Assembly: GCA_029953675.1 (NCBI GenBank)
Contig: JAMWBK010000008.1
Span: 806,001 to 870,000, forward strand
DNA length: 64,000 nucleotides
Source: Rhodosorus marinus CCMP1338
Lineage: Eukaryota > Plantae > Rhodophyta
Direction of reading: 5' to 3'
The position numbers and the translations under genes are program-made. Positions 1-64,000 of this stretch are shown piece after piece. Below the pieces are notes generated by a model. The model was not told the DNA's origin and ran no database searches. It saw only the letters and a list, made by a program, of their open reading frames with translations. Numbering within the stretch: the first letter of the stretch is position 1; each line of letters begins with the position of its first letter.

Positions 1-60
1 GGAGTGAGGGTTTGTCGGGTTTGAGTAGATTTGGTGAGGTTTGGGTTTTCGTTTTGTTTC

Positions 61-80
61 TGTGTGTGTGTGTGTGTGTG
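61..80. repeat. (TG)10 microsatellite upstream of rps1
   Basis: Ten TG units read directly at 61-80, 55 nt before the ATG at 136. Confidence 0.95.
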
Positions 81-135
81 GAATTTTTGTTTTGTCGCTA
101 CGTGTTTGCCAGGTTTTGTGAGGATTTGAGAAAGG

Positions 136-1477
136 ATGGAGGGGGTTGGGTTTGTGTCGGGATCTGGCGCTTTGGGGGTGGTGAGAAACGCTGGTGTGAG
201 GAAGTGCCAGGTTCCGACGATGGTCGCGACGAAGGCCACCGGGAAGCAGTCCAAGTTTGAGGCAATGAGAAAGAAGTATGGCGTGGCTGCGAAGGATCTT
301 GAGGAAGTTGGGTTTTCGTAAGTCTTATTCGCCGTGGAATTACGAGCGGAATTGGCTCCAGGAGGGCACTTGGAAAAACTTCTTCATTTGTTTTTCAGAG
401 GCCCTACCTAGTAGAGTAGCACAACTCGAGAAGTAGCTGACTCTGAAACTGTTGCTTGTTTGCGTTTCTCAGGTACGACGAATTCGACGCGGCTGTGGCA
501 GACTACGAATACAACCTGACTATGGGGGAGACAGTGGTCGGAAAGATTTTTGAGTGCACTGCTCGCGGGGCGTTGGTTGACATTGGCGCCAAGGCCGCAG
601 GATGGCTCCCGGCTGATGAGTTCGCAACAGCCCCTGTAGAAATTCCGTCTGAGTATTTCGCTCCGGAAACCGCAATCGAGCTAATTATTGCTTCGCGGGA
701 GGATAGTAATGGACAGCTGACTTTGTCGCTCCGCCGACTGGAGTTCCAGAGGTGCTGGGATCGTGTTATTCAGCTCCAGTCCGAGGACGTGCCAGTATTC
801 TGTGAAGTGATCTCCATAAACCGAGGAGGAGTTCTCGTCAAGATTCAGGGACTCCGGGGCTTCATTCCCCAGTCTCACGCCGGTGATCTGAACATGGAGA
901 ATGCTGAGGTTGGGAGGCAGGTACGTTGCTGAGTGTTTCGCAATTTATGGACGGGACAGACCCTTTTGCCATCATGTTTCTCACCAGTGTATCTTCCATT
1001 GTGCAGATTTCGGTCAAGTTCCTTGAAGTCGACCCTGCGAAGAACCGACTAGTCCTGTCGAAGAAGCTTGCCTCAGCTTCGAGGAAGATGAACAATTTCG
1101 CTCCTGGACAGGTCGTCGAGGGTGTTGTGAGCGGCGTCAAGCCTTACGGACTTTTCGTCGATGTTGACGGAGTTTCCGGGTTGTTGCATATCTCACAGAT
1201 TAGTCACAGCCATATCCCGGACGTTAGCGCGTTGGTTGGTGTTGGACAACCGATTAAGTGCATGGTTTTAAATCAAGACAAGAACAAGGGTAGGATGTCG
1301 TTGTCCACGAAGGTGCTCGAGAATGAGCCTGGAGACATGGTGAAGGACGCTGAGAAGGTGTTTGCGGGAGCCGAAGAGGTGGCACAACGGTACAGGGAGA
1401 AATTGGAGGCAGAGAAGAAGGCATCGGCTGAGGTTGCGGAGGAAATTGTTTCCGCGCTCGACTTTGCCCGTGTCTAA
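136..1477 (+). CDS. rps1: Nuclear-encoded plastid 30S ribosomal protein S1 (three S1 domains); exons 136-317, 473-920, 1007-1477
   Basis: S1-domain motifs (VVGKIFECTARGALVDIGAKAAG; VISINRGGVLVKIQGLRGFIPQSH; VVEGVVSGVKPYGLFVDVDGVSGLLHISQIS) are joined in frame by GT-AG introns 318-472 and 921-1006. The N-terminus MEGVGFVSGS... resembles a transit peptide. Confidence 0.9.
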
Positions 1478-2704
1478 TTTGTAGATCTGCATTTATGTTT
1501 CACGCTAGTTAGGAACACGTTCTATGTGGATGGTTCTGAGATAAATCCTTCGTATTAGCCGAAACAACCCCCGCTCAGGCGGATATGATAATGTTTAATT
1601 GGCTTGTAGGGAAAAGAATAAAAACAACTTCTTTGAATCTGGCTGGTGAGGCTCCTCCGCCACTTTGTTAGGCCCGTCATGAACCCGAACAAACAATTCT
1701 TCTCTCTTTGTTTATCTCCGAAAAGTAGACACGCTGTGTCGCATTGGGGACTGAGACTGTGTTAAATCGATAGAGGTGCAGGGTCGGATTTTTAGAGCAT
1801 CCCAATTTTGCTTTGTTCACCGAGGAGGCCTGACATCCCGGACTCAGGGAGTCTGGGATGTTAGGGACTAAGATAGCTGGTGTAAAAAAAACAAACAGGC
1901 TCAAGCGCTATCCGCACCTAGGACGCTGGACTATTTATTCTCCTGCTTACGCTCCAGTTTACAGAGCTCTGCACGGGCTCTCCAAGCGAAATATGCGGTT
2001 TGGCTAATCGAATCTGAACAGCACGGACCCTGTACAGCGATGCTGATTCGCTAGTAGAACGACCTAAACGGGATATATAGCGTCCAATCGCGTGGGAGAG
2101 TCCCAACGGCGAACCGACAGTACTTCCGTCAAGTCCTACGAGCTGGGCCTGGCGCCTATCCAGGTCAGAACTTCAGCAAAACCTGCAGGTGATACTCCTA
2201 AATCCCTTCGATTCCTACAATTCCTGACTGACAACTCCAGCTGTCGTCTAGGGTAGACTATTCCCGATGTGATGCATCCAGTGCACGACCACGATCTGAC
2301 CAAATTCCACGGCCGTTGGACATCGATAAAATTACCATGAAAACATCTATTATACCCAATCATAATATAACACTCGTCTTTGATAGCCATTGATATTCTA
2401 CCACGCGGCTGAAAAGGTTTAGTACAAATATAGTGCTCGCAATTGTACTACTAGTAGTACTGCCTTTTCGTTCTTAAGAAAAATGTTTGCTGGTTTTCCG
2501 TTGAGCTGGATTGCTGAATAAAAACACGATAATGAGTGGTGGAAATTTTTTGCAGGTCGCTTGTATTTTTGGCCAATATTCCTATGCATGTAAACATATA
2601 AAGAAGGGAAATGCAAATATGTCCAGAAGGGGAGGTCAACCTTCGCGAAATGGAGGGAGAAGGGTGGCTCGAAGCTTAAATTGAAAATAGATAATCTAGA
2701 ATCG

Positions 2705-3816
2705 ATGGCATTTGTAGGAAGCCTTTACGTTCCGAGGAACGCTTCTGTCACGAATCGGTCGAGTAGGAGCATCAAGGGGTGCCGGGGTCCTGTTGTGAAC
2801 TTGGCCGATGGGAGTTCGTCTGCAGTTACAGGTGTCCCACAGAGTCGTTCAGAACCCTCGTATACTTACTATGAGGGAAATTCATGGGGTGTTCAGGTTA
2901 GTGCCGAGGAGACGTTCACTACGTGTCCTGAATTGTTTGTTGGAGACTGATGTCCTGATGCACAAAAAATTCTGCAGGTTGAGGGTAAGACAGTACTCGT
3001 TGACCCGATTGTCACTGATCTGCAGTTTGGAAATACTACAATCTACAACCAGAAGAAACGATTCTTTTCTAACGAGGATGATCCTAGAGAGGTTCTGCCG
3101 ACCCCAGACCTGATCTTGATCTCCCAGAGCCTCCCGGACCACCTTCATCTACCCACAATGAGAGCGTTTGACCGCACTACAAGAATAGTCTCGACTGCAA
3201 CAGCGGCAGAAATGTTGGAAGATGAGGGGTTTTCAAACGTGAAAGCGATCAAGTTCGGAGAGCGCACCACGGAATTGCAAGGAGAAGTTGAAGTGCTGGC
3301 GACGGCGGTGAGCAGCGCAAGACGTTAATACCATGAACTCTCACATGGACTTGGTTTGCTAACCTCCGTGATTTTGTGATCGTCTAGGGTCCCATTCTAG
3401 GCCCTCCATGGCAGCTACCTGAAAACGGCTACCTAACAACTCTGAAGAAGTCCGGTATTAAGATCTTCTACGAGCCGCACTCACAGCCACAGCCAGGCGC
3501 ACTAGATGGTCTCCATGCCGACGTCATCGTCGCTGCGTATGATCGCAGTGTGTTCACGCCTATAAACTACCTCCTTGTTGCTGGGAAGGAGGGAGCGGTT
3601 GAGGGAGCGAAACAATTGAAGGCGAAAAAGCTGTTCCTCATCAACAACGAATCTCTCTCTTCGACAGGGTTGCTCAAAAGCTTTGTGAAAGCAACGGGTT
3701 CACCGAAGGATGTTGAGACGGCAGCCAAAACAGCTGGAATCGAACTCGAAATTATCAACCCAAAGCCGAAAGCAGCCCAGTCTTTGGAGCTTGAAGATAC
3801 AGCCAAAACTGCCTAA
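2705..3816 (+). CDS. Plastid-targeted metallo-beta-lactamase-fold protein; exons 2705-2896, 2978-3307, 3388-3816
   Basis: The spliced product has YEGNSW..., VLVDP, DLILISQSLPDHLHLPT (degenerate HxHxDH metal motif), GPILGPPWQLPENGY and IFYEPH. It starts MAFVGS, typical of a transit peptide. Confidence 0.8.
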
Positions 3817-4086
3817 CCACTGTTGCCCTATTATGAGACGAGGAATAGAATGTGATCGCGAACGACGCAGAATTCACAAGCTCTCCAGAATAGTACGATC
3901 TCTTTCTGTCACGAGCTCAGTTTTTACATATCCAGAGCCGCATCGAGCGAAAGGCCGAACTCAAGCGGAACCAGTTGAAACAGCTGCAAGCTGACCGCTT
4001 CGTAATTTGTAAATTTTGGTGGGGGTTTGAGGGAGCTCCGATAAGACGCGAAGAAGACGAATCCACCTGATAACGCGATTTGTCAT

Positions 4087-5901
4087 CTACGGATGCCATT
4101 TGTATGTTCCCGTGTACTTAAAGCCGACTCTCATAATCAGCTCATCTGCTTGCTCAGGGCCTCGAGAACCATACTCGTATGGTATGAGCTTGAACCTCTT
4201 ATCCTCAATGGACTTCAGGAGAGGCGTAAACACTTTCCAGGATTCCCTCAGCTCGTCATCCCGAACGAACGAGGACTTGTCTCCCCTCAACGTATCGAGG
4301 ATAAGTCTGGTGTACGCATCTGGGAGCTGTGAATACGTATCCTGAAAGCGCTTGTTATAGCTTAAATCCAATTCTGTAGTCACGATATCATTGGAAAGTC
4401 CTGGTTCCTTCACGTTTGTCTTCATGTAGATAGCCTCTCCTGGTTGCACGCGAACCACTAGTTCGTTGGCCGGTACATCAGTCTCAAACATAAAAGTTGA
4501 GGCAGGTGGGCGCTTGAACTGGATTCGGATTTCAGTTTTTCTCTCGTTCAGAGCCTTTCCAGCTCGCATGATAAAAGGCACACCATCCCACCTGGGGTTA
4601 TTGATGCGAAATACAACTACTGCATAGGTGGGTGTGACTGAGTCATCGGGAACTGTTTTATCCTCCTTGTACCCTGGTTCCTTCTCATTGCCCAAGTACT
4701 GCCCGAGGACAACCTCATCGAGTTGAACTGGATCGAACGCGCGGAGCACCTTGACCTTTTCATCTCTAACATGCTCGGAAATCTCGGAGCCTTCACCCGC
4801 GAACTTTGTCGGCGGTTCCATCGCAAAGAGGGTAAGCACCTGGCGACAGCAAAGGAAAGGTTCTTGTCCACTCAGTTTCACCAGTTTCTAGACGGACTCA
4901 GGTGCAACACCCAAGTACGCGTGAAGCATGATACCCACAACGCTTCAACGAACCTGAATTAGATGATTCTGCATGACGTCACGAATTATTCCGTACTGGT
5001 CGAAATAGCCTCCTCTTCCTTGCGTTCCAAAGTCTTCCTTGAAACTTATCATCACGCTGGAGATATGATTGCGATTCCATATGGGCTCCAGGAAGGTATT
5101 GGCAAATCGAAGGGAGGAGAGATTCTGCGTCATCTCCTTCCCCAAATAGTGATCGATTCTGTACACAATATCCTCGGTAAATATGGCAGACATGTCCCTG
5201 TCGAGCTGCTCGAAAGATTCGGAATCCTTTCCAAACGGCTTCTCCACGATGACACGAGTCCAACCTGTTGTACTCATCCCAACTTCCTATACGCGGTCGA
5301 CGGAAGGAAAACTGGTTTAGCTGCAATCAACCAAATTGCGTCAAGCGTTTTCAGTCCAGCTGATGCGACTTCACGATTAGCCCTGCTCGAGATACCTTGA
5401 TGATCGCTGCAACATCCGTAAACACGTTTGGTGGGATGGCAAAATAATAAACCCTGTTGGCCTTGGATGATGTTTGCTGGGCTTCGTGTGCCTCTAGCTT
5501 AGCTGCGGCTGCAGACATCGCCTTCGCGTCATCGTAGCCTCCCGAGGAATATATGCACAGCCGCAGAAAACTCTCTACTTGATCATCTGAGCCATGCTTT
5601 ATCAAAAACGGTCTCATCTTGTCCCTGAACTCATCATCACTCATTTTTGATCTCGCATACCCGCAGATCATATTACTGTCGGACAAGAAACCGGACGTGT
5701 ACAACGAGAACAAGGACGGATAGGTCTTCACAGCAAAATCCAGAAAATCAAACACGATTGACACGTCACAACATCAGTCTCCAGTCTCCACACGTCAAGG
5801 GATCGCCTACCACTTACCTTCTTCTTCGCCAAATCACCAGATGCGCCTATTACAACAACGCTGAGGGCTTCCTTCATGAAAGGAAATTCGTGCCCGGCCA
5901 T
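4087..5901 (-). CDS. G6PD: Glucose-6-phosphate 1-dehydrogenase, cytosolic type; exons 5901-5818, 5725-5396, 5286-4954, 4839-4087
   Basis: Motifs [13 protein letters not shown] (NADP binding), [31 protein letters not shown] and [13 protein letters not shown] are present. The start context is aaaaccATGG and there is no transit peptide. Confidence 0.97.
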
Positions 5902-6641
5902 GGTTTTCGCGGATAGGAGAGCACAGTTAGCACTGAAACAAAAAACAGAAAGGGTAGACTTTCCAATCCAAAAATGTACCCCAGTTTTCTACCCCTCCTT
6001 CAAATTACCGTCCAACTTCACCCATCCCCTGCCAAACCCGTTCGAAGGCTGTCCTTTATGTACCTTTTGGGGATCAGCGTTTCCCATCGCTGCTCTTGAC
6101 CTATAACGCCAGACTCACGAAGAAGAACGACCAGAAACACACGGCCATGAGAAACTAGCGACAAATACTACCGTGAAACATACTCTTCACCTTCTCATTT
6201 TTGCGCCAAGGGGTAATAAAAATAACAAGCTCAGATATTTTGAGCTTCAATCCCCCGGGTGAGTTCAACTCTCGCCTGGACATAATTTCATTTATAAATT
6301 GTTTTAAAGTCCAGATACAATTGTTCACTTTTCATTTTTCATTTCGTACAAGAACGAGCTTTTTATAGGGGGAGCTATCCACTTTTTTCACCGGAATCAC
6401 ATGTACATCAAAAATACATATAAAACATGAAAATAATTTCTACACCTGATACCTTTCAGATGGCCAACGGATCCAGATTTTATCGTATGTGAAGTGACAA
6501 ACGTGCTTTTTTAATGACAATTTCGATTTTGTAAGTGGAATATATGAATAGGGATATGATTTAATTTGTATCACGCATCAGCGTACAATGGAATCCGTTA
6601 TCTAATGGGACAATAAACAGCTGGATAATCCGCGATGAGCA

Positions 6642-6679
6642 CAGCCCGATAGTCCGGATTAATCCGGATTATCGGGCTG
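6642..6679. repeat. 38-bp spacerless near-perfect palindrome
   Basis: cagcccgatagtccggatt|aatccggattatcgggctg has 19-bp arms with a single G.T mismatch. Confidence 0.95.
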
Positions 6680-7814
6680 GCGCTTAATGTCCAACCTCGT
6701 TTATAACAGCGAGGTCGCTGCTGTTCTAGGCTTGCAATTTTGGGAGAGGCATAGGCCTTTCGGGAGAGAGTATTCGATCTTCAGAGAGAATGGATCTGTC
6801 CGTTTGCTTAGCCTCTGGGTTGGCTGCGAGGATGTTGTTTGATGAGGTAGAACCTACTGCATGTGCAGGTCTGGAAAATAGCCAGGATCTTAGCAACTGC
6901 AATGTCTTTTTTCGCGGCCTTGGGTAGGCACCGGCCGTGGGAAGAGGCTCTTCCAGAGGACAAGGTCGCTCTGTCGATTGACTAGCCTCCAGTCAACTGC
7001 TAGGATTTTCTAGATGAGCGGACGGAAGAGGTCTGGCGTGCGGCCAGGTATCCCAGATCCTAGTGTTAGCCCCGGACTGCTACCTGATCTGTGAGCTTCG
7101 ATTCCGTTTGCTGACTAGCCGCCGTCACTTCTGTGTGGCTCCGCTGCTCCCTCGCAAGAGCTTGGTCGTTTATTTTCTAGTATCCGAATATTCCCTATGT
7201 ACGCATGATTTCTCGGATTCAGGAAGCTGAACTCGCATCATTGCCCTGCTCTCTCGTACCGCGGGGGTGTTCGTCATCTGATTTTGCATGCCCGAGACCT
7301 CCCCTTGCAGATTCCACGCTAGAGATGAGCAGCTTGAGTCCCCGCCAGTTGGGTAGCAAGTATATCTTTATCCAGAATTCGAGTGAAGACATGCGCCTGC
7401 TCTTGCTGATGAGTGTGCAAGCTCGGTTATATGGAGAATCTCGATCTCTCATACGCAAAGTCAAGAGCCAACTCTGGAAGAAATCATGGGGTCTTAGGCC
7501 GAAGCTTACCGACGCAACTCTCGATGCATAGTGTGATCAGAGCTTGCCATAACGTCGCCGCTCGAAAAGATCCACGTTTGCTGAGTTTCCTCTCCGAGTC
7601 CGCAGCACCGATGCAGCGAGTCTATCTCCCTCCGGCCTCATTTCCTAATGCTGAGCTAAGGTGGCATGCAACGATTTGAACGTAAGAGGATTAGTTGGCT
7701 ACGGTTTAACGCAGTTGGCGAAGATTGGAATCCTAGCGGATATGCATTGGTAAATATTCATCAACTGTTTTCAACGCCGTCGTCAAATATCTCGGGGAGC
7801 TCTTTAATAATTGT

Positions 7815-8393
7815 CTACTTGTACTGTTGCAAAATACGATTAGCCACTGAATCCCAGACCAGGTTGTCAAGGGAAGAACTGCAGATCAAGGCATGAGCCA
7901 CATTTACCTGCGGGTTGTCCCTCAACGAGTTGTAAAGGAGGCCAACTTTGAAAACCTCAGGAAAGGGAGTTTCGCATATATACTCAAAGTTGTAAAACTT
8001 CCGCTCAAACCACTCCACAACCGATGGGACACTCTCGCCCGGCTTCAACTTTCTCGAAAACAACTCCGCCTCGAGTTTCAGAAGCGCATGAACGGTTCTC
8101 GGAGCGTACGTCTGACACAAGAGGTCCCTTATGGCCTTCGGATCATCCAGGCCGCTCACCAATCTAAGCGCCTCTGCAGTTAGCCCCTGTAGTAGCCATG
8201 CTGCCGCAAAAGCCCTCCGAGCTTCCCATTCTTCAGCAGGCTCAACCTCTTCAGGTAGTTTCTCAGACCCATCGAAAAAGCCCCATAGGTCCAAGCCAAG
8301 TACGAAACATCTGAACTTTGTGTCAAAAATCGGGAAATCGTCTGGGTTCCCACTGAACCTCGGGGGATGGTTAACCAAGTTCCCCGCTTGCAT
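7815..8393 (-). mobile_element. Ty1/Copia-like gag ORF (192 aa) with no recognisable pol or LTRs
   Basis: The N-terminal PRFSG..DF..F..KF...LGLDLWGFFDG matches the Copia gag N-terminal pattern. AAAWLLQGL...DPKAIRDLLCQTY...LLKLEAELFSRKLKPGESV matches the UBN2/Retrotran_gag_2 pattern. Confidence 0.7.
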
Positions 8394-9083
8394 CTTCGCT
8401 TACGCGATTTCGGTGGCAGATCCAGTTAGGACCTCGCCTTGCTAACCGTCTATCGCGATTTTTTCCATCAAACACTCGGCTCTTGCCATCACAAAACCCA
8501 AGCCTCTTTCAAGTCCAGTTGATCCTTCAGCTGTCCCACAACGATCGTAGGCGACCACCGCCCCATCCCCAAGCATGTCAAATGCGCCAAAGGGGATGGA
8601 GCGAGGAGAGGCTCAATAGATCGAGGGAAAAAATCCGTTCTTGAGTTCCGCGCTATGGACTGTTACCGATGAACTTCATAAAGAAAGGGAGCAGAGTTGC
8701 CGAAGGCTCCTGTCTGATATCGCCAGCATCGACCTAAGATCTCATCATTCGATGAGATCTTCAAGCTGTCCAAATACTCCCTCAAGTCTCTCTCGCTTGA
8801 GATTCTTGATCAGATCCAGCTTGGAGGTTACATTTTAGAATCTCTAGAAAAGCTCTATGACTTCATCTTCACTACAAAATCTAAGCCTCCTAAGTACACA
8901 TCTATCGTCCCGGCGGAGAGGTAAGACAACTTCCAGATTAGCCTTGCTAGTGGATCCTGGGAGGAGGAAAGGAATGTCTTGGGGCAGTTGGAGAACGTTA
9001 GAACCGTAGACCTTTAGGAGAGAATTCTTTATTTAATAAGAAATCCATCTGCTGGAGTAAAGAAAGACGTCCTTAGCATCAAA

Positions 9084-9745
9084 ATGGAGGTACGAAGAAT
9101 GGATCCGGACGTTTGATCCCTGTTTTTTTGTCTAATAGCGTCTGAAGAATTTTTTTGGTGTGTTTATCTGCGACCACGGGTGACTTCTCCGTCGGATATT
9201 AGTCTCAAGAAGGTACGCTACCCTTAGGAAGTCTGAACATTGAGCAGCTACAGAATGTCCAAAAGTCAACCGAGCAGGAAGTACAGTCGTTGACTGAGCA
9301 GTTGACACAGCTGACGACGGCCCAGCAGCGGATACTTTCTAGTAAGCGACTTGCAAAGGAGTTCGGAAAGCAACCAGAAGGAAAGGAGATCTTGTTGCCC
9401 CTTTCCGGATCTGTATATGTGCAGGGGAAACTTTGTGACACATCCACTGCAATGGTTGATCTGGGTACTGGGTACTATGCTTTGGTACGACTGAACCTTG
9501 ACACTCACGGAGATGTGTCATAGCGATGAAGATCAGGTTCTGACAGGTTCTCGTTTTTGTGTTCGTCCTCCCCACAGAAAACGTTAGAGGAAGCCGAGGA
9601 GTACTTTCAGCGTCGAGCTGCGGTGATTAAGGACAACGTAGACAAAGGCACGCAAGCACTAGTGCAACGTAGACAAATGTATGAAGCGGTAACATCAGTA
9701 TTGCAACAGAAGATGGCTGCCGCGCAAAGACAGGGCGCCTCTTGA
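9084..9745 (+). CDS. PFDN5: Prefoldin alpha subunit (subunit 5-like); exons 9084-9089, 9203-9484, 9578-9745
   Basis: EILLPLSGSVYVQGKL...MVDLGTGYYA(L)KTLEEAEEYFQRR is the alpha-prefoldin hairpin signature flanked by coiled coils. The first exon is ATGGAG followed by GT. Confidence 0.85.
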
Positions 9746-9883
9746 GCGGACCCTTTATGTTTCGTTTCCTAATCGACAACAATACGACAAATAATACGCA
9801 ATATCCAAACAAGAATTTGGTGAGGATGCTCCTCCGTCCCCCGGCTTTAACACTGACTATCCCTCCCAGACGAAGCGCACCGT

Positions 9884-11543
9884 TCACTCGCGCCTAGCAG
9901 AGCGCAGATTGTAAGCGTCCAATACTCTCCTTGTAGACGACTCTAAGCAGTTGGTTTCCATCACAATTTGAAGTCCACACAACAGTCTGAAGGTCGTAAA
10001 ACTGTCAGGGACGACCTGTAAGCTTCGCCTCAGCTCCGTAAGCGATGTGACCTTGGCCCCGTTGACAGAATCCAGTACGCTGTGGCGGATGCCAACATAC
10101 CCAACGGTGGATATGTCAGGTAAAACTTCGCTGAGGACTACCGCGGCAAAAGATTCTTCCGATCCTGTGAGTGCCATCAACGACGATGGGGCTACAAGTC
10201 GCCAGGATTCACCGAACTCCTTCAAATACTCAGCAGACAGGTCAGTAAAAACCAGCCCTGCAACCACTTCAAAGTCTGGCCACGGAGACTCGGACGGGAG
10301 TTGATTCCCGTACCAACCCCTCGCAATCCACGGCCTGCCAAACGAATACTGCTCCAGTCAGTGTTTGCCGCGCGTACGAACGCAAGCGGTCTATCCTCCC
10401 GAAACCAGTCTTCCACGAGTGGTCGACGCTCGATTGGAAAGAGCCGAGCCACGACAACTTCACTACAACTTACTCTAGCTGAACCTTCTGTTCATAGGTG
10501 TTTCCATCTCGAAGCATGGTCACAGCTATGCTATCGCCCGGGGAGAGACATGACGCCAAGTAGTCAGGAAAGACCAAAGCCTTCTCAAAGCCGGCGCCAG
10601 ACAGAGATCCATCAGCGTTAACCTTGTGCTCTGCGATTCTTAGGAGAACCTCTTCAGTCTGGTGAAATCGTCGCGTGCTGAGATTTTAGTTTCACGAATA
10701 CGAAACCGCAGAGGATCTGTGGATAGTTTCAAGCTCCGGAGGCTGCAAGAACACACCTCGGTCTTATTTCGCCCAATCACAAGTGAGCCTTCATTCATCT
10801 CGTTCAAGTTCAAGTATTCTCTCAGACTCCGGTTCGTCGCTGCCTGGAGCTTGAATGGAAGGCTGGCAGGTCCGATCAGGCTTCCCGCTCTGCACTGATT
10901 GAGAAACGCTTTAACCAGGGTACTGGGGACGATCTCTAGGGTAGGTGGAATGTCATCATCGCCCTCATCAAAGGCGCATACGATGCCTGCAAGGCTATTT
11001 CCTTCCTGCAAATTTTCGTTGAGGAGCTGTTAACATTGGTCTTAGATTCTGCGTGAACTAGTATCGCCGTTTTCTTACATCGACAACGATGCCGAATTGT
11101 TCTTCTGGGTCAAGGTACGATGGCGCAGTGGCATCGAAACGATATCTACCACCTTCGTTGTGTATTCCGAGGAAGGAAGTTCCGAACTTTACCTGAAGGC
11201 CACTACCTCTCACCGCCGCAGACGCCGTCAGAAGAGCACCAGCACTTGGAAGCGCATCCGATACGGTAAACCAGTTGTTCTGGACTACGTCGACATCCAA
11301 CAGGGCCAGGTCATAGCCTTCAGAACCAGCCACAACTCTAGCTGACCTCCCATCAACCCGTGTGAGCCTCGAATTCTTCACAGACTTGAAATGCGTCAAT
11401 AAACTACTCCTTCCCACCCACACCCCAGCAGTGCTCCGGCACTCAGTTCGGTATCCGGCATGAGGTCTATGGTACGAAACTACTCCAATGTGCGACTCCA
11501 CCTTCGCCAGTGTCCATGATCCCAACGCCAACGCAAGAATCAT
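9884..11543 (-). CDS. Deg2/Deg9-type HtrA family protein (trypsin-like domain plus two PDZ domains), apparently catalytically dead; multi-exon
   Basis: The protease-like domain (LLTHFKSV, GYDLALLDV) is followed by IVPSTLVKAFL...LQAATNRSLREYL...EGSLV and a C-terminal PDZ VAGLVFTDLSAEYL...VVLSEVL...GY...VNGAKV, collinear with the Deg2 architecture. The first intron is 11078-11006. Confidence 0.8.
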
Positions 11544-11696
11544 GTCAAACCTTCCAGCGTTTACATGATCTGAACGTCCATCATAGACAAGATAAACGGA
11601 CTGCTAAGTAGCGACGGCGCCTCTGCATTCTGCAACCTTCCTGCTCTACTCCAACCTGACTGATGTGCTCCATGCCCAGACATTTTCCACAGGATC

Positions 11697-11971
11697 CCCG
11701 AAGAGGCTTGAGCTTCTGTAAATCCTGTAAAATTATTCCAGGATGAGGCGCATTGGATTGATGCTGTTCAGCACGATCAACAAAGCATACGGCATTCGGG
11801 CTGCTTCCATGCTCGAATCCAAACTGCCTTTTTGCCTAAACCGCTGTCGACAGTGGTTTCCCGAAGAAGTTCAATCGTCTGTAAGTGATGGAGACTGAAC
11901 TTAAAACCCCATTGCGTAAGATCATTTTGGGATGAGGAGGATTCGGTTAACGCTGGTTAGCACGATCAACA
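11697..11971. repeat. Diverged direct duplication (copies about 11697-11782 and 11860-11971)
   Basis: CCCGAAGA..TCTGTAA and GATGAGG..ATT..GCTG..AGCACGATCAACA each occur twice, offset 163 and 189 nt. Confidence 0.65.
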
Positions 11972-12415
11972 CGTTCGTCAAGTGATAATCATTCAAGTTG
12001 CACAACGGGACTGAACGAGGAACTGACTGGACGAAAACGCAATTCATGCAGTTGGAGTACATCTCCAGCAGAAGTCAGCTTGATACGCCGACTTCCAGTT
12101 TGAAGTCCGTGGTTTGTCCGTCTTGGCGACCTCGTTTTTAACCTCGCCAACAGCTCATATGGTGAAATGAAAATTTCTAGACTTTACTTACAAGGAGAGC
12201 AGAACTACCTATGGGCTCAGCTCTCAATCAAGTTCCCTGGTGAACAAAAAGCGCGCTCCGCAAGGTGCGGGAGGAACACGCACAGCAGCTATTCTATTAT
12301 TGACACATGTCTGACTAATAAGCAAAACCCGGAGAGCACTAAAACCCGAGCCCACCCGGTAAAACGAATTTAAAGCTGCACCGCAGAAATGCGTACCAAA
12401 GGGCGTAATGAATGT

Positions 12416-13417
12416 CTACTTCTTCAGTGCGCTTGTCAGCTCTGGAACGGCTTCAAAAAGGTCTGAAACGAGCCCGTAATCCGCGACGGTGAAAATCGGT
12501 GCCTCTGGATCCTTGTTGATAGCGACAATTGTCTTCGAGTCTTTCATTCCCGCCAAGTGTTGGACGGCGCCGCTCAGGCCAACAGCTATATACAGCTCAG
12601 GAGCCACGACCTTACCAGTTTGTCCCACCTGCATATCGTTCGGACAGTACCCATCGTCAACCGCTGCACGAGTAGCGCCGACCGCGCCGCTCATCGTATC
12701 CGCTAGCTCCTCAATGAGTCGGAAATTATCACCGCTCTTCAAACCACGCCCACCAGAAACAACGACGCGGGCGGAGGTAAGCTCAGGTCTTTCGCCAGAA
12801 TCCGTCAGTTGCTCAGATTCCCAAGAAGAAAGCTTGTTCTCTTCGTCAGAAGTGAGCGTCACTTTCTCAAATTCAGTGGTATCACCCTCACTTTTCCCAA
12901 ATGCAGTACCACGAACAGTAATGACCTGAACTGCGTCAGATGACTTCACCCTCGCCAACGCATTTCCGGCGTAGATCGGTCGGACGTATTCGTTTGATCC
13001 TTCGACGGACACGATGTCCGAAACTTGAGAGGAGTCCAGCTTGGCTGCGACTCTTGGCATTACGTTCTTACCGAACGTAGTAGCTGCGGCAAGCAAGTGC
13101 GTGAAAGAGTTCTCTTTCTGCAGCTTGAGCACCACAGGAGCGAGCGTTTCAGCGACCGGGTTCTTCATCCCAGAACCAGCTGCTACAAAAACTTTTCCTA
13201 CGCCACTTGGTGCAGACTTGACGTCAGAGCCTTCTCCGCAAACAAGCATAGAAACAGACCCAGATCCGACAGCACGTTTCGCTGCAACAACTGCCGCAAC
13301 GGAGTTGCCATCAATTATACCCCCGCTCGCCTCAGCAACCACCAAAGCATGCATCCGCCGTCGAAGCTCACCGATCTCACTAAGCGACCTCCTCAAAACT
13401 CCTGGATATCGAAACAT
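12416..13417 (-). CDS. etfA: Electron transfer flavoprotein alpha subunit, mitochondrial, intronless
   Basis: 333-aa ORF containing [79 protein letters not shown], with an Arg-rich presequence. Confidence 0.97.
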
Positions 13418-13990
13418 GATGCTTTGATGTCTTCAGCTCATTAACTCAATTGCTTCAAATCTTTGACCAGCACTACCTGTTCCACCCCGTCTCTACAAAA
13501 CACATCACGACTTCTCGAAGCCATTAAAAACATATCGATGGAAGCCATATCCAAAAACCAAATCGCTTTCAACCGAGAAAGGAGGAGATTTGGGGCTGCG
13601 ATGAGGTCCAGTACGGCCGATCACTAGCGAAAACAGTCATGGATAAATCGATAATAATCGTAAACGAACGAATACTTTCAACAAGCGCTCCTCGCTTCTG
13701 GTTTCTACAGCCATGACATCCATCCACATCCAACTCTACCAGGTCCAGTAGGTTGAGCCGGGGTGGGTTCAGGGATTGACTGAAGGTAAAAAGAGAACAA
13801 GAACAAGGTCTTCTTTACTCCCGCACGTCAGTATCTCCTCCAAGTACTCCTGACTGGAGTAATCGTCTTACTCTACCAAGCCTCTACTAGCAGACCTAAA
13901 CCAAGCCTCAACAGACTCCTTACAATGATACCCCAAAAATATTTAAAACTCAAACACCTCTCCAAACCCCAAAAAATTGACTTTTTAAAG

Positions 13991-14091
13991 GACAGCCTGT
14001 TCCAAACAAAGAGACAGACTGTCGTATTAGTACTCAATTGAATTCAGTAAAACCATAACGACAGACTGTCCCCTGAGAAAGACAGACTGTC
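13991..14091. promoter_or_regulatory. Cluster of palindromic GACAG-N-CTGTC motifs in the etfA / calmodulin-like divergent promoter
   Basis: Exact GACAGACTGTC occurs at 14013, 14060 and 14081, with a variant GACAGCCTGTT at 13991. A regulatory role is inferred from position only. Confidence 0.5.
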
Positions 14092-14466
14092 GTTTTGATT
14101 AGCTTCAGTGGGTTTCGAGTGAAACCGTTTTTTGGTGGGAAGTCTTCATAACGGTAAGGATGTGGGCAGGTTGTGTACAGATAACAACTCTCTCTAGAAG
14201 TCTATCGACTGGATGGTGAGGTTGTTCTTATGAATAGGAGGCGACTCATGTTGAGGTGGGGACGTTTCAGAGTGATCTGAGTGTAGAATATCAAGGCGCG
14301 TTGTTTCTCCTTTTTGCGCGGGTTTTCTACGGATTGGCGGGAGGGGTGGGGGAGGGGGAGGTTGGTGTGCTTGGTTTTAGTGTTTGTTGTGTCTGGGTGT
14401 TTACGCGAGGATTGTCGTTGGGTTTCTTTTCTTGAGGGTTATCGTCCGGTGATCAAGTGAGGAACA

Positions 14467-14512
14467 ATGGTGCGGATTCTGAAAGACAGTTCCACTGGTT
14501 TGTAGCTGAGTG

Positions 14513-14565
<53 letters not shown>

Positions 14566-15256
14566 TTGCTGGCTTAGTTCTGATTGTTCGTCGTTTCGTG
14601 TCGTTGACAGGGACTTAATCAGGTGGATTATCTGGTCAAGGAGAAGAGGAAGGAGTTGGAGGTCATATTCAACATGTTTGATGAGGATGCTGACCAGATG
14701 ATGAATATCAATGAACTCTCAACATTCCTGAAAGCCGTGGGATTGGAAAAGACCCCATCAGAAGTGTCAAAGATCCTCAGATATCATGATGCTGACCTAA
14801 GTGGGTTGCTTAGTTTCGACGGTTCGTACCCAGCCACCAGCGAACGAGTTGCTTTGTCCCGTGCATCCTTTATCGGTCATAGGTATCGGACTGACGTATA
14901 TGTTACCTCGGTGTGTGACGTAGAATGGGTTGTGCTAGTTACAGTGGACCTGGCTGGGAAGTCTTTAAAAGACGAGTCCCTGTTTAATGCGTTCAAGAAA
15001 ATTGATACAGACATGGACGGATACATTTTCGAGAATGAGCTGAAAGAATTCGCTAACCTGACGAACGCTGAGGTATGAGTGTACACACCATACTTTGCTT
15101 CCAGATCTATAATTATCTAAGCTCGAAATCTGCTCTCCATGGAATCAGGCGAAGGCTCTGTTCGAACAAATGGACCTGAACATGGACGGGCGAGTAAACT
15201 TTGTCGAATTTCTCTTTCAATTCTTTCATGATTCGGATATTGTGGTGGAAAATTGA
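14467..15256 (+). CDS. Calmodulin-like four-EF-hand protein; exons 14467-14469, 14611-14821, 14924-15072, about 15149-15256
   Basis: Four EF-hand loops appear after splicing: DEDADQMMNINE, DADLSGLLSFDE, DTDMDGYIFENE and DLNMDGRVNFVE. The first (ATG-only) exon is the least certain part. Confidence 0.85.
14517..14562. repeat. (AT)23 microsatellite in intron 1 of the calmodulin-like gene
   Basis: Uninterrupted AT run read directly. Confidence 0.95.
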
Positions 15257-15340
15257 GGCCGAACAAATCGACTACGGAAACGTTTACTGCCGTTGTCGAC
15301 CATCACCTAAGAGCCTGACTAGAGTCCTCCAGGAGAAAGC

Positions 15341-16706
15341 TTAGCTATCCTTTTTGTCTCCAGCACGAACAGGCGCAACAAATTGCTGGCCAAGGAGATC
15401 AATTCTTGGATCCTCCGTCTGGTTCACCGCCAAGACCTTGAGTGTCAGATCTGCAGCTCCAGCCTGAACATAGCAAAGTAAAGTACAAAACTTCCCTTAT
15501 AAGTCAATGCTCACAAAAACGCCAAAAGAAATGCTTGAAGTCTAGTCGCACCTCTCCAGCAATCACGCAGGCAGGTGCCATCAGTGGAATACGGGCAAGG
15601 ACACTGTAGATAAGACCCATTCCGGAAATATAACCGTGGTACCGTTTCTTCAGGTACACCTTGCCCTTGCCCTCCATTCTCTTGGTGTACGGATCAAGTA
15701 ATTCCAGGCCAAACGAAAATGAATCCATCAATATCTCTGATGCAATCATAATAATCTCATCCCAATAGCCTGCGGTTGGGAAGAAATCGGCGATCGCAAC
15801 CAGCGATGCGAGTACTATCGTTCGGTTTTCAATCACAGGCAGAAGAAGAGAATAATCATAATTAGTTAGTCGCTGGTGGTCAACTATCCAACTTCGCCGT
15901 ACTGCCTACCTGACCCAAGGGCTGGCCGCAGAATGATAATTCGCAGCACGGGGAGGACAGTCATCTGTACTGATCTGGGGAAAAACTTCTTGATCACACC
16001 ATTTGCAACTCGGAGAATGAGCATTTGAACAACACGTCTGGCCTTGCCTATGAGCTTTTTCTCTGTGAGTATGGAAACGGGCGGAAGAGCAAGGACCTTT
16101 TCGTGAGTCCCATGTCCCTAGGAGCGTTGGCTCTCGCGCAAGTGCTCACTCAAGTTTTTCTGTTTCTTAAGCGACTGCAAGTGCGCTGAGAACTCCTTGT
16201 TGTCGACCGCGGTAGCCTCGAAATATACCTCATCGTCTATGGTGCCCTTCTTGTCCAGGAAAAGCACCATGACGAGAGAAACATAGTTCGCATATCGAAG
16301 GGCATATGTAATCCACGACCCGTCCTGAAACGCTTCGCTGAGACCTCCTTGGTACAACAGGGAAAGAACTGTCAAGACCTGTTTCAAGATCGGGCTCATT
16401 GTCAGTTCACAACAAGTACTCTCAGAATTCTTGATATATTTCGAATGTTACCCCTACCCCTACAATTACACTGCCAACTCCTGCAGTCATGGGGAACGCC
16501 GATTTCACCTTCTGCTTAAGGGAATCATTCTTGTTAGTCGTGCTCAACCCTCTGAAACCACACTTGATCCCTTCAACAAACTGAGGATAAAATGCTCGGT
16601 GCGATGGGCTGTACTTGGTCACATCAAAGTCCTCAAGCTGCTCCACATGAAAAGCAAACTGCAAGATCTTCCTCAATACCCCCACCTCCTCACCAGAATC
16701 CGCCAT
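15341..16706 (-). CDS. Multi-pass membrane protein, EI24/CysZ-like; multi-exon
   Basis: Hydrophobic exons splice in frame (MADSGEEVG...; MSPILKQVLTVLSLL...; ...SFGLELLDPYTKR...GMGLIYSVLARIPLMAP...GE|AGAADL...KKDS*). The ELLDPY motif followed by a G-x-G...IP...P helix resembles EI24-like proteins. The family assignment is from memory. Confidence 0.55.
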
Positions 16707-19144
16707 CCTCGTGAACAACCCCCCCTCAACAATCAGTCCCACAAACAGAAGTGAACAATAAACCAAAAACAAAAAAAATTCCTCAGACGCTCTGAGATCG
16801 ATAAATAAACTTCAATCCACACCTCACCCACCGTCTCCTAGTCTGTTCACTCCCTCCCCACCCACCCCCCCCCAAAAGGCCTTTTAAACTTCCTCCCCGA
16901 TCGCCGCTCCATGCTATTCACTCCTCCACACAACCACCCGCCCTACTCCGCTTACACATCCCCACATCACCCCCAAAAAGCATCAATCCCATAGCATCGG
17001 ATTTTTACACCCTTCGAAAAAGCACTCAAAAACCTCCCTTCTTCATAAACCGAAAAATATATTTTTTTAAACCAAAAATCCCTCACTTATTATTGGACAA
17101 ATCAACAAGACAATCATTATCAGACCAATCCCCGACAAGTTGACAATGGTATGGACAGCCTGTCCTGTTCTGTGGGTACCGTTTTCTTAATTATTATAGG
17201 TTGTTTTCCTATCTTTTTTCGCCTGGGCGTTTACAGACTCGCACGTGCCTTTGGGATCAAGATTTTTTTTTGTTTGTAAAATTACGTAGAAATTTCTGTT
17301 GGGCAGAAAATATATCCATTTTATCTTTGTGGGCCAGGAAAAAATTTTTCTCATCCAGGAAAACGAAATCGTGGAATTTGTCTCGAAATGAGCATGTATG
17401 AGTGTGTGCGAGTGTATTTTTTGTCCAAATGATTTTTTCGAAGGTGACGCTTATCCGAATATCCGTTCTTTGGGGGGGGGGGTTGGACAGCTGTCGGCGG
17501 GACTGTTTACGACAAGCGCTGAAGAGCTCCATAATCGGGAGTTGTTGGGTTTTGAGTTGCTAGGCGTCCTCCGGCTGGCTGCCTGCTTTGCTGACAAAGA
17601 CGAACATGGGTAGAGCCTCTGATCTGGCTTACAGGGAAGTTGTTAGTATCACTATCCTGAATGAAACTAGTCCACCTCGGGATTGCAGACTCCCTGGAGA
17701 GGATGGGTCAAGCTGCCGTCCCTGAAAGGTGATCGGGGTTATTTGTGATAGCGAGCGAAGGTAGTTGACGTCCGTACAAGACCTACCCCTGAGCAGAGGG
17801 GTAGAGGTCGAGATTAACAAGGGAGGCGGGTGTTGAGGCGCCATCCGTCGCAATGGCGCCAGTGCTTGATGTAGCTGATATGTGGAAGGTCATGCCTACG
17901 TCGCTCTAGTAGGGCGCCGGGAGCTGGACAGAGGAGATGACATCGGCCTCCTTCAGGTACAAAGTCTGGATGAAGATTTGCTATGTAAAGACGGGATGTC
18001 GGTTGGTTCCATCAGCCTTCCGGGCAGGCGACTTTGGGGGGGCACAACCCTAATCTCGTTTCCACATGACGCGGAGGCCCCACGTCCAAAACTTCAGAAA
18101 CCCATCTCCCACATAGCCAAATCCTGTCTAGGCCCAAGGTATTCCAAATCTAGCTCCAAGCCCTATTCCAACCTGTTTCTCTCCCAATCCGTCTTGTTCT
18201 CCGACGAACCCAATTAAAAATCCGAATCGGCAAATGAAGAATCGCCCTCGGTCAATAACATCCGTATCCTAAATTATAAGGCACGCTCTTACGTTCACCT
18301 TCGTGTTTTCTCTGCTGCTAGCTGGCTTGTGTTGCTGATTCCCAGGTACAATTGTTGACGAGGAAGGACACCCACTTGGACGCGAGGCTTTCCTACCCAT
18401 GAGCGACTGACCGCCGAGTCTTCGTCCTCAGTACAAGCTGCTCGGCACAGGGGGAGTGTCTTGACCCGGGGCAGCATAGTCATTGGTCACGAGCTGCCCG
18501 AACCCGAAGGTCATCTGGCGTTCTTTCGGGAACTGGGCCATCCGCGATGGTCCGGTTAAGCGTTCCGGTGTTACGCACTCTCCCCTTCTGCGGGAGTCGA
18601 CGGTGTTTTGCAGCAAGTCGCCTCGAGGCTGGAGATCGAGCGGTGCTCCGGAGACACCCCTTCCTTGCAAGTCCAGCGTCCGAGCGGGTATCTAGCGCTG
18701 CTGAGGTGCTGAAGGGTATGGTTTGAAGAGAAAATGGTCGTCCTCACACGGAGCACCCGCTCAATGGCTCCTTCGAGAGTTCGTCCGATCCTCTCCCCTC
18801 GAAGATCAACCCGCTCGTATAGCCGACAAAGTAGCGAGGATCCTGGTCAATACCAATGTGAATGGGGGTGTAGACATTCTGTCGACGCATGAAAAGTGCA
18901 CGAGGGCAGTGGAAAAACCAAAAGCCCTCGAACGCATCCGTTCCGTCCTGTTTCCCCCCACCCCCCTCAAACTCCCACCGAGTTGTAGACGAACGAAGGG
19001 TCATCGCCGATCCCTCCTAGTGCAGCGTGAGGAGGGTGTGTATGGCGCGTAGGGGAACACTGCGGCAGTCCGAGTTACATATTTTGGGGTGGATTTCTGT
19101 TCATTCTTATAAACTTCCCGACTTGAAGAGTGTCCGCAGAAGCA

Positions 19145-19841
19145 ATGGCGAACTTATTTAGCGTAGCGTTCGAGGAGTACAAGTCGAAGATACCGTGGAA
19201 GTTAAAGGTTCGTATTTTTCATGAAACGGATTCGGTTTTTCCGCATTGGTTTATGGATTTTGCGCTAGGTTTGCTTGATCGGAGAGAACATCTCCCTTCT
19301 GCTCCGGATCGCAAGTTTAAGCTGTTGTTTTAGTCTTGTTTCTTTGTCAATACCTCGTTGGGGTTGCCGAGGGGGGAGTTGACACTTGAGTGCTGCCTGC
19401 TGAAACAACAGTGAAACCCGCCGTTTTCTTGCTCTCTGCAGGTTATTGACGCATATCTTGTGTACATCCTGCTTACTGGGATAATCCAGTTCGCCTATTG
19501 TGCAATTGTTGGAACGTTTCCGTTGAACTCGTTCCTTGCAGCCTTTTGCTCAAGTGTCGGAAGTTTCGTGCTAACAGGTAGGTCAAGATCTCATGTATCA
19601 ATTCTGATCTTTGCAAATTACTGGGGAGTAGATGAAAAGGAAAAACTGCTAATCCGTTTTTGTGCGTTGTTTATTCTGTAACTTCTTTTGCGGCGATCCA
19701 TCTGAAATAGTAAGTCTAAGAATGCACACTAACCCAGAAAACAAGGACGAGTTCCCGTCACATTCATCGCTCAAATCGTTCGCAGACTGGCTCTTCGCTA
19801 ATCTCATCCTCCAAGTCGCGGTTCTGAACTTTCTGGGATAA
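19145..19841 (+). CDS. DAD1: Oligosaccharyltransferase subunit DAD1/OST2; exons 19145-19207, 19442-19577, 19711-19841
   Basis: [57 protein letters not shown]...FADWLFANLILQVAVLNFLG*. Confidence 0.95.
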
Positions 19842-20732
19842 TGACTCTCCATCTAAATCAATCAATGTTATCTAAAAATAGAAAAATAAAACGTTGCTTT
19901 AAATATCATCAATCAACAATGTTGTACTAACGAAAACTGATGGGGCCCTGAAAGGTTGTCAAGGCCAGGTGGCCCCCTGCAGAGATGCTCTTTGCGAAGG
20001 ACTGCATTTCGGTTAAGCTCCTCATGTCGGGGAAAACCATGCGCAGAGGGTTCAATACCTCCCAGCACCGATTGGGCGGGAACCGATTGGGTCTAGCTCT
20101 CGTATCCCAGATCGGACGCCTTTCGACTGCTATGCTGCGCACAATCAATGAATTGTGGAAGTTGACAAAGAAACGACGACCCTAACACGCGCGGATCGAA
20201 TTCCCCATCAGAAAACATGTCGGTGCTTCCCAACACAACCCCTACTTCGAAAACCGTGTATTTCTGGAGACTGCGCGCAGTGACGCAGTGAAGCCGCACA
20301 CTTAACACAGCCACTGCACGTGACAGTTGATGTCAGCTTGGGACGCCAAGGATGGAATAGCACACGTTTGGACATCGAAAGTAGTGTCATGAGCATCGAC
20401 TGCTCACTTAAACCTCCACGTAAGCTCGCACGGCATTAACGCCATCACCATATCACCAGCACGCCAACAAAAGAGACTATCTAACCTGAGGAGCGGAAAG
20501 CGAGACGCCGATGACGCGCGGCCAACAACAAAGAAGCGTTCGAACGCCAGAGGATCAGGGACAGTTCCGTGAGGAGGCTGTCAAGACGGCCCGGGGCCTC
20601 CCGAAAAACAAGATGAAGCCAGCGAGAAGCAACATCTTCTAAAAGACCAAAGTACTCGATGATCAGCGGTACAAATCGATGGGACAGCGCAGAGTCCCAA
20701 GAGGTTGGATGAGTCATCACAACTGCCATCAC

Positions 20733-21228
20733 GATTGATCGAATGCTTCGTACAAAAATTCATCTAAAACGACAGGAAGGCGGACTTTTCTCAACCTTTA
20801 CTGTAGCTTATTGCCTGTTCACGATGCAGTTGGATTTCCATCCAGCATCGCCTGCTCACTTATCCCTCCATGTTCGCTTGCATTCTACAACGCCATAAAC
20901 CTCATCCAGTCATCAAAACATAGCTTACCAACACAAGCCTGGCGATTGATCGAATTTTGCATACAAAAACTCGTTTAGTGACAGGAAGTGGACTTGCCTA
21001 GACTCTTTTCTGTATGTCTGTTGCCGTTCATGAGGCTCCTGGATATCCCCCATCCAGCATCGCCTGCTCGCCTGACGTTCGCTCCCACCATCACTCATTC
21101 CGCCATACTTGCATTCCAAGAACCGCGTAATCCTCATCCAGTCATTAAAATTAGCTTTTCAACTCCATAAAGCGATCGATCAAATTCTTCATACAAAAAC
21201 TCCTTTTGATGACAGGAAGCGGACTTTT
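20733..21228. repeat. Diverged tandem repeat, about 2.3 units of 211-230 bp
   Basis: GAT(T/C)GATC(G/A)AAT...TACAAAAA(T/C)TC...GACAGGAAG..GGACTT recurs at 20733, 20944 and 21174. CATCCAGCATCGCCTGCTC and CCTCATCCAGTCAT each occur twice. Confidence 0.85.
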
Positions 21229-22164
21229 TTCCACTCTTCTTCTCTTGTGGTTTTTTGTAGTAGTAATCAGTGCGTTGTTCATCTTCATAGCGGCTTCCCA
21301 AACTCCTCCCTCGATGGAATGGGGTTTGTTGCTTGGCGAGCTTGTAGTACGTAGTGTAGCGTAACACGATGAGAGCTATGGCGCTCAAGATTTTTGTGTG
21401 GGTGGGGGGCATGGCATGGTGGAGGTCGTGAGGTCTGACAAATTTTTTTTCTTGGGGGGGGGATTTTTTTTTTTGTTTCCATGTCATTGAGAGGTTGTGT
21501 GAGGTCTGAGCCAAATTTTCTGGGGGGGTTGGTGGTGTTTTGAGTTTGGGGAGGGTGAAGTAAGACCTTTTAAAAGCACATTGATAACCTTTTTCTTTTC
21601 GTCTTGGATAGAAGGAAATTAGACGTGTTTGCAGGTAATGTCCTGGGGTTTGTTGGGGTACTTGATGATTCGTAGTTGAAGGAAAAGTGTGGCGGGACGA
21701 TTCTGTTCATTAAGACGTTCCTCTGTTACCTTTCTGTATGTAGTATTCGTTTGTCTCTTGGTGTTGGGAGGTGGGGTGACTTTGTATTGAACGCGGGGTA
21801 GGACGTTTGGGCTGGCGGAGTGGCTTCCGGAGCGTTTTTTTAGCGGCTCTGTCGCCTTTTCGGTGGGGAAGTTGAGTTCGTTGTAGAGGCTTTGTTGGCT
21901 TTGTTGGCTTTTTTGTTTGGGGTATGGCTTGCTTTTGGACTGGAGCTGGTGTAGTGTAGTGTGAGCAACCGATGTTTGGCTGTTGTTTATTATTTGTATT
22001 GGGTTGTTTGGAGTCTCATTGTTCTGGTTGTCGGGGAATGGAGCTCATGCGGATGAAGAGGTGAACTGGAGAGTGCTCCGTAGAGATTTTGTTTGTGTCT
22101 TGGTCGGTGACTTCCGACCAAGATTACATTGTGGGAGACGTCTTGTACGCATTCTTTAGTGGAA

Positions 22165-25100
22165 ATGGCTGATAATAGTGCGATGGACATCCTGACGGGT
22201 GTGCAGAGGCTGAACTTGGATTTAGATGAAGACCTTGAGCCGAAGGTGAAAGCCAAGAGCGCTGGGGCTCTTTTGGGATCGGTAACGCAGGAATTTGAGC
22301 AGGACAGGGAAGAAGGCATCGTCAGAGCATCCGCTGAGGTGTTGCACAGGCGATCAGATGGCGAAGGGGAACCTGGAACAAATGTTGATTTCCATGATGC
22401 TGTGGCCAGGTCTAGATCCAGCGCGTTTGGGAACAGCAGACCCTCTTCACAGCTCGACATTGGAGATGATGAGGATGATTTCACAATGGAAAACTTTAAA
22501 CTCATCCAAGGGAAGCTTCGGCTTTCGAGTATCGACGCCCTCGGATCGGACCTTGGAAAACCGCCCGTTGGGAGGTCCGGCAGTGGACTAAGCTCGAGGA
22601 CGGGGGCTGTGACGAGGACTGGGACCACTACCAGTGCGTCAACCATAAAGCCTTCGACAGTTGATGAGCTGTCAATACCACCCTCAACACTGGAGTTTGA
22701 CGTTGTTCCCTCGCGACTACTTTATTCGGATTTGGGAGAGCGAAAATCGTCTGCACCTGTACGGACTCTCAACCTACAGATTCCAGACGAAGGAAATGCG
22801 TTTTCTACGCATTCGCAAAATTTCATTCCAGGTTTGGACCAAGCTAAAGCTGAGAGAGATTTAAGCGCTACGAGGGAAGTCGAACTGCGCCCTCCCAGCA
22901 TTGATGAACTGAGCCTGAAAATCCAAGACGACGATAGTAGTTCAAGGAAAAGACCCTCAGCCCAGCTTGATCTCGAGGAAGAAGACCTCATTTTTCCTGA
23001 AGCAGTTGCGGCAGAACCAGTGAGACAAAGTGACCGGTTTGATACGTTAACATACAGCTATAGGTAAGCGAACTTTGCCGTCCTCCCCTTAGCACCTTTA
23101 CGAGGATTGTTGAAGCCATCACTTGTATTTTCAAATTCCTGCTCCTCTTCACTGCGGGTTTAGCAAGTTCTCAGCAGCCGGTGGCACAGACTTCGGCTCG
23201 TACCCCTCCCAGTTGCCGGAGTATTCGGTATCCAGGAAACGAAGAACTACTGATGACCACGTTGATCGATATGGGAACATGATCGTAGACAAGCCAATTA
23301 ACCTGTCACAGCTGAACGAGTTGATTTATCGAATCAGCACGGTATGTCGGGCAGCGGGAATACAAGAGGACATGGACGCAGTGGATACGGACCTGTTAAA
23401 CTGCGATCTGGGTAACGTGTTGAGCTCGATGTCGAGGCAACTACGGAGAGTCGAGAAGAAAAATCGATTCAATGCCATCAAGATGCAGCACACGTGGTAC
23501 GGCGAGGGCTCGAAGATTCCCGACAAGCAGTTGTTTGACAATGTCTCTGTCCATCTTCGGACAAAGTTCAATGAATTCAAACCTGCCAAAGGGTTAACCG
23601 TGGTTCTGACGTCCGCGGGTGGCCTTTACAACAACTCTCCGATGAAGCGCAGATGGGAGGTTCTGGAGGAAATCGGAAGGTAATGGGGTTCTTGCTATCT
23701 CACGCTTATTCCTTGCTCCTCTACGTCCTGTCTTTCGGATAAGGAGAAAGAAGTTCCAACCTTAGTGCTTTCCTTTTTTTATTTCGTTTTGGAATTCAGG
23801 GGTTCATCTGGTGTAGTGTATCGAGCGAGGAGTAAAGTCCTCCCTGGGGAATATGCGGCGGTGAAATATATCGACAAAAACAGCGCGGATTACTCCGAGA
23901 CGAAGGTTTGCCGCGAAGTGTATTGCTTCCACATTGTAAGCTGATGCCCGGCGCATTGAACGGTTCTTTTGTATTTGATATACTCAAGCGTTTCTCTGTT
24001 TGGCGACGTGGACTAGATTCAGCGGGCTGGTGGACATGAGAATATAGTGGAGGTGTATGAGGTCGATGAGGATGACCGGTTTGTATACATAGTCATGGAG
24101 TTGTAAGATGAGACGAGCAGGGCCATAGTAGCCGTCGGTGATAATTTTAACTCGGAATCTTCTAACGCTTGGTATTGAACCGTTACCTGCACAGGCTTGA
24201 AGGAGAGGAGCTGCTCAACCGAGTGAGCATGGCTGGAAGTTATATGGAGTGAGCTACTATCGCGTGTAGATTTCCGTGGTTGGGGACACGTTTGCTGAGA
24301 TCTTCCATTTTGATTTGTACGCTCTCTTTGCAGGAACCATTCAGCTGCGATAGTGTCCCAAATAGTGGAAGCGCTTGCCTTTGTGCATAGTTTGAATATT
24401 ATTCATCGAGACGTGAAAGGTCCGACTATTTATCGTCGCTCAAAAAGGTTCACGTGATCAAACCCCGGCACTCACGCGTTCCAATCTCGTATTCTCGTAT
24501 CGTTTGCAAAACAGCCGAGAATTTTGTCTTCTCTACCCCCGCTCGCAATTCACCAATCAAGCTGATCGATTTTGGTGTCTCCTTCTATTCACACGACTAT
24601 GGCTCTTGCCATGGCACCGAACTCATTGGTAAGTTTAGTTACGACTTTTTTTTGCAACGCGAACGGATTCTGAATTGGATTCCTCATTGGGACCGGAACC
24701 TCTGCTTAATCAAAATCTGTAGGAAGTGCGTTGTACTGTAAGTTTCTGAAGGACATTAACCTTGTCAGCATGATGTTTCTTCGGTTCACTTCCTCGGGCG
24801 GGTTCTTCTAAGGCTGAAAAGTTTTCCAATCTTCTGTTGGACAGTAGCACCAGAAATGTGGCAACGACGAATGTACAACCAAGCAGTGGATATGTTTAGC
24901 CTGGGGATCCTTGTTCATATCCTACTAACTGGCTCTCCTCCGTTTAACTGTATGGTAGGATCCGCAATAATCAAGTGTCTGTACCGTTTTGGAGCACGCT
25001 TGTCGATAAGGAGATTGCTCATTTTCTTGTGGAATCCCTTTTTCTAGGACCTGCATGACTATGTACATAGAATTCAAGACGAAGACATTTCTCTGGATGG

Positions 25101-26111
25101 AAATGAGTGGGTTTCGATCTCACAACTGGGGAAGCAGTTCGTCCGCGATATTTTGCAAAGAGATCCAGAGAAAAGGATGGAATCCAGACAAGCCCTTGAG
25201 CATGCTTGGTTGAAAGCATTTGACTCAGCTCCTGAGCAAAGCAGTCACCTGGGCAGCGTGCAGAAGACGCTTCGAGAGTTTTCAGTTCAATGCAGCGTGA
25301 AGAAAGGCCGAGTAAGTAGCTCTGCATCGCTGGTTGCTATGAATGATGGAGCTAATCAACGCAATCACTCTTACATTGCGTTCGCTCTTCTCAGGGGTTC
25401 CTTCCACCGTTAAGCTCAGCCGCTGAAGCCCAAATGGTGATTGGAGCGCTCAAAGTCGAAATGAAGAAGCCATCGGTTCGAAGTGGTCGACGAACGACGT
25501 TTGTGGATGATGTTAAAGACTTGAACGATTCCCCGTATATGCCGGATACTCCGGAATCGGAAAAGGTACCTTCTAGCGACCCCAGCACTGCTCCAGTAGG
25601 CGACCTACGATTTCCACAGCGAAAAGTTGATGATGAAACGGAACAAAGCGGTGGTGAAACAGACGCCGCTGGCAAGTCGAGTGGGGGCCCGTACTCAGGC
25701 TATTTGTCAAGTCGAAGCTCCCTCCCTCTGACTTCCTCGAACGGCGACGCTAGCTCCGCCAGCGGCTCAAACCCTAACTCGCGCAAGGACTCGAACCATG
25801 GCAAGAGTCAGGGATCCTTTCGCGCAGGGTCCTTTCGTCGGAGACTTGGCAAGTCAGCTGCTAGTGAAGCATCCGGGCAGTCTGGGGATGAACTTGACAG
25901 GAAAAAGTCGTCGAGGCTTGGCGAACTGAGGTTGAGCTTTAGGAATGCAATCGAGGGATCCTCGGAGCCGGTTTCCCCTTTGAATCTTGGAAAGGAATCT
26001 GGGACGGACGACAGTCCACCAGAAACGCATAGACACACACCGCTCAGCAGCTTAACAAGATTCTTCTCGAGACCGTGGAGTTCAAAATCCTCTCAGAGTT
26101 CAGCCCCTTGA
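22165..26111 (+). CDS. CAMK-group Ser/Thr protein kinase with long disordered N- and C-terminal extensions and no EF-hands; at least 9 exons
   Basis: After splicing: EIGRGSSGVV, AAVK, HENIV, HRDVKAEN, KLIDFG, GSALYLAPE, DMFSLG, TGSPPF, DPEKRM...ALEHAW. All catalytic motifs are intact. Confidence 0.9.
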
Positions 26112-27092
26112 GGTATTTAAAAGCGGATGCGCGTCTTTTGTATTTTGACGCCGAGCAAACCAATTAGAGGGCACAAATAGAGGGTGTGGCCTGGCGGGCA
26201 TGAGCCTGTAACTTTGGAAAGCATATGTAAAGAAAAATAGATTCCATGACCTCCCCAGAACTCCTTCCATCGCTTGGGCCGAGTTCTCCGCGCCTCGAGC
26301 ACAACGTGGTCTGGGGGAACGTGTGTGCAGGGGGGTGATGAAGCATGAGGAATCTTCCTGACCATCTGGTACCGTCCAAGCACCAAGTCAGTCGGCCATA
26401 GTGGCCAAAACATAACTCTCCAAACCGGTGGTGTAACGTCTGCTCGGTCCGTATATAGCGAATGCCACGCGAGCGCCGACGTGCACAAAATCCTCCTCGT
26501 GGAATGTACTCAGCTCAGCCAGGGTCTTGTGTTTCAGAGACCAAAAACTCTTTGAGGGCGGGAATCGAGCGCCAAATCTTTACAACATCAGACAAAATAA
26601 AACCGAAGCCAGCTCTGGAGAACAATACACCCAACCAACCAACGCTGTCCACGGCCAGGAGCAATAGGGAGAACGGAGTCAGATTCGTGAGCTAAGTGAA
26701 AACTCCAATCCATCAAAGGGCCTCCTGCGTAAAGATATGAAGACGGTCGCTGAGCGTGAGCAGTACCACGTATGTTGCGAGAATCCTCTCCTCAACACGC
26801 TTATTCGCAAACAATAAAAAACACACCTTAGTACATGAACTAGGAGCACGAAGCTCTGCCGTAGCTCTGCTGTTGCCATTTGGCTCTGCAAGCAGAGCTG
26901 CGCCCAGCTGGTGGCTGGACTTACGGATGTCATAGCTGAAGTCACTGAGGTTTACAGAATTGAAGTCATATAGTGGTCGAAACGGAAGAGTCCTCAGCGT
27001 GGGAGAGGGCGTAAAATATGGGTTAGGTGTGGAGGTGGACCACAGTTTTTCTGGCCTGAACTGGTTTGCTCTTAAGGGGAAGAGAGGCAAGC

Positions 27093-29584
27093 ATGAGGCG
27101 TGCGTTCAATAAGAATCTGTCGAAGGCATCTAAAGGAGTTTCGCAGGTGTCTAACTTCGGTCATGCGTCTTACATACCTTGCAAAGTCCGCTTCGACTTC
27201 TCAAATGTTCGAATTGAAAAACTCCGAACCCGAGCGGCCAATGTCGTCCTTGTGTGGGAAAGGAGAGATAAGACTGTAGGTTATTTTTTTGCGTACATGT
27301 TTTTCCTCTGGAAGTCGAAGGTTAGTCTGGGTGAGAGCCTCCATACTGATGTTGTCTTTCTTCTGTTTCACGTCAATTTCAGATCGCAACCGAACAGCAG
27401 GTCGTTCGATCTGGGAATGTAACCTTCTCTGACGGCCTGCATCTAGAGTGCACTTTATTTAAGGATCCTGACTCCAATGATTTCCAGCAAAAGCAAGCAA
27501 AGTTCGCGGTTAGAGTATTCAGCAAGGAGGGCAAAACAATTGCAAAGATCCACTTCAATGTCGCAGAATACATTCTTGTCCCCAGTGGAAGCCAGGATAT
27601 CAAATTATCGCTTTCGGATGGCTCAATTTTAAAAGGTTTGGTGACAACCACTCTCGCCAAGAGCGGACGATCGGTATGGATATGTAGCGAATATGCGGCG
27701 TTCTCATGTCCGGGTTTCCTGGATTCGCACTCTCCACATGAAGAGGACGTCCTTTAATTTGCTCAATGCCTCTACTCTATGCCTCACTACAGAAACCCGC
27801 AAGTCGTGGAGGAAGTAGTGCGGGCTTTTCTGCGTTCACCAGCGGGAGCGGCGGCCTCAGTCAAGCCGGCGATTTTGACGATTTAACTAACGACGTCCCT
27901 GCTGAAGATGAATTCAATGACCTGAACTTCGACGACGATATGTTGGGGATGATTCCAACCAAGAAACCAACACCTTCGAAAGCTAGCGGAGGCCCACGCC
28001 CTGCTGAAAACCAACGGAAGAAGAACGTGGCTCATGTCAGCGCCCCAAAAGGTATTCCCCAACTCAGATACAAGACTTGATAACGTTCTGAATGCACGAT
28101 TCCATGCGCTGAGACTAGCCGGTTCTATTTTCTTTCAGTCACCTCAGCCGCTCCGGCTCGTGCTCCTGCTGTGGCTGGTGATCCGATTCCCTCAACAGTT
28201 GCCGTGTCTGCAGCTTCAGCGACCGCTTCTGCATTCACACCGACTGGTCCCCCTGCAGTAGAAACCGTGAAAGCAGAACAAGTGGCTTCTGTTCCCCAAA
28301 CTCTACAGCGTAAGCCCTGGTGATCAATATTAATCGGCGAAACTTCATACTTGCTGTTTTCTCAAAGCCGCAACCACCTAGAGAACAAGCATTCGCTGTG
28401 CTAACGAAACCTCCTTTTTCGAGCAACTTCTACAGCTGCAATCGCTCTTGTCCCCACAGTTTCAGCGGCTTCGTCTCCTGTAGCATCGGGCCTGGCAGCG
28501 AAGATACCAGGAAGATCAGCCGAGAGCGTGCCAAAAAGTGGCGGGTCCACATCGTCAACTGCTGTGGCTCAGCGCAAACCACTTCAGGCAAAGGTAGATG
28601 AGGTCCGTGGCCGAGTGATTGATCCCCTCGTCCAGCTCCCCCAGACTATTGCTAGAAATGCATGAAGAGGACAGCTTACGAACGGCCGGTGTTCTCATGT
28701 TGTGCGTTTACTCAGGCCGATACTCGGAACGTCTTCATTTCAAGCGAGAGTGAGCAAGAGCCAGAAAGCTGCGTGGATTTCGATTCGCAGTCATTGTACG
28801 AGAAGACTGAAAAAGTTGAGGATCAACTACCGGACAGTACCGAAGCAGTTTTCGAAGACGCAGCACGACTATCGAATGCGTCGAAGGACGCCCAGTTAAA
28901 GGTAAATGGACGAATGCAGTAAAACTCGTTGAGTGCATGTGGAGTCTCTCCGGCTTCGTCGTTTGACATTGGCTCCTCGGTTCACACACTGGGATGTATA
29001 GATATCTTCGCTTCGAGCGGAACTGAAGGATCTGGAAGATCAGCTTGACGTTCGAAAACGTGCGGAGGCTGACCGAGAAGAAGCTAGAAAGGAGCAGCTC
29101 AGGACGGCATCTTCGATGGCAGAAGAGGTGGAGATTCTCAGCAAGGCAAACCGCGAGCTTGAGATTTCGTCAGAGAAGCTGAACAAGGAACTCGCTGCCC
29201 TGGAGAATGAGAATAAGCTAGCGGCTGCTGAGGTGAGGAAGAAGCTCACATGATTATGCCGGCCGGGCTATTTCAATGCTCACGGCCAAAATTCCGATCT
29301 CCTTTCCAGTCCATATGAAAGGGTGCAATCTTAACGCATTGTTCGTATTTCGGGATCAGGAGGAGAGGTTGGTTGCCAATGTGGAAGAGTATGTGAACAA
29401 GAACGAGGAGATGCGAGCTCAGCTCGATGCAGTAAGGAGCAGAATTCAACGCGATGCCAAGGAGGAGACCCTTGTGAATGATCTGAAGGCCGCCAAACTC
29501 CAGCTCGCTATTAAAACGATGGAAAGAGACGAAGCAATTATGATGCTCAGAACTCATCGAGCAACGCTGAGTAATTCTGGATAG
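27093..29584 (+). CDS. NT-C2 (EEIG1/EHBP1-type) domain protein with low-complexity linker and C-terminal coiled coil; multi-exon
   Basis: VRFDFSNVRIE...VVLVWERRDK|...VTFSDGLHLECTLFK...FQQKQAKFAV...KTIAKIHFNVAEY...LSLSDG follows the NT-C2 pattern. Later exons are E/K/L/R-rich heptads. Confidence 0.7.
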
Positions 29585-30104
29585 CTTCATTGGAAGGCCC
29601 TTGCAACATAACGCAGTTAAAATTTCTCCTTCCGCATCCGTTTCGCGGTTTAATGTATCTCGGCGGACCACCGGACCCTGTGCTATCCCATCAATGCCCT
29701 CAAGAAAACCCCCAGACAAGTAGTACTTGTGCAGTACGGGCATCTACCTAGTTCGTGCAACCTCACGAGCTCTAGCTCTGACCTCATAAAAGCAAAGCGC
29801 AAGTGGTTTCACTCAAAATTGCAACGATGATGTTCGTCAAGAAGGGACTCCCTCCTTCCACATCAAACGTCGCAAACAAGCAAAGTGGACGACGCGGGAA
29901 CCCCACTACTTGGGCAGTTCTCAGATTTCTTGCTTAAGATTTCACTCCACCGCTTCTAGCCCTATCCCAAGTATCTAACAGTGAAACGACTTAAAAAAGT
30001 AGACAACCAGGCAAAACTGGGTGCTTCACGCACAATTCTCTTCCCTCTCGAACAAAAACAGTTGCGATTAATACGGCCCGAAAGACAGCTGCGTGTCAAA
30101 GGCT

Positions 30105-30346
30105 CCTCAACAATCCACCTTGCATCCGGTCCAGGGAAAAACTCAAACATGCAACTGCCATGTCACTCAGCGCCTTGATAATCTCAACTCCCTCATACCA
30201 AGGGTTCCCCCACAGGACCCGATGCAAGATGGGATCGTCACTCAACTACGGTTCTCTTCAGCGATCCACCTTGCATCTAGTCCGAGGGCGAACCTTAGAC
30301 ATGCAGCTACCATGTCGCTCAGAGCCTTATTAAGCTCACCTCCCTC
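30105..30346. repeat. Diverged direct repeat of about 90 bp (30105-30194 and 30256-30346)
   Basis: About 79% identity by manual alignment. Shared blocks are ATCCACCTTGCATC, ACATGCA.CT.CCATGTC.CTCAG.GCCTT and CTCCCTC. Confidence 0.85.
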
Positions 30347-30874
30347 CTTCGGGATAAACCACAACATGAAGATTGGTCCATCTTCCTCCACACCCTCCCT
30401 CCGACCAAACCAACCGTCGTCACGTTTATCTTGTGGACGCGACAAGGCAGAAACATGTTGTGCCGAGCAAATTCTACCTCAACCGTCACCATATCTCAGT
30501 CCAAAATAAAGATTGCGAATTCGTAATATTAACTTTATATAAGAGAACATCAGTCAAGTATTTTATTGACTGAATAATTGTAGTGACACTTTTAGATCTT
30601 CAAAAAGTATCATTCGCCAGTATGGGGTGAGCTTTTTTTTTATTGAGGAAATTGTTTTTTGGGATGACGATGGGGAGCCTCCAAATTTTTTGCCTTTTTG
30701 TAGGAAAGGGGACGCGGAAGGGTTGAAGAGGGTGGTTAAGGGTAGTGTTGAAGTACCCGAGCGAGATGGTTTTTGGATGGGTTTATTTAACGTGTGTCTT
30801 TGAATAGAGGGTTTTTTTCTCCCCGGATTTGGTTTGCTTTGGGTTGGTGCATACTTGTGTCGGTATTCGTTGAA

Positions 30875-33657
<2,783 letters not shown>

Positions 33658-34059
33658 AAGGTTTCCGTGGGGTGGACAAAAGGCATTGGATGTCCCGGAA
33701 AATTGTCGGGCTTTCTCCAACATTCAGGAAGCCGATTATTTTGCTCCCCAAACCAGGGAAGAAATGCGGTTTCTGACAAAATTGCCGGTCATATACAGCA
33801 TTTTGTTCTTTACCTCAAGCTGGGAGTAGGAGCCCCTAGGCTTGATATCTGGCTAGATACACGGGTATTGAAACCTGCTACCCCGATGCCGGGGGTCCCG
33901 ATCGATGGCAAACTCTCTACAATATACAACTGTCTAACTCGGGCTCACCATTGACGTGTAGGAAGGACAGCACCATCCTCAGTTTCTCGGACAAAAGTGC
34001 TCATCTTGAGTACCCTCAATGCCACTCGGTCTATGTGCAAGTATCCACAACAAACGCGC

Positions 34060-35359
34060 TCAGATTCCCTTCATCTCGAAGGAGAGATCATCCTCGTCTA
34101 AGGTGTCTTCATCACCGATCGAGGGCGGCTGTTCCCCCGTCTGCTGGAAGAAGCCCAACAGATCCTCAACGTCGAGTTTTGACCCCATGTAGACGGGAGC
34201 TCGTTGGTGGACAGTCGTCGGGACAATATCAAGAATTCTCTCCCACCCTGTGGTGGCCTTCCCCCCGGCGTTTTCGATTAGGAAAGCCATTGGGAAAGCT
34301 TCGTAAAGTAGACGAAGCTTGCCCCGTCGATGAAGTCGGTCAGTCGGGTACATGAAAACTCCCCCGTAGAATAGTGTGCGGTGAATATCGGCAACCATTG
34401 TGCCAATGTAACTGGAGAAGAAGAAGTATCAACGTCAATCATGGCATGCTCCTAGGCTAGCAACCGTTGTGTTGCTGGGAGGCACAATACTTGCATTACC
34501 GAAGCGAATAGGGCTTTCTCGTCTCATCTGTGGGAAACTTAATGCTGTTCACGTATAGCCTTGTAGATTCGTTCCATTCATCCGAATTGCCTTCATTGAC
34601 AGAATAAATGTTGCCTCGATCTTTGATTCGCAAGCTCGGTTGAGTGAGAACGAACTCGCCAAGGCTGGGATCCAATGTGAATGCATGGACTCCATCGCCA
34701 GTACTGATGACAAGACTTGTTGAGCTGCCATACATTGCATATCCAGCGGCAGCAATCTCACTTCCCTTCTGAAGGATGGCCTTTGTAGCCTCCTCAACCG
34801 TGCGGATCCCACCTGCATCCTGGAGCCTATAGACTGCGAAAATCGATCCCACCGATATGTTCGCGTCTATGTTCGACGAACCATCCAACGGATCAAACGC
34901 TATGGCGTACTTTGCCGAGTTCAGATTCCGATCCAATACTAGCGCCATATCTTCGCTTTCGGACACCATAATCGATACCTGGGATAGGATACAAGAGCAA
35001 AACCGTATTCGCTGTTCCACTTTAGAGATCTAAGGGCCTGGAAAACGGACACAAGCTTCCTTTCTCTTCACGGAGATATTGTGCACCTTCTCGCAAGCCT
35101 CAATATTCGTCTTGAAAGTGTCATTTGCCAGCGTTTTTAAATCCTTTTCAGAGTCTGACTGGAAGTTTCCGATACCTGCCAACCCATAGAGCTTGGCGAT
35201 CCCGGACCTTCGAACACAAACATCAGTCACCTTGCATGCAAGCTGGACCGCGGTCAACAGGATCGTCAAGTCACCCCTGGCGTGATTATGCGCCCGCTGT
35301 CCATGCAGAACATATCTCGTGAGGGTGATCGAGTCTAAACCCCTCAAGTTTTCATCCAT
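34060..35359 (-). CDS. FBP: Class I fructose-1,6-bisphosphatase (cytosolic type) with substituted catalytic residues; exons 35359-35087, 34978-34500, 34411-34060
   Basis: [44 protein letters not shown] and [14 protein letters not shown] are present. There is no transit peptide or plastid redox insertion. Confidence 0.93.
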
Positions 35360-35699
35360 CCAAGAAAAAGAAACAAGCAAACAAACCACAAGAAGAAAAC
35401 TACCAACCAGTCAGTCAGCACCTCCCCCCAAAAAACAGATCCAACCGAATCCAATCGCTCGCTGGCTTTTTTCTCGCACTCGCGCTTCTCTCAGCACCCC
35501 CAGAAAGACGTCAAAACGAAAAAATCATCAGAATCAGGGCTTTCTCTTCTACATCGAAAAAAGCAAAGCAGTTAACTTCAACAGTCAGATTCCCAAATGC
35601 ATTCTAAGGCACTTCGTCATCCGTCCGGCCACCTCAAACCTAGACTCGGTCAGAAGAACATTGACCAATATATAGGGAGAGGTTAAGGCCCTGTAATTC

Positions 35700-35912
35700 G
35701 AAAGAAAATATGCCATTGACCAATGTTCTTTCAAAAGCGTAGGGGCAATGGATCAAGGTGGCCAATGTTCCTCTAACTCGGGCCAAGGCGAAAGAAGAAA
35801 AATATGGCCGTTGTTCCTTAACCCCGGGCCTTGTCGAAAAATATGACCACTGTTCCTTACCTTCGGGCCGAGGCGAAAATATGACCAATCTTCCTGTGAC
35901 CTAGCGCCAGGT
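35700..35912. repeat. Degenerate minisatellite, about four copies of a 38-39 bp unit
   Basis: GAAAA(A)TATG(G/A)CC..TGTTCCT....CGGGCC..G.CG recurs with unit starts at about 35797, 35836 and 35875, plus partial copies upstream. Confidence 0.85.
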
Positions 35913-36582
35913 TGCGGAAACATGGCCGATGTGATAGTGAGCGTTTATCACAGCGGTGAGGAAACTCCGTTCGAGTAGTTCTATGGTTTCTTGCCGGACT
36001 CGACGGCATGGCAAACGGACAGGGGTTCATGCTTGACAAATCACTCAGCGAATTCTAGCAAGAGGAGCTTCGTCCGGGTTTTTGGCTTTTTGCAGGATTG
36101 GAACAGAGCACCTGCCGCTTCTCGTTTCACTGCTTTGTGATACCGCTCCCGAAGGGCTGTAAGAACTTTCGCAACCATTCGTGTGGAACAGTGTTTGTTT
36201 GACTTGCTTTTGGTCCAGCAGTACCTGGCAGTGTACGCCTGCTCGAATGGTACACAATTTTGACTAGGTTTCAATTTTACTATTGGAATAATCATCCGGT
36301 GCGAACATGTTCATGGCTTGAGAGCAAGACATTTCAATTCTAGACATCTCCGCCTCAAAGCCGTCACTGCAATTCGAGTGAGATCCTCTCGAAAGCTGGT
36401 AGGGCCTACTTGACGGATTCTGCCTTAGCTCGCACCTTTTGAACGAGTGACGCTCACCAGTTCCACATGTTGCTACTGTATGCCAGGAGAATGATAAGTC
36501 AATGTGCAGCATTCTTGTATTCACATTAGATAAGATGAGTTTCAGGGTCCAGCTTGGACAAGAAGAACGCGGAACTCCACCA

Positions 36583-37678
36583 CTAGAAATTTTGAAGGCG
36601 AATGTTGAATCTCGGAGAAGGGCCATCTTGATTTGCGTCGAACAACATAACTTGACGGTCACTGGTAGCGGGCCTGGTGTCCAGCCTATCCACGCATTTG
36701 AAAATTCTTCCTGGGGTCGCCGACATCAGCTCTTCCAATCGGAAAACTGCAGATCCCTGACTGTCATAGTTCTTCTGAAACCGTCGGGCCTGAATAGTGG
36801 AGAGAGATGCAACCATCCTCAGGTTGTTTTATCTTTCGGAGCTTGACCAACAGTTTTACCACGATGCATGAAACTTACCGTGAACACTTCCAGGCGAAGG
36901 TGTTTATGATTTCCAGCTGTGAGCTCTTGTTCGTCGAGAACGGAGTGTTCAAACTTGGATGTCTTTCCTAGTCTTATCGTTTCCGATCGGTGGACCAACG
37001 CCCAACGACGCGGCCCAATGCTTCTTGATATCTCGTAGTACGCCCTGGAACCAGCAACGTGAAAGATACGCCCAAACTCTGCGTTGAAGATTATTCCTCT
37101 AGGGTTCTCTAGTTGGTGAAAGCGTTCCCCTTGTATGATACCAAACGCGGGTTCCGTTCGATTTTGCTTGGTCTCTAATCTCAGAGCCATGCCCTGATCT
37201 CTCATCTCGACTAGCTGCGAACAGAAAGTTAAATTTTCAGCAGCCCACTCACAAGGTCTCCTCATAAGATGTGGAAGTCAACGTACCTCGGCCAGTTGAC
37301 ACTGGACAGTTCCCACAAAGTAGTGCACGGACAAATCGTCCGTATTCTTCGACGTCCGTGAAAAAAAGTCGAACCTTAAACCAATCGATCGTATGTTCAG
37401 GCGGGTGAAGGAAACCAGGAATTTCTCGACAAACCGTGGGTCTTGTTCGTCCGCAATGGTCTCCGTCCTACCAATCTCCTTCCAAACCCCTCCTCCTCCT
37501 GCCAGAAGACTTAAGCATTAGATACAATCTCGAGAAGGCGGGTACCAGGAAACAACCCCAAAAGTTTACCTTCAGACTTGAACACCACTACAAACGGATT
37601 CGTTCTGAAAAATAGATCCAACTTCGGCAACCCTCGAGCAAGCACGCTCACTTCCAGAACGTGTCGCTCCTCCATCAT
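36583..37678 (-). CDS. Copine-like tandem C2-domain protein without a vWA domain; about 4 exons
   Basis: C2A-like: VLEVSVLARGLPKLDLFFRTNPFVVV...WKEIGRTETIADEQDPRFVEKF...FVGTVQCQLAE. C2B-like: RAYYEISR...WALVHRSETI...ELTAGN...LRLEVFT...FRLEELM. The stop is at 36583. Confidence 0.7.
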
Positions 37679-40600
37679 ACAACAAGCTGATCCCGGGCAA
37701 AACTCCTCCCCGTATCCGCCTGCTGTGATACCCTACGTAGACCCTTCAACAAGAACCACAGCACCGATCTAGAATCAACTAGAAGACCAGAACTACAAAA
37801 AAAACAAGAGATAACCCAACAACTACACGTTACAGGGTCTCCTCGGACTAGCTCAATACTTTGATACTTGGTGAGCGACACTCAATGTCCCAAGTAAAGG
37901 GAATCACCACCACCAACCTCACCACAGTATCTCAGACAATCCGCTTCGACGATGGACCCTCAACCACAGCTACTTCCCCTCCGTCTCCTACCCCGTCCCC
38001 TTGGACTTTTTGGGAATCTATATGAAAGGCTTCCCCTTCAGTTTAAATATACACCGTCCAGTCCAGTCAAGCTTTCGAGATCTTACGCTCACTAAGCTTT
38101 TTTTTTGCTCTTCCGCTCGTTCAACAAGAAATGTTGAAGAGTCTCACAACCCCTTTGCGCGACCCTTCAGTGATCACCACCGTGTTTGAAAGAAATATTT
38201 TCCTTACAATAAAATAAGATTATTGCCTCCCGGGAATTGATCAATTAGGGGTGGCGGGGCGGGGAAGGAGGCGGCATTGAAGGTAGGTGGGCTGATCAGG
38301 GGAGTCATCCATCAGAAAATTGTTCAACATCAATTGCTATGAGGTGAAACTTGGATTGATATAAATCCCTAACCAAGACGTCTTGATGGATATAGGGGGA
38401 AGAGCCACTGAAACAATACCTAACGAACTTGAAAAGAAATTACTTCATTATCTAGATATACTTGTTTACAAAATTTATCAACCCCAGGATAAGATCAGCT
38501 CAATACCGGCATAGCAACTTTGCTTAATTTCCTTTTAATAGGATCAAAAAGCATTTCCGCTTTTTTAAGATTTTTTGAAAGAAATTGGAAAACTTCCCGT
38601 TCCCGTTTATGAAAATCATAATAATAATAGGGTTATTCCCCCCGTCCGCTTTTTGTTTGCCGCATAAGAGAGCAAACAAAAAGGCAAGAAAACGTCCAAA
38701 ATACGGGGTGTCCGTCGCTCGCATGCGATGGCAATTTCCTGTATTATCGAATAAATATCTTCATGCCATGATCCCCACACCGTAAAAACGATAATTGGGG
38801 TCTGCCAATTGTTCAAAAATCCTGTATTAACGAATAAATTTCCTACATCTCATGATCACAGCTAATAACTACCATCGTTTATTCAGTCGGCCTAACTACG
38901 CTGAGAAAGCAAGGCAACGAAAGGCGCTGACGAACACCCCTTGAAAAGAAAAGAAAAAGTGGAGGGTCATATTTTTCGACAGCAAGCGCTTTAGTGTTGT
39001 GCTTGCCCTATTGATCTCAGATCAAATAAAATATCAACAATTCGCGAATAAGCCGTCTTCTGACTTTCTCGCGCTTAGCACGAAAGCCTTTTAGCTCGCG
39101 TGGATTACATAGACTTAAATTATAGAGTGTAGATATCTATATTTAGGAATATTGCATTGGATACGTTTAAAAATTGACTAGGCGAGGACAATCGGGGAGC
39201 TGAAAATTCTAATGAAACTCTGTGACATATACTGTTTGTACTCTACAATATCATGTAAATATACTATTAAATACGCTATACAAAACTAGAAGGTTTATGC
39301 GAAGATTAGCGCTCACTTGCCCTAAAACCTGACCTCCAAAGTTGCCCCTAACGCTTGGGGAACGTTCGCAAGAAGAAAAAAAAGGCGGAAAAACATGAAG
39401 GATTCTCTGCTCTTGCCTCCCACCAATATTCTCTTAAAAACTATTTCCAAAAAACATCAGCAAAAGCCAGAGCAGGCTGTATCTAAAACGTTCTTCGACA
39501 AACTGGGCGATCGACCACGTTGATATTCATTTCTTGATATATAGATTTTGCTGGACATTCAGCAGAATTTGAACAATTTTCGTTGTGGGGTTACTATATC
39601 GGACAAGATCTGACGGGAGGAGAAAATCTGCATTCATTTTTTATCGGTCTCTGGCGAACACCTTGCTTCACGTGGTCTTTTCGCAATACGGATACTGATT
39701 GGGTTTTTTTAAAGGAAAAGGGAATATTATCATCCTTTATCTCAGAATTCCTATCTTCCTGGAAGGCCTCTCCAGGTAGGCCTCTCCAGGTAGTTGTTGG
39801 CTTTGAGAAGCTTGAAGGGAGGAAGAATGTGGGGTTGTCTTGTGTTTTGATGAGGGCGCATCCAACAAAAAAGTTTCTTCAGAGCGCCGGAGTATCGTTC
39901 CGCTTTCCCTGTCCAAGGACACCCACAAACGCGTAATTGGTTCTGCGTGGCGATCGAAGAAGGATCGGACTGATCTTCCTGTACTTCTTATAGATTCTAG
40001 TAGAGTTAGACTCCTGGACAGCGTTCTGTGGGTTTTCTCAGAGCGATACGAGATTATTTGCCTTGCGCGGTGGTAGGTCGCTGCTGAATAAAGGCTACAG
40101 GGTTGGCTTTCCAGTAAACCAGAGGGTAAATCAAGGTGATTCAGAGGGTCAAAGACAGCTCCGTGAGGGGACTGCCAAGACGAGCTCGGTCACGCTACGA
40201 AAGCTGGCCACGAAATCAACGGAGAAGCTTGCGGGGTAGACCGCTCCACTGCGACTAAGAAAAACATATATTTTTTTGTTCCTTCTTGGATCGCGGAGGA
40301 TTTCTGGTCCAGTTTATAGGACAGCACAGGAAACGCCCTGGCAATAAAAAGGATATATCAGAAAGTCACATATTCTAAATATATGTGAAAGATGAAAAAA
40401 TTGATAAAATTCATATTTTGAGGGGTTTCGGAGGCAACTCAAAAACTGGAATTGTTATAATAATTTGATTAGATACCTGAATATGCCTTTTTGGTATTGT
40501 TTTACAGATTTTGCGAAATCTGCGATCTTTCGTTAGTCCAATGCGATATTTTAATATCGTTTTGAAGGGTAAAAAGGCTGGATGGGCGGTGGTTAGGAAG

Positions 40601-42103
40601 GGTTGAACTGACTCTGCATGGGGTGGGTGCATAACTAGACGGGAGGATTTGGTCAAGTGAACTCACTATCAGAGTGGCAGAGTCAAATATCAGAGCTCTA
40701 GTAGAGCTCTTTTCGGGTTACTTTTGATTGTCCTTTCTTGCGCCGATCTGCTCCGCATTGAATTGGCTTTGGACATGCAGTCACCGCCCTTGTAGGAACG
40801 ACTATGTACGCTCATTGGGGTGTTAAAAGCTTCCGTTTCTGACGCTCATCTTGTAGCCACTATAGCTTGGATTCATGTCAATTCTTGTCTTTGCTTCATG
40901 CTCTTCTAGCTTGTTTCTCCAATCGGTGGCCCAGAAAAGTGCCAATCCAAAGTGATGCTCGGCGATAAGAGCCCTCCATAGAAAGGCTACTACCATGCTT
41001 GAACTTCTGACGGAGCACGAGGCTCTGGGAGAATGGATCCCGCCTTGTCCTTTACAACTGTCGGAACGCTCGCTGGGAACCGAGAGTGTTGCATGATGAT
41101 AATAGGCGCTACAATGCGCTAAAAAAGTCCGAGTTCGTTGATCGCAAAGCCATGGGTTTAATGAGAAGCTTTCGACTACAGTTTTGTGGCACTTGTCGTG
41201 GAGTCAGAATCTCCTCTCTTATTAGTCCCGAAGGCTCTTCCTTTTTTTGTATGTTGTGTACATGCCAACCACACCACGCAAGCACAAAGTTCCTGAAGCG
41301 GGGTGCGCTCGCCAGGAATTAGCGTGCGTTGATCTGAACTGGAGGAGTAATTTCTCGTGAGGAGTTTAGCTTTCCCACTACAATTTCAATTTCTTGCATC
41401 TACCAGTGGAGCACCAGACCGGGTAGGCCTAGTGAAGAAAGAAAGAAAGAAACTCAGTCGCAGTCGCTGCGTCCTAGTCTGCACTAAAAGCTATCAGTCG
41501 AGAAAATCTACCCAGCAGTTGTTCACCAAGCCGGAATGCATTCACATACAGCGCCAGGTCACGGTTGTACAGTCACGAACAAGGTAGAAAGCGTCTTCAT
41601 CACAAAGCTAGATGTCTATTTATGAGGATTGGTCGCGTTCAATATATTCCTCTCTTGCTAACAGCTACCGATTGAAATTCTGGAATTCTTCGAGATCCCT
41701 AGTGTTGCGACTTCTGCAACCAGATTCGAACCACAAAATTCAACGTCTGACTGGTGGCTTACTCCTTTCTCCTTTGTGAGGATATCCCGCGCATATCCGC
41801 GCCTGGCAGCTGAGCATTTGTGCACAAGAAGTAACGTTTACGAGCAAGGCAGCAAGATCGGTCCAAGAAAACTCCCCTCCGCCTCGAAGGGGATTCATTC
41901 CTTGGAGAGGACCTCCGTTCGATGCTGGTCCTGCTGGGCTTCAGCACTGTTCTTCCTGACTATGTTCACTTCCGGTCGGGATTTTGAAATTAGAATCCAG
42001 GCAATCTGCGTTGTACTGTGTGGAAAAGCTACCCAACGAGCATGAGGCCGGCTCAACACCTTTCTTTCCCAGCATCCTCGCACAATTGGTGCGAGGATGC
42101 CAC

Positions 42104-42628
42104 TCAAAGCTTCAACGCTCCGGACGAACTGATACCAATGGCAAAATTATCAGAAGCTTCTGGAATAGTGGAGTTTGGATCCTGCACATCATCTGACACC
42201 AATCTTCTCGGAAGCGGGAGCTCGCTAGGCTCTGGTACACTTGTTTCAAACCCACTCCCGGCAAACCTTTTGCTCGACTCAGAAATCGATTTTTCTGCAC
42301 TCGCTTTAGCCATCTCCTTCTTCTGCTTCCTCTTATTCTTCTTTTGAGAGCCCGGATTCACTCTCCCATCATGGGATCCCATGGCCCGCACACAGATAAT
42401 CCACAAACCAGCTTTAAAACGGACTAATCTCAAGCTCGACCCTGCAGCATCGTCAACTCGGAAAACATCATGTTCTGAATGATACGGAAACCTTTCATAA
42501 AACCGAACCCACAACTGTTCATAACAGAGAAGCCCCGTTACAATTAGAACACTCGCTACTTCCAAACTGCTCACTTCCACCTGACCCCTCAATTCCTCGC
42601 TTGGTTCATTATCGCCCCTTTTGTCCAC
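42104..42628 (-). CDS. Hypothetical protein (174-aa ORF)
   Basis: ATG-initiated ORF with protein-like composition. No family was recognised and no splice structure resolved. Confidence 0.3.
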   Translation of the reverse strand: MDKRGDNEPSEELRGQVEVSSLEVASVLIVTGLLCYEQLWVRFYERFPYHSEHDVFRVDDAAGSSLRLVRFKAGLWIICVRAMGSHDGRVNPGSQKKNKRKQKKEMAKASAEKSISESSKRFAGSGFETSVPEPSELPLPRRLVSDDVQDPNSTIPEASDNFAIGISSSGALKL

Positions 42629-42644
42629 TTTTTCTTACGGAACG

Positions 42645-43028
42645 GAATCATCATCTCTGGCGATGAAAGCGATGCTGTCCAAAGCTCATCGCTGGTGCTA
42701 TCGACGGATGGAGAAACGGCAGCTCAGGAAAAGGGAAAACCAAGTGCAGACTCCGGTAATCTAACTATGCGAAATACACAAAGATCAGCCCAATTCTTCT
42801 CAACCGCACACAGAACTAATTAGTGTGGCGCCAGGTGTCCTAGGACACGGAACCGAATCATCTTCTCTGGCGAACAAAGCGATGCTGTCCAGAGCTCATC
42901 ACTGGCGCTGCCGACGGATCGAGAAACGGCAGCTCAGCAAAAAGACAATCCTTCTCTATCGCACGCAGAACCAATTGAGCAGCGGGAGTAGGTGTCCTAG
43001 GACAGGGAAACGATAGTTATTCTCTGGC
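42645..43028. repeat. 83-bp direct repeat (42645-42727 and 42855-42937, 210-bp period) plus a partial third copy near 42993-43028
   Basis: Nine mismatches in 83 nt by manual alignment. GTGTCCTAGGACA.GGAA.CGA...TTCTCTGGCG recurs as the third partial unit. Confidence 0.9.
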
Positions 43029-43565
43029 GTTATATACCTTAGTTACTGCGCAGATGTCTATCAAGCTTATGAATGCCAAGTAACTGACCCTACCCTACCT
43101 TAACCCGACCTTTTGGCTAGACGCTTAGTAAATCCAACACCAGACCCTAACCCCTGCAGACACATCTAAATACAATGTCAATCATTATATTGCAGTATAA
43201 TGATTCACTTCAATCATAAAAAAAAGTCCGTTGAAAATGGTTTTGAGCTGGTGGTGGACAAGACGATGGGGATTGCTTTTTAGGGACAGCCGAGATGGTG
43301 CGAGGACTGATAGTGGTGGGGAAGGTGGGGCGGGTTTTCTGCTTTGGTTTTTATTCTTTCTGGAAAGGTTACTTGTGTATTTCGATCGGAAGCTGAAGAT
43401 ATTTTGAGAGGGGAGCGTTCATTTTTTCTTTAGTGGCTTTGTTTTTTAAAGCGTGTTGAATCGTTTTGCTTGTGTGTTTTCCGAGGGAGGTTTGGGTGTT
43501 TGTGTGGAGTGGTCCCTGGTGCGTGGGGGGGGGGAGGAGGGAGGAGGGGGTTGATCTAGACCGCC

Positions 43566-44278
43566 ATGGCTGCGGGTAACACGATAGCGCACAGGGATAA
43601 GAGGTTTTTCATTGCTGTGATTGGTGATGAGGTAGTTTTGAGGATTGAGGATAGCTGTTTTCGGGTTGGGTTTTTTATTTCTTTGCGCTGATCGTCAATT
43701 TTTGTCTCCTTTTTTGTCGGTTGTAGGATACCGTGACGGGATTTCTTCTGTCAGGTATTGGGAATATTGATTCTTCGAAGAATGCCAACTTTTTCGTCGT
43801 GGACTTGAGTAAGTCGAAGTTATGACTTACCGTTCTCTATCTAGTTGTTCGCATATACAGTTCATGTATCGTTGATGTTCTGTAATAGCAACGTTATCAG
43901 AAAGAATGGCGTCTGACCGCGTACATTCCCATTCGAAATTCTTTCGCGTTTGAACAGAGGAAACTTCCATTTCTTCAATCGAAGATGCATTCAAGAGGTT
44001 CACGAGAGACAGCAACACGGCAGTTGTATTGATTAATCAAAACGTAAGCAAAGCAACACAAGTCGCGGCCGCAAAACTTTCGAGTTGTTCGCCTGGTCTG
44101 ACGTAAGGAAAACTGCTCTTTGTTTGTAAAGATCGCGAACGAAATACGAGCTGAGATCAACGCATTCAAGAAACCAATACCTGCAGTCCTTGAGATCCCC
44201 AGTAAGGAGCATCCCTACGACGCTTCGCAGGACGGAATCCTACAACGGGTACGGGGCATGTTGGGTCAAGCGACTTAA
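43566..44278 (+). CDS. ATP6V1F: V-type H+-ATPase subunit F; four exons
   Basis: IAVIGDE|DTVTGFLLSGIG...IEDAFKRFT...VVLINQN|IANEIR...PIPAVLEIPSKEHPYD. Confidence 0.97.
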
Positions 44279-44975
44279 AATTCTTGAACGTTAAGAAGCA
44301 GCGATGGCACGCTTCGAGAACAGAAAGTCTCCACAGAACTAGCTTTCGAGCGTAATTTTCCACTACTAGAATGGATCCATTGTTACTCTTCTGATAGCTC
44401 AGAAACAAAAATGCGCCAGCAGGGAAGAACAAGTCATAAAGTATTGATGACCGCATAAACTTCATCTTATCTTAATCCGAGTCAGCTTTACTATGGGAGC
44501 GCTGCTTTTTCAGCGATCCACTCCAGGAGACAAGAGTCGCTGATGTTAGCGCTCAAGCCCTCACTGCTCAACATGTTTCGCGCTTGGAATTTGTTTTAGT
44601 TACATGTTCATAGGTTTGTCAATATAATAAATGCTTCTTGGTGCTCACGAAGCGGTCATTCTATACCAGAGCAGGGCGAGGAAGCATCCGATCACCCATA
44701 GCCGGCCTGTCAACTGGGTACCTCATTAGCCCCATACTAAAAGATCGCTTGACGAAAGTTTTGATGTACGTTTGCTTCTCAAACACTAGTAGGCTCGATT
44801 TGATGGCCACGTTGTGCGGGTCTACAGCGACGATGCACACCTTGAGTACATATTTCAGAAAATTCTTCAGACGACGGCCGATCTCCTCTTTATAAAGCGA
44901 CGACTTGTTGAGCAGTGCCCGGGACCTGGCGCTGGATCACATGTGAGAAGGTCGGCTCCGTCGTGCGTTCTCAGT

Positions 44976-47539
44976 CTATCCACTTTCGTCCTGCAACTCA
45001 TCTTCATCATCTTCATCGGGGACCGCAACCTGATCGCCATACACTAGAGCAGCAGTAATTATTTCAAAGAATTAGAAACGAACAAGTACAGAATAGTAAA
45101 TCGAAAACAGCTCGAAATGTAACCACAGTTCACTCACGCAACGCTTTCCGAGCAAATCCAAGGTCGCTCTGGTCCGTAAGGAACCGTATGTTCCCAGCTG
45201 TGGAGAGACGTTCCGTGGGTGGTCTCGTGGCGGTGGTCTCCATCATGCGACGGTATTTCTCCAGTTCCTCAATCCTTGAAAGCTCTGCGCCCAAGAGCTT
45301 CTCTTTGACTTCTTTTCGAATCTCTTTCGCACGCTCTAGGTTCCCCACATTCAAATTCATCTGCTGCAGTGCAGAATAGCAATACTTGTCGAACGAAAGT
45401 CCCATTTCAGACAATTCGGCGAGGAAAGCTTCAGCTTTGACGAGGTTCTTTTCATTCCTGTACATGAGGAAGCGAGCTCGAATAGTTTTCTAGAAAGGCC
45501 CTGTGGAGTTAGAATCAGGCGAACCCAAACGATAAATAACTCAAACCATGATTTGCACTTACCGGGTCAATCTCCCATGGGTGGACTGTCGAAACGTAAT
45601 CCTTCCACAACTCTACAACGCGAGGGTCGTCCCCTGCTGCGCTCAGTTTCTGGATTACTTCTTCCAGCAGGAACCTATACGTTCCTTTCTCATTTTTCAC
45701 GACCTTTTGGACGGTTGCGTAGGCATCATCTGCAGAGCTGATTCTCGCGGCATAAACCAACAGCAGGTTCACGATCCTATCGTCTGGAGTGAAGCAGCTC
45801 TCTCGAAACTCACGTAGCAGTATTCCAACTAATTTGTTCTCATCCAAACTGGTTGAAACATTTCAAGCGGGAATCATGCTTGTTAATGAAGAAAACTGTT
45901 CCCTCCAAACCAACAGAGCGCAAGTGCTTACCTTAGCGCGAGGTTAACGAGGCTATAGTAGTGATCTACCGGGTCGGTGAAGTTCGGATGAATGAATGCA
46001 TGGCCTGCAATAGCCAGCGATACGTCATTCACCCTAATGGCCTCCTGGATCAGTGTCTCCACAGCTCTTCCAGGAATATTGGTGGGTGTCCGTGACAAAA
46101 ACTTCAGTATCCCTTTCATCCTGGGGAGTCTCTCGTTCTCTGGCGCCAGTTTCTACCAACAAAAGACAACGCAAGGTTTTAGAGCTAACCTGTCTAGTCC
46201 AACCTCATGCTTACACGTTCAATCAGACTGCCTTCCTGAAGTCCGTCAGCAGAGGTCCTGCGCACCTGCGTTTCGACTGCGAGGTCCACAACTGATGCCT
46301 TTGCATAACCGGACAAGGTTGGTCCATTGGTTAGCAGCTGACAAGCAAAGTCGCCCCTGTTTACCCCCTCGTGGGGTTTGCTGTACGGCAACGTCTCGAA
46401 CAAGCACTCCAACTGCTGGGCCTTTTCAGTGGGAGGAATACCCCGCACACGCTGCAAGAGTCGATAGGCTTTGAACATTCCGGAATAGCCCTCATAGTAC
46501 CCCGCCAAGTCTAGTCCAACGGTATGAGGTATCAGCGGTTAGCAAATACGGCAAAAGCGTTCCCTTGTGAAAGCTGTGCCTGAACTTTCTTACAAAAAAT
46601 CTTCGATTGCAACTCCAAGGGTATACAGGAAGTGTGAATCTGGTCGGTATCCTCCAAAAGCTGGAAAATTTCCGTAATATTTCCCGACGCAACCAAGTGA
46701 AACAGCTCTGACGTCCGCTGGCGATAGTCAAAGAAGCATGCACCGTAGTACTCAGACAAAAGTTTCTTAGACAACTGGTGCTTCCCGCAAATCGAGGCGG
46801 CAATGGACAGAGTTGCAATAGATCTCAAGGCTTGCTTTCGGGAGTCGGCATTCCCAGGAATCAACTGTGTCATGGAAAGCCAGCGGCTAGTTTAGCAAAC
46901 TGGCTAGCCAGATGCAAGGGGTATCTCCTGTACCTAGCCTTCCAACAGCTTATTGCTCGCGAAGTCTTACCGAGATTACGTTAAATGCCTTGATAGCCAG
47001 GTCGAAGCGTTTTGCTTTTCCGCAGTACATGACGAAAGAGTCCAGTAATCCATTGTTCACCAAGTACCTAGTCCCGCTCCTAGACTGAATCTTCCTGAGA
47101 ATTCTTCCAATTTGTTTGGTAGCCTTATCCGACGGTCTTGTTCTGGTAATCACATCGCATATGCTATTTGCATCAAGGGGAAAAGTTGAAACCAGCTGAT
47201 CTAGTCTGGCCAGCGCGTGCAGATCCCTGCCAAGCTCAAGGAATTGTCTCACTTCGTTCCACAACAAATGGCTGTACGCTTCTCTTCGTCTGACGGGACC
47301 AGGTTTTCTCAGATCAAGCAGATTAGACGGCTTACTCCCTTTCTTGCTCTGAGCTGGCTTCCGTTTCTTTTGCGAATGAACGATTGGCTTCAGCTATGGT
47401 ACGATACTCGTCGACAACCAGATTTGCCTTACTTTATTCCTGATAAACCTACCGTGCCAACCAAAGTGTTGAGGTGACTCAAAGAAAGCGTTCTCCCACG
47501 TTGCGCGAACAGCGAACGACCTCGAGATCCCAAAATCAT
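44976..47539 (-). CDS. Organelle-targeted PPR-like helical repeat protein; multi-exon, boundaries approximate
   Basis: Arg/Ser-rich presequence-like first exon (MILGSRGRSLFAQRGRTLSL...). PPR-like repeats NGLLDSFVMYCGKAKRFDLAIKAFN and AEAFLAELSEMGLSFDKYCYSALQQMNLNVGNLERAKEI are present. Confidence 0.6.
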
Positions 47540-49981
47540 TCTGGCGGTTGGAAACCGCTGCAAAGCGCGGTCTCGGTTAGAATCTTGGCTTCTTCAACAT
47601 CACTACTTCTGAGAGCCGCGAACACAAATCCAACCAGATCACGAGATTCGGTTCGCACTTGCGACAGAAAGTCGCTGTGGCCGCGAAAACCTAGGAGGCA
47701 GACGGTGCAAACGCCGGAATCTCCGAAAAGAAAAGAAGCGAGTTCGAGACCAAAAAAAGCTCTTGAGGCTGCCAATCCGAGCGAGCTATGAGATTATAAA
47801 ACCCCACGAATTGACGAGATCCGAGCTCAACAAGACCTCCTACAAGCGCGGCTACCCTTCACACGCTCTCCCAAGCAGAATTCCAATCCCCCTTGTCGCC
47901 GCTTTTCTACCCTCAAGGTCCTCAAGCCAACAGATCACAAACAAATACTCAGGAAATCGCTTACCCACCGAAAAGCGTCGCAGCGTCAGATGTTGACGTA
48001 GGTCTCTCCTGTTGACATACAACTCCACATCAGGACGAACATTGGCTGCGAGTCATGGACAGGTCACATCACCACCCCCCCCTCCCCTTCCCCCCCCAAA
48101 ACAAAATATAAAAAAATCGGATGAACTCCCCAATTACCAATCTACATGCCCCCTACCAAAATACGCTCTCGATTATAATGGCAATTTTATATGCAATTTT
48201 CACCAAAGCTCATCCTACTGCAGTACTGGCAGAAGGCGTGTTCATCTAGTAGGCAACATTTGTAGGAAACCCAGAGAAAAAAATCAAAATTGCAGGGTTT
48301 TCTATGGGACGAAAATTTAATTATTGGTATTATTTTGAAACAGATTGGTTACTACGGGTAAAATCTAATGATTCTTGAAAAATATCTCATCTATAAAGGA
48401 AATAACTGAAGGGAAACGAGAAACCTTATTCATCGGCGCAAGGCGGGTAAAAAAACATACTGGGCGGGATAAGCCTGTCTTGGGTTTTGACTGAAGTTTG
48501 GATGATAGACCAAATGATTTCTGACGCGTGTTATTAAGTTGATTGTTTTGCGACCGTTCGATGTTGAGTTGAGCGAGGGTAGCGACTGGTTCCAGAGCTG
48601 TCGGCTTTCGGTGACAATTGTCGCGTTTGCAGTTCAGCAACCTGATGAAATCTTATCAGCAACACAGCAGATTTTCTCAGGGTCGTTTGCTACCTAAGGT
48701 TCCATGAGCCAAGCTAGCAGCTTGCTAAGCACGTTGAGCCCTGATTTCAAGGAGTTTCGGGTCGATCCCGGGCTTCAGATGGATCAGTCCGGCTCACGAA
48801 TCTAGGTGGAGACTCATGAATCGCTAGTTTATGAAAGGTATGAGGTTGTCCTTGATAAAAGCTTCTCGGGAATACTCACTACATGCGAGAGCAGCTGAGA
48901 AAAAGAAATAACTTTTGGTGACTGTCGCTTGTGTGATTGCCTGCTTGGCTACAGCGGCTTCGGTAAGCTGACAAGTCTGTTATGCGCGTGAAACCTACAT
49001 GAAAGGCGCTTAGGTCTCGCATCTTTTCTGTCCTGAATTTCCAATACAAAAAGGAATGAACTTTGCGCCAGTTTTGTCTGTCGCCGTCGCGTCTTGATAA
49101 TGGCCGATTTTCCACTACCCTCCGCGCCTCATTGCGTATCTACTTTCGATTCTGCTCCTGCTCAACTGTCTCTTTTGTAAAGAAGATAGAATCGCCACAT
49201 CCACACTGAACTTTTTGGCGTGCCAAGGCAATGAGGTACCAGGCTGGTCAGGGGTGACCTAATCAAGCAGCTCCTTTTTGTCAAAGCCTTTCCACGTCAG
49301 CATCTATGATATGAGAGAATTTCTAAGACAAGTATCGATTAATCAGATAAGTTCACTGATCTCTTTTACCAGGCAGAATCCGATAGTCCTCCTCCAGTGT
49401 AGGTCGAACGGCAGCTTTCGCATTTAGCAACCAGTCATAGTACCGCATCAGTACATTATTGCTGTACTATCCCCGACAACTGTGGTCAGCGGCATACCCC
49501 TCTCCTTCTATGCTAGATAGTAAGCAGTTTTCAATATTTTAAATTTATTAGCTCAATTTCATATTTCAAAGCCTTTGCAAGTACCCCTCGTTCAGCGGCA
49601 TCTGTTTTCTCAAACCGTTAAGCACCTCTGCTGAAAGGAACTATTATTTCTTCTAGAAAACAACGCGTGGATGTCGTGGCCTAACGAAGCCATTTCATTG
49701 GACAGAGAATGGCTGAATATAGATTGATCATCTATCAGAGGAAGCTTTTATTGGAGTAAAAACTCGAAATGACTGAGAAGCTTTATTTGTATTGAATTTG
49801 AGGTCGATTCGGAATACTGACAACTGGCTTACTGCCAGTGTCGAAGTTTAAACTCTTGGCTTTGGACTGAAAGTGGCGTTGGGGCATGGAGACCGGTGGA
49901 CTGGCAGCCGAGGGTTTTGAGCAGAAGGGTTAGAGAAATTTGATAATAGGAAAAGGATACGAAGGAGTTTTAACTACTAGT

Positions 49982-50882
49982 ATGGAGAGCGTTTACGATA
50001 CTGGCAGTGACAAGATCGTTCTGGGGTCCATTGTTGAAATCGCTGAGGCGGCTGGGCTCAGGATCCTTGAGATCTACGACAAGGATGTGGCGGAGTGGGA
50101 TCAGAAAGTGAAATCGGATTCATCGCCGCTTACCCAGGCTGACCTGCAGGCAAATGCAATCATTTGTGATAAGCTGACCGCTCTGTTCCCGAGTATCCCC
50201 ATCATGTCTGAGGAGAACAAGCAAGCCCCGTACGAGGAAAGGATCCGGTGGGAACATTACTGGTGTGTAGATCCACTTGATGGAACCAAGGAGTTTATTA
50301 AGCGTAACGGTGAGTTTACAGTGAACATTGCCCTGTGCAAGACCACCGACAAAGTGGCTACCCCGGTGCTTGGAGTAGTATACACTCCGGTTAGCAAGAA
50401 GACACACATGGCGGCTGTAGGCAGTGGCGCATTCCTTCGCCTCGGAGACGCAGCGCCTAATAAGATTGAGGTGTCAACCTATAAAGGGTCAGACTCGGGC
50501 TTGACGCTCGTATGCTCGAGAAGTCATTTGGATGACAAGACGAAGGCGTTCATGGCAAAGTAAGAGGTCGACAATTCTTCTGTGTCGAACTGTCTACTCT
50601 TTTTTTGCTCACCCATCTTTGCTGACGTTCATCTTCAGGTACAAAGACCCGAGAACTGCCAGCATGGGAAGCAGTCTGAAGTTCATGCTGATCGCAGAGG
50701 GTGAAGCTCAAATCTATCCTCGGTTGGCGCCAACAATGGAGTGGGATACGGCTGCTGCCCAGGTAGTTGTTGAGCAGGCTGGCGGAAAGGTCGTCCAATT
50801 TGAATCCCGTGAGCCAGTGATTTACAACAAGCCGGACCTTCTCAACCCCTTCTTCTTGTGCTATGGGAATCAGACTGATTAG
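49982..50882 (+). CDS. cysQ: 3'(2'),5'-bisphosphate nucleotidase, bacterial CysQ type; exons 49982-50559, 50639-50882
   Basis: KSDSSPLTQAD, IMSEE, WCVDPLDGTKEFIKRNGEFTVNIAL, SRSH and GSSLKF..IAEG.A.IYPRLAPTMEWDTAAA, with one GT-AG intron at 50560-50638. Confidence 0.93.
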
Positions 50883-52003
50883 AAATCAGCTTGCAATTAG
50901 TGTGTAGTCACAGAGGCGAGGAACTTGTCGATCGGCCACTGTGGCCTGGAAGGAACCCCTTCCTTTCTAGCAGGTTTTTTGGTTTTGTTTAGGTATAAAC
51001 CAGCGGTCGTCGTTGAGCGCTTGATTGCGACAGTGGCACTTTTCGTAGAAAGACGTTTTCTCCATCGCAATAGTAGAACTCCCAAAGGCAGAGTCCCACC
51101 ATGACTTCGTCGCGGATGTCCTCGATAGCGCTGAATCTTGTAAAGACCACCAGATGGTCAGGGATCTGGGCAGTTCCAGAAGCTGCCTAGCAAAGGACCA
51201 CATCGTTTGTTAAGTTTTAGAATCCGATTCTGTAGACACCAGATACACAAGATCTCGGTTTTCGCGCTTTCATGTCATATAAACTGAGGCATAAGGGTAA
51301 CATCCATTCGAACTATTCAAGTTGGAGGATCGGAAGCTTGCCTCTAGTCGGAAGTTTGGACCGGAGAACGTCTGCTTGTCCTGCGATCTCGATCAGAAAT
51401 CTGGCACCTGTTCAGTTGGTTCATACGTTTGCCCAGTAGCCGCCGCGATGTAAACGAGTGCGGAATTGAGTGTGCATGAACAGAGAAGCCCGCCTATCCT
51501 CCCAAGCATGATGACTGTTTCTAGTACTCTCGTGCTCTTCCAGTCGTGGAGCACTCCATGGGGGATATGCTTCTTGTGAGTATCGGAGCTATCTCGTATT
51601 CGGTCGAGGAATGCAAGTCCCGTGATAACCCTGATTCAAGCATGCACAAAGTTCTTCTTCAGGAGCGTCGCTATGGTCATAGATGGCAATGATATCCTTC
51701 CGTTGCGATCCAGTAGCCTCATGTCAGCAATTGACTCGGATTACGCTTGCAGGTTTCTATCTAAACTTCTGCCTTTGTCAGCTGATATTGACTAATTCCA
51801 CAGTAGCCGTATCCACCCTACCAACGATTCGTGGCCAGGTCGGACCGAACAGTCTGCGTTGTCGCTGAGTCCTAGATTTTTGGGTTTGGAGTCTGGCGGA
51901 GTGAGTTTCTTTCAGCGCTACTGAGTCCCTCCTCTTTTGCTAGGCTGGGAGAGCGGAGCTGACAGAGACGAGAACTGAGGAGGTCAAAGCTAATAGCGAA
52001 AGG

Positions 52004-53089
52004 ATGCAGTGTGCAATTGATGAAATCTGTGATCCCTTGGATGCGGGTGTCTATGGATCATCATTGACAGGATGGAAGGAGCAAGCGTTCAGTGCGCTGT
52101 TTGGTACCTTTCTCACTGGGACAGCATCAATTGCGGGCGTTGCGTTCTTCAAGTTCACGCCGGTATGCTTTTTCGGATTCCACCGAAATTTATCTGTGGT
52201 CCACGAATCCGAAACTGTCACTGTAGATTTCTCCTAACGCTTCTCTTCCACGGCGTTTTTCCCACATAGAAGCAGAAGCAGCTTTTCGCGTTTCTGTTGA
52301 ACTTCTCCGCTGGAGCTATGATGGCAGATGTATTCGTTCATATTCTTCCACACAGCTATGGACATCAAAGTCACAGTCATGACCATGAACAAGAGCATGG
52401 CACTCACGACCATCACCACGCTACCAGCCCTGTCGATACGCTTGGCGAACCGGGAGCGTTGTTGGTACTTGGCATAGTCATTTTCATAGGTCTCGACCGG
52501 ATAACAAGGTGGCTTGCTGAACGAGGCAATCGACAGTTGAGCTCTGTCGCCACCCTGAACCTTGTGGCCGATGCTCTTCACAACGTTGCGGACGGCATGG
52601 CAATCGCTGCAGCGTATATGACCAACGCGAAGCTCGGCCGCGCTACTGTAATTGTCTCATGGCTTCATGAACTACCGCAGGAGCTCGGCGACTACGCCGT
52701 GCTCACCTCTAGTGGCCTCAGTCGTTCCAAAGCCTTGGCGTTGAACTTCCTATGTGGAATGGTCGCTTTGGTTGGTACTGCCGTCGTTCTATTCCTCGGC
52801 GCAGCCTACGCAGCATCAGCGAAGTTCATTCTTCCTCTGGCAGCCGGAGGAATGCTTTACAACTCTCTGGCCTGTGTCATTCCAGAGGCCATGGCGGCTG
52901 ACCCAGGCGGACCGACACTACCCTCAAAGGTAAACAGACCATTCGAATCGGGGTAGGAGTTGATTTCCGTACTGACGAGCCACGAAAAACAACTCGTCAT
53001 TTTTTGATCAGGTTATGGCGTTTGCAAGACAGGTTGCAGGTCTTGGGCTAGGAGTACTTTGCCTAATGCTCATCTCACTTCTTGAATAG
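52004..53089 (+). CDS. ZIP (SLC39, LIV-1-like) zinc transporter; the N-terminus may extend upstream to about 51673 via extra exons
   Basis: FSAGAMMADVFVHILPH, a His-rich loop (HQSHSHDHEQEHGTHDHHH), LNLVADALHNVADGMAI, LHELPQELGDYAVL and AAGGMLY. Introns are at 52163-52269 and about 52929-53011. Confidence 0.9.
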
Positions 53090-54034
53090 CATCAGAGCAT
53101 CCTGGACCGCTGTTCACCATTGTTAGGACTCGAGGAGCACCCTTCGGATCGGCCTGAATTAGCTGCGGGGACGCGTAGTTGATTGCGCACAGGGAATGCG
53201 GAGCAACTCCGCGTTCCCTGCGCGCATCAACTGTGCTCTTAGTCGTGATTGCTTCTAGCAAGAGCGGTCGTGACTGTCCAGAGAGTGGTTTCGGCTAACT
53301 GTCGAGGAAGCTCACAAGCCCCGGGTTGTTTGAGATATTTTCTTGTGATGCGCTTGGGCTCTTATATCTTTGGCTCCTGGAGAGAGAGCGCGTCTGACCT
53401 CTGTTTTGGCATCTGATCGTGAAACTAACTTAAGCAGCTCAGTGTTCCGCGGGATGCTGAGTATGTGTACGTACTGACTTCGCTGAACAAAAAGGTGGTG
53501 ACAGACCATCACCCGGCTCGTTCTAGCACAGTTTGTCTATCCACACGAGTCCAAGAAGCCTCAGTGAGGGGTAGGAGAAGCGACATGCACTAGACCAAAT
53601 CGCTGCTCGTTGATTCTTTTTAGGGTTTGTTTCTGCTTGGAGGCGTGACTTGAATACCCGCTGGCTTGAGGAATTACGGACTCGAGCTGAGTTCACTCGG
53701 AAAATGGCATGTGCGTTAACCCGGCCGGAGAGGTTAGTCTTGTCAGCGACGGTTTGAAACGAAGACAAAATTCTTTTGAGGGACACTACAACCGCGCACT
53801 GGCGTTGATCAGAACTGTGCGGGCTTTTGAGTTCATGGGGGGGGGGCGGTTTCCAGCTGTTCGGATCGAATGGAGGACAAGATACAATTTTAGTTTCAAC
53901 AGCTTGTGTTGACAGTTTATAAATACATAGCAAACCGGGTTTTCATCTTGGGAGTAAATTAGCCTTAGCTCTGGTCGACAAACATGGTTAGTGGAGAAGG
54001 ATTGCGGAGTTCTCCCCTTCACCTCTCCACAGGT

Positions 54035-54766
54035 TTAGTTCGACGATGACCTTCGCCTTCTAGGTTTAAGGGAAGCGAGTCGTTGTCGAACTGTCGACCA
54101 TCGACCTTGCTGTTTTGCCTCTTGATTCTCAGGTGGCTCGTGTGAGGAGCTTCCATCAAGCGAGAGGCTCAAGTTGCTGTCACGAAGCTCAACAGACTGG
54201 CTATCCGAGCTCGAAAATTGTGGCAAGCCCTTCCACTCCGGCGGTTGCAGTGGCGCACTAGATATCAGGTTGATGAGGCAATCCCGTTTCAACGCATTCT
54301 GTTTTCTCTCATAATTACCACCACTATGGGTCGGCGGCGACCAGGTGGGGTCTATTTCCGTCCTCTCAACCCTCCCTGAGCTCCCTTGAATGTGACTCGT
54401 CAGGTCCTGAGAAAGAGTAATCTCCGAGTCCTTCTCCTTCGAATCAACGGCACCATGTCCCCCTCCGGAACCACTTGCAGAAGCATTTTCATCGATAAGG
54501 GCCTTGTATCTCTCATCCAAAGCCGGGTCAGGTCGCAAGGAACTCCGCAAAGAAAACCTTCTCTTATCGGCCGCATCCCTTGACACTTCCCCAAAAGAAT
54601 CGGTTATCGGAGGTCCTGGACCCTTCTGCGATCTAGAAGTTCTGGACCAATCGGTCACCTCCGTCGTCCCTTCTCTTGATCGTTCTACTTCCACTGGAAG
54701 CCCGTCTATTTTCCGCTGAAGACTCCTAGACGCAAAGGAGTCCCCCTCCATACCGCCTAAATCCAT
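54035..54766 (-). CDS. Hypothetical Ser/Gly/Arg-rich disordered protein, probably one exon of a larger gene spanning about 53500-55200
   Basis: 243-aa open frame with low-complexity charged composition. No domain was recognised. Confidence 0.4.
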   Translation of the reverse strand: MDLGGMEGDSFASRSLQRKIDGLPVEVERSREGTTEVTDWSRTSRSQKGPGPPITDSFGEVSRDAADKRRFSLRSSLRPDPALDERYKALIDENASASGSGGGHGAVDSKEKDSEITLSQDLTSHIQGSSGRVERTEIDPTWSPPTHSGGNYERKQNALKRDCLINLISSAPLQPPEWKGLPQFSSSDSQSVELRDSNLSLSLDGSSSHEPPENQEAKQQGRWSTVRQRLASLKPRRRRSSSN

Positions 54767-56189
54767 TGAGCTGTACCAACCATTCCCGCGGTCGCGCTAG
54801 CCCTCATGAAGCAAGCGGCCCAGTAAACCCAAACACCCTCGTCCAGCTAAGTAAGAAACGCCAGACCCGCTCCCCTACCAAAGGTAGAACTCCCCCCTGC
54901 AACCAACCTCGAAAAAGCTAATGAGGCTCCTCAAACACAACCTGCCAATAACACCTTATAAGCTAGCCAACAAAATGCTTCTCCACAACAGTATCCAAAA
55001 CCACCACCTCCAGAACTCTTTTCCGACCAGAGCCCCCTTTCCAAAACCCCTTCCAAGCAAGCCACCCTCCTCAACTTCATGCAAACCGACCAAACTTCCC
55101 GCCCTCGATTCAACGAAGCGTCCACCACAAAACGACAACTTCAGTTCAGACCCTCTTTCTGACCAAACGTAAACATCCGCACTCATTCCCCTCCAATATC
55201 AGCATTCACAAAGCAAATCCGCCTTCAGAACCCAGACATTGCTTCTCGCACGAATGACAAAAATACCCCCTTGGACTCATACGCCAGCAGCTCCAAGCCT
55301 CCTCCCACGTTCTTCCTCGAGTTCGTCCTCCAACAAGAAGCGTTGACAATGTACCATCGGTTCCAAACGCCGTTTAGAGACCGAGCTTTCTCCTCCCATA
55401 CATCTTCTAAGGTAAAACCCCTCCTTCGAACACTGGAGTGACAGTAGGCCGCAGCACCCTACGACGATCTGAGGACAAGGCATCGGTCCTCAAAGCTTTC
55501 TTCCAGGGCGGAGAGGACTTTTAAGAGGCAGCGCTCCTAAGGGACTGAGGAAGCCAGTACATCGATCTGTACCTATTCAAGCTAGCAAACTCTGCTCCGC
55601 ACAGGAGCAGAGTTTAAAAATGCGCTCGCGTTCATTGATGCCTAGCTGCGACCAAGATCAACGCATTCGGAACTATCACTGTTTATTTGTAAGACTGACT
55701 CAAACCTGGCTTCCCGGCTTCCTTGCTGGCTGCTATCGCTCAAATACTTCGTCTGAGAAAGCGAACCAGAACCGGAAGGCAGAATAACCGTGATCGGATG
55801 CTGCGGTCTCGCATGAAGGCTTGACTGTGACCTAAAGCGTACTACCGCCTGGATGATCCATGAGCTCCGCCAGCTCTTGAAGAGATTCGATTCACGACCT
55901 TGTGTGTGGAGTTCGACTACTGCTTTGTTTTCTACCGCGAGTTTGTAGTATCTTTCATATCGCTCTCAATGACAGCAATACTTTTACTGCCGATGTTTCC
56001 GGAATGGTCTTTCTCGTCGGAAAATGACGAGTAGATCACATTCATCAGTTACGTTAGTCTGGATTAATCCAGCACCCGCGGGGTTCCCGGTCCAGCGGGA
56101 CAATGTTTGAAGTTTCTATACAGTTATGCAGTCGTTCAAAGGTTGCGACTTCGATATGGCCTCGCCAAGGCAAAGGTCGTCTGGGTGAA

Positions 56190-57035
56190 TCATTCCGAGC
56201 TCTTTGCGTTTGACCGCATGATTGCAGTCACTCGTGCACGGTCCTTCATAAAGTTCTCGCGAAGGTTCTGAGCCTTTCTGCGTTTTTCTTCTCGCTCCTT
56301 GTATCGGTAGAAGTTTGGCATGCCTTCAAAGGATGCTGACTTCTTACGTTTGCGCTCTTGTTGGCGAGTTATGATATCTGCGGCCTTGTTCGCTGCATAT
56401 GACTTCGTGACCACACGGAATCCATCTTCATCTACCGTGCTATTCATCGCCGCTCTCTGAAGCCTTTCTTGATTCTGATTGTAGAAAAGAAGCGCCGAAG
56501 GCGGTGTTTGACTTTCTTCAGAGGAGAGAACGGCCTCTTTTTTGTTTTCCCTTACACTTAGGTGTGTACTCACCTCCTGTTCTTCAACTTCTTGCATTAA
56601 TTCGGCTGCCCAAACTCGGACTTTCTCGTCACCAGGATGTGCCTCCTTGTATTCCTTCAGAAAACAATCCAACCCACCGGAGAACTTGAGGTCAACGCAA
56701 CTTCGTAGCCGGCTGAGCTTCTCAGCTGGCATGTCAGTCCGCAGCGCTTCATTCAAAGCGTCCTGCGACTCCATCTCTACCCTCGCAAAGCATGTCTTAA
56801 GGACACCTTCGCCTTTGTCCAGGAACCCGATTTTCACGTCGCGAACCTCTCCAAACTCCTCAAGAATCACTCGTAGCGCATCCTCATCCTGGCTGCTCCC
56901 CGGTAAGTTGGCGACGAACAACACTGGCTTGGTTGATCCCTTCTCGCGATGCTGCCGAACGTAGACCAAGTGCTTGACGCCATCGTCGAGATCAATGGAC
57001 CAGATCACGTAGCCTTCTTTCGTTTTCTGAACCAT
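56190..57035 (-). CDS. RRP7: Ribosomal RNA-processing protein 7 (RRM-like N-terminus plus RRP7 C-terminal domain); intron 56573-56475
   Basis: HLVYVRQH...VLFVANLP...FGEV, then [10 protein letters not shown] and [29 protein letters not shown], the RRP7 C-terminal pattern. Confidence 0.8.
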
Positions 57036-58212
57036 ATCAGTTAATTTTTTATCCCGTTGGCTCCATCTCAACCTTCTCAATGGGGAGATAGCCGTCTACC
57101 AACCCCCAGCCGATTCCTCAGAACGCACCGGGAGGTGCATCCATGACCATCTCCGACCAGACTCCGGTGACTTGATACTGGTGGGTTTGGGTATGGACGA
57201 TGAACAAGCTGCGATGCTCAGATTATTGTACACGGAAAAATTCATCACCTCTAGCATCAGTTCAGACTTCGACAAAGGACACCATCGCTGCCTCTTTCAA
57301 TTTCAGTAAAGGATATTGAACCAACGCCATCCCTTGACGTCTCCTCCTCTCCGAAGGCTTCCTGCTGGCAAGGGGTGAAACCAGCAAAGACAGCGGAGAC
57401 GAAAAAAGTGGTCAGATAGGTGTACAGGCCTGACGAATACATAAAATATTCTGCAGTATGGCAGCAGGCTTTGGACCTACCCCGGAGCTCTCCCACTACT
57501 CCTAACCCCTCGCCCCTACTCCTATGCCCATCGACGGCAGAGAGCTCGTCATCCCTAGACCTCAATCACTATCACCTTTCAAAGGACACGCGGACATAAA
57601 CAATTAGTCAATAAAAAAACATTCTTACGATCTATTCGCCACAAGTTTCTGTAATTTCTATATAATTGGTTTATACTACATGTCTTGTAATAATATAAAT
57701 ATACTTACGATCAATAATAAAGATATATTTTTGAATTTCAAGATTAGTTTCGAACTGATTGGCTATATAGAAGATAATGGATACTGATTCTCTCCTTTTT
57801 TTGGAAGAAGTTCTTTTTGTTTTTTGGTAGATTCTAAGACACACGAGATGGTCCAATCAGGACTGGAGTTTCCCTCTTATGTTTGTTTTTATTTAATAAA
57901 ATGAATAATGAGTTAAGGGACTTGGGATGGCGCTCAAGTTGATATATTTAGCTACTTAGAGAAGAAGGGTTGATGGTGGAGATGGGCATAGTGCTGGGGG
58001 TGTTGGAGAGGAAGGTGGGGCTACAGCTGCTGCGTCAGAATGGTTTAGGTTTGTTCTGGAATCTCTAGAGCTTTGATTGCTAGTGGGACTACTGGTTTTT
58101 CTCTTTTTAGTGTTGTGTGTGTGTGGGGGCGGGTGGGTGGGTTGGGGCAAGGGATATTGAGGTTGGTGGTTTTGGTGTTCTGTCTTTTTTTTGTTTCTTT
58201 GGGATTGAGGAG

Positions 58213-58671
58213 ATGGAGGGCGTGGGATTTGCTGTGGCTCCGCTTTCTTCGACGAGGAGGGATGTTGTGGTTTGTGGAGCGGTGAAGACGTACAGACTGA
58301 ATACTCGGCGGATTGTGTTGGGGAGATCGCTGAGGAAAACGGCGAAGGGAACGCGCAAGGCGGTGGCGAGAAGGGTTGCTTTGACTGGACGTCGTATGCG
58401 CGTTGCAGCTGCTACGCTGAATCGTAGACTGAAATTTGCTGGTTTGATTGGCTTGGTTGCCCTGCTTGGGCTCATTCTTTCTCTTCTGTTCCCAGCGGGT
58501 GTAGATGCATGCTTGACCACGCCAACGGAAATGATAGACTCGAGAAAAAGATCCATGCAAGGGATTGTGTCCTGGATCGCCACGTTATCAGCAGCGACGA
58601 AGCTGCTTAACATGCGAAGGAGGAGAGCTGAAGTCGAAGACTCCGTTAGCGAACCACAGAACTCTATCTGA
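58213..58671 (+). CDS. Small, probably plastid-targeted membrane protein of unknown function
   Basis: Starts MEGVGFAVAP with a long Arg/Lys/Ala/Val-rich transit-like region, followed by a hydrophobic helix (FAGLIGLVALLGLILSLLF). Confidence 0.55.
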   Translation: MEGVGFAVAPLSSTRRDVVVCGAVKTYRLNTRRIVLGRSLRKTAKGTRKAVARRVALTGRRMRVAAATLNRRLKFAGLIGLVALLGLILSLLFPAGVDACLTTPTEMIDSRKRSMQGIVSWIATLSAATKLLNMRRRRAEVEDSVSEPQNSI

Positions 58672-59381
58672 AGCTACCCTTTATACATATGTGTGAATTT
58701 GTTTTCCCCAGTGAATCCCATCTTGAGGCTGCTATGAACTTAATGTTGTAGATTAGATCATCAAATGAATGTAATTCCTTTTTGCAAGATAGTTCTCAGG
58801 ATTTAGTCCGGTACTCGTCTTGGACCCCATCAATTAGCGGGATTTCACGACAAACGTGCGGCCTCCCACGTCCGGCGGAGTACAAAATCCTGGAGTCGCC
58901 AGATCTCCTCCTTCTATGGCTTTGACACCACGGAGCCCTCCACAACGGCCTTTTCTCTTGCGCGGCGGAATCGTGCTGGCTCTTAACGCACGACAGCGGG
59001 ATCCCCAGGACTCTGCTGGCCAATATCATTCTTGGCTGAGCTCTTCCTTTCGAAATGTTACTGATCTACAGTTGAGTAACTTCTCAGGCTCAGGAGACGA
59101 TCCCAATCCTTAGATGGCCCGCCTCAGCGCTCCAATAGAGAACTCCTATCTCAGCAAAACCTTTTAACTGTCACCACAATGATTAAGTCAATTTAAGAAT
59201 TATATTCCTGTCAAACAGATTGAAAGTATTCTTTCTCCAAAAAGATTGACTGGGTAGGTGACTCTTAAAGGCTTCTTCTGCTTCATTATTGACTATGGGC
59301 ATTTTAGGAGGGAAAGCAGGTTCGGCCACTGGAAGGGGCGGAAGAGCTTGCGGGACTGCTTCGAATACGCGGACGTACAAG

Positions 59382-59920
59382 ATGGACATGTCGATGGCGA
59401 ATGGGTAAGTTAAAAAGCAACGAATCGTGACCTTTCATAGCAAGTAGCAAGTAGTGAGTTTCTTACGTTTAGTTTTGTTTTTAAGCGTATCGTTTGAGTT
59501 TCATATCTGTTCTTTTCTTGTCTTCTTAGCGTCGGTGAACCCAGTGGGTTGCTTGCTTCGCGGCGAGACAAAGTACTCCGATTGATGGATATGCTGGTCG
59601 AAGCGCTCGATCAAGTGTCTCAGATCAACACCGAAACAGCGGAAAAGTTTTCGCGGCAACTTGAGACCTTCATGAAGACACTCGCCGAGTTGAGGAAGGA
59701 GGTCCACGGGGATATTCTGAAGCTTGGTGCAGACCTAAGGGTTGAGGATCCGAGTCGTATATCCTTTCTTAAAGCTGACGTATCCGTGCAAAAGCTCGCT
59801 TTCATTGAGGAAAGCCTGAAGATGATTCTGGACGGAGAAAACCTGCGCGGCGATGGGGCAATCAGAAAGGCAGCTGGGGATCATCTGGCAGCACAAGATG
59901 AGCCCATGAAGCCTGCCTAG
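59382..59920 (+). CDS. Small alpha-helical hypothetical protein; exons 59382-59404 and 59531-59920
   Basis: Clean GTAAGT...TTAG intron joins MDMSMANG to VGEPSGLLASRRDKVLRLMDML.... The product is amphipathic-helical and loosely reminiscent of small Mediator subunits, which is not established. Confidence 0.6.
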
Positions 59921-61928
59921 CGGCTAACCTAGTACACAATTATAATTTAACCATCGGATGCGATGTGATAGGGGAAAGCGGTGAGATTGGAGGCACCCTC
60001 GACTCCCCCACTTCTGCCTCACCATCACTAATGCATCGAGCAGAATGACCACTTAACTCAAACCTCGTGCGTGCACCATACGGACGACCCAATTCCGTGC
60101 CGGTAAATAGGTTTTTGGAGTCCGCGCCGTTCTCACCGTTCACAGTGTTTGAAGAACTGAACGAGGATTGGTGGTTGGTCGTCTGACATTGTCGGAACGT
60201 AATATAAACAATGGACTTTACCCGCTTAAGTAGTTTTAAGACATGATCCCCAGACGTGTTGTCGTTGCCGTCCATCGAGAATTTCCTGGCGGTGACTTGA
60301 GCACCGGATCCTGCTTACGAACCTCTCAAAATAGAAAACGGGTTTACGTTCACCGTTATTATCAATCGGCAGCTATGTCGCGGCAGACGAACCCTTTCGA
60401 CCCGCCAGAGACCCGAGTCCTTCCGATTAACTTCTATTTCATAAGCCGTTATACTTTTCTTCTTGACATTCGCGAAGATACGTCGCACGGATGGACACCA
60501 CTCCGCGCGGGAATGGCGGGTCCGACTGTCAGTCCATAATTCCAAGAAAGGGCAGAGCCCCACTGACTCACAGCAACGCACTGGACTCAGGCTATGCGCA
60601 TACCGGAGCCTCTTTCCATTGGAGGATTCTAGCAGACTATCCGGCATGGATACATAGTTTTGTTAGAGTGGCTTCGCGCGATCGCGTCGACGCTCGCGGT
60701 TTGCTTGTTGTATCAGAAATAGGCGAGGCTACATACTTGTCCCAGAATTACCAGGGGAGATCGTGATCCGGCGCCTCCGAGTTCTTACTGGACAACCAAA
60801 CGTGCGCCCAGTACATTCTAGCTGACAGGAATCTCGTCCACAGGTACCAACGATCGTCCCTGAATCAATTAGACCCTGCTGAACTTCTTGCGTCTATCGC
60901 AGCTGAGAAACTTTGGTCAGCTTCAATCGACGTGTGGCATTTGCGTATTTAGATAACTTGAGACCACGATCATGTAGTGTAGACTAGACTAGCACTTGTC
61001 TGATCTAGACGGGACTTTCGCTCTGCTGAGAGCCAGGGGTGTTGAACTACGTCTGAGCAAGTGCGAGTTCCCGCGATTGAGATTCTCGGGCAGGGCCTTC
61101 CGTGTCCCACCATCGGGATGGATCCTTCGCGGAGAAGTCCATATCACCCGCAAAGCTAACGGAGCGGTGGAGGAGTTCTACAGCACGTTGTGCCGGGAGC
61201 CGTAAGGGCCGAAGCGCTCTCCTATTTTCCTTGCGAGATAATTTGTTGAGGCGGCACTCACCACCCGAAGTACGCCGCCGTGCTCGGGAGGAAAACACAC
61301 ATAGGGCCTGAGAGACGGAGCCCTTCCCTTCCCATCGAACACATACCAGGGCACATCCATTCACATATCTGTTTCGTCGTAGGGATTCATACAACGCCAC
61401 TCCAAGGCTGACACTTCCGCACTCATTCCACATTGAACGTCCCATAAGAGACAGTGACAGTCTGTCCGGAAGTGTACCTGTCTTTTTTCCCGAAATCACA
61501 ATTATGTTGACAATAGAATCGTAAATGAATTCCAGGCGCTTCCCCCAAAAGGACAAAACAAAACCGGTCAGGCCAAATGCAAGGGCCGATATTACCAATG
61601 CCGGTTTTGATGAGAACGTCGCCCCGTTCTTTTTCCTTGTCTTCGGAAGATTTCATATGAAAAGATCGTGTACATAGAGATAGAGAGGGGGGGAAGGGAT
61701 GGGAGGAGGTTGGAAAGTCATGGGGAGGAAGGTTGGGGTACTAGTGAGGTGCTGTCCGTGTTTTTTTGGTTTTAGGTACTTGCAAGGGAGGAGGAGCACA
61801 GTGTGAGGAAATTTTTTTTGTTTGTTCTTGTAAGCACTTTTTGAATTCGGGTTTTGGGAAGGAGGGCCGGGGGGGGGGAAGAGTTGGGATGAGAGGTTGA
61901 TGGTGAGGTTTGTTTCGGCTTCGAGGAA

Positions 61929-63836
61929 ATGGGGGAGGAGGTGAAGGTGGAGTCGGAGGGTGCACCGAACGGAGTGGTGCCTGATGGTAGCCCCGGTGAG
62001 GATTCGATGGCGCCGAGTGGGGATGGGAAGGATGGTGAGAAAGATCGAGGGAGGAAGGATCGGGAACGTGAGAGGAGTTATCGGGACCGGGATAGGGACC
62101 GACGAAGGGATTCTCGTGAAAGGGACCGGGACCGAGAGCGCATAAGGGATAAGGATAGATACCGGGATCGTAATAGACACCGGGACTATGATCACGACTA
62201 TGATAGGAGACGGAAGGATCGGGATCGAAGGCGTGACAGGTCACGGTCTCGTTCTCCCAGACGAAGAAGACGAAGGTCTAGATCTGCATCCTATTCTAGG
62301 TCTCGCTCGCGGGATAGATACAGGCACAGACGATATAGGGATCGACGGTCGAGGAGCCCTAGTAGGGGTGGAAAGAGGAGACGAAGTAGGAGTAAGGGGA
62401 GAAGCCCGGATAGGTACCGAAGATCTCGGGATGAGAGGAGGGGTTCGCCCGGCGGAGGTGCTGACTTTGATCCGTCGAAGCAGTTCCGCGACGAGGAAGA
62501 GGAAAAACGGCTCGCTGCGGAAAAAGAAGTTGCGGAAATGGAAAGAGACTTGAGGACAATATTCATTTGGCAACTTTCACAAAAAGTAAGAGAACGGGAC
62601 GTGTTTGATTTGTTCAGTAAGGCGGGAAAAGTTCGTGATGTGCGCCTTATTATTGACAGAAGGACTGGGCGTCATAAGGGCGCTGGTTATGTTGAGTTCT
62701 ACTACAAGGAGGCTATTCCAAAGGCCATGGAACTCAACGGACAGGCGATACGCGGCTTTCCAGTTGCAGTCAAGCCATCCGAAGCAGAGAAAAATATAGC
62801 GGCGGAGATGGCAGCGAAGGACGCAGCTGCAGTTGGCGCAGCCGCGTCGGCAACAGCAACAGCAACAGCAACTGCGGATGCCAAGGAACTTAACCAGGCC
62901 GATCTTGCAACGGTTGCTAGCATGGCGAAACCTACACCTGGTGCCCAAGGATTCACCAAGCTGTACGTGGGGTCCGTGCACTTTTCAGTTTCAGAAGATG
63001 ACCTCCGCACCATTTTCTCGCCTTACGGAGATCTAGCTTCTCTTCAGCTTCATCGAGATGCGGATACTGGAAGGTCCAAAGGATTCGGATTTATTCAATA
63101 TTCTAAGCATGAGTCAGCGCAGAAGGCGTTGGAGCAATTGAACGGCTTGGAGCTGGCTGGGCGCGCTCTGAGAGTTGGCCTCGCATCAACGGAAGCTCTC
63201 CGGCTTGGAACGACAGCTGCGGCAATGAGCGGTGGACAATTGAACCCTACCACGGGCGAGCAACCAGGAGAAGGTGCCACCGCTGGTAGTGTGCCCACGG
63301 TCCTGACCACCGCTGATCGTGATGGTCTGAACGAGCTCGATGATGGTCAAGACCGCGGATTGGCGTTGACTGCAAATCAGAGAGCGCAACTGATGCAAAA
63401 GCTCTCCCGAGGAGAAGAGATTGCACCTAGCGCTCCTGCGGCTGCTGACGCGGCTGCGCAAGGAGCTGCGATAACGGCTCCGGGGATGGTAGCGACTCTA
63501 CCTGGATACAACCCGCCTCTAACAGTTTCTCGAGCACCGTCTCGATGTCTCATGCTTCGAAACATGTTTGATCCTCAGGAGGAGACGGAGCCGGATTTCC
63601 ACATGCAAGTTGCCGAGGATGTCAGAGATGAGTGTTTGGAGAAATTCGGACCCTTGAAGCACTTGATCGTTGACAAGAACAGCGCTGGCATCGTCTATCT
63701 AAAGTTTGATCAGCTTCCACATGCAGTTGCTGCAAAGGCGAGCTTGAGCGGGCGGTTTTTTGCGGGTAAGCAGGTGATCGCCGAGTTCATCGCTGAGCCC
63801 ATTTATCAGCAACGCTTTGCCGACGTTCAGGACTAG
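61929..63836 (+). CDS. RBM39: RBM39/CAPER-like splicing factor (RS domain, two RRMs, linker, UHM), intronless
   Basis: 635-aa ORF: RS/RD region, ERDLRTIFIWQL...DVRLIIDRRTGRHKGAGYVEF, KLYVGSVHF...GRSKGFGFIQY, RAQLMQKL, and CLMLRNMFDPQEE...EDVRDEC...GRFFAGKQV. Confidence 0.95.
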   Translation: MGEEVKVESEGAPNGVVPDGSPGEDSMAPSGDGKDGEKDRGRKDRERERSYRDRDRDRRRDSRERDRDRERIRDKDRYRDRNRHRDYDHDYDRRRKDRDRRRDRSRSRSPRRRRRRSRSASYSRSRSRDRYRHRRYRDRRSRSPSRGGKRRRSRSKGRSPDRYRRSRDERRGSPGGGADFDPSKQFRDEEEEKRLAAEKEVAEMERDLRTIFIWQLSQKVRERDVFDLFSKAGKVRDVRLIIDRRTGRHKGAGYVEFYYKEAIPKAMELNGQAIRGFPVAVKPSEAEKNIAAEMAAKDAAAVGAAASATATATATADAKELNQADLATVASMAKPTPGAQGFTKLYVGSVHFSVSEDDLRTIFSPYGDLASLQLHRDADTGRSKGFGFIQYSKHESAQKALEQLNGLELAGRALRVGLASTEALRLGTTAAAMSGGQLNPTTGEQPGEGATAGSVPTVLTTADRDGLNELDDGQDRGLALTANQRAQLMQKLSRGEEIAPSAPAAADAAAQGAAITAPGMVATLPGYNPPLTVSRAPSRCLMLRNMFDPQEETEPDFHMQVAEDVRDECLEKFGPLKHLIVDKNSAGIVYLKFDQLPHAVAAKASLSGRFFAGKQVIAEFIAEPIYQQRFADVQD

Positions 63837-64000
63837 ATAAACGTAGGTACCGTGGTTATGGAGGTGCACACTTGGCTTGTGCGCGGGAGATGCACAACGT
63901 ATGTAAAACGAAGACTATTTTCTCTTGTCAAGTATTTTCCGCTCTTGTTTCCAGGGTCCTTGAAACCGCTCGTTTGCCGCAGGATTGTGAGTCCCCTGTT

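Follow-up and report, generated by a model that had tools for sequence, protein, structure and literature searches.

Fructose-1,6-bisphosphatase (FBPase) is known from textbooks as a point at which gluconeogenesis is controlled, and Asp74 and Glu98 (pig numbering, used below unless query residues are named) are among its most conserved residues. In the red alga Rhodosorus marinus, a gene for an FBPase-like protein carries replacements at both of these positions. The locus raises the question of whether its product is still an enzyme, a protein that binds the ligands of FBPase without turning them over, or the relic of a decaying gene. A preliminary description had proposed a pseudoenzyme, possibly acting as a sugar-phosphate sensor. 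The question was addressed in the window, the whole stretch of genomic DNA that was analysed (64 kb), and by comparison of the encoded protein with FBPases from other organisms.

Gene structure, protein family and fold

The gene runs from position 35359 to 34060 of the window on the minus strand, and its spliced open reading frame of 1104 nt encodes 367 amino acids without interruption. The product is 100% identical to KAJ8902804.1 (NDN08_006124, "hypothetical protein", Rhodosorus marinus, Stylonematophyceae), which is carried on a 2.1-Mb contig. Three exons were delineated, all on the minus strand. Exon 1 (35087..35359) starts at the first ATG (35359) and comprises codons 1-91, including the AMP-site loop (ARGDLT) and, with its altered motif, catalytic loop 52-72; exon 2 (34500..34978) extends from codon 92 to the first two bases of codon 251 and contains VSESED, the metal-binding motif and the sugar-site NEGN; exon 3 (34060..34411) covers the last base of codon 251 to the TGA stop codon (34062-34060), with GKLRLLYE, the equivalents of Tyr264, Lys274, Arg276 and Glu280, and the C-terminal tail. 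The exons are separated by two minus-strand introns of 108 nt (intron 1, 34979..35086) and 88 nt (intron 2, 34412..34499), both with canonical GT..AG borders, and the intact, intron-containing gene reported earlier was thus recovered. A second FBPase copy was sought by tblastn in the 64-kb window and none was found.

Both its sequence and its fold place NDN08_006124 in the class I FBPase family. Full-length matches were obtained to Pfam PF00316 (FBPase N; 201.7 bits vs a cut-off of 34.8) and PF18913 (FBPase C; 163.3 bits vs a cut-off of 27), and the whole core could be aligned with FBPases of solved structure from rabbit, pig, human, yeast, plant and E. coli (E-values down to 1e-94). An AlphaFold2 model based on 92 homologues had a mean pLDDT of 88.8 and a pTM of 0.90, and the only regions of low confidence were the very start of the protein, residues 67-71 at the tip of the dynamic loop, and the last ~25 residues. 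When this model was submitted to Foldseek, the top 50 PDB matches were all FBPases, with target-normalised TM scores of 0.89-0.96.

Within the class framework of cytosolic FBPase, cpFBPase1 and cpFBPase2 (PMC7195585), the protein is predicted to be of the cytosolic type. The Pfam FBPase N match begins at residue 11 after the first ATG, and neither an N-terminal extension nor a transit peptide was found in NDN08_006124. The loop-170 redox insertion was likewise absent from it in a comparison with red-algal cytosolic enzymes, and the best named matches were 'Fructose-1,6-bisphosphatase, cytosolic' of Gracilariopsis, Galdieria and Porphyridium, which places the protein nearest to the cytosolic class.

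Expression of the gene and of a canonical paralogue

One explanation for the replaced residues is that the locus is an artefact, or a drifting pseudogene whose unusual codons are assembly errors. MMETSP transcript P0121, obtained from another R. marinus strain, bears directly on this point. Its full-length ORF is 98.1% identical to NDN08_006124, with 3 of the 7 differences located in the tail; K74 and S98 are unchanged in it and both introns have been spliced out, so that the gene model is confirmed at the cDNA level. Partial transcripts of the NDN08_006124 type were also present in MMETSP and JGI data (P0002 and P0123, both spliced at intron 2). In P0122, transcription reads into intron 1; this intron-1-retaining transcript isoform coexists with the fully spliced form, and no evidence in favour of a defective gene was found. 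A sequencing or assembly error was ruled out by the independent-strain transcripts with the same K74 and S98.

A canonical KKLD paralogue, which the preliminary description had suggested looking for, was found in the R. marinus genome. This gene, NDN08_007516 (P0124), encodes a protein of 348 aa that is 59.6% identical to NDN08_006124, has both KKLD and VSEED, and is without a transit peptide; it is also transcribed. Its presence rules out that NDN08_006124 is the only cytosolic FBPase of this alga.

Replacement of Asp74 and Glu98

The identity of the replaced residues depends on how the motifs are aligned. In phmmer comparisons with the rabbit, pig and human FBPase chains there were no gaps from residue 26 through the Asp74 motif, and the loop-end motif aligned gap-free to mammalian GDQVKKLDVLSND. 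The Lys encoded by AAA at 35135..35137 (minus strand) therefore falls at catalytic Asp74, as originally proposed; Lys (AAG) is also found there in the orthologous transcript L001. Two neighbouring positions are changed as well. Lys72, which is Lys in 98% of canonical enzymes, is replaced by Asp (GAT, 35141..35143, minus strand; N or S in orthologues), and Gly67, which is Gly in 98% of canonical enzymes, is replaced by Ser (TCA, 35156..35158, minus strand), as in all three members of the clade described below. The suggestion of a charge swap between positions 72 and 74 held for R. marinus and failed elsewhere in the clade, where position 72 is N or S and Lys74 is constant.

For Glu98, two alternatives had been put forward, a Ser in its place or a one-residue insertion in VSESED. 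In the FBPases of red algae and fungi this segment is VSEE[ED][ED]xA (VSEEED in red algae), which is equal in length to the VSESEDMA of NDN08_006124, and HMMER gap placement located the length difference between mammalian and other FBPases further downstream of VSESED. An insertion was ruled out by this equality in length, and Glu98 is thus replaced by Ser (E98S; AGC, 34955..34957, minus strand); the corresponding residue is Val in two orthologues.

In the pig-liver structure, a water bridging Asp74 and metal is presumed to be the base that deprotonates a second, Glu98-coordinated water (PMC5639204). NDN08_006124 is without this water-activating pair of catalytically competent FBPase (EC 3.1.3.11), so that annotation of the protein as EC 3.1.3.11 is inappropriate. 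We infer that its canonical FBPase activity has been lost or drastically reduced.

To place these changes within the family, the best 120 of 7986 homologues were aligned. The canonical homologues among them (116, from red algae, fungi, amoebozoans and others) had Asp74 in 116/116 cases and Glu98 in 116/116 cases; Lys74 was seen, among these best 120, in P0001-P0004 only. An exhaustive HMMER search of 1.84 billion cluster representatives returned 7628 hits, the 149 best of which (bacteria and eukaryotes) were compared: position 74 was D in 124 of the 129 that aligned there and position 98 was E in 125 of 135, i.e. ~95% conserved. The loss of Asp74 and Glu98 is not due to chance.

A clade of Lys74 proteins under purifying selection

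R. marinus NDN08_006124 groups with two further proteins, P0003 and P0004, in a clade of three independent sequences only, in which the N-terminus of P0004 is chimeric. P0003 is the product of JGI transcript contig L001 (1254 nt, intron-less); it is 75% identical overall to NDN08_006124 and has the motifs SDSEKNIKELAND and VSEVEK. P0004, from the stylonematophyte Purpureofilum apyrenoidigerum, has SDSDKSLKELAND and VSEVEK. Both share with R. marinus D74K, G67S, the loss of Lys72 and the acidic tail, and display E98V instead of E98S; both keep all of the metal ligands, sugar contacts and 6-phosphate contacts. Lys74 is fixed in the clade by synonymous codons (AAA/AAG), and positions 72 and 98 are variable. 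The expectation that other algae would have orthologues with K-D-L-K was accordingly borne out for Lys74 and for the loss of Glu98, which P0003 and P0004 share, and not for Asp72, which they do not.

P0004 changes in affinity along its length. Its first 60 residues are 79-90% identical to the canonical paralogue NDN08_007516 and 50-60% to the divergent type, and beyond residue 60 it is 83-100% identical to P0003. This switch in identity points to a chimeric assembly or a gene-conversion product; in both cases it indicates that Purpureofilum, too, has the canonical and the divergent type.

The three-member clade was monophyletic in 200/200 neighbour-joining bootstraps. Core identity within it is 77%, vs 56-65% between the clade and canonical red-algal FBPases and 74-81% among canonical red-algal FBPases of different classes. 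The same bootstraps gave no resolution of its sister group among red-algal cytosolic FBPases, probably because of a long stem branch. Additional clade members were sought in JGI metagenome contigs by scanning for a DNA pattern specific to the motif, in which none were found, and by a protein-seeded scan, which returned only FBPases of 43-44% identity, none of them close enough.

Selection on the lineage was assessed in several ways. Tajima relative-rate tests indicated at most a mild, outgroup-dependent acceleration of the clade. Between the CDS in the window and L001, dN was 0.18 and dS was saturated, which leaves dN as the only rate that can be estimated. In the canonical set, 108 columns were conserved at a level of at least 93%; 92 of these are unchanged in all three clade members and 102 in at least one, and the remaining 6 are altered in every one of the three. 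The altered columns are positions 67 (Gly to Ser), 72 (Lys to Asp, Asn or Ser), 74 (Asp to Lys), 98 (Glu to Ser or Val), 130 (Val to Ile) and 247 (Ser to Thr), and four of them lie within the 14 conserved columns of residues 51-98, at the C-terminal end of the catalytic loop and in the Glu97-Glu98 strand. Within this small sample of three sequences, the NDN08_006124 lineage is under strong purifying selection.

An unexpressed, decaying gene was ruled out by the spliced transcripts, by the dN value vs saturated dS and by the 92 intact columns. Drift or artefact is likewise contradicted by the presence of K74 and S98 in the full-length ORF of a second strain, by the occurrence of the shared changes in orthologues from other taxa, by the low number of altered columns, and by the open frame and canonical splice sites. 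We consider it scarcely credible that the locus is an artefact or a drifting pseudogene.

Retained residues and the acidic tail

The remainder of the active site was examined by alignment, and every one of the metal, substrate/F2,6BP and AMP-site-like residues listed as retained in the preliminary description was found. The metal ligands Glu97 (E98 in the query), Asp118 and Asp121 (D120 and D123) and Glu280 (E288) are kept, as are Leu120, likewise of the metal site, and Asp68 (D69). The metal-ligand and 1-phosphate loop (34865..34894, minus strand) is intact in R. marinus, with Asp118, Leu120, Asp121, Ser123 and Ser124. At the fructose/6-phosphate site, Asn212 (N219), Arg243 (R251), Tyr244 (Y252), Met248 (M256), Tyr264 (Y272), Lys274 (K282) and Arg276 (R284) are all present, and most of the sugar-site residues are invariant in the alignment, the three clade members included. 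P0003 and P0004 have Ser123 to Val, Ile126 to Val and Asp127 to Gly beside the 1-phosphate/metal site; the changes at 123 and 127 fit a relaxation of selection on catalysis and not on the sugar pocket.

One possible interpretation of this pattern is that the protein is still an active phosphatase that has been neofunctionalised, with a modified hydrolysis of F1,6BP or a related sugar phosphate and with kinetics or regulation unlike those of the housekeeping paralogue. Two metals could suffice, with Lys74 acting as a third cation that stabilises the transition state, or the Glu at position 99 could serve as the base. The strict retention of Glu97, Asp118, Asp121, Glu280, Asp68, Arg276 and the whole pocket in all three members is also what would be expected of a working metalloenzyme. 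Lys74 is fixed and not variable, which suggests a selected new role in the active site; the evolutionary rate is raised only mildly; and in each of the three members the residue right after position 98 is a Glu (SE-x-E). Against this interpretation stands, first, the invariance of Asp74 and Glu98 in all 116 close homologues and their ~95% conservation among family representatives. In the pig enzyme, a single substitution of Asp74 or of Glu98 reportedly lowers kcat by a factor of 10^3 to 10^4 or more. The two residues constitute the proposed base system (PMC5639204), and in two of the members Ser123 to Val and Asp127 to Gly further erode the 1-phosphate site. Moreover, one member has Ser at position 98 whereas the others have Val, which means that no chemical role is being selected for there. 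On balance an active phosphatase seems unlikely to us, although conceivably Asp72 (in R. marinus) or the Glu after position 98 could take over part of the lost function.

The putative AMP site is also conserved in sequence. Thr31 (T32), Lys112 and Tyr113 (K114 and Y115) and Arg140 are kept together with the AMP loop A-x-G-D-L-T, and the AMP-loop residues are those of canonical red-algal FBPases. At its other end the protein has an acidic C-terminal tail (34063..34143, minus strand; residues 341-367), with 9 acidic residues and 1 basic, that is predicted to be disordered. Acidic C-terminal extensions of 27-54 residues (9-10 acidic vs 1-3 basic) are present in all three clade members, and canonical FBPases are without them; the tail that had been pointed out in R. 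marinus is therefore specific to this clade.

These two features could be taken to mean that the protein is an AMP buffer, or a scaffold that acts through its surface and acidic tail, the active-site pocket being irrelevant. The match of A-x-G-D-L-T, Lys112, Tyr113 and Arg140 to canonical red-algal FBPases, the clade-specific gain of the tail and the precedent of howler-monkey FBP1 (PMC13651202) would all be in keeping with such a role. Neither a buffer nor a scaffold, however, would need the strict conservation across the clade of Asn212, Tyr244, Tyr264, Lys274, Glu280 and the metal ligands, and we regard this possibility as improbable.

Proposed function

The combination of a replaced base pair and a preserved pocket is best explained if NDN08_006124 is a ligand-binding regulator of cytosolic gluconeogenesis that is non-catalytic or nearly so, and we consider this to be probably the case. 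The pseudoenzyme reading of the preliminary description is thus supported as far as computation reaches; "sensor" is one of several non-catalytic roles with which the data would be compatible. According to the proposed scenario, a cytosolic-type FBPase would have been duplicated, one copy would then have lost the Asp74/Glu98 water-activating pair, and selection would have preserved this copy even though its product is non-catalytic or nearly so.

The preserved pocket and metal ligands suggest, on sequence grounds, that a fructose (bis)phosphate is most likely still bound. Binding would take place at the active site without turnover, the candidate ligands being F1,6BP, F2,6BP and F6P, and possibly AMP. 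Lys74 probably brings a positive charge to the place that is normally taken by the third metal with its water, and the protein would thereby hold the 1-phosphate rather than hydrolyse it. In FBPases, Arg243 reaches into the active site of the neighbouring subunit and completes it; its retention here suggests that oligomerisation, homo- or hetero-, continues. The protein could be a sensor, a buffer or, together with the active paralogue NDN08_007516, a regulatory subunit, and the acidic, disordered tail may be an added interaction or autoregulatory element.

A more specific version can be entertained, and only tentatively. The stylonematophycean D74K/E98x proteins might be dedicated receptors for F1,6BP or F2,6BP, in which Lys74 takes the place of the third metal and of its water, the engaged 52-72 loop clamps the ligand so that it is not hydrolysed, and a ligand-dependent change of shape is passed on either by heterotetramers formed with the active paralogue or by interaction partners of the acidic tail. 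If these receptors exist as envisaged, they would couple triose-phosphate export to the cytosolic synthesis of floridean starch and floridoside, and would represent a naturally evolved glycolytic-flux sensor made from FBPase.

In either version, an expressed, full-length paralogue that is conserved between genera, and in which just the base pair is replaced and all ligand contacts are kept, constitutes a natural experiment that splits binding from catalysis. Should F1,6BP or F2,6BP be bound without turnover, the protein would be a dedicated eukaryotic sugar-bisphosphate sensor or regulatory subunit; as such it would inform the partitioning of red-algal carbon into cytosolic floridean starch and floridoside, and biosensors for F1,6BP could be built directly on it. 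The fixed Lys74 could, in addition, help to explain what the third metal site contributes to the mechanism of FBPase.

Comparison with known systems

No description of an algal FBPase pseudoenzyme was found in the literature searched. The closest point of reference is the canonical cytosolic FBPase of red algae, fungi, plants and animals, as represented by pig/human FBP1 (PDB 1EYI, 1CNQ, 5Q0C) and by R. marinus NDN08_007516, with which NDN08_006124 has in common the Pfam domains, the fold (TM 0.92-0.96 to solved FBPases), the metal ligands and the substrate pocket, and likewise the AMP-loop residues and Arg243. It is 56-65% identical to the canonical enzymes of red algae and 43-45% identical to those of mammals. 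It differs from the canonical cytosolic enzyme by Asp74 to Lys, Glu98 to Ser, Gly67 to Ser, Lys72 to Asp and Ser247 to Thr, and by the added 27-residue acidic C-terminal tail, which the canonical enzyme does not have. Red-algal cytosolic FBPases typically have an N-terminal extension, whereas NDN08_006124 does not.

Inactive duplicates of a cytosolic FBPase have been described in howler monkeys, where the FBP1 copies HMFBP1B/C/D are inactive through N- or C-terminal truncations and have been proposed to be AMP sponges (Genome Biol 2026, PMC13651202). Like NDN08_006124, these copies are constrained and exist beside an active copy, and they are proposed to act by ligand binding and not by catalysis (PMC13651202), as is proposed here for the algal protein. 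The howler-monkey copies are, however, recent and truncated, whereas NDN08_006124 is full-length and older, being shared between genera; point replacements in the base pair, and not a truncation, are predicted to have disabled it, with the pocket kept.

A second comparison is offered by Arabidopsis FINS1/cyFBP, a cytosolic FBPase that is implicated in fructose signalling (Cho and Yoo 2011, PLoS Genet 7:e1001263). For FINS1 as a sensor and for NDN08_006124 alike, ligand binding is a proposal. FINS1 is a normal, active enzyme that moonlights, whereas NDN08_006124 is a separate paralogue without the catalytic residues. The signalling role of FINS1 is reportedly independent of its catalytic activity.

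Several protist lineages have degenerate FBPase-like proteins, and these are uncharacterised. Those deviating at Asp74 and/or Glu98 in protist transcriptomes include P0205 (Helgoeca nana) and P0192 (MMETSP), and further examples are P0148, P0158, P0171, P0222, P0254 and P0271. Most of them have also lost Glu97, Asp118, Asp121 or Glu280, or have loop insertions, and they have no relation to the stylonematophycean clade, which stands out from them by keeping all but the base pair.

Transcript and sequence variants of the FBPase paralogue

The MMETSP set includes an ORF of 113 aa, P0122, whose sequence runs on across the exon 1/intron 1 boundary of the FBPase paralogue (intron 1, window 34979-35086), through the 15 residues that span it; the transcriptome therefore includes an intron-retaining isoform. 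As read from this sequence, the protein encoded by such an isoform would end early, after the catalytic loop.

The full-length MMETSP ORF from a second R. marinus strain, P0121, was compared with the window protein. Three of the seven inter-strain differences are located in the acidic tail, and another change affects a metal-3 ligand, the Asp68 position (residue 69 in query numbering), which is Glu in P0121 and Asp in the window protein. Glu is the usual residue at position 68 in non-animal FBPases.

The Purpureofilum apyrenoidigerum sequence P0004 has a composite appearance: residues 1 to ~60 share 79-90% identity with the canonical R. marinus paralogue, and the remainder shares 83-100% identity with the divergent-type JGI transcript P0003. 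This pattern could have arisen either by gene conversion between the two paralogues or by chimeric assembly of the transcript.

Genomic surroundings

Immediately downstream of the stop of the FBPase paralogue lies a short ORF (33466-33657, + strand), the last exon of which looks like an RRM/UHM-type domain over a 35-residue segment; a comparison of this ORF with Pfam returned no matches at E<=1e-3. Other genes recognized were those for electron-transfer flavoprotein alpha (12416-13417, - strand; PF00766/PF01012), an RRP7-like rRNA-processing protein (56190-57080, - strand) and an RBM39-like protein (61929-63836, + strand) that contains RRMs as well as the RBM39 linker. An ORF matching the glucose-6-phosphate dehydrogenase C-terminal domain (4087-4881, - strand; PF02781, E 8e-78) represents a further gene for a central sugar-phosphate enzyme in the window, ~29 kb from the FBPase paralogue. 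The window (1-64000) has an overall GC content of 48.6%, and no tRNA genes were detected in it by ARAGORN.

Degenerate FBPase-like proteins in other organisms

Outside the window, the FBPase family was compared through its 149 best cluster representatives, about a dozen of which lack Asp74 and/or Glu98 (among them P0148, P0158, P0171, P0192, P0205, P0222, P0231, P0236, P0254 and P0271). None of these carries a functional name, and in most of them metal ligands are gone as well. They include a protein of the choanoflagellate Helgoeca nana and a 9-member MMETSP/JGI protist cluster; judging from these sequences, degenerate FBPase-like proteins seem to occur repeatedly in protists.
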